Shown here: positions 1 to 64,000 of the stretch, one piece after another | How positions within the stretch are numbered: position 1 is the stretch's first letter | Layout of the letters: every line of letters begins with the position of its first letter | Source of the DNA: Candidatus Bathyarchaeia archaeon | GTDB taxonomy: Archaea; Thermoproteota; Bathyarchaeia; 40CM-2-53-6 | Reading direction: 5' to 3' | Length of the DNA stretch: 64,000 nucleotides | Assembly: GCA_050013255.1 (NCBI GenBank) | Contig: JBEKFP010000002.1 | Coordinates: 224,001-288,000, forward strand | Program-made: the position numbers and the translations under genes | The notes under the pieces: generated by a model | Databases searched by the model: none | The model's input: only the letters and a program-made list of their open reading frames with translations | What the model was told of the DNA's origin: nothing

Positions 1-81
1 GCTACCTAGCACACACAGACCGAACCGTTTTATTCACGCCTCTATCCGTTCAAAAGAAGTAAGCTGCGTGCGGCGAAAAAC

Positions 82-1248
82 TTGCCAAAAGAGGTAGATC
101 TCGTTGTTGCTGGGGCCGGGCCGGGTGGCCTCTATGCCGCAGTGCAGGCTCTCAATCGAGGTCTAACGGTTCACGTCTTTGACAAGAAGACGGTTGTCGG
201 GATACCTGTGAAGTGCGGTGAATATTTCCCAGTTCGAAAGGAGATGGCGTACTTGCTCCCGAGCGCAGGTGACTACATGCATGTCTTTGATGTCCCGCAG
301 GAGGCAGTCGACAATGTATGCAAGACTATTCGCGTCATATCGCCCAAAGGAAAAGAGTTCGAATTCGATTTCGAAGCTTACATTCTCGACAGAACCAAAC
401 TGGAGCAGAGCGTGGCGAAACAGGTCGAGAAATTAGGGGGGACCGTTCAGCTACAAACACCCGTCGACTTATACTCTGAAAACGGCAACCTAACGGTTGG
501 CAGGAACAGGGGCGATGGCGTCAAAGCAAAGGTAGTCATCGCTGCGGACGGGTTCCCATCGAAAGTCGCGAAATCGGCGGGTATTCTTACTGACGACTAC
601 ATGACACCTAACAATGTGGCAATTAATTATGAATATCTAATGAGCGATTTGTCCGTCGACCAGAGCGTGACAGAGATGTATATGGGAACTGAGTTTGCGC
701 CAGGCGGCTATGGTTGGATCATACCTAAAGGCAATCGTTCCGCAAACGTCGGAATTGGAATAAGGACCCCGTATTCAAAGAAGAACGATGGCAGGGGTTA
801 CCTTCACTTCTTCCTCGACAAGTGTTCTTTAACGAAATTGAAACTTGAAAATGGCAAATCGGGGCCGATGATCGCCGATGTTCTTCCAGTCGATGGACCA
901 TTGCCGCGGACCTGTTCCGAACATGTGATGGCTGTCGGGGACGCCGGTGGAATGGTAATGCCGACGAATGGGGGTGGGATTTCGACGGCGATGATTACTG
1001 GCGAGATCGCTGGGCAAGTTGCCGCAGACCACGTGCAGAAAGGCGTGCCACTTTCCGAGTACGAAAAGAGGTGGAAGCAGGCGTTGGGCAAGGAGTTGGT
1101 TGTCTCAACCAAATTGAGAAGACTCGCGGACCACTTCATGGGAAACGACCTAGTCTTTCACATGTTACTGCAAGTTCTTGGGACTCAGGGAATCAAGGAC
1201 GTAATTACCTGTAGGGCACCGAGAGGCTTAGGGCCTTTTGTCTCCTAG
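82..1248 (+). CDS. Geranylgeranyl reductase family flavoprotein (digeranylgeranylglycerophospholipid reductase-like)
   Basis: GAGPGG FAD motif, KCGE, PGGYGWIIP, VGDAGG..P.NGGGI motifs. Confidence 0.88.
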   Translation: MPKEVDLVVAGAGPGGLYAAVQALNRGLTVHVFDKKTVVGIPVKCGEYFPVRKEMAYLLPSAGDYMHVFDVPQEAVDNVCKTIRVISPKGKEFEFDFEAYILDRTKLEQSVAKQVEKLGGTVQLQTPVDLYSENGNLTVGRNRGDGVKAKVVIAADGFPSKVAKSAGILTDDYMTPNNVAINYEYLMSDLSVDQSVTEMYMGTEFAPGGYGWIIPKGNRSANVGIGIRTPYSKKNDGRGYLHFFLDKCSLTKLKLENGKSGPMIADVLPVDGPLPRTCSEHVMAVGDAGGMVMPTNGGGISTAMITGEIAGQVAADHVQKGVPLSEYEKRWKQALGKELVVSTKLRRLADHFMGNDLVFHMLLQVLGTQGIKDVITCRAPRGLGPFVS

Positions 1249-1250
1249 AT

Positions 1251-2138
1251 CTATACGGCATGGATCAAGCTGTCAATTATCATTGCAAGGAATAGGGTAA
1301 ACAGGTAAGGACTGGAAACTTTGAAAGCCTTGTAAGCCATTTTATTGTTTGGATGAAGAAACAACTGGGCATTGATGTAGAGCACCCAGAGCCCAAATGC
1401 CGTTGCAACGGCCAAGTAGAGCCAGCCAAACCGCCCGACAACCCAAATCCACAGTGAGAAGGGAATCATTAGCACAACGGTTGACACGATACATCTCAAC
1501 GCGGTCCGAAGCTTTGTGACTACCGGCAGCATGGGAATGCGGGCACGTTTGTAATCGGCCTTCGTGAATATCGCTAAGCTCCAAATATGGCCTGGAATCC
1601 ATAGAACTACCAAGGCCGCTAGCAGAACCGGAAGTAGTTCCGTCCCATTGGTGACGGCGCTCCAGCCAAACATTACGGGCAATCCCCCGCTCACGCCCCC
1701 CAGAATGATGTTCAGAGGATTTCTGCGTTTCAATAACAAACTGTAGACGACTACGTTGTCGAGCACCCCCAGCGCGATCCAAAGGAAGGATAACGGATTG
1801 ATCGAGTAAGCCAATACGAGCCCGATTGCTGCTAAAAATAAGCCCCAAAGAAGGGCGTTCCTTGGAGAGATTCGACCACTCGGAATCGGGCGATGCCTCG
1901 TGCGGTGCATTATGGCATCAATATCCCTGTCAAGATATGAGGTAAGTGTGTCGCAACCCGCACTCGCGGCGGCTATCGCAACGGTGGCCACGATGAGCAG
2001 GGTAGGGGTCAGGGGTTGGAGAGTCTGCTTCCAAGCAATGATCATTGTGGCGATGGAGGTGAAGACGAGCAGGAAGACTATGGGCGGTTTTGTAACTTCA
2101 AAGTAATTTCTGACTTTCTGTGTTATGGCTACTTGCAA
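1251..2138 (-). CDS. ctaB: Protoheme IX farnesyltransferase (heme O synthase)
   Basis: TKP start, DRDIDAIMHRTRHRPIPSGR, W.PGHIW...DY..A.IPMLP motifs; multi-TM. Confidence 0.92.
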   Translation of the reverse strand: MQVAITQKVRNYFEVTKPPIVFLLVFTSIATMIIAWKQTLQPLTPTLLIVATVAIAAASAGCDTLTSYLDRDIDAIMHRTRHRPIPSGRISPRNALLWGLFLAAIGLVLAYSINPLSFLWIALGVLDNVVVYSLLLKRRNPLNIILGGVSGGLPVMFGWSAVTNGTELLPVLLAALVVLWIPGHIWSLAIFTKADYKRARIPMLPVVTKLRTALRCIVSTVVLMIPFSLWIWVVGRFGWLYLAVATAFGLWVLYINAQLFLHPNNKMAYKAFKVSSPYLFTLFLAMIIDSLIHAV

Positions 2139-2150
2139 TCCTTCGTGCTC

Positions 2151-2633
2151 CTAGGGAAGAACTTCCAGGAGCCCATGCATATCTCCATGACCTGCACCGC
2201 AGAAGATTGTGCAAATAATCGTATATTCTCCCGGTTGCGTCGGAACGATTGTGACCGTAATGTCGTGGTCTTTAGCCACCGTCAACGGAGTATCCATAAT
2301 GCCCTGAATGAAGAATCCATGTTCGCTAAACGAAGGGTCCTGTTGCCATATGCCATGGACATGGAATGTGACGTTATCTCCGACGTGGACAACTATTGGA
2401 ACAGTGCGAGTGTCGATTGTGCCGTTTACCATGAAGGCCCATTGTTGGGCAACAATGTTGATTGTGATATTCTGGGGTACGTGAGGCGGACCCACCTCTG
2501 CTGGTAAAACGTAGTACTGGTAGTAGAACATGCCAGTGCCCATGAGCAGCAGTAGGAGTACCGCTGTGGCTCCTACCCAAGGCCCATGAACAGTTTGCGC
2601 CTGAGACATTTGAGACAAGCTTCCCGCCGTCAT
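2151..2633 (-). CDS. Membrane-anchored CuA-type cupredoxin (cytochrome c oxidase subunit II C-terminal-like)
   Basis: One N-terminal TM, AQQWAF, HGFFI and CTIFCGAGHGDM CuA-like ligand loop. Confidence 0.8.
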   Translation of the reverse strand: MTAGSLSQMSQAQTVHGPWVGATAVLLLLLMGTGMFYYQYYVLPAEVGPPHVPQNITINIVAQQWAFMVNGTIDTRTVPIVVHVGDNVTFHVHGIWQQDPSFSEHGFFIQGIMDTPLTVAKDHDITVTIVPTQPGEYTIICTIFCGAGHGDMHGLLEVLP

Positions 2634-4018
2634 TCCGCTCCAATTCGGTAAAGATGGATCAGTATTCCAAATGCAATTAACCCTAGGCCGATCTGCAAAA
2701 GAACCACGTTCTTGAAACTTGCTAGAAATGCTTGGAACGAGTATATGTCAAAGAGTACTTGGAACCCAAGCAGGGAGAGCACAACGGCCCGCCACTCGTT
2801 CTGAGTGAGTTTGTAGATTGGGAACTGCTTGCGTGCGTGCATGGGTCGCGCGCCAGGCGGTGGTGCTGTGGCCCTCAACCACAAGTAGATCAATGCGTAT
2901 GCGGCGGCACCGATGAAAATAACTGACCCGAAGAAAACGAAGGGGTCGATCTCGAGTTGGGGAATGCTGTTGAGGGGTAAGAAGATATTGTTCGCCCTAA
3001 AACCCCAAACAGTTGTGAGAGCGAGTTGACAGAGCCCAGCGACACCCATCGCGGTATAGAAGGGACGGTCACGGACAAACAGTTTCCTACTCGTGTCAAT
3101 GAATGGAACAACCAAGAAGACGACGACAAAAATCATTGGAATGACAACGCCCGCGGTGAACCGATCTATTCCAGTCCGTATGATTGCATACATGCCCGTA
3201 AGGTACCATTCAGGCATCGTAATGCCCGCTTCAGCTGTGGGAATGAACTTCGCTCCCAATTCAACCGGAAACAGACCTCCAATGACCATTATGGCCCCGG
3301 CAACCATGGAAACAACTGGAATGTCAAGGACCATGTACCGTGGGAAGTGAACCATCATTATCAGAATCATTATCATTGGGAAGATGAACACGTGAACAGC
3401 GTAGAACCTCAGGATTAGGTCGGCAAGTCCGGTGCCAGCCATGAGTCGAAAGGCCATGGGTCCCATGAATGGGGTGCTCCGGGCTAGTGCTCTGCCAATG
3501 TTGATGGCAAGCATGCCACGTACGTTTAACAGAAGGTCATAGCCAGTGTAGGCTTCAATTATTGTGAGTATGCCGATGATGATTCCGGTCACCCATAGCA
3601 CTTCATATCGCAGCTTGTATCGGCCTGAGAAATACTGGTAGAACATATGGGCGACAGCTAGAAGCACCATGGCGTTTGAGGCGTGGTAGTGAATGTTACG
3701 TAGCGCTGAGCCGAATGGTACAATGTTGTTGATGTTTTGTACGCTGTCGAAGGGTGATGTGACCGCGCCCGTTGCTGTGTTGAAGATGACAGTTGGGCTG
3801 TAGTATAGCATGAGTAATGCTCCAGAAATGCCGAGCAAGGCAAAGGTTGTGAAAGTCAAGAAGCCTAAGAATCCCAGAGGGCTTACGAATTTTCTGGGAA
3901 GTGTGAACTTAAGCCCCATGAATATTGTTCGCTCAAGTCGCTGGTTCAACCAGTCGATCAGGAGCTGGATGGGGTTCTTCTCTTCACTGGGAGGGGGGCG
4001 TGTTGCTGCCATATCCAA
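2630..4018 (-). CDS. petB: Cytochrome b subunit of a Rieske/cytb complex
   Basis: Heme-ligand His pairs (IHYHASN...AHMF; VHVF...VHFP), PEWY motif, many TMs. Confidence 0.9.
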   Translation of the reverse strand: MDMAATRPPPSEEKNPIQLLIDWLNQRLERTIFMGLKFTLPRKFVSPLGFLGFLTFTTFALLGISGALLMLYYSPTVIFNTATGAVTSPFDSVQNINNIVPFGSALRNIHYHASNAMVLLAVAHMFYQYFSGRYKLRYEVLWVTGIIIGILTIIEAYTGYDLLLNVRGMLAINIGRALARSTPFMGPMAFRLMAGTGLADLILRFYAVHVFIFPMIMILIMMVHFPRYMVLDIPVVSMVAGAIMVIGGLFPVELGAKFIPTAEAGITMPEWYLTGMYAIIRTGIDRFTAGVVIPMIFVVVFLVVPFIDTSRKLFVRDRPFYTAMGVAGLCQLALTTVWGFRANNIFLPLNSIPQLEIDPFVFFGSVIFIGAAAYALIYLWLRATAPPPGARPMHARKQFPIYKLTQNEWRAVVLSLLGFQVLFDIYSFQAFLASFKNVVLLQIGLGLIAFGILIHLYRIGAE

Positions 4019-4613
4019 TCAAATCCAAGTCTACGGATTCGGCGTAAATACTGTCGCCATCTATTCGTAATTTCACGCTGGGCAAGTAGCGACCGATTTG
4101 TGCAGCTGGGCCTGCAACTGGCCAGCCGTCTGTGGGCCTATACTCGCTTCCGTGGCATGGGCACCCAATGATTTCGGAATTTGAAAGATAAGAGACGAGA
4201 CATTGGAGGTGTATGCAAGTTCGATTGTAAGCGACGAACTCTTGCCCCGCTTTCGAGGCCAGGTCCGGTGGAAGATGTATCAACATGTTTGTGTAGGTTG
4301 GGTCTGTTGTGAACGGAAACCAAAAAATCGTTGAACCATTAACAGGCACATCCTCCTTTTTCGCGATTAGGACTGGGTTGAATTTTGTGGACACTGTGGG
4401 GATAAGGTATGAACCCCCAGCTGCGAAGGGTGCCAGCGCGAGGGCCGCTGAAACGCCGCCCATAATTTTCAGGGCGTCACGCCTCGAAAGGCCTTTCTTC
4501 TTTGTAGGTGAAGCCCCATCGAATTCAGTTTCAAACCCGGTAGAAGGTGTGCTTCCACAGCATTTCGCAAAATCAGAGCAGGAGAGGCAAGCACTCGTGT
4601 AATTTTGATGCAT
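3984..4613 (-). CDS. petA: Rieske [2Fe-2S] protein with Tat signal (start uncertain: 4613, 4664 or 4673)
   Basis: SRRDALK twin-arginine motif + TM; CIHLQC and CPCHGS Rieske boxes. Confidence 0.88.
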   Translation of the reverse strand: MHQNYTSACLSCSDFAKCCGSTPSTGFETEFDGASPTKKKGLSRRDALKIMGGVSAALALAPFAAGGSYLIPTVSTKFNPVLIAKKEDVPVNGSTIFWFPFTTDPTYTNMLIHLPPDLASKAGQEFVAYNRTCIHLQCLVSYLSNSEIIGCPCHGSEYRPTDGWPVAGPAAQIGRYLPSVKLRIDGDSIYAESVDLDLIGYGSNTPPSQ

Positions 4614-4774
4614 GTGCGAGATTACTCTTCGCGTTAAAGCGAATCCCTGAATCCTTGGGGTCATTAATCTCACCGATGCTTTTCTTCGCTCTCAAACATT
4701 TGTGCGAGTAACAAAAGACGATTCAATTTAAGGTTTCTTTCAAGGTTTTCAGGAAAAGACAGGTTACACGAAAC

Positions 4775-6199
4775 CTAGGCCAATGCTTTGTTTGCGTTGT
4801 TCCACAAAGACTCGCTTAGTTTCTCGAGCTTCTGGCTCAGTTTTACCGGAGCTTCCGCGGAAGTTCGAAGGTCCTTGTACTTTACCGGTAGGCGGGCAAC
4901 TTCCTTAATTGTTCTGTCACGGATTCTATCGATCCTCGGAAGCCTGTAAACTAATTTCCCATGGTGAATTATTCTCGTCAAGAGTGGCTCAGCCCCGATG
5001 GGGGGAGGTTCATCGTCGAGCGCTATGCTGTCACCTTCGATTTCCCCCGCTTTTGAATATGTTCTGTATACTTGTTTCACTCCAGGTATCGTTCGCTTAT
5101 CGTCACTTGTCTTGACGCGATAACTCATCTTTCCATTCCTTTCCGTCGCAACAATCTTGTATATTCCCGGCAGGGCGGGATCGTCGCGGGATGTCACGAG
5201 CTCAGTTCCTACCCCGAAACCGTCAATCGGTGCCCCTTTGGAAGTTAACTCGTCTAAGACGAATTCGTTGAGGTCGCCGCTGACGAATATCTTGGTTTTC
5301 TTGAGGCCGGCCTCGTCCAGGATTCTTCGAACTCTTGAGCTTAGATCGTAGCGGTCACCACTATCGAGCCTAACCAGGGACGGGGCAACCTTCATGGAAG
5401 CAACCAATTTCGCTCCTTCAATCGTATCATATGTATCAAGCAGAAGAGCGGGATTGGACGGAAAGACCTGGCAGAACTTCTCAAAGGCCTCCTGCTCGGA
5501 ATCATAGTTCATGACAAATGAATGAGCCATCGTACCATAAGTGGGGATGCCGTACAAATATCCCGCTAAGACGTTGGATGTGCCTATACAGCCTCCAATG
5601 TAACTAGCTCTGGCCGCCAATAGCGCAGCCTCTGGGCCATGGGCGCGCCGGCCCCCAAATTCGACAACCCCCTTGCCTCTTGCGCTCTGAACAACTCTCG
5701 AGGCTTTGGTCGCAATCAAAGTTTGGAAGTTGATGGTGGACAGCAGGTATGTCTCTACGATTTGGGCTTCAATGATTGGCGCAGTAACCCGCAAAATCGG
5801 TTCATTGGTGAAAAACACTGTTCCTTCTGGAATCGCCCACACGTCCCCGGTGAATCTCAGCTCCTTAAGATATCGGAAGAAACGGCTGCTCACGTTCTTG
5901 AAATTGGGGTCTTTTTTCAGATACTTGATATGTTCGTCTCTAAATCGAAATCGTCTCAGATACTCTACGGCTTGTTCTAGCCCCGCTGCAATAAGGTATG
6001 AGCGGTTCTTCGGGAAGCTCCTCACGAATAGTTCGAAGGTCGCTTTAGCGTCTTCATGAGTTTCAAAATAGGCGGCTGCCATGGTCAGCTCATATAGATC
6101 AGTTGCAAGCGCATTATCCTCTGGAAACAATTGTTGATCGCCTTCGGGAATCGTTTCCCAATGGTTTGTTGAGCAATAAGAACCGTACTGACTTCGCAA
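4775..6199 (-). CDS. pncB: Nicotinate phosphoribosyltransferase (true start probably slightly downstream)
   Basis: LATDLYELTM, EFGGRRAH, GTMAHS, LLDTYD, VRLDSGD motifs. Confidence 0.92.
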   Translation of the reverse strand: MRSQYGSYCSTNHWETIPEGDQQLFPEDNALATDLYELTMAAAYFETHEDAKATFELFVRSFPKNRSYLIAAGLEQAVEYLRRFRFRDEHIKYLKKDPNFKNVSSRFFRYLKELRFTGDVWAIPEGTVFFTNEPILRVTAPIIEAQIVETYLLSTINFQTLIATKASRVVQSARGKGVVEFGGRRAHGPEAALLAARASYIGGCIGTSNVLAGYLYGIPTYGTMAHSFVMNYDSEQEAFEKFCQVFPSNPALLLDTYDTIEGAKLVASMKVAPSLVRLDSGDRYDLSSRVRRILDEAGLKKTKIFVSGDLNEFVLDELTSKGAPIDGFGVGTELVTSRDDPALPGIYKIVATERNGKMSYRVKTSDDKRTIPGVKQVYRTYSKAGEIEGDSIALDDEPPPIGAEPLLTRIIHHGKLVYRLPRIDRIRDRTIKEVARLPVKYKDLRTSAEAPVKLSQKLEKLSESLWNNANKALA

Positions 6200-6288
6200 A
6201 TGTCCGGTTTTGTCGGATGTCGGAAAGGGTTATTTACAGGCTGGTTTCATCGCTACCAAAATCTGTTGCAAGGTCGAGAAGTGGGTCT

Positions 6289-6414
6289 TTGAAGCGCACT
6301 GCTGCCGCATTTACTGTGCTATTGGGATTGACGGCTGTGATGATTGGAATTTACATTAATGAATTCAAGGTGCTTGCAGATATTTTGCAAGGGTTTGTTT
6401 TCCTTTTCCCATGA
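6289..6414 (+). CDS. Small hydrophobic protein upstream of the polyferredoxin
   Basis: TTG start in ORF 6103..6414; two hydrophobic segments; abuts next gene. Confidence 0.4.
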   Translation: MKRTAAAFTVLLGLTAVMIGIYINEFKVLADILQGFVFLFP

Positions 6415-7393
6415 GGCTTCATTCTTGTCGCAAACGGAACCCGAGCAAGACCTGAGAAGGTTCAAATTCAAATGGACCCTCCCACGCATGATTGTTCAGC
6501 TACTTTCTCTAATCCTGGTCAACGCAATTGCTTTCACTGAAATTTTCCCAAGCCTGAAATTTCACCCTATTCCCTTCGGCCTGCCAATCTTGGCTAGTGT
6601 CAACTCTCCCTTCTCGGCGGTGTACAGTTCATTCGACCTCATCCAGGTTGAGCTGGCACAACCCGAATTTCCTTGGCTAGTTCTAGGAACCGTGTTTTTG
6701 ATAGGCGCAGTCGTGGGCCGTGCATTTTGCGGTTGGGTTTGCCCAGTTGGGTTCGTTCAGGATATCATAACGAACTTGAAGGGACGGCTTGATTTCATTT
6801 CGCCGCGAACCCATAATAGCGCAAAGAAACTGAAGTACCTACTATTCTTCGGAACCCTCTTGATCAGTGGTACTTTGGGGCTTTCGCTTTACCTCGGAGT
6901 TGGAGCCAACTACAAAACTGCACTTGGCGCACTTGCTTCAGGTCCGTTCATCGCAATATCTCCGGACGGCACGCTGTTCGGAGTAATTCCGGCATTGGTT
7001 GGTTTGGCTCGCGATAACTTCGCATCCCTCTTGACGAGGCCGCCGACGATTCAGCAGGTCTGGTCCTATTTGACTCAAGTTCCGCCATTGCTTGCACTTC
7101 GAATAATAATCTTGGTGGCATTCTTCGGCGCGGCATGGAAAGTTCCCAGGTTCTGGTGCCGCTACGCCTGCCCGACAGGAGCAATGATGGCAATCTTTCA
7201 GAAATACAGCTTAGCAGGAATCAAGAGAGACCCAGTAAAATGTATGAAATGCCCCCACTGCGAAGTCAAATGCCCAATGCAAATCAACATACTTGATTTG
7301 CCGTGGGAGAAATTCAACAACCCCGAATGCATCATGTGCATGGAATGCATCGACGCCTGCCCGCACGGATCGCTGAGTCCAAAGTTCCCATAA
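6344..7393 (+). CDS. NapH/MauN-like membrane 4Fe-4S binding protein (start probably further downstream)
   Basis: GRAFCGWVCP, RFWCRYACP, two ferredoxin CxxCxxCxxxCP motifs at C-terminus. Confidence 0.85.
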   Translation: MEFTLMNSRCLQIFCKGLFSFSHEASFLSQTEPEQDLRRFKFKWTLPRMIVQLLSLILVNAIAFTEIFPSLKFHPIPFGLPILASVNSPFSAVYSSFDLIQVELAQPEFPWLVLGTVFLIGAVVGRAFCGWVCPVGFVQDIITNLKGRLDFISPRTHNSAKKLKYLLFFGTLLISGTLGLSLYLGVGANYKTALGALASGPFIAISPDGTLFGVIPALVGLARDNFASLLTRPPTIQQVWSYLTQVPPLLALRIIILVAFFGAAWKVPRFWCRYACPTGAMMAIFQKYSLAGIKRDPVKCMKCPHCEVKCPMQINILDLPWEKFNNPECIMCMECIDACPHGSLSPKFP

Positions 7394-7549
7394 CGCTGTT
7401 CTGCCAGCTCTCTGGCAAATCCGGCAACAGTCCATCTAGGGCGTTACCATGGAATGGGGAAACATACCGGCATGGCTGGCGGGTACCTCATCGAACAAGA
7501 GATACAGCAGCTTTCCTTCACGATTAATGTGGGGGATGCGTGAATGAAC

Positions 7550-7693
7550 TTAGGTGGCATATTTCGCTGGGTTCTTGTCGAACTCGTTCTTGCAATTTGG
7601 CGAGCAGAAGTGGTAGGTTTTGCTTGAATACGAGCTTGAACCCGCCGCTTTCTTCTCGTCAACGTTCATTCCGCAAACAGGATCCTTAGCCAA
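7550..7693 (-). CDS. YHS/TRASH-domain metal chaperone, 47 aa (not in ORF track)
   Basis: Translated by hand: MAKDPVCGMNVDEKKAAGSSSYSSKTYHFCSPNCKNEFDKNPAKYAT; GGAGGTGA RBS upstream; directly after copA. Confidence 0.88.
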   Translation of the reverse strand: MAKDPVCGMNVDEKKAAGSSSYSSKTYHFCSPNCKNEFDKNPAKYAT

Positions 7694-7709
7694 TTCGACC
7701 TCACCTCCA

Positions 7710-9788
7710 TCATGGTTTGAACCGGTTTAGTAGAAGGGCGTTGCTGACGACGGTAACTGAACTTGAAGCCATCGCTCCAGCAGCTAGGAATGGAAGGAAA
7801 TTGTACACGCCAGGTCCGAGGAATGGCACGAGTGCACCTGCCGCGATGGGGATGAGTGCAACGTTGTAGCAGAATGCCCAGAACAGGTTCTGCTTGATTT
7901 TGCGGACGGTTGCCTTACTGAGTTTGATGGCGGTTACCACGTCTCGTAGGCTGTTCCTGATCAGAACAATACCGCCTGTCTCGACCGCGACGTCTGTTCC
8001 GCTTCCGATGGCAATTCCAATGTTGGCCGCGGCAAGAGCTGGGGCATCATTAATTCCGTCTCCAACCATACCCACAATCTTACCTTCTTTTTGCAAGTCT
8101 CTGATGATCTTCTCCTTCTGCTCTGGCAGAACGTCTGCCACAACCCTGTCTATGCCCAATTTATCAGCGACGGCTTTGGCCGTTCGGACGTTGTCACCTG
8201 TCAACATTACGACTTCAATCTTCATTCGCTGCAATTCTCGGACCGTGTCTAAAGAGTCATCTTTGAGGGTGTCTGCGAGGCCGATGACACCGAGGAGCTC
8301 CTTGCCGTCTGATAGAACCATGACCGTTTTACCTTCTTGCTCAAGCGCAGATAGGTCTGCTTCGACTGGAGCGAGGTTCATGTCGAATTTTGCCATCAGC
8401 TTTCTGTTTCCCAGCAATATGGTTCTGCCATTGTGCTCTGCAACAACGCCCGCGCCTGGTACAGCTTTGAATGAGGTCGCGTCAGGTATGCTTATCCCCT
8501 TTTTCTCAACAGCTTCTATGACCGCTCGGCCGAGGGGATGCTCTGAGCCTTTCTCGGCTGAAGCGGCCAGCTGAAGTACTTCTTGTTCCGTGTGCGTTCC
8601 ACTGACTATGACATCCGTTACCGACGGTTTGCCCTTGGTCAGAGTGCCGGTCTTGTCAAAGACAATGGTCTGCAGCTTGTGTGCTGTCTCTAAGTATTCG
8701 CCGCCTTTGATGAGAATCCCATTCTGAGCGCCTTTGGCTGTTCCGACAAGAATGGCGGCTGGAGTAGCGATGCCAAGTGCACACGGGCATGCGATGACGA
8801 TTACTGAGACAAACGCCAATAAAGCGAAGTTGAGCGCCAATCCACCGAAGAAATACCAACCTAGCGCCGCCCCTGTGGCGATTAAGATAACTGCAGGCAC
8901 GAAGTACGCTGAGACCTGGTCGGCAAGGCGTTGAATCGGCGCATGCGCCATCTGGGCTTCTTCGACGAGTTGAACGATCTTTGATAGGACCGTATCTGCT
9001 CCGACCTTCGATGCGCGAACCCTGAGAAGACCCGATGTGTTGATTGTTGCTCCGATTACTTCATCGCCAGCAGTTTTTTCAACGGGGATACTTTCTCCGG
9101 TGATAGCGGATTGGTCAACAGCAGAGTTGCCCTCAGTCACCACTCCATCAACCGGTATCCTTTCCCCGGGGCGGATGACGAGAACATCGCCTACTTTGAC
9201 CGACTCTACTGGAACTTCCTCCTCAGCCCCATTGCGGACTACGTGTGCCATCCTAGGCTGTAGATCTAGGAGTTTGCGAACTGCCTCGGAAGCCCTTCCC
9301 TTACTGATATGCTCCAACAAGTTCCCGAGAAGGACCAGGGTGATGATCACTGCAGCGGTATCGAAGTATGCCCCGCTAGCAGGGATGACTGACGGAAGGA
9401 AAGTGACGACTGTACTGTACGCCCAAGCGGCAGTTGTGCCAATGGCAATTAGAAGGTCCATGTTACCCATTCGGTTTCTTAGAGCGTCGTACGCGCCCCT
9501 GTAGAAGCGCCAGCCCACGATGAACTGTATTGGCGTTTCCAAGATGAAGAGCAGATAATTGTTTACATTAGATGGAAGAAGCATAACGTATGTGAACAAA
9601 CCTGTTGGTACTGTGAGCGCAATGCCAATTATCACCAAGAGCTTGAGACGTCTGATTTCAGCCTCTGGTTTCTCGAATGTCTTGGCGCAGGTTTCGCTGC
9701 AGAAATACCATTTTGTTCCCCGAATTGTTCGGGTAATGGTCGCCGTTTTCTCATCCACAAACATGCCGCAAATCGGGTCCTTGGCCAT
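7710..9788 (-). CDS. copA: Cu(I)-translocating P1B-type ATPase with N-terminal YHS/TRASH domain
   Basis: DPICGM...YFCS..C N-terminus, [28 protein letters not shown] and MASSS motifs. Confidence 0.95.
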
Positions 9789-9815
9789 TCTACTTCCTCC
9801 CGCGTTTCGAAAGAC

Positions 9816-10049
9816 TCAAGCTAGGAGGGGCCGCTTGATGACCGCCCTTACCTCTTCGATCGTGATTTTGGTTAGATCATAGTCGACAGTTATTGTGTTA
9901 GCAGCATAATTGAGATCTACATGCTTTATGCCAAGTGTCTTTTTCAGCGTACGCTGAAGGATTTGAGCTGGTGCGTCGCCTTCATAGTTGGATAGTGATA
10001 AGATTGCCCGCTCGATCCGTTTTTGTTCGGTCACTGGAGTTGCCTTCAC
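9816..10049 (-). CDS. HMA-fold-like small protein lacking CxxC
   Basis: GIKHVDLNY...TVDYD...IT.EEV...I pattern typical of HMA domains; in copA operon. Confidence 0.55.
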   Translation of the reverse strand: MKATPVTEQKRIERAILSLSNYEGDAPAQILQRTLKKTLGIKHVDLNYAANTITVDYDLTKITIEEVRAVIKRPLLA

Positions 10050-10053
10050 CGCT

Positions 10054-10938
10054 TTAGTCCCCCTCGATTCTAGCGGGTTCCAGGGGTTTTCGGATGTGAT
10101 TTTTCAGAGCATAGACGCTAGTGAGGATTAGTGCTACGCCAAGAACTCCAACTAACTCTAGTCCAGAGGAATTCGCGAAGTAAGCCGTTAGAAGATGCGC
10201 GAGCTGGGCCTGCAAGACTCCTATTTGCGCAGAGCCGGGTGCTGGAATCATTTGCCCCAGTAGGCCCAATGCAACGGTGACGATTCCCATCGTGACGAAC
10301 ATCAGGCCGGAAATGAGCTTTGATGAGTGTATCGTAACTTCGTGGCCGAATGTATTGAAGTGTAGAAGTCGTCCCTTCAATGGATTTTCTGCGCTAGGCA
10401 CATATCTGTCCCAAGCGAGGCCGATTACGAAGAGTGGAAAGACCATCCCAAGCACGTACGTGAACCCAATTAGCAATCCCTCTAAGATTCCGGCTGATAA
10501 TGCGGATAATACGAGGACTCCAGCTAGTACGGGGGCGCAACATGATGTGGCAGCCCCTGAGAACACACCCAACGTGTATACTGAGAGAACGTCGTTCTTG
10601 TTCAGGTTCACTGGCAATTGAAGTCGGGGGAGCATGCCTTGCCCCCAGAGGGTCCAGAATCCCAATATTATCATTAGGAATCCGCCGATCACGAAGACCA
10701 AACTGTGACTTGCTCTAATCGTCTGTGCGAGGGCGACAACTCCTAGGGCTAGAGGCAACATAATGGTTGCGATTCCGGATGAGAAGACGACGGTCATGCC
10801 AATGAGCCTTGCCTTCTGTTTGAAGCTTTGCGCAAAGTAGGATGGGAGGAGGACGCTGAAACAGCAGGGCATAGCGAGAGCAACTATCCCCGCCACAAAG
10901 GCGATGATCATGTAGGCAAGAAGTAGTAAGGACATCAA
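10054..10938 (-). CDS. CcdA/DsbD-type transmembrane disulfide transporter
   Basis: AMPCCFSVLLP and SCCAPVL motifs in multi-TM protein. Confidence 0.82.
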   Translation of the reverse strand: MMSLLLLAYMIIAFVAGIVALAMPCCFSVLLPSYFAQSFKQKARLIGMTVVFSSGIATIMLPLALGVVALAQTIRASHSLVFVIGGFLMIILGFWTLWGQGMLPRLQLPVNLNKNDVLSVYTLGVFSGAATSCCAPVLAGVLVLSALSAGILEGLLIGFTYVLGMVFPLFVIGLAWDRYVPSAENPLKGRLLHFNTFGHEVTIHSSKLISGLMFVTMGIVTVALGLLGQMIPAPGSAQIGVLQAQLAHLLTAYFANSSGLELVGVLGVALILTSVYALKNHIRKPLEPARIEGD

Positions 10939-11201
10939 GTTCCAATCTCGTTTGATTTACGAATTTCCATAACCATTGCGTTGGCATCGATCTTGCCTTT
11001 CGCGATCATGGCGCCGTTGAGGAAGACAGCCGGTGGGTAGAGAATTCCATTTTCCATTGCCAGTTTGGTTCCAACTGGGGACGTGAACTCTACTTCCTCA
11101 ATCGTGAGATTCGGCATATCCGCCTGCAGTTCGCTGAGGATGCGTTTGATGCGTAGGCACGGGGTGCATCCGAGACTTGAAACGAAACGTATCTTTGGCA
11201 T
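10935..11201 (-). CDS. Thioredoxin/glutaredoxin-like protein
   Basis: CTPC motif; YPPAVFLNG cis-Pro loop. Confidence 0.8.
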   Translation of the reverse strand: MPKIRFVSSLGCTPCLRIKRILSELQADMPNLTIEEVEFTSPVGTKLAMENGILYPPAVFLNGAMIAKGKIDANAMVMEIRKSNEIGT

Positions 11202-11208
11202 TACGCAA

Positions 11209-11940
11209 TTACGTCCCTAGTGCTTTCGTCACCGCGGCCAAGAGGTCGGTGTTCTGGACATACATGCTGTTGGGTCCGTAGTCCTGTCTCCAGATCACCA
11301 TGCCGGCCTTGTTGATCAGGATGAAGGTGTGCGTCATCATGCTGCCGCCGGTACCAACCGGGTGATACAGGTTGAAGGCCACCTCCCCGGGGTCGGCGAG
11401 CACCTTACCATGCTGCGGGCCACCCGCTCCCATCCAACTGCGCAGCTGGTCAACACTATTCGGAGTCACGCTAACAACCAAAACGTTCATGCGACTAAAC
11501 TGAGCGTTTAATCCGTCAAGGTCATGCATCTGCTGCAGGCAGGGTTGGCAGCTTAGCCCTTCGTTGAACAATAAGAGGACGTTAGACTTTCCCTGATAAT
11601 CAGATAACGTGAATGTCCCCCCTGCTACGTCTTGAAGGGTAAAGTTCGGAGCAGTTGACCCAACACCAAGAATTGACCCGCCCGCTTCTCTTGGCGTAAG
11701 CGCAACATATCCGATGACGCCCGCGGCGATAATTAGAATGAGAAGGAATACTGCCAGCTTGGTCTTCGAAGGGCCCTGTGCGTAGTGAACCGTAGCCTTG
11801 TATGTGTCCAGTTCCTTCTCGGCTGCTAGCTGCCTCTCCAGCTCATGTGGCCTTTGCGCGTTGTGATGCTTTGTGTCGAAATGTTGCGAGAGTGCAGCAT
11901 AAGACACGAATTTTCTATGGCAACGTTCACATTCAACCAA
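11209..11940 (-). CDS. C2H2 zinc finger + TM + AhpC/TSA-like redoxin domain protein
   Basis: CERC..KF...AL..H...KH N-terminus; TM; APNFTL...LSDY.GK, CQPC, TFILINK.G. Confidence 0.78.
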   Translation of the reverse strand: MVECERCHRKFVSYAALSQHFDTKHHNAQRPHELERQLAAEKELDTYKATVHYAQGPSKTKLAVFLLILIIAAGVIGYVALTPREAGGSILGVGSTAPNFTLQDVAGGTFTLSDYQGKSNVLLLFNEGLSCQPCLQQMHDLDGLNAQFSRMNVLVVSVTPNSVDQLRSWMGAGGPQHGKVLADPGEVAFNLYHPVGTGGSMMTHTFILINKAGMVIWRQDYGPNSMYVQNTDLLAAVTKALGT

Positions 11941-12262
11941 CGTAGTTTGCTCCAGTTGGAGCTGATACGATTAGGGAGTTGTCTTAAACGGAGCGTCCAC
12001 AGTGAAATACAGAGTCTTGCTTATTTTCAGTTTCATTTTCCGTTTTCATTTTTTCTGGGGGATGGATCTTCGGTTTGATTTCACTGCAACCTAGGAACCA
12101 TCAAAAAATTGGAAGTTGACTCTCTGAACCGCTTCGGCCTGACACATTTTTCGAGGAACGCAACGTAACGCGGGGAGTAGTCGCATTGTAAATAATGTAA
12201 GGAAAACATGTACACGGGGCTTAAGTGAGGTTCTCAGTCATTACTACACGGAATTAAGAGCC

Positions 12263-12940
12263 ATGCAAAACAGAAGGGACATGGAATCGTCCAGAACTAA
12301 TCCTGTTTCACTTAGAGGTTGTGAGCTTATCATCATCATCCTAACCGCTGGTCTCGTTGGAGTTCTCTCGATTTATGTTGGTACGCATTACGCGACGGTC
12401 CCTGCCACTAATACGATTTCGCAGCAATCCGGTCCATTCAGGCTAACGCTCATGGAGATCATGGACACTGGTTGGAACTCCTCGATGGCCGCGCCTCAGT
12501 TCTCCATATTCGGGGTGAATGGGTTGGAGCCGGCGGGTAACATTCGTCTTCCCGTCCACACATTGATCCAGCTTACGATAATCTCCTACGATACGCCTAC
12601 CCCGGCCAGTACAGGCGAGCAGGGCAAAGTAACTGGAACGGTGGGGGGCACAGTTTACCTTGTCAACGGTACGACCGCTATGGGAACGAGCGTACCGCAA
12701 TCGTGGGGTCAAAATGTTACTTCAGTGTCCGGAAACATGCTTGCGCACACATTCACGATTCAGCAATTTGGAATCAATATTCCTGTGGTGGGGGGCGACA
12801 CGGAGGTAGCTTACCTATACCTCAACCAGACGGGCACGTTTCAGTGGATCTGCTTAACTCCTTGCGGCTTTGGCCCCACGGGAATGGGAGGGGCCATGTC
12901 AGCGTCGGGATGGATGGAGGGGCAGATCACAGTATACTGA
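12263..12940 (+). CDS. Membrane-anchored cupredoxin-like protein
   Basis: N-terminal TM; HTFTI and GTFQWICLTPCG...M...GWMEG.ITV C-terminus. Confidence 0.65.
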   Translation: MQNRRDMESSRTNPVSLRGCELIIIILTAGLVGVLSIYVGTHYATVPATNTISQQSGPFRLTLMEIMDTGWNSSMAAPQFSIFGVNGLEPAGNIRLPVHTLIQLTIISYDTPTPASTGEQGKVTGTVGGTVYLVNGTTAMGTSVPQSWGQNVTSVSGNMLAHTFTIQQFGINIPVVGGDTEVAYLYLNQTGTFQWICLTPCGFGPTGMGGAMSASGWMEGQITVY

Positions 12941-12989
12941 ACGCTTGACGATGCAACACTTTGTGTTTCAGTGTAGACACTTCCTTTAA

Positions 12990-13775
12990 TTGCATCACGG
13001 CGAGCTCTCTGATGAAATGGCGTGGATTAAGATGAAGAACACGAATGCATTCGCTATCGTACTTCTGGCAGTCGGTCTTGGGAGTCTGGTGCTGGGGTTG
13101 GGTTACTCAGCGTATACGGCTACGTCATACTTGCGGTCCACGAATTGGATTAGCCGAAACGGGAACCAGTACATGATGGGACAGTGGCAGCAATGGTCTC
13201 AGCAACCTCAATCCTCCTCTAACACCGTTATCACGCTAGATCAGGCCAAGCAGATTGCACAGCAATATCTGACTGCAACAGGGAACTCCAACTTGGCGAT
13301 TAAGGAGATCATGGAGTTCCAAAACAACTTCTACATCATCGTCTACGAGAAAGACACTGGCCGAGGGGCCTTCGAGATGCTCATTTGGAAACAAGTTCCG
13401 ACTTCAGGTATGATGGGCGGAGGAATGATGAACGCACGAATTACGACTGGTATCATCATGCCTGAACCAGGTCCAAACATGATGTGGAACACGAAATACA
13501 GCTACATGGGCTCTGGGATGATGGGAACTAGAAACCAAGCGTCCTCAACCGTCACAGTTTCCGAAAGCCAAGCCCAGCAAATCGCCCAGGCGTACCTTAA
13601 CGCGAACTTTCAGAACGCCAAGACTGAGATGGCTACTCAGTTCTACGGCTACTACACCTTTGACTTCACAGTGGACGGGAAGATTGCTGGAATGCTAAGC
13701 GTAAACGGAAATACCGGTCAAGTTTGGTATCACTCTTGGCATGGCGACTTCATCCAAGAGGTCGAATTTGATTAA
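12990..13775 (+). CDS. Met-rich exported protein with PepSY-like repeats
   Basis: Signal/TM, GMMGG segments, two ..QA.QIAQ.YL repeats, PEPGPNMMWNTKY, QVWYHSWHG. Confidence 0.65.
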   Translation: MHHGELSDEMAWIKMKNTNAFAIVLLAVGLGSLVLGLGYSAYTATSYLRSTNWISRNGNQYMMGQWQQWSQQPQSSSNTVITLDQAKQIAQQYLTATGNSNLAIKEIMEFQNNFYIIVYEKDTGRGAFEMLIWKQVPTSGMMGGGMMNARITTGIIMPEPGPNMMWNTKYSYMGSGMMGTRNQASSTVTVSESQAQQIAQAYLNANFQNAKTEMATQFYGYYTFDFTVDGKIAGMLSVNGNTGQVWYHSWHGDFIQEVEFD

Positions 13776-13798
13776 GCATGTGGAGGTGAAATCGCAAA

Positions 13799-14227
13799 AT
13801 GACAGAAGTGGAGAAGCCAGGCACCGCATTTGTTCTCTCGTTGATCGGCGGCATCTTCATCCTCTTAGGCGGAGGTGCGATGACTATGCTTGGTTCGTGG
13901 ATGGGAAATTACGGTTACGGGATGATGGGCGGCTATGGTGGATGGGGCGGTAGGATGGGACCGGGTTTCGGAATGATGGGAGGTCTTGGCTACGGCTTCG
14001 GTTTCCTTGGGGTACTGGGCCTGATTTTCGGACTCATAGTAATCATCAGCGCTCTTATGTTGAACAACAAACCTGAACAACACTCGACCTGGGGCACATT
14101 GATCATTGTCTTCTCGGTGCTGAGCATCTTCGGGAGCGCAATGGGCGGCTTCGGAATAGGACTGATTCTCGGCCTTATCGGCGGAATACTGGGAGTAACT
14201 TGGAAGCCACCGCAGTCCAAGGCATAG
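13799..14227 (+). CDS. Gly/Met-rich small membrane protein
   Basis: Several TMs with GMMGG-rich loop; GGAGGTGA RBS. Confidence 0.7.
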   Translation: MTEVEKPGTAFVLSLIGGIFILLGGGAMTMLGSWMGNYGYGMMGGYGGWGGRMGPGFGMMGGLGYGFGFLGVLGLIFGLIVIISALMLNNKPEQHSTWGTLIIVFSVLSIFGSAMGGFGIGLILGLIGGILGVTWKPPQSKA

Positions 14228-14246
14228 CCAGTTTCGTCCTGCGGGC

Positions 14247-14786
14247 CTACATGTTGGGGATCGTCACGGACACCGATCTGTCGCTCATCTCTATTTTCGG
14301 TGTTACTCCTATCAATCCGAACATTGCGGTCAGGTAGTGTACCAAGAAAATTGACCAGTTGAGGCCAAAATCATGGATTAGGGATACGTTTTGTCCTTGT
14401 GAGTCGACCGTTTCGCTCATCTCGCAGAGGTGAGCATAGGTAGCAAGATAACGCATATGGTCAAGCAGGGCTTTCATGTCAACCCGCCCGCTCTTGGCCG
14501 TAGCCAACGCCTGCGGGACTCCACTGCCGGACGCCTTGGCTACTTCAATCACCCTTTCCGTGTCGAGAGATGAGAGTAGGCCGCGGAACGTGGAGCTGCT
14601 CAATTTTACAGTGTTTATCTTGCGAGCGAATCGGTCGTAGTCAGCGTACTGCTTGAAAATCTGATTGACAAGAGTGTTCAGGCTTACGTTTTGTGTTTCC
14701 GCATCTTTTTCTATGGCTTGAAGTGCCGCTTCGTCGACTCTGAAGGATTTCGGGACTGTCCTGGTCTTGCCAGCTTTGGGTGGCAT
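14247..14786 (-). CDS. Ribbon-helix-helix regulator with C-terminal ligand-binding-like domain
   Basis: KSFRVDE..L..IE..A....VSLNTLVNQIF RHH pattern; H.FG..WS.F motif. Confidence 0.65.
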   Translation of the reverse strand: MPPKAGKTRTVPKSFRVDEAALQAIEKDAETQNVSLNTLVNQIFKQYADYDRFARKINTVKLSSSTFRGLLSSLDTERVIEVAKASGSGVPQALATAKSGRVDMKALLDHMRYLATYAHLCEMSETVDSQGQNVSLIHDFGLNWSIFLVHYLTAMFGLIGVTPKIEMSDRSVSVTIPNM

Positions 14787-14957
14787 GGACGTTCACATGA
14801 CGACAAAAGTTCTTTGGAATGTTAAGCTTGTGGCCCAACCTCGAGGACTAATCAGTTGCCAGCGAAAGGCCTGACAGTTTCGGTAATTCGTGGAATCGCG
14901 CGTTGGCAACAAGCTTACATACATTCAATTATCACAATATAGCACGAGGATGATTGT

Positions 14958-15098
14958 ATGGCAGTCGACCCAGTTTGTAAGATGAACGTCCAGGAATCCC
15001 AAGCGAAGTACACCAGTTCACAGAACGACAAGAAATACTATTTCTGCTCAGCTGCCTGCAAATCAGAGTTCGACCGAAACCCAACAAAATACATCTAA
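14958..15098 (+). CDS. Second YHS/TRASH-domain microprotein, 46 aa (not in ORF track)
   Basis: Translated by hand: MAVDPVCKMNVQESQAKYTSSQNDKKYYFCSAACKSEFDRNPTKYI. Confidence 0.88.
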   Translation: MAVDPVCKMNVQESQAKYTSSQNDKKYYFCSAACKSEFDRNPTKYI

Positions 15099-15392
15099 AA
15101 GACCTCACTGGCAGTATTCATTTTCGTACGATATGCTATTTTTCAGTTACAAAATACGCAAAACTCCGCAATTCACTGTGTACGCTCTGCTTAAGACGAA
15201 AGATTTCTGGAATGTTGAGCGTCAATGGTAGCGCTGGGCAGATCTGGGACCATTCTTGGCACGTTGACTTTCTCGAAAGTGTATCTCTGCGTCCTATTTC
15301 CCTTTGAACCATGTGATTTGTGTGGCCTATGGGTATCTCTTAAATCGACTATCCACAAACAATGCGGTGCGAAGACTTGAGTCAGGATTCGC

Positions 15393-16586
15393 ATGTATGA
15401 CCTTATCGTGGTGGGGGCCGGTCCGGCGGGAGCGTCGGCCGCGAGAGCTGCAGCCCAGCTGGGATTGAAAACCCTCTTACTCGAAAAGGAAAAGCTACCG
15501 CGAAGCAAGCTCTGTGGCGGAGGCGTAACGCCCAAGGTTCTCAAGCTATTCGACTTCAACCTGCCTAATGATCTCGTGGAATGCGCCCCCAAATCGACTA
15601 GGATACACGTGGGCGAGAACTGCTTCAAATTCGAGACAGACCGCACACTGGTATACATGACCTCTCGCATTCGATTCGATGCTTTCCTAACGGAGAAAGC
15701 TGTGGAAGCAGGCGCTGAGCTCAGGGACGGAACCTGCGTGAATCGAATTGAAAATGCGGGCACCCACGTGCAAGTGAAGACCGCGAACTCCGGGTTTCAA
15801 TCCAAGATGATAATCGGCGCCGATGGGATGGGCGGTCCAACAGCGAGTTACGGCGGTTTCTACGACCGGTGGAAACCCTACGAAGTCGCGTATGCCATCG
15901 AGAGTGAGGTTCCTGTTGGGGAGAGGGGCGTACAGGATTTCGTTGGCTCAGAATCCTACTTCGACATATACTTTGGCGTGTCCTCCGCCGGGTACGGCTG
16001 GGTTTTCCCAAAGGACGACCACCTTACAGTGGGAGTGGGTTGCCGTTTGAGCAAACTCCGCGACGCCCACGCGTTGTTCAACGGGTTTGTAAAACAAGTC
16101 CCTCAGCTTACGGGGCGAGAAATCCCAAAGCCGCAGGCTCACTTGATTCCGCTTGGAGGTGTGGCGAAGGTCCCATCGGCTACTGACGGAATTTTGCTTG
16201 CCGGAGATTCTGCGGGTTTCGCCGAACCCCTACTTGGCGAGGGAATTTACTTCTCGATCTTGGGTGCACAAATTGCCGCACAAACGGCCGCCGAAGCATG
16301 CCAGAACAACCGGTTCGACAAAGATTTTCTCAACCGCTACGAGCAACGATGCAGAAAAGCCTTCGGAACTGATTTTGATGTTGCCTATCGTGTAGCTTGT
16401 TTCAGCTACCTGGAACAATATGATATGGACCGAGTGGCCAAGTTCTTTTTCTCCGAGAGGAAGGTGCAGGAGTGCATGGTAGGATTAATGGACGGGTCGT
16501 TACGATATCGGGATGTGGAACTGAAGTTGGCGTGGCCTTACTTCAAATACCGCCTCGCCAAGTTGGGGCTACCCTTCTCCTCCTGA
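15393..16586 (+). CDS. Geranylgeranyl reductase family flavoprotein (second paralogue)
   Basis: GAGPAG, PR.KLCGGG, GYGWVFPK, GDSAGFAEPLLGEGI. Confidence 0.88.
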   Translation: MYDLIVVGAGPAGASAARAAAQLGLKTLLLEKEKLPRSKLCGGGVTPKVLKLFDFNLPNDLVECAPKSTRIHVGENCFKFETDRTLVYMTSRIRFDAFLTEKAVEAGAELRDGTCVNRIENAGTHVQVKTANSGFQSKMIIGADGMGGPTASYGGFYDRWKPYEVAYAIESEVPVGERGVQDFVGSESYFDIYFGVSSAGYGWVFPKDDHLTVGVGCRLSKLRDAHALFNGFVKQVPQLTGREIPKPQAHLIPLGGVAKVPSATDGILLAGDSAGFAEPLLGEGIYFSILGAQIAAQTAAEACQNNRFDKDFLNRYEQRCRKAFGTDFDVAYRVACFSYLEQYDMDRVAKFFFSERKVQECMVGLMDGSLRYRDVELKLAWPYFKYRLAKLGLPFSS

Positions 16587-16638
16587 AGCAGCCCATATAC
16601 TGAAAACCCGCGGTCACTACCATGGGTATGAGTGCAGA

Positions 16639-17673
16639 ATGAAAGCAAGTTTCGATCGAAACGAGTTTTACAGTCGACAAATAGTGCTAAGCGAGCTGGG
16701 TGTAAGCGGCCAAAAGAAACTCAGGGACTCAAAAGTCGCCGTCGTAGGTTTGGGCGGCCTAGGAAGTGTTTCAGCACTTTACCTTGCCTTAGCCGGCCTC
16801 GGTAGACTGACACTTGTGGACCAGGACACCGTTGAAATGAACAATTTACACCGACAGGTCCTGTATTCTCTCGAAGACATCAGGTACCCCAAGGTCGAAG
16901 CAGCCGCACGAAGGATTAACATGATCAACCCGGAAGTTGAAGTCAACCCCGTCCCAGAGAATTTGGAAGCCGAGAATGTTTCAGCAATTTTGGAGGGAGC
17001 GGATTGCGTAGTCGATGGGCTTGACAACATGCAGACAAGGTACACAATCAACCAATATTGCGTAGAGAGGAAGATACCATTCGTTTTTGGTGGCGCAATC
17101 GGAATGGAAGGAAACGTAGCGTTACTCAAGAGCCCCGAAACCCCCTGCCTCCAATGCGTCTTACCAGGCTTGAAAGACGTAGACCTTCCAACCTGCGATA
17201 CTCGCGGGGTCCTGGGCGCGACAACGGGGATTGTCGGCGCCATTCAAGCGTTGGAGGCTATCAAAGCCCTTGCGGGAATTGAACCACAATCCAAAGGCAA
17301 ATTGTTGATCTTCGACTTCGCACAGTCAGAATATAGAACGGTGAACCTGAGCATCCGACCAGATTGTGAAATCTGCCAAGTAAAACCAACCAGTACCGCT
17401 ACCTACGCACGTCGGCTCGCGTGGCTGTGCGGGTCTGATACTGCCAATGTCAACCCGGAGAAACCTCTTTCGCTCGATTTAGAAAAACTGACCCGAACCG
17501 TTAGTCGAAACTACAAAGTGCTTTTGGCGACCTCGATGGTTATTGTCTTCGACTTCAATGGACATGAAATAAGCCTATTTAGGAAAGGACGAATGCTCAT
17601 CAAGAACGTCCGAGATGAGAGAGAGGCCATTTCAGTTTCGAGTGAAGTTACCAAGTTTCTTGATGCGGGTTGA
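16639..17673 (+). CDS. ThiF/MoeB/HesA family E1-like adenylyltransferase with C-terminal extension domain
   Basis: YSRQ, VGLGGLG, D.D.VE.NNLHRQ, PCLQC and DCEIC Zn motifs, TCDTRGV. Confidence 0.9.
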   Translation: MKASFDRNEFYSRQIVLSELGVSGQKKLRDSKVAVVGLGGLGSVSALYLALAGLGRLTLVDQDTVEMNNLHRQVLYSLEDIRYPKVEAAARRINMINPEVEVNPVPENLEAENVSAILEGADCVVDGLDNMQTRYTINQYCVERKIPFVFGGAIGMEGNVALLKSPETPCLQCVLPGLKDVDLPTCDTRGVLGATTGIVGAIQALEAIKALAGIEPQSKGKLLIFDFAQSEYRTVNLSIRPDCEICQVKPTSTATYARRLAWLCGSDTANVNPEKPLSLDLEKLTRTVSRNYKVLLATSMVIVFDFNGHEISLFRKGRMLIKNVRDEREAISVSSEVTKFLDAG

Positions 17674-18365
17674 CAGAAGTGACACTTCAGACGTTGGCTC
17701 CAAAATGGCCGAGCCTAAAGTTGTCCGGGCGGTCGGTCTTTCTCATTTCAGGTGGCATTGATTCTCCCGTAGCAGCGTGGCTGCTGATTCGGAAGGGTGT
17801 TGAACCCGTCTTCGCCTATTTCGACAATTATCCGTTATGCGACCAGGCAGCTGAGGGCATAGCCTTAGAGACCATTCGTAAAGTCTGCGAGCGGACGAAG
17901 GTTCAAAATTCACACGTATTCATTGTATCACATTCACCGGACCTCCAGGAGATATTGTCAAAATGCCCTACCAAGTTTGCATGTATGCTTTCTCGGCGTG
18001 TGATGTTCAGGGTTGCCGAACGAATAGCTGAGCGTGAGAAATGTTCTGCGATCGTTACGGGTGACGCTGTTGGACAGAAGGCAAGCCAGACGCTTCAGAA
18101 TATTGTAGCGGCAGACTGCGTTCTCAGCAAGGTGCGTGTGCTCAGGCCCCTCGTGGGTATGAATAAGCAGCAAATTGTGACGTATGCTAAAGAGATTGGA
18201 ACCTACGAGATTTCGATACGCCCAGGGGTCGCCAGCTGTGGGGTTCCAACAAACAACCCCAGCACCTCTGCAAAGAAGAATCAACTCGCGGATGTCGAGG
18301 CGGCGTTGGACATGGAAGGGATGGTTAGCAGAGATGTTGAGAACGCCCGCGTCATTTCCATTTAG
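17670..18365 (+). CDS. ThiI-like PP-loop sulfurtransferase, catalytic domain only
   Basis: SGGIDSPVA, TGDAVGQKASQTL, RPLVGMNK..I...AKEIGTY; no NFLD/THUMP domain. Confidence 0.8.
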   Translation: MTEVTLQTLAPKWPSLKLSGRSVFLISGGIDSPVAAWLLIRKGVEPVFAYFDNYPLCDQAAEGIALETIRKVCERTKVQNSHVFIVSHSPDLQEILSKCPTKFACMLSRRVMFRVAERIAEREKCSAIVTGDAVGQKASQTLQNIVAADCVLSKVRVLRPLVGMNKQQIVTYAKEIGTYEISIRPGVASCGVPTNNPSTSAKKNQLADVEAALDMEGMVSRDVENARVISI

Positions 18366-18368
18366 AGT

Positions 18369-18653
18369 TTAGTTGTGGAAATCTTTCATTACTAGGCTCA
18401 TAACATCTGTGGCGGCAGCATGCGCAACCTGCTCGGAGCTAGCTTTCCGAACTATCATCCGTCCATCCCTTCTAAGGGTGATTTCCGTTCCAGTCTTGTT
18501 CCTCAGGATAACGAAATGCGGTGTCCACATCATCAATTCGTGTTTGTGGATTGGCTGACCTTTCATGCCCTCAATATCGACCGCTAGAGGCTTCCTTGGA
18601 ATAGCTTCGACGGAAAGGTGATCCGAACACAACTTGAAAAAAAACGGCATCAT
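18369..18653 (-). CDS. Stand-alone homologue of the ThiF C-terminal extension domain (start probably ATG 18653)
   Basis: Aligns by eye with C-terminus of 16639..17673 (LC..P.KPL..D.E, G.EI.L.R.GRM). Confidence 0.6.
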   Translation of the reverse strand: MMPFFFKLCSDHLSVEAIPRKPLAVDIEGMKGQPIHKHELMMWTPHFVILRNKTGTEITLRRDGRMIVRKASSEQVAHAAATDVMSLVMKDFHN

Positions 18654-18771
18654 TTCCCGCTGAGAATCAGTCACCCAGATCACCATGAGTTGAGAACTGT
18701 CATCGAATTGCAACTACACGTGCAGGTTTATTAGAGCTATGTGCCCCAACGATTCGATTGCCGGGGAGAAT

Positions 18772-18921
18772 GCCGGGGTTGGTCTTTGGCTCTATAGCCT
18801 ATGGCCACCGAAGGCCGAACGGTCCAGGCGGCGGGCTGCAGTAGACTAAAGCTTGCCGCAACCCGCAGTATAGAAAGCGAAAAAATCGCTGAGGTGGGTT
18901 CAATTCCCATCCCCGGCTCCA
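18772..18921 (+). tRNA. tRNA-Cys(GCA) with three predicted introns (18780-18812, 18842-18860, 18872-18893)
   Basis: Acceptor GCCGGGG/CCCCGGC, U73, encoded CCA, anticodon stem GCGGG/CCCGC with CT-GCA-G, T arm GTGGG-TTCAATT-CCCAT; removal of three BHB-flanked segments gives a normal cloverleaf. Confidence 0.88.
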
Positions 18922-19205
18922 AAATCTTCTGCGATTTAGGTCATGAAGCCAAGATTGGAGTTCTGAGAGAAAACTATTCTCTATATTGCGAGCGATGACT
19001 CATAAGTCTTATCCAAATTAAGCATTCGAAAGGTTCTGACAACGAGATTTGGTGCGGCCGCCAAGATTCAGCATTTGAAAGACTAAATCTCCTCAGCCTT
19101 CGACCTTACTTCTTCAGAACCCTAGAACCCTATCGCGCCTAATTAGCGAAAACAATAAACAGGCAGGTGGCGGGTTGAGTTTGGATTGAGGTTTGGTTTC
19201 ACTCA

Positions 19206-19400
19206 ATGAGCCACTATTGTCAGCTGTGTCAACCAACTAAGATATTTCGATCAAACGACCAACTGCATGAACATCATTGGACGGCTCATCGAGAATCGTG
19301 CTGTGATGTTTGTCATCATTTGCGTCGATTTCACTCAGGATTTCATGGCTGTGCAGTCTGCGGTTGCCGATACACGAAGAAGCATCCGGAACTAAACTAG
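19206..19400 (+). CDS. Small Cys/His-rich zinc-finger protein
   Basis: CQLC..F..L.EH...H C2H2-like finger plus C..C/H..H/C..C.C. Confidence 0.55.
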   Translation: MSHYCQLCQPTKIFRSNDQLHEHHWTAHRESCCDVCHHLRRFHSGFHGCAVCGCRYTKKHPELN

Positions 19401-19582
19401 CCTAGCGTGAGATCAACGACTTAATTCGTGCCAACGTTCTCTCCCGGCGCCATTTCCGCACTCTTTGTTCAGTGCTCGCCCGAAGATCCAAACGCGCACT
19501 CGTGTTCCATCTCAAGCTCCTGAAGCAATGGAAACGGTCTAGTATCCGGCTTGTTATTGTGGATGAAAGTGGCAGGGGCAGC

Positions 19583-20176
19583 TTGAGAAGACTATTCATG
19601 TTCATGACGATAAGCGTCGACGGGTTCTTTGAGGGGCGGAATCACGACATATCTTGGCACAATGTCGATGAAGAGTTTAACAAGTTTGCCATAGAACAGT
19701 TGCGCGAAACTGATGCCATTCTATTCGGGCGACGAACCTACGAGCTCTTCGAGGATACTTGGCCAAAAGCAGCCGACGACCCGAGAATGTCGAAGGATAA
19801 TCTCGAAATCGCCCGCCTGATCAATAACATGAACAAAATCGTCTTCTCGAAGACACTGAAAAAGGTCGAGGAAAAAGAGAGTTGGAGAAATGTCAAACTC
19901 ATTCGTGAAGTGAATCCGGAGGAAATCAAACGCTGGAAACAGGAACCGGGCAAAGACTTGGGTATTGGGGGCAACAACTTGGCTGTAAGTTTCGCTCAGG
20001 TAGGCTTGATCGACGAAATTCGAATTATGGTTGACCCGGTTGTCCTAGGGAAAGGCACTCCCCTCTTCGAAGGCATCAAGGACAAGCTGAATCTGAGACT
20101 TCTGAAAACTCGGACGTTCAAGTCAGGAAACGTCCTGCTTTACTACCAGCCCGTGAAGTACGGGAAGGAATCATAA
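19583..20176 (+). CDS. Dihydrofolate reductase-like / RibD C-terminal domain protein
   Basis: SVDGF, ILFGRRTYE, KIVFSKTL, LIDEIRI.V.PVVLGKGTPLF; TTG start at 19583 chosen. Confidence 0.85.
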   Translation: MRRLFMFMTISVDGFFEGRNHDISWHNVDEEFNKFAIEQLRETDAILFGRRTYELFEDTWPKAADDPRMSKDNLEIARLINNMNKIVFSKTLKKVEEKESWRNVKLIREVNPEEIKRWKQEPGKDLGIGGNNLAVSFAQVGLIDEIRIMVDPVVLGKGTPLFEGIKDKLNLRLLKTRTFKSGNVLLYYQPVKYGKES

Positions 20177-20461
20177 TGATCTTGAGACGGGAAAAATTGT
20201 GCGGTCACGGGACCGACGAGCACCATCTTTCTTGAGTAAAATGGGAGTCGAACTTTATTTTCTCTTCCCATCCCCGGCTCCAAAATTTCCTTTCGGTTCC
20301 CGTTTAAATACGAACCTCAATTAGAATTGACCGAACAAACTTGCAGTTAGACGTTTGGTGAAGAAGAGGCAGGAGATAGATGTGCAAATCGCGGAGACTG
20401 TCAAATCATTGGAGAAGCAGCGAATGATGACTGAGCTTCTCAAGAAGCTAAAGGCCAGTGT

Positions 20462-20953
20462 TTGAACGTGGCCGCAACGGCGCCGCCGGTCAAGCGATAT
20501 CGGCGTTGGTCGATTAGAGTTCCAAGAATGCTTCTCTTCCACGTGAAGAGCGTCGCCCAGAAGGAGAGATGGGCGTTCAGCGATCTCATGCGGATGCTGA
20601 TAGTTCTAGGTGCAACTGTGAGTTGGCTGAGATTACGGAAGCAAGAGAACCTGGACAGGCTAGGGAAAATAGCTCACGCGAGCCGCGTGGCGGACATGTT
20701 GAATGAGGCTGTTTCACATAAGCGCCGAACGAGAATCTACCCTGTCGTGAGAGATGACGCGGGTCGAGCCACCGACGTGGTCACGTTGATCCTTCCGGCC
20801 GGCTACGCTAGACTAATCGAAGCCTATGCGGCCACAAATCGGATATCGAAGAGTGACGCCTGCGAAAGGCTACTGACCTTTGGGCTGATCGCGTATTCGA
20901 CGGCAGAGAACGCCCTGCTCCAAGCCATTCAACGAGTACGCAGACAAAGCTGA
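20462..20953 (+). CDS. Hypothetical protein with two RHH-like segments
   Basis: WSIRVP..L...V...A.......SDLMR.LI and VTLILP......I..YA......SKS..C..LL. Confidence 0.5.
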   Translation: MNVAATAPPVKRYRRWSIRVPRMLLFHVKSVAQKERWAFSDLMRMLIVLGATVSWLRLRKQENLDRLGKIAHASRVADMLNEAVSHKRRTRIYPVVRDDAGRATDVVTLILPAGYARLIEAYAATNRISKSDACERLLTFGLIAYSTAENALLQAIQRVRRQS

Positions 20954-20977
20954 AACCCAGGTAGCACCACAAACTCC

Positions 20978-21001
20978 AATGTAGTACTAGGGTACTACAT
21001 T
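20978..21001. promoter_or_regulatory. Perfect 10-bp inverted repeat (operator or hairpin)
   Basis: AATGTAGTAC-TAGG-GTACTACATT. Confidence 0.45.
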
Positions 21002-21342
21002 CGCATTAGCTGGTCTCTTTCAGTTTCCAGCGTTCCATTGATCGCGAATCCATTGTTGTCCTCTGGGCGTTCTGCTTCGTCGTGCCAGGAATAGCGACAA
21101 CAATGTCCTCTCATGCGCCGGCGGTACCGAGCTCGCGGCAATTTGCATGCTGATTTGCAGGAATGAGCATGCAATTCCAGTCTCGCATCCGGGTGTTCTT
21201 TGCAGTTTTCTTCGTCTCACAGTCCCGTGTTTCTGCTGGGGAACTTCGACCCTGTAGATGGTCGCCGGCGACCAGCTACGTGGTCAGGAAGGGTAACTGC
21301 TGGATTTAGAATTATTTTCCTGTTGCCGCAAGGGTTTTACGC

Positions 21343-21660
21343 ATGGGTGGGAATGGGAACCTTATGAAAGTTGACGAATCTCAACTGGCTTCGCTGAAGA
21401 TTGAAGACAAGTCGAAGTATGAAGATGCAATCACCTACATGTATGCCGGAACGGACCCGGCCGCAGTACATAAGCCCATAACGATATACAAAGAGAAGAA
21501 TGCCAATGCATACCTAGTCGCAGGTCGTTACGCGAGCGCAACCGAGACCGAGCTAAAGTACAAGCCCCTAAACGAAGAAGAACAGAAGATAGTCGTTGGG
21601 AAGCTCGGTTCTGGCAAGGTCATCAAGTTCCTATCGAAAGAAACCGTTCTACTGCCGTAA
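21343..21660 (+). CDS. Hypothetical protein
   Basis: 105-aa ORF with plausible composition; no recognised motif. Confidence 0.55.
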   Translation: MGGNGNLMKVDESQLASLKIEDKSKYEDAITYMYAGTDPAAVHKPITIYKEKNANAYLVAGRYASATETELKYKPLNEEEQKIVVGKLGSGKVIKFLSKETVLLP

Positions 21661-21711
21661 CCCCGGATTTGACCGGTAAAAACAGTTTCTCTTCAGAAAT
21701 GATGTATTGAG

Positions 21712-22593
21712 TTGAATTTTCGTACCTTCGTTGAAACCGTAGTCGCCTTGGCAGTCTTCGCTTCTGCATATGCCTTGATACGAATCGCCCTGACAGAATT
21801 ACCACCGGTAACCCTGGCAGCCCTTCGATTCATTTTGGCATCATCCCTGATCGTGCCCTTAACTGTGTTTCATTATCGCGGGGGCGCTTCGGGCATCAGT
21901 AGAAGAGACTTGCCAATCTTGTTTGGCCTAGCGATTGCTCAAATATTCATGCCCAATCTTCTCCAGAACATTGGGCTTGAGTACACCACCGCCTCGGTAA
22001 GCAGCGTCCTTCAGTCAACAACGCCCGTTTTCACTTTGCTGCTTTCCTTCATCTTGCTTAAGGAGAATGTTGGGCTGAGGGAATTGGCAGGTGTAACGGT
22101 TGCAATGCTCGGTGTAATCCTCCTGTCAACAGGAGGGAACGTCACGAATCTTGCTGGATCGGTGTTTCTCGGTAACTTACTCCAAGTCGGAGTCGCAGCT
22201 TCCTACGCCGTATCTGGAATCGTTGGGAAGCACTTGTTGAAGAAATATCAACCGATGTTCATAGTAACACTGACGTTTGTATTCGGCGGTGCATTGCTAA
22301 CACTTTTCGCGGTAGTCTTCGAGAGGAATTTGTGGCCGGCGGCGCTCTCGAATGAGGTCATAATGGCGCTGTTGCTGCTCTCTTTCATGTACTGCGTTGG
22401 TCTTGTGTGCTGGTATGATGTGCTTCAACGTACTGGCGTATTCCGTCTCTATGTTCTTCTTTTCACTATGCCTGTTCTAGCCGTTCTAATTTCAGTCATC
22501 GTCTTGAGGGAAAGTTTCACAGCGCTCGACATCGTTTTCTCCGGGCTAACGCTTCTGGGAGTGGGTATAACACAATTCGGCAAGCCCCATTGA
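21712..22593 (+). CDS. DMT/EamA family transporter
   Basis: About 10 TMs, P..LAALRF, GL.YT.AS..S.L..T.PVF..L....LKE, second L.E repeat. Confidence 0.85.
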   Translation: MNFRTFVETVVALAVFASAYALIRIALTELPPVTLAALRFILASSLIVPLTVFHYRGGASGISRRDLPILFGLAIAQIFMPNLLQNIGLEYTTASVSSVLQSTTPVFTLLLSFILLKENVGLRELAGVTVAMLGVILLSTGGNVTNLAGSVFLGNLLQVGVAASYAVSGIVGKHLLKKYQPMFIVTLTFVFGGALLTLFAVVFERNLWPAALSNEVIMALLLLSFMYCVGLVCWYDVLQRTGVFRLYVLLFTMPVLAVLISVIVLRESFTALDIVFSGLTLLGVGITQFGKPH

Positions 22594-22695
22594 CAAGTCT
22601 CCCTCTACCCAGCCCAACATCTAGTATCGCATTAACTGAATTCTAAACGAGTAGAGCTGGCCGGTTGAGGGAACCTGGGGAACGTTTCCTTCAGG

Positions 22696-22995
22696 TTAGC
22701 TGCGGCCGGTGGAGTACGTTACTGCTGTGACTGTGACACCCACTAGGAATAGGATAATTCCTACCAAAACCCAGGCCAACCAGGCAGGCATCAAGATCGC
22801 GAGCCACCTAACGGCCCCAACAGCCAGAAAAGCGATTCCGAGAACGGAGATAACAAGTCCTGCGAGAATAAGGCCGACAGCTCGAGCTACCCGTTTTGCC
22901 AATCTTTCCGCTGGCTTTGCGATACCGCCTAAGACTTCGCGCAGAACTAATCGCGCGAGCTTCTCAAACAAGTTGGAGGTTTCTTTTTCTGGCAA
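22696..22995 (-). CDS. Two-TM YqjE/phage-holin-3.6-like membrane protein
   Basis: Amphipathic N-terminus + two TMs with P.W.A..LVG; follows two DUF883-like genes. Confidence 0.5.
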   Translation of the reverse strand: MPEKETSNLFEKLARLVLREVLGGIAKPAERLAKRVARAVGLILAGLVISVLGIAFLAVGAVRWLAILMPAWLAWVLVGIILFLVGVTVTAVTYSTGRS

Positions 22996-23005
22996 TTTTG
23001 CTCCC

Positions 23006-23224
23006 CTACTCGCTGGACCTGGACAACGCTACTCCTAGCGCCATCCCTGCTACGAAAGCGACACCGAGGGCTAGGATAGGTTGGTCTGTTACTTTCTGTG
23101 CTGCTCGCTCTTGAAGGGCATCAATCTGCACCTTGAGTTCGCTAAGACGCTTGTCCATGTCCTTCTTAAGGTCGTTGACGTGTACCTCGACCTTCTCGGC
23201 TTCACGGCCTTCTTTTTTCGACAA
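23006..23224 (-). CDS. ElaB/YqjD (DUF883)-like tail-anchored protein
   Basis: Coiled coil then V.DQP..ALGVAF.AGM.LG..L.R. Confidence 0.65.
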   Translation of the reverse strand: MSKKEGREAEKVEVHVNDLKKDMDKRLSELKVQIDALQERAAQKVTDQPILALGVAFVAGMALGVALSRSSE

Positions 23225-23251
23225 ACGATTACCACCTGAATAAGTGCCAGG

Positions 23252-23452
23252 TCAATGAGATCCTCTGTTCCTATTGCATAAGGAAACGCCGACAAGCAAA
23301 CCGAACGCGAAAGCCAATCCGGTCACAAGCAATGGGCTATCTTGCGCCGCTTTCCGGAATTCCCGCAATAAGTCCTTCGGGGCCTGCATGTCTAAAATGT
23401 TTTCAACTTCCTCGTCGGAATAGTCATCCTTTTTTTGTGTCGTCTTCGACAT
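23252..23452 (-). CDS. ElaB/YqjD (DUF883)-like tail-anchored protein
   Basis: A.DSPLL..GLAFAFGLLVG..L C-terminal anchor. Confidence 0.55.
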   Translation of the reverse strand: MSKTTQKKDDYSDEEVENILDMQAPKDLLREFRKAAQDSPLLVTGLAFAFGLLVGVSLCNRNRGSH

Positions 23453-23571
23453 GTGTCTCTATTCTGCTAAAGATTGTCCCAGCAAATATGTATTTGCGTT
23501 CTGTGTCATACCTGCCATCAGCCTCGAAATGGCGGAGAGCTATAAGGTGGGAGCCTTGAAGAACAGGTGCA

Positions 23572-24075
23572 TTGGGATGGGCAATGTCAGGCGAGAAGAA
23601 ACAGACTAGCTATATCCTATCTAGACTCAGGGAGGCTAGAAGACTCCCTTCCTCTGACCTTACGTCGAGCGTGGAGGATTATCTTGAAGTCATCTACGAG
23701 TTGATGAAAGAGAGAGGTTACGCAAGGTCAGTTGACATTTCTGAATACTTAGGGGTCAAGTCTCCAAGCGTTACGAGCATGCTGCAAAGGCTGCATGGCA
23801 TGGGGCTCGTCGTCTATGAGCGCTATCGGGGAATTACACTAACTGAAAGAGGTAAACGTTTGGCACACTCCGTGGAACAACGCCACCTTGTCATAACTCG
23901 GTTCCTTCGCATTCTGGGCGTGAGCGAGAGCATTGCGAACTCAGATGCCGAGGGCATTGAGCACCACGTCCACGAGGCAACGATCGAGCGAATCAGTAAG
24001 TTTGTCGACTTTGTCGAGAAGAACAAAGCTTGGTTTGACGCCTTTGACCGTCCCGCAAAGAGGGGTGCACCTTAG
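23572..24075 (+). CDS. mntR: DtxR/MntR family metal-dependent regulator
   Basis: EDYLE.IY, D.SE.LGV..PSVT.ML..L, RH..I..FL, DAEGIEHHV. Confidence 0.9.
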   Translation: MGWAMSGEKKQTSYILSRLREARRLPSSDLTSSVEDYLEVIYELMKERGYARSVDISEYLGVKSPSVTSMLQRLHGMGLVVYERYRGITLTERGKRLAHSVEQRHLVITRFLRILGVSESIANSDAEGIEHHVHEATIERISKFVDFVEKNKAWFDAFDRPAKRGAP

Positions 24076-24186
24076 GGTTAAGCGTCACAACTCGGCTTGC
24101 CTAACTTTATTATATCCACCTAACTCTGCATAGAGACCATTCTCCAAATGGAAAGTTGACCCACGACAGAAAATGGGGCACAGATA

Positions 24187-25479
24187 TTGGGCATCTCCAA
24201 GAAAGACACGTTGGGACCGCTGTCTAAATCGCAGCCAATGGTGCCTCCAGGTTTCTTGCGTGACTTGTGGAATTATTTCGGGCCCGCGTTGATCGTAAGC
24301 GTTGCGTACATGGATCCGGGCAATTATGGGACTGATATCAGCGGGGGTGCTTCCTACGGTTACAGCATGCTCTGGATTGTTTGGCTTGCTGGAATAATGG
24401 CGATGCTTTTGCAGTATCTCTCGGGAAAGCTTGGCATAGCTACCGGTCATTCTCTCGCGGAACTCATGCGCACCTATCTCAAGAAGCGTACCTACATCGT
24501 GCTATGTTGGTTGGCTGCGGAAACAGCGGCCGTTATGACGGACCTCGCAGAATTCCTTGGGACTGTCATTGCACTGAAATTACTTTTCGGGTTACCGCTT
24601 CTCTATGGAACCTTTCTCTCTGTTTTCGATGTCATTCTCATTATGGGAGTAACGGGCGGCAGGGTCCGCAGGACGGAGTATATCTTCATGGCCCTAGTAT
24701 CCACGATTGGCATTGGGTATGTGTTCGAGATTTTCATTACGGGGCCTAGTTTGGCCCCCTTGCTGTTAGGGTCGGTAATTCCGAACCTAGCTTCGACGGA
24801 TCGGGTTCTCATCGCGGTGGGTGTGATCGGTGCCACGGTCATGCCACATGCCGTTTTCGTTCATTCTGCTCTTGCGAACGATAAGATAACCGACCCGAGC
24901 ATTGAAACTAAAAATCGAGTGATGCGCCTCCATAAAGTTGAGAGCATCATCATGTTCACTTTCGCGGGCCTCGTGAATGCTGCCATCATGGTAATGGCTG
25001 CTGCAGCGTTTGGTTCACGTGGATTAGCTGTGGCCACGATTCAAGACGCATACTTGACCCTTGTCCCACTCTTTGGGCCCGCGGCCGCCATAGTGTTTGG
25101 AATCACGCTCCTCGCGTCGGGGCTTTCATCCTCAACAACGGGGACCATTGCTGGTCAAGCTATGATGGAAGGAATGCTCGGGCGAAAGATGAACCTCTGG
25201 GTTCGTAGAATTGTAACGAGGCTGATTAACACTGTCCCAACCACAATCGCCATCCTCCTAGGAATTGAACCGCTTTTGATTCTGGTCTACAGCCAAGTTG
25301 CCTTGAGCTTACTGCTTCCCCTCCCTCTTCTCCCTTTGTGGAAGTTCACGAGAGACAAGAACTTGATGGGTCCATTTGTCAACAAACGATCAACCAGTAT
25401 TCTCGCTGCAGTTTTCATTGTGATCATAATCGTGTTCAATGCCCTCTTGCTCTATCTCAGCTTCGGTGGAAGCATCTAG
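24187..25479 (+). CDS. mntH: Nramp family Mn2+/Fe2+ transporter
   Basis: AYMDPGN and GATVMPH signature motifs. Confidence 0.93.
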   Translation: MGISKKDTLGPLSKSQPMVPPGFLRDLWNYFGPALIVSVAYMDPGNYGTDISGGASYGYSMLWIVWLAGIMAMLLQYLSGKLGIATGHSLAELMRTYLKKRTYIVLCWLAAETAAVMTDLAEFLGTVIALKLLFGLPLLYGTFLSVFDVILIMGVTGGRVRRTEYIFMALVSTIGIGYVFEIFITGPSLAPLLLGSVIPNLASTDRVLIAVGVIGATVMPHAVFVHSALANDKITDPSIETKNRVMRLHKVESIIMFTFAGLVNAAIMVMAAAAFGSRGLAVATIQDAYLTLVPLFGPAAAIVFGITLLASGLSSSTTGTIAGQAMMEGMLGRKMNLWVRRIVTRLINTVPTTIAILLGIEPLLILVYSQVALSLLLPLPLLPLWKFTRDKNLMGPFVNKRSTSILAAVFIVIIIVFNALLLYLSFGGSI

Positions 25480-25500
25480 CGCAGATGCTGGTCTGAGTCT

Positions 25501-26526
25501 TCATAGGTTTCTTCGTGCACGTTCAGCTATGGCGTCGGCCATCTCTGAAAGGCGTGCGGTGCCACCCAGGTCATAAGTTACTTTCTTCCCTTCCGCGATG
25601 ACCTCCCGTGTTGCCTTGAAAATGGCTTCAGATTTCTTCTTCTCCCCTAGGTATTCAAGCATCCAGGCACCAGCGAGAACCGTTGCTGTGGGATTGACCT
25701 TATCCTGGCCCTTGTAAGCCGGGGCACTACCATGGGCCGGTTCGAACATTGCATAATTATCCCCGAAGTTAGCTGAATATATGCATCCGATACTCGCGAC
25801 CAACGCCGAGATCTCTTCGGAGATTATGTCCATAAAGAGGTTGGTTCCAAATATGATACTCTGGTTAAATCGTTGGGGATTCTTGATAAGTTGCTGTGCA
25901 AAATTGTCTATGAAATATTCCTCCATACTGATATCGGAATAATTCTTGTGGGCGGTTCTGGCCGCGTCCATGAAAAGGCCGTCTGTCTCTTTCAATATGT
26001 TCTGCTTCGTAATCGCGTAGGTTCTCTTCCACCCGCGCCGCTTCGCCTCTTCAAAGGCCCTCTTAGCGACCTTCTCGCTCGGCTCACGTGTAATCTTCCG
26101 AAAGGCTATTGCCACATCGTTCGATAGGCGATGCTCAAGTCCAGAATAGAGACCCTCGGTCGCCTCACGCACGCAAACTAGCTCTACATCCCCAAGCGGC
26201 CTCTTGGTTCCCTCGAATGTTTTCACAGGACGAATATTCGCGTAGAGACCCTTCCGCTGGCGAATACTGACCGCAACACTCCGCGGCGTGTTAGGCCCAG
26301 CAGGCGTTGTAGTTGGGCCTTTCAAGCATGCGTCCGCAGCCTCGATTATCTTCCAACTTTCATCGGGTACCAGCGTTGCTCCACCGTGGGTCTGCCACCA
26401 TTCAAACCCAGCATCGCACGAAAGGAATTCTATGTTTGTGCCGACGGCTTTCAGGACCTTCAAGGTCGCATCGGTGAGTTCGGGGCCCGTTCCATCGCCT
26501 TTGATCAAAGCAACGCTCTTCGTCAA
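25501..26526 (-). CDS. Isocitrate/isopropylmalate dehydrogenase family protein
   Basis: GDGTGPE, KGPTTTP, ANIRP, RE.TEGLY, FEPAHGSAP, TYDLGG. Confidence 0.9.
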   Translation of the reverse strand: MTKSVALIKGDGTGPELTDATLKVLKAVGTNIEFLSCDAGFEWWQTHGGATLVPDESWKIIEAADACLKGPTTTPAGPNTPRSVAVSIRQRKGLYANIRPVKTFEGTKRPLGDVELVCVREATEGLYSGLEHRLSNDVAIAFRKITREPSEKVAKRAFEEAKRRGWKRTYAITKQNILKETDGLFMDAARTAHKNYSDISMEEYFIDNFAQQLIKNPQRFNQSIIFGTNLFMDIISEEISALVASIGCIYSANFGDNYAMFEPAHGSAPAYKGQDKVNPTATVLAGAWMLEYLGEKKKSEAIFKATREVIAEGKKVTYDLGGTARLSEMADAIAERARRNL

Positions 26527-26862
26527 AACTCATCCGAGCGCAACGAGTGGCCTTGATAGTTAAGTTTTGTTTTGCAAACCGTGAAATTGTGATGGCGGGC
26601 GGGGAGGGATTCGAACCCCCGAGCTACGCAAAGCAAGCTTTGTTCCACTGCCTACGCCTTCGGCTCCGGCACCATCGGCTCCGGAGGTCATTTCCTTCTC
26701 GTTCTCGGTCATTGCACTTTCACTACCTAACCATTCTGTAAATAGTGTGGGCTAGGTTATGAAGTGTAGGGGTAAGTTGAACCCCCATGACGATTCCTCA
26801 GGGCAGCATTTTCACAACGCAAACCTCAAGTGTGTTTTCCTCTAACAGCAATCTGGGGCAAT

Positions 26863-27747
26863 TTGACACAATCGGAATTTGAGGAAGAGTTGGACGAAAT
26901 AACCAGCAGCGTCAAAGACCTGGAAATCTACATTGGAATGGCCACTCGCCGATTCAAGGAACGGGACATCGCTGGACTAATCTCTATTCTAAACTCGCAG
27001 TTGCGTTTCGCCAGCCTGGTTCAGATGTTCATCGAGAAGTATGACAGATTCCTCGAAGTCGTGGAAAAAAAGTTCAACATACAACTGAGCAACCCTCCCA
27101 AAGTCCTAAGAACCAAGGTAATTGAGGTGAAAACAGCAATCGGTCAAATAAAACTGAACTTTGCTCAGAAGAAATTCGATATTGCAGGTAGAGCTTTGGA
27201 TGAGATAGAAGAAAAGGTGGCGAATCTAAAACTCGGGTTCGATGAACTTTCCGTTCTCCCCCAAGAATTAGACTACTCTCTATTGAGTAATCAGGATTGG
27301 AGGCTGATTGGAATAGCTGGTATTCACTACAAGGCTAAGGTATTCCTAAGCTACCCTTGGAGGGACAAAGACTCAAGAAAAGATGAAAATGAGATATTGA
27401 TTAGTAGTTATGTTAAACCAATATTCGAAACTTTGGGCATCATTGCGGTTACATTAAGGGACAAGCTACAGGCTCAGGATGATATGACTCAGAAGGCCAA
27501 GGAACTAATCCTTGATGCCGATGGGATAATGGGTTTCTATACCAAAGGGGATTCAATGGAAAATATCGAGTATGAGCTCTCCCTGAGTGACAACGTGGTT
27601 GCCATATTAACTGAACTCGGAGCCAAGTCTCCTTCAATGAGACGGTCAAAGTGGCAGCTCGAATTCAACCGAGATGAAACGGGAGACCTAGTTTTGAAGA
27701 TTATGAGAGCATTGAAGGACAAAGAAATGTTCAGGCTTATTGCCTAA
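26863..27747 (+). CDS. Helical N-terminus + C-terminal TIR/NDT-like nucleotide-processing domain
   Basis: KVFLSY, I.DADGIMGFYT, NIEYEL pattern resembling TIR/nucleoside deoxyribosyltransferase folds. Confidence 0.55.
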   Translation: MTQSEFEEELDEITSSVKDLEIYIGMATRRFKERDIAGLISILNSQLRFASLVQMFIEKYDRFLEVVEKKFNIQLSNPPKVLRTKVIEVKTAIGQIKLNFAQKKFDIAGRALDEIEEKVANLKLGFDELSVLPQELDYSLLSNQDWRLIGIAGIHYKAKVFLSYPWRDKDSRKDENEILISSYVKPIFETLGIIAVTLRDKLQAQDDMTQKAKELILDADGIMGFYTKGDSMENIEYELSLSDNVVAILTELGAKSPSMRRSKWQLEFNRDETGDLVLKIMRALKDKEMFRLIA

Positions 27748-27994
27748 GGCACTCGCGCTTTACGAAAGTATGGTTGACCACGGAAAACGTTCAAGAAGGA
27801 TAAACGTCGGAAGGATCTGAAATTCCCCTATGATTCGGTTGGATAATGTGGCTTGGATAAGGTGGATTACGCATGGGCCTGCGGCCCAACGGACTGATTA
27901 TACGGCCTAAAGGCTTCGTGCTGTGCGTGGACGTTTCGCATGTTGGAAAGCTTCATTTCAAGCTAGTTCAGCAATAGTGTTCTGGTCATGAATT

Positions 27995-28417
27995 TTGCCC
28001 GAGAATAAATCTCGCTCAGTCGGACGGTTGAAATTTCGTTGGGTAATATGTGTTCTTGCTGCCGTTGAATTTTCTGAGCTGATGGCGATTTTATTTTACG
28101 TTTCCGTATTTTTTCCAAGCACGATTCCATTTGACCTTGCGAGGGCTGTCTCTGAGAAAATAGTGGATGTTGACACTGCGTTGTTGGGATTCACCGGGGT
28201 TATTGTTGCAGTTTCTATGCAGAACTGGAAGAAAAAATTCAAGCAAGCTCTCGCGGCTCTCGTACCAGTTATAGGACTTCTCCTTGTCTCAATGGCGACC
28301 TGTTTTGGAGCAATTGTAAGAGGTGCCCCGCTCCCCAACCTCGCCTTCTACCTCCCCCTGGCGTTTCTGATAATGGCCGTCACGTTGCTATTCTTCCTTT
28401 TAGCCATAATCTACTAA
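27995..28417 (+). CDS. Hypothetical 4-TM membrane protein
   Basis: Four hydrophobic segments. Confidence 0.6.
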   Translation: MPENKSRSVGRLKFRWVICVLAAVEFSELMAILFYVSVFFPSTIPFDLARAVSEKIVDVDTALLGFTGVIVAVSMQNWKKKFKQALAALVPVIGLLLVSMATCFGAIVRGAPLPNLAFYLPLAFLIMAVTLLFFLLAIIY

Positions 28418-28489
28418 ACCCTCGGTCGGAGAATCATGGCCAGCTGAATCGTCCATTCCTGAGTTTTCCGTAGGCGGTAGTTTGTATCA

Positions 28490-28921
28490 TCAAATGTTGA
28501 TGAGCCCAAATTGCTTGGATAGTTTCTTTCCTTGCAATAGGTAGCCGGCTAAGAGAATCGTCGTCATAGCGTCAAGGAATTCTCTGAGATGCATCGAGGT
28601 CCGCAGGCCCAACAGTAGTTGACGAAGTATCGTAACTAGGTAATTCGGTCTTGACACAGTCGCAGACACAACTTTTGTGAAGCCATCGAATAGCATAACG
28701 AACCAATGTTTGTGGCCATTTACGTCCATAATGTAGTATGAGGCTGGAGTGCCAACAGCGTTTGCCGGCATTGGAGGCAATGTAGACGGTTCAGGCGTCG
28801 AGGGCCGAATAACTTGAGTTGTGACCAGTTGATTCTCGTAAGGGATTAATGCTTCAGGCAGCGTGTGGACTGCTATCACAAGTAAGAGCCAAAGAAACAA
28901 TATGACAGCGGATTTGCGCAC
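28490..28921 (-). CDS. Hypothetical exported/membrane protein
   Basis: N-terminal signal-like segment, Pro/Thr linker. Confidence 0.5.
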   Translation of the reverse strand: MRKSAVILFLWLLLVIAVHTLPEALIPYENQLVTTQVIRPSTPEPSTLPPMPANAVGTPASYYIMDVNGHKHWFVMLFDGFTKVVSATVSRPNYLVTILRQLLLGLRTSMHLREFLDAMTTILLAGYLLQGKKLSKQFGLINI

Positions 28922-29161
28922 TCATGGCCCTCCCTCAGAGAGAAACAAACACGGTATAAGCCAATCTCTGAACTGTTTAGGAGTAGATGGGCTTTCAGCT
29001 CTAGAGCCATCTTCCAGCCCTTCCCTTGAACTTCACCATCTATCGCCACATTGCCCAACTTTATCGAACGCATCTGAACCTGTAGTCCTTTCCTTCGGAA
29101 ATGCTTGGCTGTAGCCTACCTAAGCCAACGTAAGTTGGTCAAGAATCTTCCTTCAATATCG

Positions 29162-29296
29162 CTACGGGTAGCTAAATCCCATATATGCTACTTCGATTTG
29201 TGAGGGCGAATGCACGATGATTTCGGGGTCGCCATTGTATAATTGATTTGTCCCGGTTGTTCTGACTTTCTTGTTTAGGTAGAATGAAACACTGGG
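29162..29296 (-). pseudogene. C-terminal gene fragment (OB-fold-like tail), no start codon
   Basis: Hand translation PSVSFYLNKKVRTTGTNQLYNGDPEIIVHSPSQIEVAYMGFSYP*; begins immediately after the matrixin stop. Confidence 0.4.
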
Positions 29297-29297
29297 G

Positions 29298-30098
29298 CTA
29301 ACCAATCTTTCGTTCGCAGCAATAGCTTGATTGTTTCCTTGGCTGATGTCTTGCTAAAGGTCTTGCTATCACGCAGGCGATAAGGGAACTGACGAGAACG
29401 GCTAGGAAGCCTACTTCTGACGGCAGTTCCGGTATTGGTGTCATCGTAGGCTGCCATTCCATGTACGGTATTGAACTGGGCAGGGTGACAATATCCCCAT
29501 AAACTAACGGTGTTCCCTTAGCCACCAAGTACACGCCATACAAGTTAAGTGTCGAAGGATAAAGTGATGGAGGTTTTTCGCAAACTCGCTGCCTCGTTTC
29601 ATTCAATATTGCACACATTAGGTCAGGCGCGTAACGTGTGTGCGACAAACCTAAGGTATGTCCTAATTCATGCATTATTGCATATTCGAAGCCGAACCCC
29701 GTCGTCCAATTCCTGCTAAGCAGAATTGAGATTGAAGCAGCGTTGGAATCAGGCCGGACCGTGGTCACGCCTTTCCACCATTGGCCAGTGTCTGGAACGT
29801 ATGTTATGGTTATTTGTGATTTGCCAGTTCCATTCACTAGCGTATAGATGGCGCTTGAATCTTTAGGATACCAGCTAGCAACAAACCATTGTTGGGCTTC
29901 ATTCCAAACATTGAGGGCGAACAGCGTTTGGTTGTAGGCCCAAGCGGGTGACTTCGGTATGCTCACGAAAATTGTTTGACTACGCCAATTTGCCTCATTA
30001 AAGATTGGTTGAAAGTAAGTCTGCTGCGCCCCACTCACCAAGGGGATTGTCAGCACTAAGAAAAGGGATAGGGCTGCGAGTGTTTTGAAGGTTCTCAT
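29298..30098 (-). CDS. Secreted matrixin-like (M10 metzincin) metalloprotease with PEF-CTERM-like tail
   Basis: Signal peptide; HELGHTLGLSH and DLM Met-turn; PIPELP + TM + basic residues. Confidence 0.8.
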   Translation of the reverse strand: MRTFKTLAALSLFLVLTIPLVSGAQQTYFQPIFNEANWRSQTIFVSIPKSPAWAYNQTLFALNVWNEAQQWFVASWYPKDSSAIYTLVNGTGKSQITITYVPDTGQWWKGVTTVRPDSNAASISILLSRNWTTGFGFEYAIMHELGHTLGLSHTRYAPDLMCAILNETRQRVCEKPPSLYPSTLNLYGVYLVAKGTPLVYGDIVTLPSSIPYMEWQPTMTPIPELPSEVGFLAVLVSSLIACVIARPLARHQPRKQSSYCCERKIG

Positions 30099-30135
30099 TC
30101 TCTCTGTTGCGCAGAGTTTCTTCTGAGGTTCTAAC

Positions 30136-30618
30136 TTACGGGCATGATGTGGGGAGGACGCAGTGCGGTCCCTTTGGGTTATCCTGCTGTGTCATGTTGT
30201 ACCCAATCGGATGAGTTACGGGGTCAAAGCTTAGAATTATGGTTTGTGAGGCGGCGGTTTCGCCGAAGGTTCCGTAGCCTACAATTGAGATGTGCGCTCC
30301 AACAATCCATTGGCCGCTTCGATTCGGTGCGGTTGCATAGGTTGTGAAGCTGCCGAATTGGTTTAGGTAGGTTCCAGTTCCAAGGACTTGACTACTTTGA
30401 GCGTCGACGATTTGGATTTGTACGCCCTGAAAGTTGATTGCTGAATCACAAGAGAAATGTGCTTGGGTTTGCGTGGTGAAAGTCTCGTTAGCGAAAGCGG
30501 TACTTGGGAAGAAAACACGGAGGCTGTCAACGTAGCAAGAACTTGCTTTAACCGGTACAACAGTCTGTAGCGGCAGGGTGAGGGCGAATAGAAGCAGGGC
30601 ACATGTGACATATTTCAT
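30136..30618 (-). CDS. Secreted beta-rich (Ig-like) protein
   Basis: Signal peptide; Thr/Ser-rich beta pattern; APNRSGQW. Confidence 0.6.
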   Translation of the reverse strand: MKYVTCALLLFALTLPLQTVVPVKASSCYVDSLRVFFPSTAFANETFTTQTQAHFSCDSAINFQGVQIQIVDAQSSQVLGTGTYLNQFGSFTTYATAPNRSGQWIVGAHISIVGYGTFGETAASQTIILSFDPVTHPIGYNMTQQDNPKGPHCVLPTSCP

Positions 30619-30804
30619 GGTGAATTGCCTTGGTCACTTAACGGGTACTTGTCTGCTTTGAAGTTCTCGGACGATTTCCCAACCCTATTCTGTGTGCACT
30701 TTCCCTTCTCTCTTCATATTTCTCGGGGTTCTCCTCGAACATTGCTGTCGAGCCCGTTCTCTCAAGACGTGTCGGTCTTTCAGCGTTAGTTTCGGCGGTA
30801 CTTC

Positions 30805-31755
30805 TCATTTCCTTTTCCGTCTACGTAAGTAAAGGCCCAAGCCTGCTATTCCAGCAACCACTGCAGCGAATATTACACCAATGATTTCATACGCATTTGT
30901 TTTTGTCATTTCATTAGTTTGTAGCGATTTTTGAATTGAAGTTGTCGGTTGCGTTGTCTTTGTTGCTTGAGAGGTTTGAGTTGTCGATGTTGAAGTTGTC
31001 AGAATCGTTTCCGGCAGGAATGATAAATCCGCAAGCCGAGCCATTCTATCTGATTCATATGTTACCCAAGGATATACTAACCCGTCACGATATCCTTTGT
31101 ATTTGTCCAGCGTATTTGCAAATACCGCAAATCCTTTTGCATTTGTCTCAGTGTTGTTGTAGAAGTTTATGCTTTTCATAGAAATGGAAAATTCGTACTG
31201 CAGATTTGTAGATAAGTTATCATTTGGCGACTTGCTGATAGACGCAGCAAAAACTGCATCTTTGAAATATGGTGGGTTTGTAAAAGTTTCTGTAAGTACC
31301 TTTATTGGGTTACCTGGTTGGTTGCTTACTATATGGCCAACCCAGTCAAAATCATCTTTTTGAGGATTATGGTTTGGAAAACCATCTTGCAAAGTATCAA
31401 TATCGATTTCGACTACTATGTCTCTTACCGCAGTTTTTTGTGATATGAAATCAACACAACCATAGAGGCCATTGTCGCTGTATTTTAACATCAAATATCC
31501 TTTCCCAACATTCAAGTAATCTAAGTCGCCAATTCGGGTATACCTAGACATTTCCTTTTTTTCTGCACCCTTCCATTCATCGGCTTTGCAAACTCCATCA
31601 ATTCCTGGAGGATTCTTTGTATAGGGAACTTTCAAATCAACTCCAATCACATACCCAGGTGGACTCACAGTTGTTTGTCCTTGAACTGACGCGGCTCCAA
31701 GCAGACTCGCAAGTATCACTGCCATGCTAAGAATCTGTTTAGCCCACATTCGCAA
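30805..31755 (-). CDS. Cell-surface protein, DOMON/CBM9-like domain, Thr linker, C-terminal anchor
   Basis: Signal peptide; P.IDG....EW motif; YEFSI; T-rich linker; TM + RRRKRK. Confidence 0.65.
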   Translation of the reverse strand: MRMWAKQILSMAVILASLLGAASVQGQTTVSPPGYVIGVDLKVPYTKNPPGIDGVCKADEWKGAEKKEMSRYTRIGDLDYLNVGKGYLMLKYSDNGLYGCVDFISQKTAVRDIVVEIDIDTLQDGFPNHNPQKDDFDWVGHIVSNQPGNPIKVLTETFTNPPYFKDAVFAASISKSPNDNLSTNLQYEFSISMKSINFYNNTETNAKGFAVFANTLDKYKGYRDGLVYPWVTYESDRMARLADLSFLPETILTTSTSTTQTSQATKTTQPTTSIQKSLQTNEMTKTNAYEIIGVIFAAVVAGIAGLGLYLRRRKRK

Positions 31756-31835
31756 GGTTCCGAACTCTTCCGCTCACATTGACGAGAGAGGCGAAGTTAC
31801 TTAGCATTTTGTCTTACAACTTGTGTAGCGTCGAT

Positions 31836-32069
31836 TCAAAGCGTTTTGAAGGTCGCTAGGTTGTATGGCTTAGTTTCAGCGATTGCGTTATGTCCTTGCC
31901 GTTTCTCGATAATCTTGTCATCTATGAATTGGTACTGGCGTTTGCATGAGCCGCATGAGAAATTGAATTCATCAATCTCGCTCGCATGCTCCCACCGCTT
32001 AATGTGGTCAATCCACACAAGTTGGTTCCAGCAGTTAGGACATTTAGTTGCCTCGTTCTCGAAGAGCAC
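31836..32069 (-). CDS. Small zinc-ribbon protein
   Basis: CPNC and CGSC pairs. Confidence 0.5.
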   Translation of the reverse strand: MLFENEATKCPNCWNQLVWIDHIKRWEHASEIDEFNFSCGSCKRQYQFIDDKIIEKRQGHNAIAETKPYNLATFKTL

Positions 32070-32550
32070 ATTGGAGCAGCTCTAGAGATATTTTGCGAGG
32101 TTTTCAATTCGTAGGGGAATGAGCTTGCCGCCCTCTTGCAACTCAAACCATAAGCTGCATCGTTCGCAACGTTTCAACGGGTAGCTATCTTGGCCGAGAA
32201 GTTCCAAGTCACAAATCGGACACTTCAACTTCGTTCACCGTTCATGCCGTGAACCATGCAAGCAGATAACCAGAAGATGGAAATGCAATACAACAGTCGG
32301 TGAACCCTGAAAGTAGACTCCCCGATAGCAGAGAGAAGAATGAATCTAAATCACGATTATCTTACGTCGAAAGTATTCCTTCTCTTCGTAAATAGTTTCA
32401 CACCTTCTACGTCACAAACATAACCGAATCCTGATTCCACTAGCTCCTGTGTTTTGACAGTCTTGGCTGTGTCGCAAAGTCTTAAGAACCCATGTGACGA
32501 AGATTACAACTTGTTTTATTGCAAAACCTACCATCAGCTCTTGAGTAACT

Positions 32551-33465
32551 ATGCTACGCAGAAATCTGCTCGCTGGTGTCGTGTTTGCGTTAGTTCTGCT
32601 AGTGCTAGTCGCGCACGATGTCTCTGGTCAGATGGGGGGAAGTGTCAGGATTACCCAGGTTGACGCGCCTACCACAGTTGCTGCCGGACAAACATTGACG
32701 GTGACCACAACAATATCCTACTCCATAGCCCCCGGATTTTCAGGTCAAGGCTTAATGGTCATGGTTCTCGACCATACTGGAGCGATGGGTAATCCATACG
32801 CCATAACCGCCAGTTCCTGTGAGGGATACACATACCCAGACCTGTCGATTTGTGCTATTAGTCCTTCAAACCCGAACGGTGATTTGACTGTAAGTTTCAC
32901 GTTAACAGCCCCTAACACCCCAGCGCAATCCTTCAACCTCTGCGTATACGCTTACGTCACGAACGGGAATAGTTATCCACCACAAGTGGCTGCTTCTGAT
33001 TCCAAAGTTGTGAAAGTTGTAACCTCTGGTCAGGTGACGACATCTAGCCAAACATTTCCTACAACGCAGGCTTATGCAACGCCTACTGTTTCCTACACAT
33101 CCACCACTCCCACATCATACTCTAGTGTAGCTTCAGTGCTCTCCAAAGGTCAGAACTGGTTCACCTTCAACAATTACGTAGCCTACTTAGTGTTCTTGGT
33201 GGCAGCAGGCGCAGGTGTCGTTCTCTTCTTGATTTGGAATCGTGCCAAATCTGGCTCTAAGCCCAAGTCAAAGACAACCCCCGTTCGAAGAGTGGAGACT
33301 GCCCCTAAGACGACGATAAGTAAGGATGAACCCGTTAATCCGCCTTCTCCTGCGCAGGCTCCTGAAAGGACTAGAAGGGAGTCAGCAATGTTTTGTTCTC
33401 AATGTGGTGCTCAAATATCTCGTGACAGCAAATTCTGCAAAGAGTGCGGCTCCAAACAAACATAA
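32551..33465 (+). CDS. Exported Ig-like domain + TM + cytoplasmic zinc-ribbon protein
   Basis: Signal peptide, T-rich linker, TM, FCSQCG....DSKFCKECG. Confidence 0.75.
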   Translation: MLRRNLLAGVVFALVLLVLVAHDVSGQMGGSVRITQVDAPTTVAAGQTLTVTTTISYSIAPGFSGQGLMVMVLDHTGAMGNPYAITASSCEGYTYPDLSICAISPSNPNGDLTVSFTLTAPNTPAQSFNLCVYAYVTNGNSYPPQVAASDSKVVKVVTSGQVTTSSQTFPTTQAYATPTVSYTSTTPTSYSSVASVLSKGQNWFTFNNYVAYLVFLVAAGAGVVLFLIWNRAKSGSKPKSKTTPVRRVETAPKTTISKDEPVNPPSPAQAPERTRRESAMFCSQCGAQISRDSKFCKECGSKQT

Positions 33466-33483
33466 ATCTAATTCCATTGGCGA

Positions 33484-34341
33484 ATGCTCATGTCTCTACT
33501 CAGGAAGGTATCGTGGCTGTTCGTTCTAGCAATTGCTATCTCTGCAATCACCTTTCCGATAGTAAGGGCGCAAACAGCCGCCATTACGAATTCGCAGGCG
33601 ACTGACTGGTTCTCGGCCAATTGGATAACCCTCCTCGGTCTTCTCGGTCTTACAATTGGCGTCATAGGTGTGTTGTTAGCCATAGTTTTCTATTACAAAC
33701 CTAGGAAGGTCAAGAGGCCACGCTACGCACTCAGCAGCCTTAACCTCGTCAGTGACTTTGCGAGCAGACTCGACCCGTTGGAAATCAACTACGCTGGGGA
33801 GCGAGTGGAGAATATTACTGTAACTAAGGCGGCGTTCTGGAATGACGGCAGCGATACAATAAACGGTTCGGACGTACCTACAGCGGACCCGATTTCCTTT
33901 GGAATCAGTGACGCTTTCAAGATTCTCGATTCTAAGTTAGTCTATGCGAAGAATCCATCAAATAAGATTAACATTGCTCCTGTAGGTCAGTCAGCAGTTA
34001 ATATGAACTTTGAATATTTGGACAAGAACGACGGAGCGATTCTCCAAATCGTACACACAGGAAAATCGTCGGCCGACATCAAAATTGGTGGGACAATCAA
34101 AGGCGTTGGTAAACCAGAGGCTCAAGTTCCCGAAAAATGGGCGGAGAGATTTCTTTACATAGAGACTTTCTTTCTATTTTTGTCGACCGTCCTAATAGTC
34201 TCTAAAACTGCCTTCGAGGTTGGTGTCTATATGGTGTTTCTCATTACCGTAGCTCTCGCCGCTACAGCGTTTTTCTATCTCCCTCGGGCTAGCAAGACAC
34301 GACTTCCGAAAGGATTTGAAGAACGGTTGGAAGCGTTTTAA
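33484..34341 (+). CDS. Hypothetical membrane protein
   Basis: N-terminal TMs, soluble beta domain (FWN.G...I...D), two C-terminal TMs. Confidence 0.7.
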   Translation: MLMSLLRKVSWLFVLAIAISAITFPIVRAQTAAITNSQATDWFSANWITLLGLLGLTIGVIGVLLAIVFYYKPRKVKRPRYALSSLNLVSDFASRLDPLEINYAGERVENITVTKAAFWNDGSDTINGSDVPTADPISFGISDAFKILDSKLVYAKNPSNKINIAPVGQSAVNMNFEYLDKNDGAILQIVHTGKSSADIKIGGTIKGVGKPEAQVPEKWAERFLYIETFFLFLSTVLIVSKTAFEVGVYMVFLITVALAATAFFYLPRASKTRLPKGFEERLEAF

Positions 34342-34368
34342 GAAACATAAATCGGGAAAACTGTTTCC

Positions 34369-34455
34369 CTACTTCTTCCTCCTGAAGTAGGCTAACCCGT
34401 CCTTCTGAAGAATGAAGTCGAACCCTGCCTCAATCAACTCTGTTATTTCCTTCTG
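34369..34455 (-). pseudogene. C-terminal remnant of a second tyrosine integrase
   Basis: Hand translation QKEITELIEAGFDFILQKDGLAYFRRKK* vs intact integrase end KEAQELVESGFDYVCDVEGFKVFRKRK*. Confidence 0.7.
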
Positions 34456-34550
34456 CCTGACACAACTTTCTGAATATACGTTCGTTCAGTTCGTAATACC
34501 TTAATTCGGAAATCCTTGCCAACGATGCATTCTCAAACAAAACTGATTCA

Positions 34551-35072
34551 TCATATTTTGCAGGCTGAACTCAGATAGAACAAGCAGAATGCGTAAAGCC
34601 ATAGAGCAGCCAAGTAAATCGACAAAATGCCCCCGAAGATGTGCAACGTCTTCAGACGAAAGAGATTGTGTGGCCGGCCTCCTACTACGGCATGTCGCCA
34701 CAAGAGCTTATGCGTTGGAGCATTTCTGTACTGACTGAAATAATGTTGGAGATGCATGTCCATTTGATTTTCGATTTCTTCCATTCTTATGAAACAAATC
34801 TCTGTTAGGCCGTCTGCCCTTATCACTATAACAGCCCACCCAAGCATTATGACGGTAGAGAGGAAAGCTAATACCGGCAAGAGCTTTACAAAATCCGTCC
34901 GTTGCAGTACAAACCCCAATGCAGCAAGAGAACCACCCAGAAAGAGTGCGGCCATGTTTGAGTTCATGGTGTCTAAATGGTGGGCAGTGGAAATGCAAGC
35001 ATCATATTCTGCTAGCAGTGCATTCCTTTCCTCCGCAGAAGTACCGTGTCTCTCCATGCTATCTCGCTCCAA
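34551..35072 (-). CDS. Hypothetical 3-TM membrane protein
   Basis: Two central and one C-terminal TM. Confidence 0.6.
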   Translation of the reverse strand: MERDSMERHGTSAEERNALLAEYDACISTAHHLDTMNSNMAALFLGGSLAALGFVLQRTDFVKLLPVLAFLSTVIMLGWAVIVIRADGLTEICFIRMEEIENQMDMHLQHYFSQYRNAPTHKLLWRHAVVGGRPHNLFRLKTLHIFGGILSIYLAALWLYAFCLFYLSSACKI

Positions 35073-35096
35073 TACCTGAACGACTGAGAGGATTAC

Positions 35097-35969
35097 CTAT
35101 TTTCTCTTCCTAAACACTTTGAATCCCTCTACGTCACAGACATAATCGAACCCTGATTCCACTAGTTCTTGTGCTTCTTTGACGGTCTTAGCTACCTTAG
35201 AAGTGAATTCATCGTCAGGGAAGCTGATTAGCCGAACGTATCGAAGCGTGTTACTAATTGACCGATGGCCGAGGATTTTTTGAACGTGTACTATGTCCCT
35301 TGTCTTATGATACTCCATAGTTCCTTTGAAGTGGCGTAGGCTTCGGAAACTGATTAGTTGAAGCTTCGGGTTCGCCAACTTCAATGCTAGTCTCTTTCGT
35401 TGTCTTTGGAATACTCTTGTGAAATCTTTCAGGCCATCAATGGGAGCTTTGGTCCCGTCATGGAAAATGTACTTCCTATCCTTCGGAAGCAAGTTCAAAC
35501 GGGCAATTAGATTATTGCTAATTCTTAGCTCTCGACTCCTAGAACCCTTCTCAGGTCGAATAACAATCGTGTTCCTATCGAGGTCTATGTGAATCCATTC
35601 CGCTAACCAACCTTCACCCGGTCTACAGCCTGTCTCCTTCAAGAGGAAACAGAATGTTCCAATCTCCCTACTTGGAAGCCCTGAAACTAGTGCGTCAACA
35701 TCTTCCTCTTTCGGAATATGGGGAAGTAAGTCTATCTTCTCATACTTCGGGCGGTCCCACTTAATTCCCTCATACCTGTAGAACCTGTCAACTTCCTCGG
35801 CGATTCTCTGCTTACCGCCCTCATTCCAATCGCAACTCGCCAAAAATCGTTTTACTGATTCAGGTTCTATGATGTTGCATCTACGGTCTAATCGTTTCAA
35901 GCTTCGAACAGCAAAATAGCAAGTGGATTCCCGATAGCCTTCCCTACGCATCCATAAGCCGAAGGACAC
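35097..35969 (-). CDS. Tyrosine recombinase/integrase
   Basis: TGCRPGE (R), PEKGS (K), RSLRH, LGH, TLRY (Y) catalytic motifs; adjacent to tRNA att. Confidence 0.92.
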   Translation of the reverse strand: MSFGLWMRREGYRESTCYFAVRSLKRLDRRCNIIEPESVKRFLASCDWNEGGKQRIAEEVDRFYRYEGIKWDRPKYEKIDLLPHIPKEEDVDALVSGLPSREIGTFCFLLKETGCRPGEGWLAEWIHIDLDRNTIVIRPEKGSRSRELRISNNLIARLNLLPKDRKYIFHDGTKAPIDGLKDFTRVFQRQRKRLALKLANPKLQLISFRSLRHFKGTMEYHKTRDIVHVQKILGHRSISNTLRYVRLISFPDDEFTSKVAKTVKEAQELVESGFDYVCDVEGFKVFRKRK

Positions 35970-35999
35970 TATCTCGTTAACATGTGCGGGGATTAGTTG

Positions 36000-36077
36000 T
36001 GGCGGGCGGGGAGGGATTCGAACCCCCGACCTCAGGCTCCGGAGGCCTGTGCCCTATCCAGGCTAGGCTACCCGCCC
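36000..36077 (-). tRNA. tRNA-Arg(CCG), intronless, CCA encoded
   Basis: GGGCGGG/CCCGCCC acceptor, CAGGC-CTCCGGA-GCCTG anticodon arm, GGGGG-TTCGAAT-CCCTC T arm. Confidence 0.95.
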
Positions 36078-36201
36078 GTCAGAGGAGAGAGTAGGTTTTC
36101 ATGTATAAGGGTGGACACAAGAATTTTCGAATAGCAGCGAACCAATTTTAAGGCGAACGATGCCATAGCCAATAGCTGAACCGCTTCCAAAAACCGGAAA
36201 A

Positions 36202-38154
36202 TTGGTCGCCTTGGGGAACATTCTCCAGCAATTTAGAGATGAGTGTAACAGCGCCCTTCGTGATGCGCTGGAGAAGTCTTTTCCGGAATGGGTCGTTAAG
36301 ATCCTGCGCCTTACGGTCCCTCCGTCCCTCGAATTTGGCGAGCTGACATCGTCAATTGCACACGAAATTGCTCGTCAAAAGCAGCTTCAACCACAACAAG
36401 TTGCCCAAGCAATTTGCGCCGCCTTACCGATAAGGAAAGGCACGCTTTTGGCAAATGTCGAAAGCGTTTCAGGATATGTGAACTTCAAAATAGATTACAA
36501 GATTGCCGCTCCTCAAATTCTCGCAAATGCACTCCGAGAGGACGTCCGCTTCGGCATTGAGAAATCAGAACATCCGATAAGGATGACGGTGGAACATACG
36601 AGCGCTAATCCGAGCGGCCCCCTAACAATGGGCCATGCTCGAAACGCCATACTTGGGGACGTGCTTGCACGCTTACTGAAGGCAAGAGGGCATTCAATCA
36701 AGAAAAGGTTCTACATTGACGACATGGGACGGCAAGTGTCGATTCTCGCATACGGCTACAGCCTCCTAAAGGAACCTGAACCTCAAGGTAAGGCGGACCA
36801 TTGGTTCGGACGCCTTTACGCTTGCACGAACTGCGCGGTTCAGGTCGAAGCCACGAAGTTGAAATTGAAGCAAATTGTGGACGATCCAAACCAGAGCGAA
36901 CAAAGAGTTGAGCTTCAACGGAACCTCGACGATTGGGTAGGGATCGCTGCGGAACTCGGAGCAACTGACGCAGAACTCTTAGCAAAGGTTGTAAACGCCG
37001 TGCGTGCAGAGCCAAACCCTGAGAAAGCCATTCAAGATATTGGGCGCAGATACGAGCAAAATGAGAAAGAAGCCGTTGCTTTAGTCAGAAAGGTTTCTGA
37101 ACTATGCCTGAACGGAATCAGGGCAACATTAGACGAGATGGATATTACATTTGATACTTGGGACTGGGAAGGGGAACTACTTTGGAACGGCTCCGTTGAC
37201 AAAACGCTTGCCAGGCTAGCTAAACTGCCCTTCGCAAAGAAGGAGGGCGCGTCAATTTCATTGGACGTTAACTCCATATTGGACGCCTATTCGCTACGCA
37301 AAGAATTCGGCCTGTCCGAGAATTATGAGGTCCCACCATTGACCCTCGTTCGCAGTGATGGCACAACCCTTTACCCAACGAGGGATATCGCATATTCAAT
37401 CGCAAAATCAGCCGATTCGGATAAGGTGATAAACGTAATCGCGTCGGAACAGAATTTACCCCAACTACAAATCCGCCTAGCACTCTACGCGCTCGGCGAA
37501 CAAAAGGCGGCACTTAATCAAATTCATTATGCGTACGGTTTGGTTGAGCTCCCAGGCGGGGTCAAATCGTCGAAAAGGAGAGCGCATTACGTAGCTCTTG
37601 ATGACGTGATCGAACAGGCCAGATCCCGAGTTGAGCAAACAATGGCACAGAGAAAAGAAGAACTTGGGGCGACCGAATCCCACAGGACAGCTCAGAATAT
37701 AGCGCTAGGCGCAATCAGGTTCACTCTGCTTAATGTTAACAGCATGAAGAACATGACATTCACTTGGGACCGGGTCCTCAGCCTAGAGCGCAACAGCGCC
37801 CCGTTCATCAACTATGCCTATACTAGGGCTGGGAGTATTCTTCGGAAACTAGGCGAATTCCCAAAAAATGCAGACTGTTCGCTTCTCACACATCCCCTTG
37901 AACTCCTGCTCATATTCAAAATCGGACAGATGACTGATGTCTTCTGCGAAGCTGCAGACCAGCTCAAACCGGAGGAATTGACTGGGTACGTGAATTCCAT
38001 GGCCGAAAAGTTCCATGAATATTACGAGAAGGTGGACGTAATCCACGCAGGCGCAGATGTTAAGAACGCAAGGGCTTGGCTAGTTAGAGCCATACAGGTT
38101 GTGCTCCGGAATTCTATGGAGTTACTCGGAATCAGCGAAAGTGAAAGGATGTAA
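36202..38154 (+). CDS. argS: Arginine--tRNA ligase
   Basis: EHTSANP...MGHARN HIGH-like motif, RSDGT.LY..RDIAY, PFINYAY.R anticodon domain. Confidence 0.95.
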   Translation: MVALGNILQQFRDECNSALRDALEKSFPEWVVKILRLTVPPSLEFGELTSSIAHEIARQKQLQPQQVAQAICAALPIRKGTLLANVESVSGYVNFKIDYKIAAPQILANALREDVRFGIEKSEHPIRMTVEHTSANPSGPLTMGHARNAILGDVLARLLKARGHSIKKRFYIDDMGRQVSILAYGYSLLKEPEPQGKADHWFGRLYACTNCAVQVEATKLKLKQIVDDPNQSEQRVELQRNLDDWVGIAAELGATDAELLAKVVNAVRAEPNPEKAIQDIGRRYEQNEKEAVALVRKVSELCLNGIRATLDEMDITFDTWDWEGELLWNGSVDKTLARLAKLPFAKKEGASISLDVNSILDAYSLRKEFGLSENYEVPPLTLVRSDGTTLYPTRDIAYSIAKSADSDKVINVIASEQNLPQLQIRLALYALGEQKAALNQIHYAYGLVELPGGVKSSKRRAHYVALDDVIEQARSRVEQTMAQRKEELGATESHRTAQNIALGAIRFTLLNVNSMKNMTFTWDRVLSLERNSAPFINYAYTRAGSILRKLGEFPKNADCSLLTHPLELLLIFKIGQMTDVFCEAADQLKPEELTGYVNSMAEKFHEYYEKVDVIHAGADVKNARAWLVRAIQVVLRNSMELLGISESERM

Positions 38155-38159
38155 CAATC

Positions 38160-39458
38160 ATGAGCAAGAATTCTCCGAGAATCAGCTGGCAGGGGATAAG
38201 GGGCTACTTCACGCTCGATCTGAGCCTACGAAGCCTATATGATAAACTATTCTTGCTGCTCTTCGTTATCGACGTGATTCTGCGAGCCATATGGCTTGAC
38301 AAGCCAACGGGGTCCCTAATCTTCGATGAGTGGTATTACGTTAATGTTGCACGAGTCATCCTCAGGCTTCCCCAAAGCCTAGGAGCAAATTCGCAACCAC
38401 CATATGTCAATGTTCCTCCCGGCCTGGACCCGAACCATGAACATCCACCCCTGGCCAAACTGCTAATCGCATTCTCAATGTACTTGTTGGGGGACAATGG
38501 TTTCGGCTGGCGCATACCGAGTGTAATATTTGGTTCAATTGCGGTCCTCGTTTTCTACTTACTAATGAAGAAGCTTGCGACCTTCAAGATGGTTCCACTG
38601 GTCGCGACCTTCCTATTTTCCTTCGATAATATGATCTTCATTCAGAGCCGGATTGCAATCCTCGACATCTTCGCCTTGACATTCATGCTCCTGGGGCTCT
38701 ACTGGTACTTCTCGGGCCATTCCTACCTTAGCGCGATCGGTATGTCACTCAGTGCCTTAACTAAGATTACTGGCGTAGCAGGACTGCTCATAATTGTGAT
38801 TCTGCATGCCGTAAGATTCGCGACGGGCCGTACGAAGGGAAAGACGTGGAGCGACTTCTTTTCGTGGTTCGAAAAGTACTTTGCAGTTTTTCTAGTCTCG
38901 TTTCTAGTATTGCTCACAATAATGGACCGGTTGTGGGTGGGTTATTCCAACCCCATTGAACACATCCAATTTATTCTCAGTTACTCGACAAACCTTGTAT
39001 CCCAATGCCCCAACGGAATCATAAGTTGTCCATGGCAGTGGCTCCTGAATCAAATTCAGATTCCTTACCTCATAGTGAACGTCCAAGTTTCCTCAGCTAG
39101 CGGCACATCGAGTTACAAGGCCGTTTCATTCTTGGGTGCGATGAATCCTGCCATTCTATACCTGACCATACCTGCGATGCTGTATGCCACTTACAGTTAT
39201 TACCAGAAGAGGAGCGACCTAACTCTGCTTTCGATCGTCTGGTTCGCGGTCACATACTTGCCTTACTACCCCGCCGCCATAATCGATCAACGGGTGACCT
39301 ACCTCTTCTACTTCCTTGCTGCTGTACCGGCAATCTGCGCCGCCGTCGCCCACATGATTTTGGACCAAAACCCGCCGAAACTAGTTGTCGTCTTCTATCT
39401 CGGGGTAGTTCTGCTTGCTTTCTTCTTTATGTTCCCATTTAAGGTCATACCAACCTAA
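38160..39458 (+). CDS. PMT/GT39-like lipid-carrier-dependent glycosyltransferase
   Basis: IFDEWYY, EHPPLAK, GWR.PS, SRIAILD, S.PWQW motifs; many TMs. Confidence 0.82.
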   Translation: MSKNSPRISWQGIRGYFTLDLSLRSLYDKLFLLLFVIDVILRAIWLDKPTGSLIFDEWYYVNVARVILRLPQSLGANSQPPYVNVPPGLDPNHEHPPLAKLLIAFSMYLLGDNGFGWRIPSVIFGSIAVLVFYLLMKKLATFKMVPLVATFLFSFDNMIFIQSRIAILDIFALTFMLLGLYWYFSGHSYLSAIGMSLSALTKITGVAGLLIIVILHAVRFATGRTKGKTWSDFFSWFEKYFAVFLVSFLVLLTIMDRLWVGYSNPIEHIQFILSYSTNLVSQCPNGIISCPWQWLLNQIQIPYLIVNVQVSSASGTSSYKAVSFLGAMNPAILYLTIPAMLYATYSYYQKRSDLTLLSIVWFAVTYLPYYPAAIIDQRVTYLFYFLAAVPAICAAVAHMILDQNPPKLVVVFYLGVVLLAFFFMFPFKVIPT

Positions 39459-39596
39459 AATCTAAAGGGGTCCTCGACGGGACTCCCCTGACCGAAATCA
39501 ACAAATACGAAGCTTGAAGCTTAGACCTACTTACACAAGGATTCCAACAGATAGCACTGCACAGGGAACTTTGGATAACTAGGAGGTGACTAACGC

Positions 39597-39932
39597 ATGG
39601 CACAAGAGAAGGCAGCTCCATCCCCCCCAAGGGAACAGCCAAGGGCTCGAGAGCCGATTCCACCGGACACGATCCTGATTGGAAAGAAACCCATAATGGC
39701 CTACGCAACCGCGGTCATGATGCACTTTCAGGCAGGCGCTCAAACTTTGACCGTTAAGGCCAGAGGGCGGGCAATCAGCACAGCGGTCGACGTCGTCGAA
39801 GTTGTACGCCGCAGATTCTTTGCAGGAAAACTTGCAGTCCAAGAGATAAGCATCGGAACTCAAGCGCTCGGAGAAGGTAGCGACATCAGAAACGTTTCAA
39901 CGATTGAAATCAAAGTGAAGAAGACAGGATGA
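39597..39932 (+). CDS. albA: DNA/RNA-binding protein Alba
   Basis: IGKKP.M.Y, VKARGRAISTAVDV.E, RNVSTIEI. Confidence 0.95.
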   Translation: MAQEKAAPSPPREQPRAREPIPPDTILIGKKPIMAYATAVMMHFQAGAQTLTVKARGRAISTAVDVVEVVRRRFFAGKLAVQEISIGTQALGEGSDIRNVSTIEIKVKKTG

Positions 39933-40271
39933 CATGGGTCGCCAAATCGGAGCTTACATACTGAAGTGAAAATCCCAATTTCTTTTGCGGTTTTCGGTTT
40001 ACTATCGAATTCGTAAGGTAATTTGTTGAATACCAAACGAAATCGGTGGAATCAACAGAGGCAGCTTGCGATGTTCTCTGTTATCGCAGATTGATTAGAA
40101 CGCGCTTCTGTGCAACATCAGAATAGTGCGCACTCTTAGTTCCTGAACGATGATTATGAGAAACCTGTTTCGGTGACTCACCAATTCTTGACAGTTTTCT
40201 TGCATGAAATTTGAATAGCATTCGTTCGTGTACGCAGAACAAACACGAAGAATTGTTGTAAGCACAAATCG

Positions 40272-40943
40272 GTGAATGTTAGAATGAATCAAGGTTTTCT
40301 CAAGGACTGGGATAGGGACGAAAGAGAGCCTGTTTTTTCAAGAGTTGGTGACCGTTTCCATCATAAACCCGCTGTCAAGGAGCAAATCAGTTCGGCGCTC
40401 TACAGGCTGAATGTTCAGAAGAATAAGCTCGAAACAGCCGCCTCCCGCATGCAACAGCACGACAAGGACATTTTCGCCAAATGCATCAATTCGCAGATGG
40501 CACACGACAACGCTCGAGCGATGATGTATGCGAACGAGTGCGCAGAAGTGCGCAAGATGGCCAAGGTAACGGTGCAGTGCCAGATGGCGTTAGAGCAAGT
40601 CTACTTACGCCTCCAGACGATCGAAGAGTTTGGCGACGTTGCAAAAATGATGGCTCCCGTAGCGAGCGTGGTCCACTCAATAAAGAGCCAGATATCAGGA
40701 GTGATGCCTGAAGTAGGTTTTGAACTCGGCCAAATAGGCGAGGTTCTAAGCGGCGTGGTTGATGAGGCAGGCGAGGTCACTGGATCAAATTACGATGTGA
40801 ACGCGTCTAGTGAGGAGGCTCAAAGAATACTCGGCGAGGCTAATACCATCTCAGAGCAGCACATGAAGAACATATTTCCAGATCTACCGAGCAACGGATC
40901 CGTGTCGCGCCAGAAAGTTGGCGAAGCCGGAATTTCTCACTAG
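40272..40943 (+). CDS. ESCRT-III/CdvB paralogue (Snf7 family)
   Basis: A..YANECAE.RKM, LE...LRL.T..EFG, MPEV..EL, FPDLP. Confidence 0.88.
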   Translation: MNVRMNQGFLKDWDRDEREPVFSRVGDRFHHKPAVKEQISSALYRLNVQKNKLETAASRMQQHDKDIFAKCINSQMAHDNARAMMYANECAEVRKMAKVTVQCQMALEQVYLRLQTIEEFGDVAKMMAPVASVVHSIKSQISGVMPEVGFELGQIGEVLSGVVDEAGEVTGSNYDVNASSEEAQRILGEANTISEQHMKNIFPDLPSNGSVSRQKVGEAGISH

Positions 40944-40957
40944 AGGATTAATTCGCC

Positions 40958-41641
40958 ATGACCCTCACCGTAGAACAAATTGGAAAGTACCTAGGGCAGG
41001 CGTTTGAGGATCCGATGGGACGGCCCTCAGGCAAGCTAGTAGGTCTTACGGCGGATATCAAAGATGAAGTACAAGCCGTCCAAGTAGCATTGAGTAGTGG
41101 GGAAGTTACAGAATATTCAATCAATTCGGTCAGAGTCATCAACGGACACCCAATCATACTAGAGGCATGGCGCATCGAGGCCGAGGATCTGAAAAAGGAA
41201 CACGACATCATCAAGAGAAGAAGGCAAGCGCTCGACCTGCTCCTAAAGGACGGAGACATTGACCAAACCGAGTACAATCAGCTGCGAAATAGCTACGAGG
41301 ACATAAACAAAGAGATCATTGGAAAACGCGAAAAGGTAGTCGAGACCCTAAAGGAAGAGATAGCAAAGCTTGAACAACAAATCAAAGACCTTCAAACAGC
41401 CTTAACGAACAACAAGATGTTGTACACAGCTGCTGAAATCGACGAGAGCACTTACCACTCAGTAACCGAATCTATTCGAGCGGGACTCGAAATTGCCCGA
41501 AAAGAACGAAAAGACCTTGACAACACGAGGGAGTCATTGCAGACAATCGATGGCTTAGAAGCCTCAATTACGACCACGGAAGCCTCGGCCCCGACAAAAA
41601 TTCCTGATGTAGTAGTAATCAAGATGCGAGAATCAACCTAA
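40958..41641 (+). CDS. cdvA: Cell division protein CdvA
   Basis: YLG...ED.MGR..GK.VG PRC-barrel start, W..EA, coiled coil, C-terminal VVVIK strand. Confidence 0.85.
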   Translation: MTLTVEQIGKYLGQAFEDPMGRPSGKLVGLTADIKDEVQAVQVALSSGEVTEYSINSVRVINGHPIILEAWRIEAEDLKKEHDIIKRRRQALDLLLKDGDIDQTEYNQLRNSYEDINKEIIGKREKVVETLKEEIAKLEQQIKDLQTALTNNKMLYTAAEIDESTYHSVTESIRAGLEIARKERKDLDNTRESLQTIDGLEASITTTEASAPTKIPDVVVIKMREST

Positions 41642-41653
41642 CCACGATAGGAT

Positions 41654-42436
41654 GTGGTTACCTTCTCCATCTTTAGGAAAGTTGAGGACAAGCTTCACCC
41701 CGTGCCACTAAAGGAACGCATTGAGCACGCATCTTTCAGACTCCGTGCGCAACTTGAAAAACTGGAGCACATGTACGCTCGTCTTCACCAACGTGACACT
41801 GACCTCTTTCAACGCTGCGTAGGCGCACAGGTCTCGAACGACCTGGGACATGCGAGGATCTACGCCAACGAATGCGCCGAAATAAGAAAAATCGCTCAAG
41901 TCGTCTTGGGCAGTCAACTTGCCCTGGAAAAGGTAATCCTCAGGCTCGAAACCGTCGAAGAATTCGGTACGATCATGTCGCAGATCGCCCCTGTCATGGG
42001 CATAGTTAAGGAAACAAAATCGAAAATTGCTGGCATCGTTCCCCAAGTCGCTAGCGAACTTGAAGAAGTCAACAACATGTTGGGGGACCTAACCTACGAA
42101 ACCGGCGAAGTCACGGCAAACACCCTCCCCATAGAAACAACGGACGGAGAGGCAAGAAAAGTGCTCGAGGAGACTGGGCTGATCGCAGAACAGAAGTTGC
42201 ATGAACACTTCCCAGACCTTCCAACCTTAGAAACCACTCAAGTTGCAGTCCCCGAACCCGCAATCTCAATCCCGGACATGGAGGCGGACATCGACGAGCA
42301 AGTCTACGAGTACGCAAGAAAACATGATGGCGAGATGAGTGTGGAGTCATGCGCGCAAGAGCTCCACGCCTCACCGGTCCAAGTGAAAACCGCCATTCAT
42401 AGACTACGGGAAAACGGAAAGGTCGTAATCGAATAA
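41654..42436 (+). CDS. cdvB: CdvB (ESCRT-III) with C-terminal winged helix
   Basis: Snf7 core, FPDLP, wH tail VYEY.RKHDG..SV..CA.EL. Confidence 0.88.
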   Translation: MVTFSIFRKVEDKLHPVPLKERIEHASFRLRAQLEKLEHMYARLHQRDTDLFQRCVGAQVSNDLGHARIYANECAEIRKIAQVVLGSQLALEKVILRLETVEEFGTIMSQIAPVMGIVKETKSKIAGIVPQVASELEEVNNMLGDLTYETGEVTANTLPIETTDGEARKVLEETGLIAEQKLHEHFPDLPTLETTQVAVPEPAISIPDMEADIDEQVYEYARKHDGEMSVESCAQELHASPVQVKTAIHRLRENGKVVIE

Positions 42437-42458
42437 TCAGGACTAGTGTGAGTGATTA

Positions 42459-43598
42459 TTGATGCAGCTTTCGGGTTCTGAACAACTCGAACAGATGGCA
42501 GCGAGATTCGCAAATGAAGCCGTTCAGTTTGATAAGCAAGGCGCAAAATCGAACGCAATCTCAAGGTACGAACGGACAGCTGAGATACTTCTGAAGCTCT
42601 GCACTCTCTACCCCGAAGCCCCCCAAACCCGCCTCTACATGCAACAGGTGGAAAATTGCAAACGCAGGGTTAAGGAGCTCAAGGATGAGAATGGGCACTT
42701 AGATGAGCGCCCTAGCCTAGCACAATCTACTAAGCTTCAGCAGCTCGTATTGGCAGAGAAACCAAACATCAAGTGGGGCGAGATAGCTAACCTCCACGAC
42801 GCCAAGAAAGCTATCGAAGAATCCATAGTCTTTCCAGTGAAGCGCCCAGACCTTTTCCCATTAGGTTGGCCCAGAGGAATATTGTTTTTCGGCCCACCGG
42901 GCTGCGGGAAAACTCTTCTTGCCGCCGCAATTGCGACCGAAATTGATGCAGTATTCTACAGCGTTGATGCCGCTTCGATCATGTCGAAGTGGCTTGGTGA
43001 ATCTGAAAAGAATGTTGCTGAACTCTTTGGTTCGGCTCACAAAGCATCTAAAGAAGGCCACCCCGTCATAATTTTCGTTGATGAAGTGGACTCGCTGGTT
43101 GGAATTCGTGGAGACGAAGTAGGTGGCGAGGTAAGAACCCGCAACCAATTTCTCAAGGAAATGGACAACATCTTGGATAAGAAACGCCAAAGCCATGTTT
43201 ACGTCATTGGAGCGACCAACAAGCCTTGGGCAATAGATGAGCCATTCATCCGTAGGTTCCAGAAGAGAATCTATGTTCCACTCCCGAACTCTGAATCTAG
43301 ACGAGAATTGTTCGGCATTTACGCGAAGGATCTTCGGCTGGACCATGACATAGACCGAGAGGTCCTAATTCAGAAGACGGAAGGCTACTCTGGGAGCGAT
43401 TTTCGGGACATATTCCAAGGGGCCCAAACGAGGGTTGTGCGTGAATTATTCGAGGGCAACACGCTGAAGGCTCAAGGTCAAGCGCGACCCATCACGATGG
43501 ATGATTTCAGAGAGATTTTGAGAAAACGGAAACCAAGCGTTTCACTCCAAATGTTGGGCCTTTACGATAAGTGGTTCGAAACATACAAAGCACTTTGA
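42459..43598 (+). CDS. cdvC: Vps4-like AAA+ ATPase CdvC
   Basis: N-terminal MIT domain, GPPGCGKT, FVDEVD, ATNKPW, RRFQKRIY. Confidence 0.93.
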   Translation: MMQLSGSEQLEQMAARFANEAVQFDKQGAKSNAISRYERTAEILLKLCTLYPEAPQTRLYMQQVENCKRRVKELKDENGHLDERPSLAQSTKLQQLVLAEKPNIKWGEIANLHDAKKAIEESIVFPVKRPDLFPLGWPRGILFFGPPGCGKTLLAAAIATEIDAVFYSVDAASIMSKWLGESEKNVAELFGSAHKASKEGHPVIIFVDEVDSLVGIRGDEVGGEVRTRNQFLKEMDNILDKKRQSHVYVIGATNKPWAIDEPFIRRFQKRIYVPLPNSESRRELFGIYAKDLRLDHDIDREVLIQKTEGYSGSDFRDIFQGAQTRVVRELFEGNTLKAQGQARPITMDDFREILRKRKPSVSLQMLGLYDKWFETYKAL

Positions 43599-43610
43599 GG
43601 TAAGAATGAA

Positions 43611-44129
43611 ATGATTGATGCAGTAGACTACAAGATCCTGGCGGAACTTGTCGAAAACGCGAAGTACTCCTTTGCAGAGATCGGGCGCAAACTGAGTCTT
43701 CATCCAAATGTCGTCGCCTACCGTGTAAACAAGTTGGAGAAGAACGGAGTAATCAAGGACTATACAGCAGACCTAGATCTGGAGAAACTTGGAGTAGCGG
43801 AACAAATCTTAGTTGGCGCCAGCTTCCCGAGAGACACCGAAAGGGATTCAATTATTGAGAAAATTGCGGCAATCCCCCAAACGGTGAAAGTGGTGAGCTC
43901 ACTGGGCGAACCTGAAGGGCTTGTTTTCTTGGTGGGTAAGAACAAGTCGGAAATCGAGAAGTTGATGACGAAACTGAGATCCCTCAATGTCAAGATCGAA
44001 TACACCGGATCAATAATCCGAACTCTTGAAGAAGGCAGGCTCGGCAATTTCCTGAAGATCTTGGCCAACGAACGCGAAACAGCAGCGAACCAAAGCGACG
44101 GGAATGGAACACTCACAAAGGGGGGATAG
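43611..44129 (+). CDS. Lrp/AsnC family transcriptional regulator
   Basis: D.VDYKIL.EL..NA..SF.EIGRKL......V..RV.KLE..GVI..Y. Confidence 0.85.
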   Translation: MIDAVDYKILAELVENAKYSFAEIGRKLSLHPNVVAYRVNKLEKNGVIKDYTADLDLEKLGVAEQILVGASFPRDTERDSIIEKIAAIPQTVKVVSSLGEPEGLVFLVGKNKSEIEKLMTKLRSLNVKIEYTGSIIRTLEEGRLGNFLKILANERETAANQSDGNGTLTKGG

Positions 44130-44134
44130 ATAGT

Positions 44135-44740
44135 ATGTTCAAAGAAAGAACTCCGTGGAGTAAGAAGCTCAAGGAAGCAATTCACCCAACTCCAATGAAG
44201 CAGCGCATCAGCGAATGCCTATTCAAACTAAAGATCCAGCAACGAAAACTCGAGAGAACCTCATACCATATGCAGGAACGCGACCAAGCACTCTATGGGA
44301 AATGCGTTTTGGCAGTTCAGGGGAAGAACACTGAACTCGCGTCAATCTACGCCAACGAATGCGCCGAACTCAGAAAGATGGCGAAAGTCATCTTACACAG
44401 TGAACTAGCACTTGAACAAGTTACATTAAGATTGGAAGCAGTGAACGAATTCGGCCAACTAGCCGCCACAATGATGCCGATTGCAGGCGTTGTAAGAACA
44501 CTGAAGTCGCAACTGGAAGGCGTGATGCCTGAGGTCTCATTAGAACTCTCCAGCGTAAACGAGACACTTGAAGAACTGAGCATGGAAGTTGGAGAAACTA
44601 GTGAGAACACTTTCGATATTTCGTCATCCAGTGGAGAGTCGCAGAAAATCCTTCAGGAAGCCAACCTCGTAGCCGAACAGAAGATGAAGGAGCGCTTCCC
44701 AGAGCTGCCACCCATTCCAACCAGTGAAGCTCGGATGTAA
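44135..44740 (+). CDS. ESCRT-III/CdvB paralogue (third copy)
   Basis: YANECAELRKM, LEQV.LRLE...EFG, MPEVS.EL, FPELP. Confidence 0.88.
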   Translation: MFKERTPWSKKLKEAIHPTPMKQRISECLFKLKIQQRKLERTSYHMQERDQALYGKCVLAVQGKNTELASIYANECAELRKMAKVILHSELALEQVTLRLEAVNEFGQLAATMMPIAGVVRTLKSQLEGVMPEVSLELSSVNETLEELSMEVGETSENTFDISSSSGESQKILQEANLVAEQKMKERFPELPPIPTSEARM

Positions 44741-44835
44741 CCGGGCTTCGTCCCCTTCCTTTTTCAATCCCCTCTCCTCTTATCTGCACCATAACGAGGT
44801 GCAGTTGAACGGTCGTCATTAACAAGCTTCTGACA

Positions 44836-45225
44836 TTGAGGTCGTCTGAAAGAAGGCAACTCATCGATATCACGCCTCAAGTGATGAATTTCGTTGAAGA
44901 AGCTGGAATAAAGAATGGAACGTGCATCATCAGTGTACCTCATGCAACTGCCGCTATAGTCGCAAACGAACATGAAAGCGGCCTTATGCAGGACATGCTT
45001 GCCAAGGTCGAGGATGTGTTCCCAAGGTCTTGGAGCTATGGCCACAACGCTATCGACGATAATGCCGACGCCCACTTGGCTGCGGCATTTCTCGGGCATT
45101 CTCGAATGTTCCCAATCGTAGATGGCCGACTCATTAGGGGGACTTGGCAGAACGTCTTTGTGGTCGAACTCGATGGCCCGCGCACGAGACGTGAAGTATG
45201 GTTGCAAATCATAGGCGAGAGTTAA
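44836..45225 (+). CDS. YjbQ/UPF0047 family protein
   Basis: PHATAAI..NE, H...DDNADAH, GTWQ.VF..ELDGPR. Confidence 0.9.
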   Translation: MRSSERRQLIDITPQVMNFVEEAGIKNGTCIISVPHATAAIVANEHESGLMQDMLAKVEDVFPRSWSYGHNAIDDNADAHLAAAFLGHSRMFPIVDGRLIRGTWQNVFVVELDGPRTRREVWLQIIGES

Positions 45226-45320
45226 TGGCGCATATGGGGGCCTTGTATGTCGTACTCGACTCAAACGAAACCCTCGAATACATGAGGGTGAAGTTTTAGG
45301 CCTCGTAAAGCCTAATAGCG

Positions 45321-48129
<2,809 letters not shown>

Positions 48130-48136
48130 AACAGCC

Positions 48137-49558
48137 CTACTTTTTCTTTTCCTTTCCGTGGACTCCGGGCGTCGTCATCGCGAAGGGGTCCAATATTTCA
48201 TCGAGTTGATGAGCTGAAAGTAAGCCCTTTTCCAACACCACCTCGCGCAATGGGACCCCACGCGCCAGTGCTTCCTTTGCAACTTCAGCTGCTTTCTCAT
48301 AGCCAATGAACGGGTTGAGGGCTAACGCGACCCCCGCGCTTTTCTCAAGCAAAGCTGTACACCTTTCCTCATTCGCTTTAATACCCTTCACGAGCCGCTC
48401 ATTGAATACGCGTACGGCATTCGTTAGGATCATGAGTGACTGTGTTAGGTCGTATGCGATTACGGGCATCATCACGTCCAGTTCTAGCTGGCTCGCTTGG
48501 GCGGCCATCATAATGGTTACGTCTTTCCCAATGACTTCGAAGCAAACCATGTTTAGCATTTCAGCAATACTTGGGTTTATCTTACCTGGCATTATCGAGG
48601 ATCCAGGCTGTACAGCTGGTAGGACTATTTCTCCAATTCCGGTGGCTGGCCCAGAACTCATCAGGCGCAGATCATTAGCGACCTTCGTCAGATCAACGCT
48701 CAATGTGCGGAGGGCAGCCGAGAACGTTACGAAATCGGCCATAGATTGCATCAACGACGCATAGTTGCGTGCAACTCGGAACTTGAAACCCGTGTATTTG
48801 GATAGGTTCTCCACCGCAAGTTTCACGTACCTCGGGTCCGCGTTCAAGCCGGTACCAACGGCCGTCCCCCCCAAGTTGAGTTCCAGCAACTTGTCCCCAG
48901 CATGTTCTACGGTTTGGAGGTCATCTTCCGTAATTTTCGCCCAAGCTGCAAACTCTTGGCCTAGGCGAATTGCACCTGCGTCCTGCAAATGTGTACGGCC
49001 GGATTTCACTATGTGATCGAATTCCTTCGCCTTCTCATCAAAGCCCTGCTTCAGGGAGGCAAGGGCTTCAATGAGTGGCTTAGCCATCAATACGCTCGCT
49101 ACGCGAATGAAAGTTGGATAGGTGTCGTTAGTGGATTGGCCCATGTTAACGTGGTCGTGGGGGCTTACGAGCTTGTAGTCGCCCTTTCGGCCGCCAAGTA
49201 TTTCGATGGCTCTGTTCGCCAGGACTTCGTTCGCGTTCATGTTGTGGGAAGTCCCTGCACCAGCTTGAAAAACATCTACGACAAAATTGTCTTGAAGAGC
49301 ACCGTTAAGGATTTCATCAGCTGCGGAAACAATTGCCTGCCCCACTCTCTTATCCAAAAAACCCAGTGAGAGATTCGCATCGGCCGCAGCTTTCTTGACT
49401 AGAACCGTTGCCTTAATGAATTCTGGCAGCGGCCTTATACCACTGATTGGGAAGTTCTCAACAGCCCTTGCAGTCTCCGGGCCGTAGTAAGCTTGCAACG
49501 GCACCCGTACAGACCCAAGCGAGTCTCTCTCGACCCTCGCATCATCATTTCTCGACAT
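48137..49558 (-). CDS. Aspartate ammonia-lyase / class II fumarase
   Basis: GAGTS.NMN.NEV, QSTND, GRTHLQDA, GSSIMPGKINP signature. Confidence 0.88.
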   Translation of the reverse strand: MSRNDDARVERDSLGSVRVPLQAYYGPETARAVENFPISGIRPLPEFIKATVLVKKAAADANLSLGFLDKRVGQAIVSAADEILNGALQDNFVVDVFQAGAGTSHNMNANEVLANRAIEILGGRKGDYKLVSPHDHVNMGQSTNDTYPTFIRVASVLMAKPLIEALASLKQGFDEKAKEFDHIVKSGRTHLQDAGAIRLGQEFAAWAKITEDDLQTVEHAGDKLLELNLGGTAVGTGLNADPRYVKLAVENLSKYTGFKFRVARNYASLMQSMADFVTFSAALRTLSVDLTKVANDLRLMSSGPATGIGEIVLPAVQPGSSIMPGKINPSIAEMLNMVCFEVIGKDVTIMMAAQASQLELDVMMPVIAYDLTQSLMILTNAVRVFNERLVKGIKANEERCTALLEKSAGVALALNPFIGYEKAAEVAKEALARGVPLREVVLEKGLLSAHQLDEILDPFAMTTPGVHGKEKKK

Positions 49559-49874
49559 GAAACGGACGCCAAGCGGACTCTACTGACGCGGCAATAAAGG
49601 CCTTAGGCCCAACATTTGGAATATAGCAAACCAACGGTTCAGGGCCAGTCCAGAAACGCTGACAAGTAGGAATAATAGGCCAAGGTGCAGCTGGGCGAGG
49701 CACTCAAGGCAACGCATCGCAAATTCGAGCAAACACTAAATATGGTAATGCAGCACACCGACTGTCTGTTGAGGCAATGGTACACTTGGAAAGTTCCGGT
49801 GTTTTCCTTCCAGAAGCTTAAACGAACTCCTTCACTAGTCGATATGCGGAATAATTCGCGGGAGCGATTGTGCC

Positions 49875-51320
49875 TTGAGTAAGGAAATTGGCATTACTGT
49901 GAAGAAGGCAGAGGACCTTTCGGAATGGTATACGCAGGTAGTGACCAAGGCTGAACTCGCTGACTATGCCCCCATGAAGGGGTTCATGGTTCTTCGCCCC
50001 TACGGGTACTCGATATGGGAGAAGATCAAAGAGTGGTTGGACCGGAAGCTCAAGGAAGCTGGTCACTCGAACGCTTACTTCCCACTTTTCATTCCGGAGA
50101 GCTACCTCAAGAAAGAGGCAGAGCATTTCAAGGGGTTCACCCCGGAGGTATTCTGGGTAACCGAAGCTGGAGAGAACAAGCTCTCAGAACGGCTCGCGGT
50201 TCGTCCCACATCTGAAACCATCGTCAATGACGCGTATTCAAGGTGGGTTCGAAGCTGGCGAGACCTGCCGCTGTTGATCAACCTCTGGAACTCGGTACTG
50301 AGGTCCGAAATCACCGCGACTCGACCCTTCATCAGGACCTCGGAATATCTGTGGCAGGAAGGCCACACCGTACACGCCACGAAGGAAGATGCCGACAAAG
50401 AGGTAATGATGATACTGGAATTCTATCGTCAACTCGTGGAGGATCAGATGGCGGCCCCGGTACTAACTGGCTACAAAAGCGAGAAAGAGAAATTCGTCGG
50501 GGCCCTCTACACGACAACTCTTGAAGCAATGATGCCGGATGGGAAAGCAATGCAGATGGGAACATCACACAATCTTGGACAGAATTTCTCCAAACCTTTT
50601 CAAATCAAATACCTGGGGCAGGATGAACAGACGCACTTCGCCTGGACAACTTCGTGGGGCGTTTCCTGGCGACTGATTGGCGCTATGATCATGCTTCACA
50701 GCGACGATAAGGGATTGGTCGTCCCGCCTCGAATCGCTCCGATTCAGGCTGTCATCGTTCCGATATACTACAAGACTGAGCGGAGCGAAGCCGTCGCGGA
50801 AAAGGTTCGAACCACCGCCGAGAAGTTATCTAAAGCCGGGCTAGCTGTGCATGTGGACTCCCGTGAGCAATACACCCCTGGGTGGAAGTTCAACGAATGG
50901 GAGCTCAAGGGGGTCCCCCTTCGGGTAGAAATCGGACCGAAAGACGTTGAAAAGAATCAAGTTACATTGGTTCGGCGTGACAACTCACAGAAACTCGCGG
51001 TCAAAGATGACGCCATTGTTGATGAAGTTCAGAGATGCCTGGACGAGATACAGAAGTCTCTGTACTCTAAAGCGAAATCAGCCCTCAACGATTCAATAAG
51101 CCAGGCAACCGACTATGGCCAATTCAAGAAGAACCTAAATGACCGCGGCGGGTTCGTAAGGGCCTGTTGGTGTGGGCGAAGTGAATGCGAGGAGGCCATA
51201 AAGAATGAAACAGGAGCAACTATTCGCACAATCCCTCTCACGGACGAAAAACTATTCTCAAGCTGCATATATTGTGCAAACACTGCGGCGAAGGTAACAT
51301 ACTTCGCCAAATCCTACTAG
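49875..51320 (+). CDS. proS: Proline--tRNA ligase (archaeal/eukaryote type)
   Basis: RPTSET, RPFIRTSE.LWQEGH, GTSHNLGQNF, C-terminal Zn domain, FAKSY end. Confidence 0.95.
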   Translation: MSKEIGITVKKAEDLSEWYTQVVTKAELADYAPMKGFMVLRPYGYSIWEKIKEWLDRKLKEAGHSNAYFPLFIPESYLKKEAEHFKGFTPEVFWVTEAGENKLSERLAVRPTSETIVNDAYSRWVRSWRDLPLLINLWNSVLRSEITATRPFIRTSEYLWQEGHTVHATKEDADKEVMMILEFYRQLVEDQMAAPVLTGYKSEKEKFVGALYTTTLEAMMPDGKAMQMGTSHNLGQNFSKPFQIKYLGQDEQTHFAWTTSWGVSWRLIGAMIMLHSDDKGLVVPPRIAPIQAVIVPIYYKTERSEAVAEKVRTTAEKLSKAGLAVHVDSREQYTPGWKFNEWELKGVPLRVEIGPKDVEKNQVTLVRRDNSQKLAVKDDAIVDEVQRCLDEIQKSLYSKAKSALNDSISQATDYGQFKKNLNDRGGFVRACWCGRSECEEAIKNETGATIRTIPLTDEKLFSSCIYCANTAAKVTYFAKSY

Positions 51321-51395
51321 CCGCTCTAATACGCGCCTAGAGCTCATAACAACGTTTAAGCGCCGCACAAGCGGGTTTACGGTGGCGGATAAGAT

Positions 51396-51671
51396 TTGAC
51401 GAAGAAGAGAAAGTCCCGCGGACGAAGCAAGGGAGGAAAAGGGCGGAGCGAGATGATCCAGTGCAACCACTGCGGTAGGCCAGTTCCAAGAGACAAGGCC
51501 AAACGTGACACTCAATGGATCTCGTTGGTGGACGCGTCGCTTGCACGTGAACTTCGCTCCAAGGGAACGTACATCGCACGTCAGCGCGTGGTCAAGTTCT
51601 ATTGTGTCTCCTGCGCGGTACACTTCGGACTTTCGAAGGTAAGATCTAGGGACGAAAGACACTTTTACTAA
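51396..51671 (+). CDS. rps26e: 30S ribosomal protein S26e
   Basis: KKR..GR.KG, C..CGR.VPRDKA, YCVSCAVH, VRSR..R. Confidence 0.95.
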   Translation: MTKKRKSRGRSKGGKGRSEMIQCNHCGRPVPRDKAKRDTQWISLVDASLARELRSKGTYIARQRVVKFYCVSCAVHFGLSKVRSRDERHFY

Positions 51672-51748
51672 TTCGAGGAAGATGCTAGAATCAGCCGACG
51701 GTTATCCTATAAGGTGCTAGTACCGAAGTCAAGTCTTCAGAATCGAAT

Positions 51749-52042
51749 TTGTCGAACGCGGTGCGGCGTGTAATCTGGTGGGTCTTCGCCGGGAATAGGG
51801 GCGCCCCAAACCGCGCCCGTCTAGTCGTCTGCCTAAAGGAGAAGCCTATGAATGCGAACCAGCTGGCACAAAAGCTAGGGATGGATTACAAAACAATCCG
51901 CCACCACTTAGGAGCCTTAGCTAAGAATCGGCTTGTAATAGAAGCGGGGGAGGGCTACGGGGCTATGTATTTCATCTCACCCGAACTCGAACAGAACTAC
52001 GATGAGTTCCTTGGGATTTTGGAGAAAATCAGGCAACAATAA
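51749..52042 (+). CDS. ArsR-like winged-helix regulator
   Basis: W..AG.RG..NR..L...L...PMNANQLA..L..DYKTI.HHL..L...L. Confidence 0.85.
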   Translation: MSNAVRRVIWWVFAGNRGAPNRARLVVCLKEKPMNANQLAQKLGMDYKTIRHHLGALAKNRLVIEAGEGYGAMYFISPELEQNYDEFLGILEKIRQQ

Positions 52043-52082
52043 TTGGAAGCCATCGATTCCTTCAGGTAGGCTTTGATTCGGG

Positions 52083-52358
52083 ATGATGTCGGGTCTCAAA
52101 GAGTATAGGCAAGGAACGTTCCATAAACGAGTAGCGTATGGCCTTAGGGACCGGAAGCTCATGCTCGTCGCAAGGGGAATTCTGAAGGGTTTCAAGGTTC
52201 GGTGCAGAACTGAGAACGCGGCCAACAACCTGGCTTACTCACTACGAATTAGGGCGACGCGAATCGGAGAGGAAGATTACGCCAGGTTCGGCATGAAGGT
52301 CAGGGTGGAGGGCAGCAAAGTCTTCGTCCTCGGAACCCCCAAACACAGGACACGCTAA
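52083..52358 (+). CDS. Hypothetical basic protein
   Basis: 91-aa ORF co-oriented with neighbours. Confidence 0.45.
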   Translation: MMSGLKEYRQGTFHKRVAYGLRDRKLMLVARGILKGFKVRCRTENAANNLAYSLRIRATRIGEEDYARFGMKVRVEGSKVFVLGTPKHRTR

Positions 52359-52428
52359 CCCTCCATGAAGTTTCGGCAGACATGAAAACTGTTAAATGCT
52401 TTCCGCGAGTTGCTTACTTTGACCCACA

Positions 52429-52728
52429 ATGAAGTTCATGATAGAATTCAATCCGCCTGTTGATTTCAAGAACGAATTCGAGAACCGTCCCGATATGCAG
52501 AAGAAGGTTGGAGCAGCAATGCAAGCCATCAAACCTGTCGCGGGCTGGTTCACATACCGCTACGGCTTCATAATAGTCGAAGCCAACACCACAGAGGAGC
52601 TTACCCGAAAAGTTGCGCCAATTCTCCATCTCTTCAAGGTAGACGCCAAGGTCTCACCCGCGATCCCACTAGAGGAGTTTCCAAAGCTCGTTGCAACCCT
52701 TGGGGAAGAAGCAAAGAAGTACGAGTAA
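52429..52728 (+). CDS. Small ferredoxin-like-fold hypothetical protein (DUF3303/GYD-like)
   Basis: MKFMIE start, GFIIVEA...EEL, V.PA. Confidence 0.6.
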   Translation: MKFMIEFNPPVDFKNEFENRPDMQKKVGAAMQAIKPVAGWFTYRYGFIIVEANTTEELTRKVAPILHLFKVDAKVSPAIPLEEFPKLVATLGEEAKKYE

Positions 52729-52856
52729 CCCCTCGAACCGTCTGCTGGTCTCTTCGGGACAGCGTGAGCCGACCGCTGGCGTAGAGACGGCTGGCCATTG
52801 AACTTGACCGAAATTCATAAACCACTAACCACACCTCATGTTAGTTGGCGTGATTC

Positions 52857-53048
52857 TTGCCTGGCAATCTATGGTTGAGCGATTACGAGGCACGAGAGGA
52901 CACGTGCCCCTTCCTTCAGAAGGTTTGCTTAGAGTGCGAATTCGCCGAACGCCTCGCACTCACCGGCGTGCCCGTCGACTGCAAACGAGGCCACATTGAG
53001 AAAGTCAAATCGCTCTGGTACTATATGTTCAAGGGATACAAGCGATAA
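52857..53048 (+). CDS. Small Cys-rich protein
   Basis: CP.....C.EC.F...C..GH. Confidence 0.45.
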   Translation: MPGNLWLSDYEAREDTCPFLQKVCLECEFAERLALTGVPVDCKRGHIEKVKSLWYYMFKGYKR

Positions 53049-53375
53049 AAGCGACCGTCTTCGACATAGGAACGTAGGGCAACGGTACCTCTACGGTTGA
53101 AAGGCAACAAGCTTGCTTTCGGAACTTTTCGGTAGACGGTTGGTAAGGGTCTATCAAACCGAGGGTAGAGAGTAGTTTCGCTTCTGGGGACTAATCGGTC
53201 AAGAGTTGGGATGCCAGGGATTGAACCCATTCGGTAAGTTTGAAGCCTGCTATGGTCTGCGTATTAGTTTTTCGAAAGTTATCACTCAATCCCTGTGCGA
53301 ATCTTAGCTTAGGGTAGCGTTACCGAACGGAGAAAGGCATTTAAACACTAATTGGGTTTCTTTGGCTGAACCAAA

Positions 53376-53570
53376 ATGAGCAGTAAAGTGAAATCGTATC
53401 TTGCAATCCTGATGGGCATAGTAATCATCGTAATGGACATATTCTGGCTAGTCTACCCGGTCAGCGGCTTTTACAGCTACCAAGCATTGCCTTGGCTGGC
53501 CGCAGGCATCGTAATCCTAATCGCCAGCATAGTCTGGATAGTCCTCGACTTCAGCCTCATGGAAAAGTAG
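53376..53570 (+). CDS. Small two-TM protein
   Basis: Two hydrophobic helices; TTTAAA box upstream. Confidence 0.6.
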   Translation: MSSKVKSYLAILMGIVIIVMDIFWLVYPVSGFYSYQALPWLAAGIVILIASIVWIVLDFSLMEK

Positions 53571-53616
53571 CCGCCCGTCATCCTAGAAGGAAGCGCTGCC
53601 CCGAGCGGGCATCAAC

Positions 53617-55638
53617 TCAATCCACTGACGACTCGATTAGGTGCGCTTGGAAATCGCTCATCTGCCCCAAGAGCTGAAAACTCACCGGTCTGCCTTGCTC
53701 ATCCATTACCAGTGCCGCCTCGTAGGAACCGTTTCTTCTGTTGTCTTTTATCGTGTACACGCGTAAGACTTTGCTATTACCTTCTTTATTCTCGATGTCG
53801 TCCTTCCTTTCAGCACTCACCTTGGCTTCGATGATTTCGAACTCTGGGTCCACCTCGAATCTTATCATGTGAAATTCGGTCTTTTGTCTGACCTCAAGCG
53901 AGCTAATCCTATTGTTGATGGCAACATACGTTGAGACTAGAGGGCACCCAAGGGCGGTATCCTCTGCGACATTCTTTTCCAAATGAATCTCTGACTGTCC
54001 CGGCATTTTCACTGTTATCTCAATGGTTCGCATGTCTCTTCGTAGCATTTCCGCCCTTCCCTTCCCTTCTAACCGATCGCTTTGGAATATGAGTGATTCA
54101 CGCCCAGGTTGATCACCTAACTCTAATCGCATTGAGAAAAGGTCGAGACGTGGTGGGGCGTTTGTCATACTTCGCGAAAAAATCACCAGTCGACCATTCG
54201 CCTTCTTCTCGAAAATTAACCGTTCTTCTCCGATGATTGTGTTTGAGAGCCTCGTTTGATATCGTCCGGCAATGATACGCCGTCCTTCGCTCAGCAGAGG
54301 AGGCATACTCCCAAGCTTCTTCTCTGTCATTGGATAGGTCGTCACGAGTTCATCCAGCATGTTTTGGAGTTGCACTTGACTGGACCATCGACCTCGCACC
54401 ATGATTCCTAAGCGACGCGAGATGTTAGAGACGTCTTCCAAAGGGTTGCCTTCCAATAGAATTAAATCAGCTCTCTTGCCGACTTCTATCGTTCCGAATT
54501 CCTGTGTCGCGTTCAGGAACTGAGCAGCGTCGGCAGTGCCAGCCTTTATTGCTTCATAAGGTGTGAGTCCAGCCTGAACGAGGTTTCGGAGCTCGTTATG
54601 GATTGAAAATCCTTGAACCACGAACGGGTTCGGTGTATCCGTGCCTAGCAGAATATGAGCTCCTGCGTCATGCAGTGCCTTCGTAAGTTTCTGTCTTAGC
54701 CTGTCTCCTTTTCTTACTCTCTCAAAGTCTGACGCTGTCATTGTCTTCAGGCGGAAGTCTTTAGAAGGGTCCCAACTTGCAAGGTCCAGGGGTGAAGCGT
54801 ATTTCATCTCCGGTCGTTGAAGTACCTGACGAGCTTCCTGAATTGGGATGAAATTTTGGTACACTACTAGAGTCACGCAGTTCCAGGTTCCCGCTCGAAT
54901 CGTGTCCGTTACAACCTGTGAAATCTTGTCTTCGTCTATGTAATCAAGCGCTGCATATCGAGACTCGGGATCCAGTTTACTCTTGAATGGCGAGTCATCT
55001 GCTTCGGTGGCATCAAAATATCCTGTGAGGTGCTCGATTGAATTTTGCCCTGCTTTAAGGGCGTGATCTAATCCAACTTTTGTCGGTATGTGGCCAGCTA
55101 CGGGCATTCCATACTTCTTCGCAGCAGCTATGATTGCATCGTAAACCTCTACGGATAAACCGTTGTACACTTTGATGAAATCGTATCCAGCATTCTTCTC
55201 CCGCGCAACCTCTTCTTCAGCTTCCTTAGCGGTCTCGATTACTTTTGAATCGTTCCAGATAGGTGGTTTCCCATCGAGCAACGGTCCTGCCGTGTATATC
55301 GTTGGCCCTAGTAGTTGCCCTTGCGCGATCATGTCGCGCCAGACCAGCTGACGACTGGTCCCCCACATGTTCCGTATTGTCGTGACGCCGTTGGCGAGGA
55401 AGAGGAGTAGAGCACCTTCACTCCATTGATGGACATGCATATCCGCAAGTCCGGGCAGAAGGTATCGGTTCCTACCATCTATTCGATGCGCGCCATCGGG
55501 AATCCTGGTGCCCTCAGTTTCGCCAATACATGCGATACGCCCATCTGAAACTGTAACTGTTTGGTTCTTCAACACTCCATTCCGATTCATTGGGACTAAG
55601 TTTACGCCAACAAATGCGGTTCTTCTGACCTCAGGCAT
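53617..55638 (-). CDS. Amidohydrolase family protein with C-terminal extension
   Basis: PGL.DMHVH, GVTT.R, IK, GH, IEH, GTD, G.I..GKRADL motifs. Confidence 0.88.
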   Translation of the reverse strand: MPEVRRTAFVGVNLVPMNRNGVLKNQTVTVSDGRIACIGETEGTRIPDGAHRIDGRNRYLLPGLADMHVHQWSEGALLLFLANGVTTIRNMWGTSRQLVWRDMIAQGQLLGPTIYTAGPLLDGKPPIWNDSKVIETAKEAEEEVAREKNAGYDFIKVYNGLSVEVYDAIIAAAKKYGMPVAGHIPTKVGLDHALKAGQNSIEHLTGYFDATEADDSPFKSKLDPESRYAALDYIDEDKISQVVTDTIRAGTWNCVTLVVYQNFIPIQEARQVLQRPEMKYASPLDLASWDPSKDFRLKTMTASDFERVRKGDRLRQKLTKALHDAGAHILLGTDTPNPFVVQGFSIHNELRNLVQAGLTPYEAIKAGTADAAQFLNATQEFGTIEVGKRADLILLEGNPLEDVSNISRRLGIMVRGRWSSQVQLQNMLDELVTTYPMTEKKLGSMPPLLSEGRRIIAGRYQTRLSNTIIGEERLIFEKKANGRLVIFSRSMTNAPPRLDLFSMRLELGDQPGRESLIFQSDRLEGKGRAEMLRRDMRTIEITVKMPGQSEIHLEKNVAEDTALGCPLVSTYVAINNRISSLEVRQKTEFHMIRFEVDPEFEIIEAKVSAERKDDIENKEGNSKVLRVYTIKDNRRNGSYEAALVMDEQGRPVSFQLLGQMSDFQAHLIESSVD

Positions 55639-55777
55639 CCGACATCATTCTAGAAGGAATGTTTTGCGTCCATTCTTAACGAATCTCCTAACGAACATAG
55701 TTGGATTAAGGTGCGCGGTTACCAACTAGAAGAAACGTTTACGCTGGATGGTTGGTGAGAGGCGAGCGAAGCGAGGA

Positions 55778-55860
55778 GGTTGGTATGCTGGTGCGGGCAG
55801 GCAAATTTGAACCGTCGTCGTTCGTAAAAGTGTGTGTGCGCACCAAAGGTAGCACACACA
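55778..55860. repeat. Site doublet S1(-)/S2(+)
   Basis: TGG-TATGC-TGGTGCG-N9-ATTTGAACC then GTGTGTGTG-CGCACCA-AAGGTA-GCACACACA. Confidence 0.85.
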
Positions 55861-55918
55861 TCGTTAACAGCGTAGTGGCATCTTCGTAGGAACGCGTCTT
55901 TGCTGTATGGTTGAACTC

Positions 55919-56053
55919 CTATTGTCCCAATCGACTAACTATGATCCTCATATCTTTACAGATCTCACAGTACTTGGTTGGACCATAGTAGGAAGTGGAG
56001 ATGGTAGCGAGATGACCGCAATCTAACGTCACAAGGCATTTCGCTCTACTCAG
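55919..56053 (-). CDS. 44-aa zinc-ribbon microprotein (CTG start; not in ORF track)
   Basis: SRAKCLVTLDCGH...YCEICKD; GGAGGGTGA RBS upstream. Confidence 0.5.
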   Translation of the reverse strand: MSRAKCLVTLDCGHLATISTSYYGPTKYCEICKDMRIIVSRLGQ

Positions 56054-56134
56054 TTAGTCACCCTCCTTGACAGGATCACGTGTAGGTCCGTGACTCTTTT
56101 TTTGCTCCTCCTACAGATGCTGATTATGATTATC

Positions 56135-56479
56135 TTAACGCCAGTGAGGGTAAGTTACGTAGAATCCTCGTCCACTGGTCGGTGTGGACCATTCTACTTT
56201 GAGGCCTTTCTTCTGCGGAATGTAAACCACATCTCCCGCTTGAACTTCAGTAGTCTTTCCTCCTTCTTTTAGGATAAATGAACCTTCAGTGCAGTAGATG
56301 ACGGCACAATCGTTGTCGTAATCGAACTCAGTGGGTTCTGATTTCTTGATTTCAATTACCCCAGCAGTAAACGGCGCATTCTGCTTTCTGTCAACAACAT
56401 CGACGAGCTTCAGGTCCGTCGCGCCAGCCTCAAATTTCTCAGGCACTATCAAGGATTTCTTGACTTGAACGATTGACAT
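56135..56479 (-). CDS. EutQ-like cupin protein (start ATG 56479)
   Basis: AG..EI, ..Y..EG...L.......AGDV.YIP, F.YVTYP.W. Confidence 0.75.
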   Translation of the reverse strand: MSIVQVKKSLIVPEKFEAGATDLKLVDVVDRKQNAPFTAGVIEIKKSEPTEFDYDNDCAVIYCTEGSFILKEGGKTTEVQAGDVVYIPQKKGLKVEWSTPTSGRGFYVTYPHWR

Positions 56480-56579
56480 GGTAACCGCGAGTGAGGCCGC
56501 CTGCAGATTACTTAAAGCTTTACAACTCGTGGCCTGCCCTTCGACGACCTTTTCTGATTTTAAGAAGCCAAACTGGTAG

Positions 56580-56617
56580 TTTCGTGTGTGTGTGCGCGCA
56601 CCATTAGAACCACACAC
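56580..56617 (+). repeat. Site S3
   Basis: TTTCGTGTGTGTGTGCG-CGCACCA-TTAGAA-CCACACAC. Confidence 0.85.
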
Positions 56618-56748
56618 TAGGAAAGACGCTTGATCATCGAACGGGCTTTCACATTAGTTCAAGCCCTAAAGGGGTCCTCAAAAAAGAGGATAGGTTTGTG
56701 AAGATCAGGGGTGGTTGCGCTGGTGTTATTCATGTTAGACGTTTCTGC

Positions 56749-56847
56749 TTAGCTGCATTGTTTGTGGTAGCTCTTCTTCATCAGGAAGCCTTTCTTAACC
56801 TCTTGCCCTGAAGGAATCTCCTTCCCACATTTGGCACAGTTTACCAT
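56749..56847 (-). CDS. 32-aa half-LIM-like zinc-finger microprotein (not in ORF track)
   Basis: MVNCAKCGKEIPSGQEVKKGFLMKKSYHKQCS. Confidence 0.55.
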   Translation of the reverse strand: MVNCAKCGKEIPSGQEVKKGFLMKKSYHKQCS

Positions 56848-56964
56848 TACAATACCTCGGGGGTGCCGGTGCTGTCACACTGTATTAAATCGTTCCGGTA
56901 AGCTTGTCCTATCGAGAGTGAACCCCGACCACAAGTATCCGGACGATTCCAAATTTGTAATTCA

Positions 56965-57861
56965 TTATGAATTCGGTGTAGGTTTTCCGCTCCTTTTCTT
57001 GTGACGATACCAGTCGAGGTCTCTTTCATAAGTTGCGTTTGGAAGCATCCTCTTCCATAGATCAGAAATCTTAGCGTCCACTTGGCGGTAGTACTCGTCC
57101 CCTACCCAAAGAAGCTCACGTATTCCTTCCACATCGCAGTGAGGATTCCACGCCTTGTATGCCTTTAGTGTTTGATTGATTATCATGCCGCGTGCATTGT
57201 ATCGGTCCGTCATCAATTTCCTCACGCCTGCCTTTACCAGTCGACTAAGCCCCTCCTCAAGTTCAACCTCAGTCACATATGGTAGCATTGGTGCAATGAA
57301 GACCCATGTCTCCAACCCTGCCTCGTTGAGTTGCCTAACCGCCTCTATTCGCTCCTTGACCGGGGAAGCGTGTGGTTCGAAGATCCGTTGTGCTTCTTGA
57401 TTGAAGGTGGTTATCGTGAAACCTACGTCAACTCTGCTCTTCATGCGTGTGAGCAGGTCGATGTCACGTAGAACAAGAGTGTTTTTGGTTAGAATTGAGA
57501 TGGAGAACTGCGGGTAGTTGGATATGAGTTGGATTGCGCCTCGGGTCAGTTTGTATTTTGCTTCCACTTGCTGATAGGGGTCGCATACGCTGCTTATCCA
57601 AATGCTGCCACTTGGACGTCTTGGGAGTTCTTTAGCTAACACGTCAAGCAGGTTTACCTTCACGTCTACGAAGCTGCCCCAGGGGTCTTGCAGGTGACCG
57701 GAAAAGCGGCGCATGAAGTTGGCGTAGCAATAGACGCAGCCATGCAGGCAACCTGTGTACGGGTTGACCGTGTAATCGTAGCTTAGCCCGCTCTTTGAGA
57801 GAGCCGTCTTGCAGTGTTTCTCCGTGATCTTCGGTCCCGCAGGTTTCACTATTCTCTTCAT
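56965..57861 (-). CDS. Radical SAM protein, spore photoproduct lyase-like family
   Basis: NPY.GCLHGCVYCYA, V.VK.N, SS.CDPYQ..E, ILTK. Confidence 0.85.
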   Translation of the reverse strand: MKRIVKPAGPKITEKHCKTALSKSGLSYDYTVNPYTGCLHGCVYCYANFMRRFSGHLQDPWGSFVDVKVNLLDVLAKELPRRPSGSIWISSVCDPYQQVEAKYKLTRGAIQLISNYPQFSISILTKNTLVLRDIDLLTRMKSRVDVGFTITTFNQEAQRIFEPHASPVKERIEAVRQLNEAGLETWVFIAPMLPYVTEVELEEGLSRLVKAGVRKLMTDRYNARGMIINQTLKAYKAWNPHCDVEGIRELLWVGDEYYRQVDAKISDLWKRMLPNATYERDLDWYRHKKRSGKPTPNS

Positions 57862-58018
57862 CGGGTTCCATCTTTGCAACCGGGCGCTTTTCAACTAGTT
57901 CTTTCTCCCTATCTTCTCTCTTTTTTTGGTGCAAAACTTGCTGAGCAGTAATCTGAACCGTACTGACTTGGTTCTGTGAACTCGCACCCAATGGCGTTTT
58001 GGATGAACCCAGTAGCGT

Positions 58019-58087
58019 TGTGTGGTACTCATCGTGCGAGCGACTGAATTTGAACTCATGTTTTTTTTGCTACGCGCACCATACGTA
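58019..58087. repeat. Site doublet S4(-)/S5(+, degenerate)
   Basis: TGTGTGG-TACTCA-TCGTGCG-N9-ATTTGAACT then T8..CG-CGCACCA-TACGTA. Confidence 0.75.
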
Positions 58088-58124
58088 AGTCCAGACCAAT
58101 AATGATGGAGGGCATTAAGTTCAA

Positions 58125-58475
58125 TCAGACTTGAACTTCAATTACCAAGTTCGGAAGTTTTGTCTGCTTGATGAGAGCTAACCTACGTTCGATGGTCTTG
58201 ATCCTATGAAACATGGAGACCATCGTACGTTGAAAATTCTCGTATTCCGGTGTGCCTTCTTTCTTTTGCTCGCTGAACTCGTGGTCTGCAATTATCTCTC
58301 CAATTAGGAACTTGAATTGCTCGGTGGTTCCATCAAATTGGACATCCACGGTCACCGTGAAACTATGCTTCCAATTTCCATTGGCCGCTGAAATGTTGAC
58401 ATTGTTAAAGACTCGAACTTTCGAGGCACGTTGGTCCAAGATGAGTTTGAATAGATCTTCTAGACTTTGAGACAA
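58125..58475 (-). CDS. Hypothetical protein
   Basis: 116-aa ORF, no motif recognised. Confidence 0.55.
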   Translation of the reverse strand: MSQSLEDLFKLILDQRASKVRVFNNVNISAANGNWKHSFTVTVDVQFDGTTEQFKFLIGEIIADHEFSEQKKEGTPEYENFQRTMVSMFHRIKTIERRLALIKQTKLPNLVIEVQV

Positions 58476-58808
58476 CGTCCCGTCTATCCGAGAGGTTCGT
58501 TCAAGAACGTGTATCAGCTAACCCGTAAATCAACATCACGGTCAGCCTTTATGGTATGAAATTTGGAAATGCGGCAAGACTGAACTATGCTCAACTAGGA
58601 CACGGAATATCGAACCACGAAAACAGCCGCTAATCATGGTTTGAAGGATTCAGCGAAGAACTGGCGGATGACAAAACGTATGGAGTTTATTGTCTGCTGA
58701 GGGACCTACAGAAAAGCAATAGCTCGCAGCATGCGCGCCAATCATCAAGAAAATAGCTGCAGGCTATGCTTAAAGTAAGACTGAGAAGATAATGCCTGTC
58801 GATTTCAA

Positions 58809-59030
58809 TTGGAAGGTCAGAACACCGCTGTAGTGACCAACGTCATTCCGGTGGGCATACATCAGGACCAATTCTACGACATCCAATTCTACTACGAGAC
58901 GGACCCGAAGAAAACGCCGCAATCTTGTAGGCTTGGGCCAGAAGCCGTCCCATCGGGTATCCATCAGGGCATGCGAGTTCGCGTTAAGGCGATGCTAAGC
59001 ACAGTTCTTGGTCTTGAATTAATCACCTGA
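58809..59030 (+). CDS. Hypothetical small protein
   Basis: 73-aa ORF, beta-rich pattern. Confidence 0.45.
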   Translation: MEGQNTAVVTNVIPVGIHQDQFYDIQFYYETDPKKTPQSCRLGPEAVPSGIHQGMRVRVKAMLSTVLGLELIT

Positions 59031-59126
59031 TGCCACTTCCCTTCGGCGGGCAAGTTGAAAAAACAGGCATACCTAAGGGTGTTGTTATGGTAGGCACAAG
59101 AGACGCCAATGTCTCCAAGCGGTTGG

Positions 59127-59159
59127 TTTTCGTGTGTGCGCACCACCTGACCCACACAC
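59127..59159 (+). repeat. Site S6
   Basis: TTTTCGTGTGTG-CGCACCA-CCTGAC-CCACACAC. Confidence 0.85.
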
Positions 59160-59220
59160 CACAGGACTGAGCGCCGGATTTTATCATGAGTTCAATCATG
59201 ATGGGTATTTGTGAATTGAC

Positions 59221-60126
59221 ATGCTTGACACTTTGAGGGGATTCTCAGGGTTCATTTCAATCGAAAGAGGATTCATGCTTTGTGCGATATCTATCGCAGC
59301 AACATTTCTATTAGCAGGGAAATTTGCCTGGCAAGAAGCAACTTACGTCGGTCTTCTAGTCTTTTGCGGGTGGAGCGCCGTAGATGCCATAAATAACGTA
59401 TGCGATGCTGACTTGGATACGAAATCCGACGCCTTTAGATCTCAGTACACAAAGAGCCTTGGAAGATCGGGATTAATGCTATGCCTCATCTTTTTTGCGC
59501 TTACCCTCGGTCTAGGTATAGCGACCCTTAGCCCCTTAGTTGTTACATTCATTTTGCTCGCTGGTGTCGCCGGGCTATTGTATTCTGTTCCTCCATTTAG
59601 GTTGAGGCAAACCATATACAAACCTGTAGTAAACTTCTTTGTCGGAGCCTTCCCAATTCTTATCGCGGCCGCCTTTGCCAGTCACTTTTCTGCAAATGCC
59701 TGGACCCTCGTGTTTCTCTTCGGGCTCGCGACCGCGGGCTATAGTTTATGGGGGGACTTAGCGGACTACGCTTCAGATCTAGATAGTGGGGGAAGAACTA
59801 TTCCGATTGTACTAGGCCTCAAGCGAGGGCTCTGTACTACCATCGTAAGTGGCTACTCTCTCTTTCCGCTCATGGCCCTCGTGGGAGTGATGTTTCAATT
59901 GAACATTCTCTACTACCTCGTACTATTTTCCCTAGCAGCCTACCTCTCCATTCGTGTAATTCTAAAGCGCTCACTGCTACTCTCTAGTCCCACAAATGAT
60001 GATGCAATAGAGCTCTTGGGCCAAACTTTGGCAAAAGTTTTCGTTATTATAGCAATAGTACAGACGACGAATCTCATGTTAAGTGCATTTCTGAAGTTAC
60101 AAGGATTTTCCTTCTGGGTGGTCTAA
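59221..60126 (+). CDS. UbiA family prenyltransferase
   Basis: N..CD.DLD, YS.PPFRL, DL.DY.SD..SG.RT.P..LG Asp-rich motifs; many TMs. Confidence 0.82.
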   Translation: MLDTLRGFSGFISIERGFMLCAISIAATFLLAGKFAWQEATYVGLLVFCGWSAVDAINNVCDADLDTKSDAFRSQYTKSLGRSGLMLCLIFFALTLGLGIATLSPLVVTFILLAGVAGLLYSVPPFRLRQTIYKPVVNFFVGAFPILIAAAFASHFSANAWTLVFLFGLATAGYSLWGDLADYASDLDSGGRTIPIVLGLKRGLCTTIVSGYSLFPLMALVGVMFQLNILYYLVLFSLAAYLSIRVILKRSLLLSSPTNDDAIELLGQTLAKVFVIIAIVQTTNLMLSAFLKLQGFSFWVV

Positions 60127-60180
60127 GAAAAGAGTCAGCCAATGCAGTATACAGATGCAGTTTCTCTAACAGGCCTGTTC

Positions 60181-60268
60181 TTCGTGTGCGCGGGTCTAAT
60201 GGTGCGCACACACACACGAAAAACGACGGTTCAAATTACGATGCTCGCACCATTAGTGCCACACACAC
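60181..60268. repeat. Site doublet S7(-)/S8(+)
   Basis: TTCGTGTGCGCGG-GTCTAA-TGGTGCG-CACACACACACGAAAA then GGTTCAAAT-N9-CGCACCA-TTAGTG-CCACACACAC. Confidence 0.9.
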
Positions 60269-60358
60269 AGAAGCCAGCGAGATACCTATCATTAGATTCG
60301 AGAATCGTATCCGTTCCCTAATAGCCCGAGTAATTATGAAGCAAGGCGTGGGATTTGT

Positions 60359-61183
60359 ATGCAGGGGAAAACAGGCGGCAATAAGTCGGCAAGAGTATTT
60401 GCGCTCTTCTTAGTCATCTGCGCCGTTCCAATCTTAACGAGGCTTGTCGAGAACATTCCAATTACCGCAACACAATTGGCCTATTCCCTCCTCAACGGGG
60501 CTATACTAACAGTTTTTCTCGCTTGGCTAGTGCCCAAGATGCGTCTCAGACGCTGGTCACTGACTCTACTGGTCTGGTTGGAGCTCCTGGTCGTTGAGTT
60601 CCTCAACAACTACGTTGAAGCGTATTTCTTCACGACTCGGTACAGCAACCCCGCAGTTCTTGTGCAATCAGTGGCCTCCGCTCTCATTTCCTCCGTGATC
60701 AGCGCGACGGCCGCGGCTCTCTTGCTCGGCTATGGAATTTCAGGAATCACCGTTTCGTTGAAAGAGTACCTGTCGAAAAGGACGAGTAGCTCGTGGATTC
60801 TCCGAATAGCAGTAGGTTCCGTTGCATATTATCCAATCTACTTCTTCTTCGGCCTCTTGATAAGCCCATTCGTTCTGCCCTACTACAACGATCCTTCGTT
60901 TGGACTTCGGATACCCTCTTTCGCGGTGATGATTCCGGTGGAGCTTTTCAGAGGCTTCGTCTACACCCTCGTCCTCCTGCCTCTGCTAGCGACTGTGGTT
61001 GGAGGGAGAACTGCGAAATTCATTGCACTCGCTGCGATGCTCTACATTCCTGGTGGACTCATCACGCTACTGGGAAACCCAGGAATCCCAGCCCCGATCA
61101 TCCCATTCCACGGGGTAGAGATACTGGCTGACTCAATTGTCTACGGATTAGTCCTGTCTCGTATCCTAAGTCAGCCAAAGTGA
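60359..61183 (+). CDS. Hypothetical multi-TM membrane protein
   Basis: About 8 hydrophobic segments; ELFRG, H..EI.AD. Confidence 0.7.
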   Translation: MQGKTGGNKSARVFALFLVICAVPILTRLVENIPITATQLAYSLLNGAILTVFLAWLVPKMRLRRWSLTLLVWLELLVVEFLNNYVEAYFFTTRYSNPAVLVQSVASALISSVISATAAALLLGYGISGITVSLKEYLSKRTSSSWILRIAVGSVAYYPIYFFFGLLISPFVLPYYNDPSFGLRIPSFAVMIPVELFRGFVYTLVLLPLLATVVGGRTAKFIALAAMLYIPGGLITLLGNPGIPAPIIPFHGVEILADSIVYGLVLSRILSQPK

Positions 61184-61227
61184 GCTCCTAGCCTCAAAGG
61201 TGGAAGGCTGATTTTCGTCGTGCTGTC

Positions 61228-61272
61228 TTCGTGTGTGTGGTATCAATGGTGCGCACACACACACACTGAAAA
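61228..61272 (-). repeat. Site S9
   Basis: TTCGTGTGTGTGG-TATCAA-TGGTGCG-CACACACACACACTGAAAA on + strand. Confidence 0.9.
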
Positions 61273-61288
61273 CGAGTTCGACCGGGCG

Positions 61289-61735
61289 TCAGAAGATTTC
61301 TAACGTACTGTTCCAAGAACTAGTCTCGATCGTTGCAGTATTATTGAACCAAGACTGGTAGAAAATACTAAACGAATAATCACCGGAGGGTACGTTGTAG
61401 ATGATCGGCGAAATGCTCAGGTAGTATTCTCCGTCTTTAGTGAAATTAGCGGTGAGATTGCACTGTCGGTCCACTAACGGAACTCCGCGATCTCTTAGCG
61501 TCACATTCATTTTCATGGTAAAGGTTGCATTAGGCTGCTTTTCGCCTCTAAATGGACCGGGTCTGATAGAATAGCTAGGCAAAGATGTATTGTCGCATAG
61601 GCCTTGACTATAGTCTCTTACAGGAATGAAAGTTGCATTAACGAAGCTTGACGAGACATTCTCTGGAGAGACGGTGACGTCGAAGACGACTAGCTCAGAA
61701 GCTTTAATCGCCCACTGGAGATTGAGTGGCTTCAT
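61289..61735 (-). CDS. Hypothetical protein, extracellular-like composition, possibly 5'-truncated
   Basis: Many N-x-S/T sequons but no signal peptide. Confidence 0.45.
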   Translation of the reverse strand: MKPLNLQWAIKASELVVFDVTVSPENVSSSFVNATFIPVRDYSQGLCDNTSLPSYSIRPGPFRGEKQPNATFTMKMNVTLRDRGVPLVDRQCNLTANFTKDGEYYLSISPIIYNVPSGDYSFSIFYQSWFNNTATIETSSWNSTLEIF

Positions 61736-61741
61736 CTTCTG

Positions 61742-62185
61742 CTAGTCGTTGATGCTCTTCGCGAGGTTCGCCGAACACTTCTTCAGGGTGGCTACTGCGG
61801 CGCTCTCCTCTTCTTCGGTGATTCCCCGCATCATTTCCTTGCGCATGGCCGCCCCTATGTCCGGGACAGTCTTCCACCGCGCAGAGCCCTTGGGAGTGAG
61901 CTTCAGGTAGTTAGCGCGACGGTCTTTCTCACTGGAGGTCCTGTCCAACCATCCCTTCCTGACGAGACCATCTACGACTATGGCCATGCTTCCAGATTCT
62001 ATGCCAAGGTCCTCCTGAAACGCCTTCTGGGAGATCCGCCCCGCTCCGTTGACCTGATAGAGGACGGACCAGGAGCTCCGAGTCAGACCGAATGGTTTGA
62101 GGAGCCTGCTAATCTTGACGGTCACGTCATGGTTTATCACTTTCACCCAGTGACCGAGATACCTGACCTGAGGACTGGCTTCCAT
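61742..62185 (-). CDS. MarR family transcriptional regulator
   Basis: GLT...W.VL, L.RKGW..R.....DRR...L.LT.KG. Confidence 0.88.
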   Translation of the reverse strand: MEASPQVRYLGHWVKVINHDVTVKISRLLKPFGLTRSSWSVLYQVNGAGRISQKAFQEDLGIESGSMAIVVDGLVRKGWLDRTSSEKDRRANYLKLTPKGSARWKTVPDIGAAMRKEMMRGITEEEESAAVATLKKCSANLAKSIND

Positions 62186-62287
62186 GCAAGGCCGGTTGGT
62201 TTCTCGCCTCTATATCTAATTGCTTTACTCGAATTTACTTTATACAATGCATTTTATAGCCGCGCTAACTACCTCCTAGTCTAGAAA

Positions 62288-63139
62288 ATGAACGTCCTGG
62301 TAACGGGAGCAACTGGAAAAGTAGGCAGCAGATTAGTTCCGTCTCTGCTCAGCGGCGGTCATTCCGTACGAATACTTGTGCGAAGAACCGATGACGAAAC
62401 CGTAAGGAAGCTCAAAGCCAAAGGGGCAGAGACTTTCATCGGCGATATCATGCAGCCTGAGAGCTTGCAAGAAGCCCTTGACGGAGTCGATGCGATCGTG
62501 CACCTTGCAGCTTTCTTTCGCAGTCAAGATGCAGAAAAGATCAAAAGTGTCAATGAAATCGGCACGAAAAATATAGCCGAAGCGGCTTCGCAAATTAACA
62601 CAGGGATTCGTTTTGTTTTTTCAAGCACAAGTAATGTTTACAACAATGAGACCGCGCCTGGCCTAGAAAGTGATCTCGTTAGTCCAGCGGCTGCCTATCC
62701 CGCGAGCAAGGTAGCTTCGGAAAAACTCTTGCTTGGCATGCACGCGGCGAAACAACTTGACGTTTGCATCCTGCGCTTCGTTTTCGTATATGGCGCCGGG
62801 GATCCGCATCTACCAGAATCGATTCCGTTTTTTGAGCGGTTGAGCCTGCATCCGGCATATAGGTTGCATCTTGTACACCATTTGGATATAGCACAAGCCG
62901 TGAAGCTGGCAATGAGCGTTTCTGCCATGGGCGGTGAGATATACAACGTCGCCGATGACTCGCCGATTACTCTACAAGAGGTCATCCAACTGATGGGTCA
63001 AACCGCGAAGCTTGCAAATCCAGCGACTCCTTTGACAAACGCGTGGAGCGGCCTCGTTAGCGCTGGAAAAATTCGAAGTCTCGGATTTCGTCCGTTGGTT
63101 CCTTCTTATTACGCAGCGAGCGACCTGAATATACTGTAG
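62288..63139 (+). CDS. NAD-dependent epimerase/dehydratase (extended SDR)
   Basis: VTGATGKVG, HLAA, FSST..VY, YPASK. Confidence 0.88.
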   Translation: MNVLVTGATGKVGSRLVPSLLSGGHSVRILVRRTDDETVRKLKAKGAETFIGDIMQPESLQEALDGVDAIVHLAAFFRSQDAEKIKSVNEIGTKNIAEAASQINTGIRFVFSSTSNVYNNETAPGLESDLVSPAAAYPASKVASEKLLLGMHAAKQLDVCILRFVFVYGAGDPHLPESIPFFERLSLHPAYRLHLVHHLDIAQAVKLAMSVSAMGGEIYNVADDSPITLQEVIQLMGQTAKLANPATPLTNAWSGLVSAGKIRSLGFRPLVPSYYAASDLNIL

Positions 63140-63235
63140 TCGTCAAAATATCTCTTGCGCGATAGGGTTGCCATGCACGCGAAGTTCGAAGGAGGTCGTC
63201 AGCATCCTAGCAGAAGGTGAAAGTGGCATGTGAAG

Positions 63236-63334
63236 TCGTGTGTGTGGTATCAATGGTGCGAGCACCAGAAATTGAACTGAGGCATCTTTGTGTGTGGTAT
63301 TAATGGTGCGGCCGCCAAGAACCATGATTCAAAC
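63236..63334 (-). repeat. Tandem sites S10/S11
   Basis: GTGTGTGG-TATCAA-TGGTGCG-N9-AATTGAACT and GTGTGTGG-TATTAA-TGGTGCG-GCCGCCAAG on + strand, 50 bp apart. Confidence 0.9.
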
Positions 63335-63649
63335 GTGGTTCCCACGGTTCGGCCTAGGTCACAAATCTCAGAAGATCGTAGAATAGTAACTGCAAACATT
63401 TTTGCTTTGTTGTGGGCTCGAAATCTCATTAAAATCACGGGCATCTCAACGGCGTAGTGATCAAGACCTGAAAGAGCGGAATCTACGTTCTCATTTCTCA
63501 AACGATTTGGCTATATGCTATCTGCGAATGCCTTGAAGACCTTCTAGACAGGCCTAAACGAAAATCAAAGTGCGGAATCCGCACGTGCCTTTCTATTAGC
63601 CGCGGCAACATTCATTGAAAGTTTCCGAAAAGTGAAATGACTATAATCC

Positions 63650-64000
63650 TTACGTGTCTCTTTCCAATTCGTCCAGAAAATCGTCGAACTGAGCCTTCGC
63701 CACGCAGGAGACCCTGTCAGCTCCACCGTAATAAGTCAAAAGATCACCATCGCGAATAACTGCTCCTTCTGGGAACACAACATTTGGGACCAGACCGCGT
63801 TTTTCAAACTCCATTTCGGGTTCAAGGATGGGCTTCCTAGTCCGCGCTAGAATCTTGGCGGGTTCGTCCAAATCAAGCAGAAGTGCCCCTACACGGTAGA
63901 TTCGCTGCACATCCACGCCATGATAAATCACGAGCCATCCGCGATCCGTTTTGATGGGTGGAGGGCCGACACCAACTTTCCATTCTTCCCAACGATATTT
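63650..64000 (-). CDS. GH130-like glycosidase/phosphorylase, 5' part outside window
   Basis: YHGV...YR.GA.LLDL..P, PILEP...E..G.VPNVVFP.G, YYG.AD. Confidence 0.85.
   Translation of the reverse strand, partial: KYRWEEWKVGVGPPPIKTDRGWLVIYHGVDVQRIYRVGALLLDLDEPAKILARTRKPILEPEMEFEKRGLVPNVVFPEGAVIRDGDLLTYYGGADRVSCVAKAQFDDFLDELERDT

Follow-up and report, generated by a model that had tools for sequence, protein, structure and literature searches.

A three-intron tRNA-Cys(GCA) gene of Bathyarchaeia and a conserved leader copy of its acceptor strand as a candidate aid to splicing

How can a tRNA be spliced when the splicing motif of its first intron is built from the very strand that should close the acceptor stem? 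This question is raised by a tRNA-Cys(GCA) gene with three introns in an uncultured soil/peat archaeon of the Bathyarchaeia. The window analyzed here is a stretch of 64,000 nucleotides (positions 224001 to 288000 of contig C2) from a 2.46-Mb genome of three contigs with 50% G+C. The preliminary description of the locus had recognized the gene and its introns, and the most unusual feature of the locus was missed by it: a 7-nt copy of the 5' acceptor strand in the leader, 12 nt upstream of the tRNA. As a whole, the locus is best explained as the functional and apparently sole tRNA-Cys(GCA) gene of the host, with three bulge-helix-bulge (BHB) introns and a splicing pathway in which the leader copy would take part. 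We give this reading, which was reached by sequence comparison and predicted folding, a probability of about 0.85. The features of the locus, in coordinates of the window, are as follows.

18727-18734, plus strand: TATA-like box (inferred promoter), an A/T-rich octamer 33 nt upstream of the leader copy, conserved in same-genus orthologs
18760-18766, plus strand: leader copy, identical to tRNA positions 1-7, an exact 7-mer repeat 12 nt upstream of the tRNA
18767-18771, plus strand: purine-rich linker, 5 nt between the leader copy and the tRNA
18772-18921, plus strand: tRNA-Cys(GCA) gene, four exons and three introns, spliced to 76 nt
18772-18779, plus strand: exon 1, 8 nt, tRNA positions 1-8, contiguous with exon 2 in 8 distinct orthologs
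18780-18812, plus strand: intron 1, 33 nt at 8/9, relaxed BHB motif
18813-18841, plus strand: exon 2, 29 nt, positions 9-37, comprising the D arm with A15, the anticodon GCA and G37
18842-18860, plus strand: intron 2, 19 nt at the canonical 37/38 site, relaxed motif (U33 opposite C)
18861-18871, plus strand: exon 3, 11 nt, positions 38-48
18872-18893, plus strand: intron 3, 22 nt at 48/49, strict hBHBh' motif
18894-18921, plus strand: exon 4, 28 nt, positions 49-73 and the encoded CCA

When the four exons were joined, ARAGORN called a tRNA-Cys(gca) of 76 nt, exactly at the coordinates first proposed, and the product is a regular class I cloverleaf with all stems intact. It has a G+C-rich 7-bp acceptor stem, U8, a D stem of three Watson-Crick pairs with G13 opposite A22, a regular T arm, U73, and an encoded CCA; a CCA is also encoded after 31 of the 34 T-arm-anchored tRNA candidates in the host genome. 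The main identity elements of tRNA-Cys are the anticodon GCA and the discriminator U73. Both elements, at 18838-18840 and 18918, are kept in all orthologs. The D loop begins with A14 and A15 and the 5-nt variable region ends with U48, so that positions 15 and 48 are A and U, as had been described; most orthologs keep A15, and in one clade the two bases are U15 and A48, consistent with a 15-48 pair. Archaeal tRNA-guanine transglycosylase requires G15, from which it follows, as had also been proposed, that A15 precludes archaeosine. A TGT-family gene is present in the host.

The possibility that another tRNA-Cys serves instead had been raised as well. No second tRNA-Cys was found in the host genome by ARAGORN with introns, by Rfam, by BLAST of the locus against its own genome, or by an anticodon-loop/acceptor scan; the three best-looking extra candidates from the last scan had no T arm and were rejected. 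The locus is a real tRNA-Cys(GCA) gene of the host and apparently its sole copy. Room for a decaying or unexpressed pseudogene, with cysteine read by a different tRNA missing from the assembly or overlooked, might be seen in the metagenome-type assembly (three contigs, 8.55% estimated contamination) and in the finding that simple tools recognized only about 30 tRNA genes, with about 46 expected. However, the exons are near-invariant over at least 48 distinct loci, with variable introns, the stems are intact, the splice motifs are kept by compensatory change, the promoter-like box is conserved, and no second tRNA-Cys candidate was found, all of which makes a pseudogene highly improbable.

Several neighbors of the gene deserve mention in their own right. 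An exact 22-nt direct repeat lies at 18904-18925 and 20265-20286, the second copy being 1.36 kb downstream of the 3' end of the tRNA, and it comprises the 3' half of the T arm, the acceptor strand, CCA, and 4 further bases. The two copies flank an open reading frame with a RibD_C domain (19472-20176) and a small Cys/His-rich one (19206-19400). They resemble what is left of the attachment sites of an element that had integrated into the tRNA gene, and no integrase was seen; the relative G002 likewise has additional copies of the tRNA 3' end with downstream sequence. Directly upstream of the tRNA, at 16639-18365 on the plus strand, a ThiF-family E1-like enzyme and a protein with a ThiI PP-loop domain are encoded. 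In other organisms, ThiI-type enzymes make 4-thiouridine at tRNA position 8. The position of ThiI next to a gene split at 8/9 is probably a coincidence.

The placement of the introns was examined in orthologs. A search of 40 relatives and of a public collection at one genome per species gave 68 tRNA-Cys loci, 48 of them distinct. All three introns were present in 32 distinct loci, introns 1 and 2 in 2, intron 1 alone in 6, introns 2 and 3 in 3, and the 37/38 intron alone in 5. Where an ortholog is without a given intron, its exons join directly at 8/9, 37/38, or 48/49, exactly as predicted; intron 2, for example, is missing from Terraquivivens and from 6 distinct orthologs of Bathyarchaeia, and position 37 is followed there by 38. 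Since intron-less orthologs read through each predicted site, the junction placement is firm, and the boundaries and lengths first given for the introns (33, 19, and 22 nt) proved exact. Shifted junctions for intron 1 were ruled out by the flanking bases together with the intron-less orthologs, and a register moved by two positions would give an unbroken helix bearing a 1-nt bulge instead of a BHB. When metagenome contigs were scanned for the spliced 48/49 junction typical of the host genus, no match came up, as expected for a 76-nt RNA.

Introns at 8/9 and 48/49 had been called rare, which does not hold for this lineage. Both sites are absent from the non-canonical positions given in the review PMC4090602 (3/4, 20/21, 22/23, 25/26, 29/30, 30/31, 45/46, 53/54, 56/57, and 59/60). 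Here, an 8/9 intron also occurs in the tRNA-Phe of every relative examined and in the tRNA-Cys of Ca. Terraquivivens, which belongs to a different class from Bathyarchaeia, and the 48/49 intron was found in several families of the host's order. The Thermoproteales setting that the preliminary description had invoked does not apply, the host being a member of the Bathyarchaeia.

It had been expected that standard scans may miss such a gene, and they do. Neither ARAGORN, run both in intron mode and outside it, nor Rfam at the gathering score found anything on the unspliced locus; a permissive Rfam search returned the tRNA-Sec model only (19.6 bits, E 0.16), with a match that skips introns 2 and 3. 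With the canonical intron alone, orthologs matched Rfam RF00005 end to end at 44.7-56.7 bits. One locus with introns 2 and 3 reached 40.1 bits with the Rfam tRNA model, and one with introns 1 and 2 gave no match, from which it appears that the 8/9 intron blinds the model. Only 19 tRNA genes in the host genome pass the Rfam model, most of them with inserts. ARAGORN in intron mode also made several implausible calls on this genome, with introns of 1-2 kb or odd anticodons; thus, the host tRNA set needs intron-aware reannotation. tRNA-Cys is indispensable, yet genomes of this widespread soil/peat lineage will appear to be without it because ARAGORN and Rfam do not see it.

The archaeal BHB consists of two 3-nt bulges separated by a 4-bp helix, and each bulge is cut after its second base (PMC4090602). 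Each expected motif pair was tabulated over the distinct sequence contexts of the orthologs. By these criteria, the motif of intron 3 is strict and those of introns 1 and 2 are relaxed, with one central-helix mismatch each, and the helices named in the preliminary description are all present. For intron 3, the outer helix joins 38-42 with 50-54 and the central helix joins 43-46 with intron bases -3 to -6; all nine of these pairs form in 20 of 20 contexts, with 3-nt bulges and the cut after the second base. Compensatory changes occur at 43:-3 (C-G, U-A, and U-G), and the first inner pair (i2:-7) is G-C in 16 contexts, C-G in 3, and G-U in 1. For intron 2, 32:-3 is always paired, 33:-4 is mismatched in the host and in 12 of 29 contexts, and the inner helix is short.

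In intron 1, the pairs 3:-3, 4:-4, and 5:-5 form in all 29 distinct contexts, with positions 1-2 against 10-11. G6 is invariably mismatched opposite A(-6), and the first intron base, an invariant U, could pair with that A. The central helix is therefore either a 4-bp helix with a G/A mismatch or a nonstandard 3-bp helix whose cleavability has to be assumed. The inner helix covaries, its first two pairs forming in 29/29 contexts with G-C, G-U, and A-U variants, and intron bases -7 to -1 are nearly invariant. The same 7 bases end the 18-nt 8/9 introns of four distant loci (L056, L058, L066, and L075; three Ca. Terraquivivens and one uncultured archaeon), in which this is the sole intron and is accompanied by a leader copy. 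The likeness of the 8/9 introns in Terraquivivens and Bathyarchaeia may reflect an ancient shared intron, gene transfer, or convergence forced by the exons.

These motifs bring the precursor into conflict with itself. The motif of intron 1 uses tRNA positions 1-6 and excludes the acceptor stem. Positions 39-43 are claimed by the motif of intron 2 as well as by that of intron 3, and the two motifs cannot coexist, so that these two introns would have to be removed one after the other from alternative folds, and the precursor must refold between cuts. Such refolding has already been noted elsewhere for closely spaced introns (PMC8450103). In the unconstrained fold of the precursor, at 18828-18859, ten bases of exon 2, from the end of the D stem through the 5' strand of the anticodon stem, pair with the 3' part of intron 2. 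This predicted pairing would free 39-46 for the motif of intron 3 and hints at an order of splicing.

The conflict at the acceptor stem is where the leader copy becomes relevant. All 40 distinct tRNA-Cys orthologs that carry the 8/9 intron have it (2 of them with one base changed), and none of the 8 lacking that intron does. Over the 40 distinct loci, the leader bases beside the copy are only 35-70% conserved, and the linker between copy and tRNA varies in sequence and in length (4-13 nt) and is 74% purines. Orthologs lacking intron 1 have a comparable box 32-33 nt upstream of tRNA position 1. The spacing of the box from the copy in the host matches this, and the transcript start is therefore expected at or just before the leader copy. 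Judged from this spacing, the copy is probably the very start of the transcript.

Being promoter-proximal and able to form the same acceptor stem, the upstream copy could in principle be the true first exon, followed by a longer intron at 18767-18812. Its would-be position 8, however, varies among A, G, C, and T in the orthologs, and the downstream copy is always followed by U8; on this ground, the upstream copy was rejected as the first exon. Moreover, it is only the downstream copy that has the inner helix and the bulges of the motif beside it, and the intron-less orthologs fix U8 followed by G9. Thus, an upstream first exon has next to no probability, and exon 1 is placed at 18772-18779.

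A genome-wide scan for leader copies without an anchor gave 988 mostly meaningless candidates and was replaced by scans anchored on the T arm. Among 30 T-arm-anchored tRNA genes of the host, an exact leader copy was found only for Cys and Phe, and in the remaining genes the D arm directly follows U8. In all, the module recurs in three more host tRNA genes, where each copy repeats the acceptor strand of its own tRNA. In all four genes, the copy comprises exactly the seven pairing bases, and the intron lies at 8/9 or 10/11. The tRNA-Phe(GAA) gene (C1:66517-66672) has introns at 8/9 (21 nt), about 29/30 (17 nt), and 37/38 (23 nt), so that three introns are not exceptional in this host; the 8/9 intron and an exact copy were present in 27 of 27 orthologous loci parsed across the order. 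The discriminator of this tRNA-Phe, listed as locus L099, is G, where A is usual. The tRNA-Trp gene (C2:632631) has a canonical BHB intron at 10/11 with its central helix on positions 5-8, and a copy accompanies it in 18 of 18 orthologs with the 10/11 intron (5 with one changed base) and in 0 of 4 without. A minus-strand gene (C1:26576), judged to be tRNA-Glu-like from its 5' sequence, has an intron at 10/11 too; here, the copy was found in 19 of 19 orthologs with the intron and in 1 of 10 without, one ortholog showing a one-base change in it.

The last case, tRNA-Glu of relative G022 (locus L181), is the only copy without an intron that was found: the 10/11 intron has been lost precisely and the copy kept, which suggests that the intron was lost before the copy. 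Together with the one-base changes, it indicates that the copy tolerates some decay. Intron and copy also come and go together by gene. Relatives G039 and G031 have neither in tRNA-Cys and both in tRNA-Trp, and G033 shows the reverse. These ortholog counts overstate independence, as relatives share features by descent.

To compare the competing folds, either the native acceptor stem or the intron 1 motif was forced in precursors of 40 orthologs by constrained folding. The mean energy of the splice-competent fold minus that of the native fold was -0.7 kcal/mol with the natural leader, +7.2 with a shuffled leader, and +10.9 with the leader removed, a comparison that partly follows from the design of the test and is to that extent circular. 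As a repeat of positions 1-7, the copy is necessarily complementary to the 3' acceptor strand, and in the constrained splice-competent folds all of its 6-7 bases pair with that strand, the copy at 18760-18766 with all 7. The unconstrained minimum-energy fold of the precursor, used as a hint only, also pairs the leader copy with the 3' strand; the BHBs are not drawn in it, as expected of a thermodynamic model in which bulges are penalized. No compensatory change between copy and 3' strand was seen within any tRNA family, the acceptor sequence never varying. On balance, we favor, with some reserve, the view that the 3' acceptor strand would be paired with the copy as long as the true 5' strand is engaged in the splice motif.

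The proposed pathway would run as follows. Transcription would start about 12 nt upstream of the tRNA, at the 7-nt copy of the 5' acceptor strand. The copy would pair with the 3' acceptor strand and stand in for the true 5' strand, which could then build the BHB of intron 1 without the cost of a broken acceptor stem, the splice-competent fold thereby being about as stable as the native one. An (alpha-beta)2 splicing endonuclease would cut the BHB motifs at 8/9, 37/38, and 48/49, introns 2 and 3 being removed sequentially from alternative folds. Between cleavage and ligation, the copy would tether the 8-nt first exon to the tRNA body, and RtcB would join the exons. With the intron gone, the true strand would displace the copy and RNase P would remove the leader, the CCA being already encoded.

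The copy could instead be a historical scar, left when the 5'-proximal intron arose and without a role in splicing: the old 5' strand would have been left by the promoter as a segment with a new 5' strand and an intron arrived. The spacing between copy and TATA-like box, which is that of position 1 in intron-less orthologs, fits this account, as does the copy retained without an intron in G022, and in a published model, insertion and recombination at a tRNA locus give rise to a tRNA fragment and an intron-bearing gene (PMC3293823). That model, however, leaves kilobases between fragment and gene, not 4-13 nt. A scar should also decay like its neighbors, whereas the flanking leader bases and the intron loops are scrambled and the copy is not; its 7 bases are kept in 40 distinct tRNA-Cys loci (one base off in 2) across several families and a second class. 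Furthermore, the copy ends at base 7, as pairing with the 3' strand predicts, and not at the insertion point (8 or 10), and four different tRNAs share the same design. We therefore consider a functionless scar unlikely, though it is a serious competitor, and retain the stand-in role of the copy as the preferred reading.

The enzymes that this pathway would require are encoded in the host. The preliminary description had called for an endonuclease of relaxed specificity, and the type found agrees with this. Two EndA paralogs, encoded at C2:171513-172085 and C1:301907-302470, point to an (alpha-beta)2-type splicing endonuclease. The 190-aa paralog, whose closest matches are the catalytic subunits from Aeropyrum pernix (E 1.5e-38) and Sulfolobus tokodaii (E 3.2e-37), keeps the active-site Tyr, His, and Lys, and has Lys at both positions aligned to K44/R46 of the crenarchaeal loop in Aeropyrum pernix EndA. 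This crenarchaea-specific loop confers a broad substrate range (PMC3241643). The 187-aa paralog is without the catalytic His, as expected for a structural beta subunit. An RNase P RNA (175 bits) and RtcB are also present. Such an enzyme set is to be expected in a genome rich in noncanonical introns. The RtcB match (C1:110968-113778, minus strand) falls in two parts about 1.4 kb apart within one 1,039-aa open frame, which suggests an intein or another large insertion.

As reported previously, multiple and noncanonical BHB introns, up to three per gene, occur in Thermoproteales and Thaumarchaeota (Sugahara 2007/2008; reviewed in PMC4033280, PMC4090602, PMC8450103). The present gene resembles these cases in its short, protein-spliced introns with BHB or relaxed (HBh') motifs at canonical and noncanonical sites, in their number, in the (alpha-beta)2 endonuclease with its specificity loop, and in the mutually exclusive motifs of neighboring introns. 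It differs from them in its Bathyarchaeia host, in an 8/9 motif that consumes the acceptor strand, and in a dedicated leader element of which these papers make no mention. The nearest published principle is that of the split tRNAs of Nanoarchaeum equitans and Caldivirga maquilingensis, in which leader and trailer helices assemble a relaxed BHB in trans (Randau 2005; PMC4033280, PMC4090602). There and, as proposed, in the present precursor, helices made by sequence that is absent from the mature tRNA keep the parts together and offer a relaxed BHB to the endonuclease. In split tRNAs, however, the extra sequences pair with each other across two transcripts and form the motif itself, whereas the leader described here acts, as proposed, in cis, copying one exon strand and pairing with the other, which frees the true strand.

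A census of Asgard tRNA introns found that many tRNA introns of archaea escape standard annotation and that their sites are those at which the exons are able to form a BHB (bioRxiv 10.64898/2026.10.13.758758); it covers Asgard only and makes no mention of a leader, a decoy, or Bathyarchaeia. Literature searches, including this 2026 preprint, gave no published description of a leader copy of the acceptor strand. Thus, the triple-intron tRNA is itself of a known kind, and the conserved leader stand-in tied to 5'-proximal introns is the new part.

In general, the gene illustrates the extent to which a tRNA can be invaded by enzyme-spliced introns, its precursor passing through several alternative folds. 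To the first of the fold conflicts, the leader copy offers a simple and testable answer, which bears on how tRNA introns arise and persist. We lean, by a little, toward a wider proposal: a spare 5' acceptor strand at the transcript start may be a cis-acting aid to tRNA splicing that is general among archaea and has so far gone undescribed, required when the motif of an intron at 8/9 to 10/11 borrows the acceptor strand. It would be old, being shared by Bathyarchaeia and Ca. Terraquivivens, and would be gained and lost with the intron. The strict tie between leader copy and 5'-proximal introns in four tRNAs is a rule that could improve tRNA finders that allow for introns. If the proposal is true, it would explain both the persistence of introns at sites that destroy the acceptor stem and the failure of gene finders to see these genes.

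Follow-up and report, generated by a model that had tools for sequence, protein, structure and literature searches.

A probable casposase-type array of stacked gene units lacking Cas1, beside a tRNA-Gly remnant in a Bathyarchaeia archaeon

The 64,000-nucleotide stretch of Candidatus Bathyarchaeia archaeon DNA analyzed here (the window) contains an array of 11 short sites, between which small sets of genes are placed. Probably these sites are junctions of the type made by family 2 casposases, and the array is a stack of units that lack Cas1 and were probably inserted in trans. Each insertion would duplicate a 14-bp target (CGCACCA + N7) whose opening bases are the final ones of tRNA-Gly; the leader that is often found 5' of the target (TCAAAT, 8 bp upstream) would be either the T-loop of the tRNA or a duplicate of that loop borne in the end of an element; and the tips of the units would flank the target on one or both sides, with (CA)n reading into the unit and (GT)n reading out. 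Units of 1–3 genes would have been stacked on the tRNA-Gly fragment at 63311-63340, retaining just the short tips required by a casposase; most likely such an enzyme, provided in trans, inserted them and at times moved them in composite form. No description of an array of this kind was found in the published literature.

Geometry of the Sites

In the window, CGCACCA-N6-CCACACAC is matched nine times with at most two mismatches, all within 55839-63310, where shuffling gives an expectation of 0.07 and none of 100 shuffles attains nine. The recurrence between genes that an earlier note had described from the letters alone is therefore real, and 10 of the 11 sites are solid; the one at 58075 (S5, plus strand) is weak, having an exact core alone. 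S1 (55789, minus strand) has an exact core and a tRNA-like flank with the CA arm absent, and the core of S4 (CGCACGA) has one mismatch. All 11 sites are intergenic, and none lies inside a true gene; the 160-aa ORF overlapping S3 comes from calling the 115-aa cupin gene too long.

Spacing is regular genome-wide: CACAC begins 7 nt past the core in 59 of 71 arm-bearing sites, and TTCAAAT stands 9 nt ahead of the core in 46 of 51. The two kinds of left flank distinguished earlier are also found across the genome, with GTTCAAAT-N9 at 47 sites and a (GT)n arm at about 38, while the N6 spacer has nearly zero information content. The inverted (GT)n and (CA)n arms are separated by 14 bp, the core lacks symmetry, and sites of the leader type carry one arm only. 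Base 14 of the site is a nearly invariant C ascribable to neither the target nor the tip, so the duplication is 13 or 14 bp long. Units end in (CA)n on one side and (GT)n on the other, often with CGAAAA; these tips are of low complexity and have scarcely more inverted repeat.

The array is laid out in Table 1. Its sites do partition the region into mobile units, as had been proposed, with 1–3 genes per unit on both strands. The S7-M-S8 block (about 90 bp) recurs at no fewer than 10 other genome positions. There is no tip after the X of S1, which makes S1 the far edge of the array. At the other end, the 13 nt flanking S11 are exactly those that close the two probable tRNA-Gly genes of the genome, and the derivation of the core from the tRNA-Gly 3' end is borne out. 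A tRNA is the sole Rfam match in the window. The tRNA-Gly gene with a TTCAAAT T-loop has a tip; four tRNA genes end in CGCACCA but have a TTCGAAT T-loop, and none of these is tipped.

Table 1. Parts of the array, in window coordinates (X, 14-bp target copy).
Feature	Position	Strand	Description
Anchor	63311..63340	-	decayed tRNA-Gly 3' fragment, the array 'leader'; 13 nt beside S11
S11	63297..63310	-	X = CGCACCA + TTAATAC; adjoins anchor
M'	63261..63296	-	36-bp solo module; CA tip, then TCAAAT-type leader for S10
S10	63247..63260	-	X = CGCACCA + TTGATAC; leader-side copy of unit D duplication
Unit D	61254..63246	-	1,993 bp; CA/GT tips at both ends
Unit D gene	61289-61735	minus	ORF, 148 aa
Unit D gene	61742-62185	minus	MarR
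Unit D gene	62288-63139	plus	NAD-dependent epimerase/SDR
S9	61240..61253	-	X = CGCACCA + TTGATAC; distal copy of unit D duplication, common to unit E
Unit E	60260..61239	+	CA/GT tips at both ends
Unit E gene	60359-61183	plus	ORF, 274 aa, no Pfam match; membrane protein in the earlier note
S8	60246..60259	+	X = CGCACCA + TTAGTGC; module M 5' of site
M	60207..60245	+	39-bp solo module; CA tip, ACGAC repeat, GGTTCAAAT leader
S7	60193..60206	-	X = CGCACCA + TTAGACC
Unit F	59153..60192	+	tips at both ends
Unit F gene	59221-60126	plus	UbiA-family prenyltransferase
S6	59139..59152	+	X = CGCACCA + CCTGACC; tipped on either side
Unit G	58089..59138	.	ORF and 0.5-kb piece; right tip alone retained
Unit G gene	58125-58475	minus	ORF, 116 aa, no known family
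S5	58075..58088	+	core without arm or leader; weak or decayed
S4	58025..58060	-	X 58025-58038 (1 core mismatch); TCAAAT leader 58039-58060
Unit C	56611..58024	-	tips at both ends
Unit C gene	56965-57894	minus	radical SAM enzyme
S3	56597..56610	+	X = CGCACCA + TTAGAAC; tipped on either side
Unit B	55853..56596	-	cupin cassette
Unit B gene	56135-56482	minus	EutQ-like cupin
S2	55839..55852	+	X = CGCACCA + AAGGTAG; tipped on either side
S1	55782..55838	-	X = CGCACCA + GCATACC, 55782-55795
M''	55796-55838	-	solo module of S1; leader and tip

Target Duplications and Distribution of the Sites

Unit D is bracketed by identical direct 14-mers whose N7 is unique in the genome. Genome-wide, identical N7 pairs at most 30 kb apart on the same strand number 14, versus 4.7 ± 2.2 in shuffles (10 of 5000 shuffles reach 14); six opposite-strand pairs are observed. 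The eight groups of identical 14-mers all follow one order, leader–site–unit–site, the first copy bearing the leader and the last being tipped on its 5' side, and three of the groups have three copies, in the order leader-repeat-insert-repeat-insert-repeat. The units that such direct 14-bp duplications enclose are 0.6–16 kb in length. The fixed-length duplication characteristic of casposons, 14–15 bp in family 2, is thus seen in unit D, in the eight ordered groups, in the same-strand excess, and in the 14-bp spacing. Neighboring 14-mers are often inverted instead of direct (S3/S4, S6/S7, S8/S9), so the casposase reading needs an extra assumption, either composite units or long modular ends with an internal site.

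The source genome holds 72 copies of the site under strict and about 100 under loose matching, and 84 of 99 sites lie in groups of three or more, versus 25 expected. The family is found in all 22 congeners searched, and it is also present in several other genera of Bathyarchaeia. Sites scattered throughout the genome beside core genes, the pattern that the earlier note had named as speaking against its proposal, were not what was found: the sites are clustered, and cassette content varies between species. Among 201 genomes of the class, casposase-type matches occur in 11–12 of the 15 genomes with at least three sites and in 3–5 of the 186 others (Fisher p ~4e-13, with kin among the genomes not independent). 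Because related genomes are not independent, genera were counted as well, and the match is present in 8–9 of the 9 with sites versus 2–4 of 78.

Single cassettes recur in other species at 95–99% identity, and the homology stops at the tips. For instance, genome G019 has the SDR cassette at 99.25% identity across 1,200 bp, and the other matches of G019 to the same 12-kb query are 70–87% identical; there the homology of the cassette halts at the (GT)n tip, and the cassette is flanked by identical 14-mers (CGCACCACTATACC) that differ from those of the window. The body of the cupin cassette (unit B) is found in G004 and G021 (95–96% identical), and its right end recurs in G004, where it abuts the opposite end of the site and the adjoining X is inverted. 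The 0.5-kb piece of unit G lies between two sites in G007 (90% identical), and a truncated copy of unit C is 97% identical in G014, with no sites around the radical SAM homologue. Metagenome contigs span 58856-63347 without change; no clean empty-site joint was seen in these contigs and no transposition was observed. Under the casposase reading, units would also have had to exit from earlier positions, and the system may be active at present.

Candidate Enzymes

A search with PF01867 found no Cas1 in 55778-63334, and the units of the window can for this reason only be non-autonomous derivatives. Genome-wide, there are two matches, 60% identical to each other, both outside the window and both inside site clusters. 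Both are of the casposase type: the 404-aa Cas1 aligns over its whole length with the casposase of Methanosarcina mazei (PDB 6OPM), including the C-terminal HTH, with an E-value of 8e-77, whereas its best CRISPR Cas1 match is at 2e-22. Both Cas1 casposons are embedded in arrays, flanked by these sites, and without a polymerase: no family B DNA polymerase was found in the arrays or the Cas1 elements by a genome-wide search, in which PF00136 matched only at C2:17893, C2:399772, and C2:658904 (with C2:554229 below threshold) and PF03175 had no match. The element on C1 (16.3 kb, CA-tipped, C1:1330273-1346555) has terminal inverted repeats (TIRs) of about 150 bp that open with the (CA)n tip, as well as direct copies of CGCACCATTAGACC beside a leader. 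On C3, the element carries CGCACCAGCATACC as direct copies next to a leader, and a tRNA-Gly gene lies 2.2 kb away. Between the two enzymes, the Cas1 of the C1 casposon would be the best candidate to have acted on the units of the window.

Three tyrosine recombinases (PF00589) are encoded in the genome, at C3:28755, C3:131514, and C2:259232, and none is near the arrays. The one at C2:259232 (35232-35651 of the window) adjoins tRNA-Arg; two of the three are beside other tRNAs, the third being that at C3:131514. No recombinase gene is present in the arrays examined, in agreement with the earlier note, and with no enzyme gene within the array, any enzyme must act in trans. A linked integrase, which had been suggested as a thing to look for, was not found, as all three recombinases are far from the arrays; it is the Cas1 casposons that sit inside them.

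Alternative Explanations

In dif sites, the inverted XerC and XerD half-sites are about 6 bp apart. The sites had first been likened to those of an integron- or pdif-like system, in which a tyrosine (or serine) recombinase exchanges strands in N6, across a crossover of 6–8 bp, and inserts circular cassettes. Insertion of circles via a common core would also yield identical flanking cores and arm-core-arm junctions, and a circular intermediate has been suggested in print for the casposons of M. mazei as well. On contig C3, 27 bp of the tRNA-Gly 3' end are directly repeated on either side of a 2.2-kb insert, an arrangement that looks more like an integrase att pair and points to a second mechanism at this tRNA-Gly. 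However, arms 14 bp apart do not suit the assumed crossover, one arm is lacking from the leader-type sites, and the conserved and variable positions agree with the determinants mapped for family 2 casposases, namely TCAAATN 8 bp upstream, the opening bases of a 14-bp duplication, and a remainder free in sequence. The direct 14-mers follow the order leader, site, tip, then tip, site, and the end of the cupin cassette joins the site in either orientation, which would not be possible with a directional recombination site. Together with the distance of the three recombinases from the arrays, these observations make such a system highly improbable. An integron proper was rejected on the lack of IntI near the arrays and of attC geometry, on the mixed strands, and on one flipped cassette, and Xer/dif modules on the arm spacing, the asymmetric core, and the one-armed leader-type sites. 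The earlier view that these are neither attC nor dif nor CRISPR repeats holds, given the 14-bp repeat, inserts of up to 16 kb, the site geometry, and the Rfam result.

It could also be that modules of 40–90 bp alone spread in the manner of REP or MITE sequences, by any enzyme, and that the 'cassettes' are immobile DNA lying between them. Within the source genome only modules are repeated and cargo genes are all single-copy, solo modules (M, M', M'') and the recurrent site-module-site block exist, metagenome depth is 2–10x higher over modules, and some homologues of cargo genes are without sites (L004). This is nevertheless very unlikely: the interspecies homology of cassettes ends exactly at the tips and far exceeds that of the other matches, leader-first direct duplications enclose whole units, Cas1 elements have the identical kind of ends, and the sites are strongly clustered. 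Decay of tandem full-size casposons, whose small remnants were never independently mobile, is likewise very unlikely. Methanosarcina is known to have solo TIRs and casposons in tandem, fragments of Cas1 are frequent in the genus of the source genome, the casposase match is absent from seven congeners that hold 9–50 sites (two of them 96–98% complete), an absence that also counts against the casposase reading, and rearrangement is visible in the inverted or decayed S1, S4, and S5. On the other hand, the duplication around the 2-kb unit D is intact and its N7 is unique, in other species the SDR and cupin units are small, tip-bounded, and set between other 14-mers, and the cargo in the window is metabolic or regulatory, versus defence-type in the two Cas1 elements.

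Relation to Known Systems

The casposase of Aciduliprofundum boonei requires TCAAATC, placed 8 bp upstream of the segment that it duplicates, and the first two bases of that segment, tolerates removal of two-thirds of the segment, and needs no more of the element's 3' end than the final 5 nt (PMC6614799). These requirements of AciBoo-C1, which is found at tRNA-Pro, have their parallels here in the conserved TCAAAT and CGCA(CCA), in an N6 that varies, and in tips that are short; its tRNA and tips differ, and its in vitro data concern one element, in contrast with natural multi-unit arrays. The M. mazei casposase makes 14-bp duplications with an invariant CGCA start that overlap the tRNA 3' end, requires about 30 bp of upstream tRNA, and tandem casposons have one duplication in common (PMC6977970; PMC4779613). 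Family 2 casposons of M. mazei (e.g., MetMaz1FA1A3-C2) are like the present sites in this duplication, the upstream tRNA leader, the duplication common to tandem elements, and solo ends beside CGCA. They target tRNA-Leu rather than tRNA-Gly, and occur as two elements, whereas arrays here have up to a dozen sites. An artificial mini-casposon, with a marker between TIRs, undergoes excision and integration in vivo in M. mazei (PMC10359463). Published casposons are 8–20 kb and always have Cas1 and a family B polymerase; the window units, at 0.7–2 kb, encode neither, and share the tRNA 3' end target, leader motif, and CGCA border.

In its traits the array is intermediate between transposons, integrons, and CRISPR arrays. 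Like integrons, it has 1–2-gene accessory cassettes, short sites, an enzyme outside the cassettes, and content that varies between relatives; unlike them, it has a duplicated 14-bp target with element tips in place of an IntI-type recombinase, the attC fold, and a common orientation. With CRISPR it has in common a Cas1-family integrase as the probable enzyme, leader-directed insertion, and a short repeat duplicated per insertion. CRISPR repeats are 24–47 bp and spacers about 26 bp upward (PMC4779613), while here 14-bp repeats flank inserts of 0.04–16 kb, made up of genes, with tips of their own and in mixed orientations.

A wider, tentative proposal, which may well prove wrong, is that these sites form a casposase-run platform for gene cassettes, where a Cas1 acting in trans repeatedly inserts enzyme-less units and duplicates leader-bearing 14-bp sites. 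If so, leader-repeat-insert arrays of ordinary metabolic and regulatory genes would be built and reshuffled across species in these archaea. Such a platform would be the functional counterpart, in archaea, of the integron, and an intermediate, still living, on the path that links casposons with CRISPR arrays.

Anatomy and Origin of the Repeated Sites

The array had been described in an earlier note as a series of accessory genes separated by a recurring motif, and the motif is real: CGCACCA-N6-CCACACAC, allowing up to 2 mismatches, has 9 matches in the window, all within 55839-63310, as compared with 0.07 in shuffled sequences. Outside this pattern, S1 has the exact core and a tRNA-like flank without the CA arm, while S5, which has the core only, is a weak site. 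Every site of the array is intergenic, and the genes between sites encode an EutQ-like cupin, a radical SAM enzyme, a 116-aa ORF, a UbiA prenyltransferase, a 274-aa ORF without a Pfam match (previously read as a membrane protein), a 148-aa ORF, MarR, and an NAD-dependent epimerase/SDR.

Throughout the genome, CACAC starts 7 nt past CGCACCA in 59 of 71 arm-bearing sites, so that the segment from left flank to arm is 14 bp (the 14-mer, or target), in which N6 carries next to zero information. On the upstream side, the end of TTCAAAT is 9 nt ahead of CGCACCA in 46 of 51 sites, and TCAAATN therefore ends 8 bp before the 14-mer. The left flank is of three kinds: (i) a leader of ACGAC repeats followed by GGTTCAAAT and 9 nt; (ii) a (GT)n run, which like (CA)n forms the tip of a unit; and (iii) a G-rich run, seen in four places.

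The tRNA-derived core proposed in the same note is correct. The two probable tRNA-Gly genes of the genome both have the 3' end ...CCCGGCGGCCGCACCA, and their last 13 nt are kept in the flank of S11. Both genes bear introns and cannot be named by ARAGORN; read by eye, the gene on contig C3 has a UCC anticodon loop and that on C1, less securely, a GCC anticodon. Four genuine CGCACCA-ending tRNA genes whose T-loops read TTCGAAT are not followed by a tip, and Rfam detects only tRNA-Arg in the window. Most tRNA genes of this genome have introns and an encoded CCA; the Rfam tRNA model finds 19 tRNA genes, ARAGORN only 7.

The 2.46-Mb genome holds 72 strict sites, or about 100 with a looser finder, by which clusters of at least 3 hold 84 of 99 sites (25 expected at random). 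The motif was found in all 22 congeners searched, in up to 70 copies each. In a sample of 201 genomes from the class, nine genera have it frequently and it is almost missing elsewhere; reversed-pattern controls gave 0-2 matches. The sequencing runs that contain the window DNA are peat and wetland metagenomes.

Duplicated Targets and Casposase Determinants

Unit D, which has CA/GT tips, is bounded on both sides by identical direct 14-mers, CGCACCATTGATAC, whose N7 has no further copy in the genome. Counted over the whole genome, 14 same-strand and 6 opposite-strand pairs with identical N7 lie no more than 30 kb apart; shuffling gave 4.7 +/- 2.2 same-strand pairs, with 14 or more in 10 of 5000 shuffles. 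In all eight groups of identical 14-mers the first copy has a leader and the last copy a tip on its 5' side, and three of these groups follow the order leader-site-unit-site-unit-site. A duplicate of the 14-mer behind the C1 tRNA-Gly gene was not found within 68 kb.

In published work, a casposon is always a large element with Cas1 and a polymerase of its own, and casposons are viewed as a rare side branch from which CRISPR adaptation arose (PMC6452270). In M. mazei, the 14-bp duplications start with an invariant CGCA, have a variable middle and take in the last bases of tRNA-Leu; some 30 bp of the tRNA upstream are required, tandem casposons have one duplication in common, and solo ends adjoin CGCA (PMC6977970, PMC4779613). 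For the A. boonei casposase, TCAAATC must lie 8 bp ahead of the segment that is duplicated, and the first two bases of that segment are needed as well; two-thirds of the segment may be deleted, and of the element itself the five terminal 3' nucleotides suffice (PMC6614799). Each conserved and each variable part of the motif examined here has its counterpart in these maps. A leader-type site reads leader/target/tip, and a (GT)n-type site reads tip of one unit, shared target and tip of the next.

The genome has two Cas1 genes, at C1:1333438-1334640 and C3:231179-232390, which are 60% identical and each lie within a large cluster of sites. The 404-aa Cas1 protein aligns over its full length, including the C-terminal HTH, with the M. 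mazei casposase structure 6OPM (E 8e-77), as compared with E 2e-22 for its best CRISPR Cas1 match. The elements that carry these genes are described in the table below; neither contains a family B polymerase. The G-rich tip occurs with the same 14-bp target only at the C3 Cas1 element and at one solo end on C1. The two kinds of tip, G-rich and (CA)n, suggest two casposase/end specificities with one common landing site.

Within the class sample, where casposase-type and CRISPR-type matches were separated by identity and by the region covered, casposase-type matches are present in 11-12 of 15 genomes with at least 3 sites and in 3-5 of the 186 others. The corresponding counts per genus are 8-9 of 9 and 2-4 of 78 (Fisher p about 4e-13 for genomes and 1e-9 for genera, although related genomes are not independent). 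Seven site-bearing congeners gave no casposase match.

Features of the array, the Cas1 elements and related loci (C1-C3, contigs of the source genome unless another genome is named)
Feature	Location	Particulars
Site S1	window 55789	
Site S5	window 58075	
Unit D	window 61254-63246	ORF148, MarR, SDR
C1 Cas1 element	C1:1330273-1346555	16.3 kb; TIRs about 150 bp, starting (CA)n; direct CGCACCATTAGACC copies at both ends, leader on one side; cargo Cas1 and AIPR protein
AIPR abortive-infection protein	C1:1331657-1333345	defence-type cargo beside Cas1
C3 Cas1 element	C3:228079-239043	Cas1 and TIR-domain gene; G-rich tips; flanking direct CGCACCAGCATACC copies, beside leader; tRNA-Gly gene 2.2 kb away
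TIR-domain protein	C3:232395-233159	defence-type cargo beside Cas1
Solo end	C1:770454	G-rich tip
Insert at tRNA-Gly gene	C3:239087-241326	2.2 kb, at 3' end of the gene
Tyrosine recombinase gene with tRNA-Arg(CCG)	window 35232-36077	PF00589, minus strand; directly adjacent to the tRNA
Radical SAM homologue	G014:C48:727-1891	versus window 56634-57789; 97% identity, truncated, no sites around
Cargo homologues in G018	G018:C2:434100-439700	downstream of the orthologue of the conserved window gene (52.0-53.6 kb)
GH130 gene region	window 63430-64000 onward (C2:287430-299500)	96-98% identity in G004, G011, G002, G021
Weak sites right of window	C2:290593, C2:299500	

Recurrence of Cassettes in Other Species

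The SDR cassette recurs in another species, G019, with 99.25% identity over 1,200 bp; the remaining G019 matches to a 12-kb query have 70-87% identity. Homology ends at the (GT)n tip, next to which the two genomes have different 14-mers; in G019, the SDR unit and two solo modules are bounded by identical copies of CGCACCACTATACC. The cupin cassette is found in G004 and G021 with 95-96% identity. Repeats within the source genome consist of 40-90-bp modules only, and self-BLAST of the array did not turn up a further copy for any of the cargo genes, the modules alone recurring. In G018, the listed locus holds homologues of cargo from three source-genome arrays (C1:1347 kb, C1:1155 kb and C2:744 kb), one of these homologues being flanked by two sites. 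G014 and G018 have rearranged neighbourhoods about the conserved window gene at 52.0-53.6 kb, which makes comparison with an empty locus impossible. The truncated radical SAM copy of G014 ends at the equivalent of window position 57789, and contigs of about twice the depth with this end point occur in peat metagenomes. The GH130 gene that follows the array on its right is 96-98% identical to DNA in four other species, and the metagenome contigs stop at 63639. The mobile region probably extends beyond the end of the window.

The stretch is present in 20 peat or wetland runs, always as contigs. In the four runs compared, contigs span 58856-63347 without differences, and the joints listed, which have a shorter side of 21-40 nt, lie in the repeated modules. 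These joints probably stem from other loci or organisms and serve neither for nor against excision; no excision or empty site was seen in the public contigs of these four runs.

Probable Mechanism of Insertion

The earlier note was right about the cassette array; its integron- or pdif-like tyrosine recombinase mechanism is not supported. The same end of the cupin cassette adjoins the 5' CGCA end of the 14-mer in the window and, in G004, the 3' end of a 14-mer that is inverted. A directional recombination site would forbid this, and a transposon able to insert both ways round would permit it. All three tyrosine recombinases that the genome encodes lie away from the arrays. The one in the window, beside tRNA-Arg, is typical of an integrated element of the integrase type and has no connection with the array 20 kb off. 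The insert at the C3 tRNA-Gly gene, which lies between that gene and the Cas1 casposon array, is bounded by a 27-bp direct repeat with one mismatch, which extends from the T-loop end beyond CCA and lacks CA/GT tips; it resembles the att pair of an integrase-type element of another kind. Two early guesses, att remnants of tyrosine integrases and a REP-like family, were given up once the Cas1 lead was tested.

Neighbouring 14-mers are inverted at S3/S4, S6/S7 and S8/S9, and fit less readily; they are assumed to mark composite units, or long modular ends with an internal leader and site. A composite of this kind is seen in the C3 element, with an inverted internal site within a pair of identical direct 14-mers. 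The site-bearing congeners without a casposase match, the site-free radical SAM homologue of G014 and the att-like repeat at the C3 tRNA-Gly gene also sit uneasily with a casposase. Taken as a whole, the array is likely to consist of mini-casposons that lack Cas1 and polymerase and were inserted at a tRNA-Gly-like landing site by a casposase acting in trans.

Implications

Casposons as such, the targets they use and their insertion in tandem are already known. In the literature searched, no report was found of natural non-autonomous or polymerase-less casposons or of casposases in Bathyarchaeia, nor any account of arrays of a dozen junctions packaging ordinary genes; 'mini-casposon' in print refers to laboratory constructs. 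Here, about a hundred junctions per genome are bounded by casposase target and end signals, and everyday genes (cupin, radical SAM, UbiA, MarR+SDR) are packaged in 1-2-kb units that are near-identical in other species. If a casposase moves these units, natural non-autonomous casposons would exist, and in a widespread group of peat and wetland archaea Cas1 would serve as a general shuffler of genes. Models of CRISPR origin need a step from a target-duplicating transposon to a leader-directed array of repeat-separated inserts, and under the same condition this step would be open to study in an extant system.
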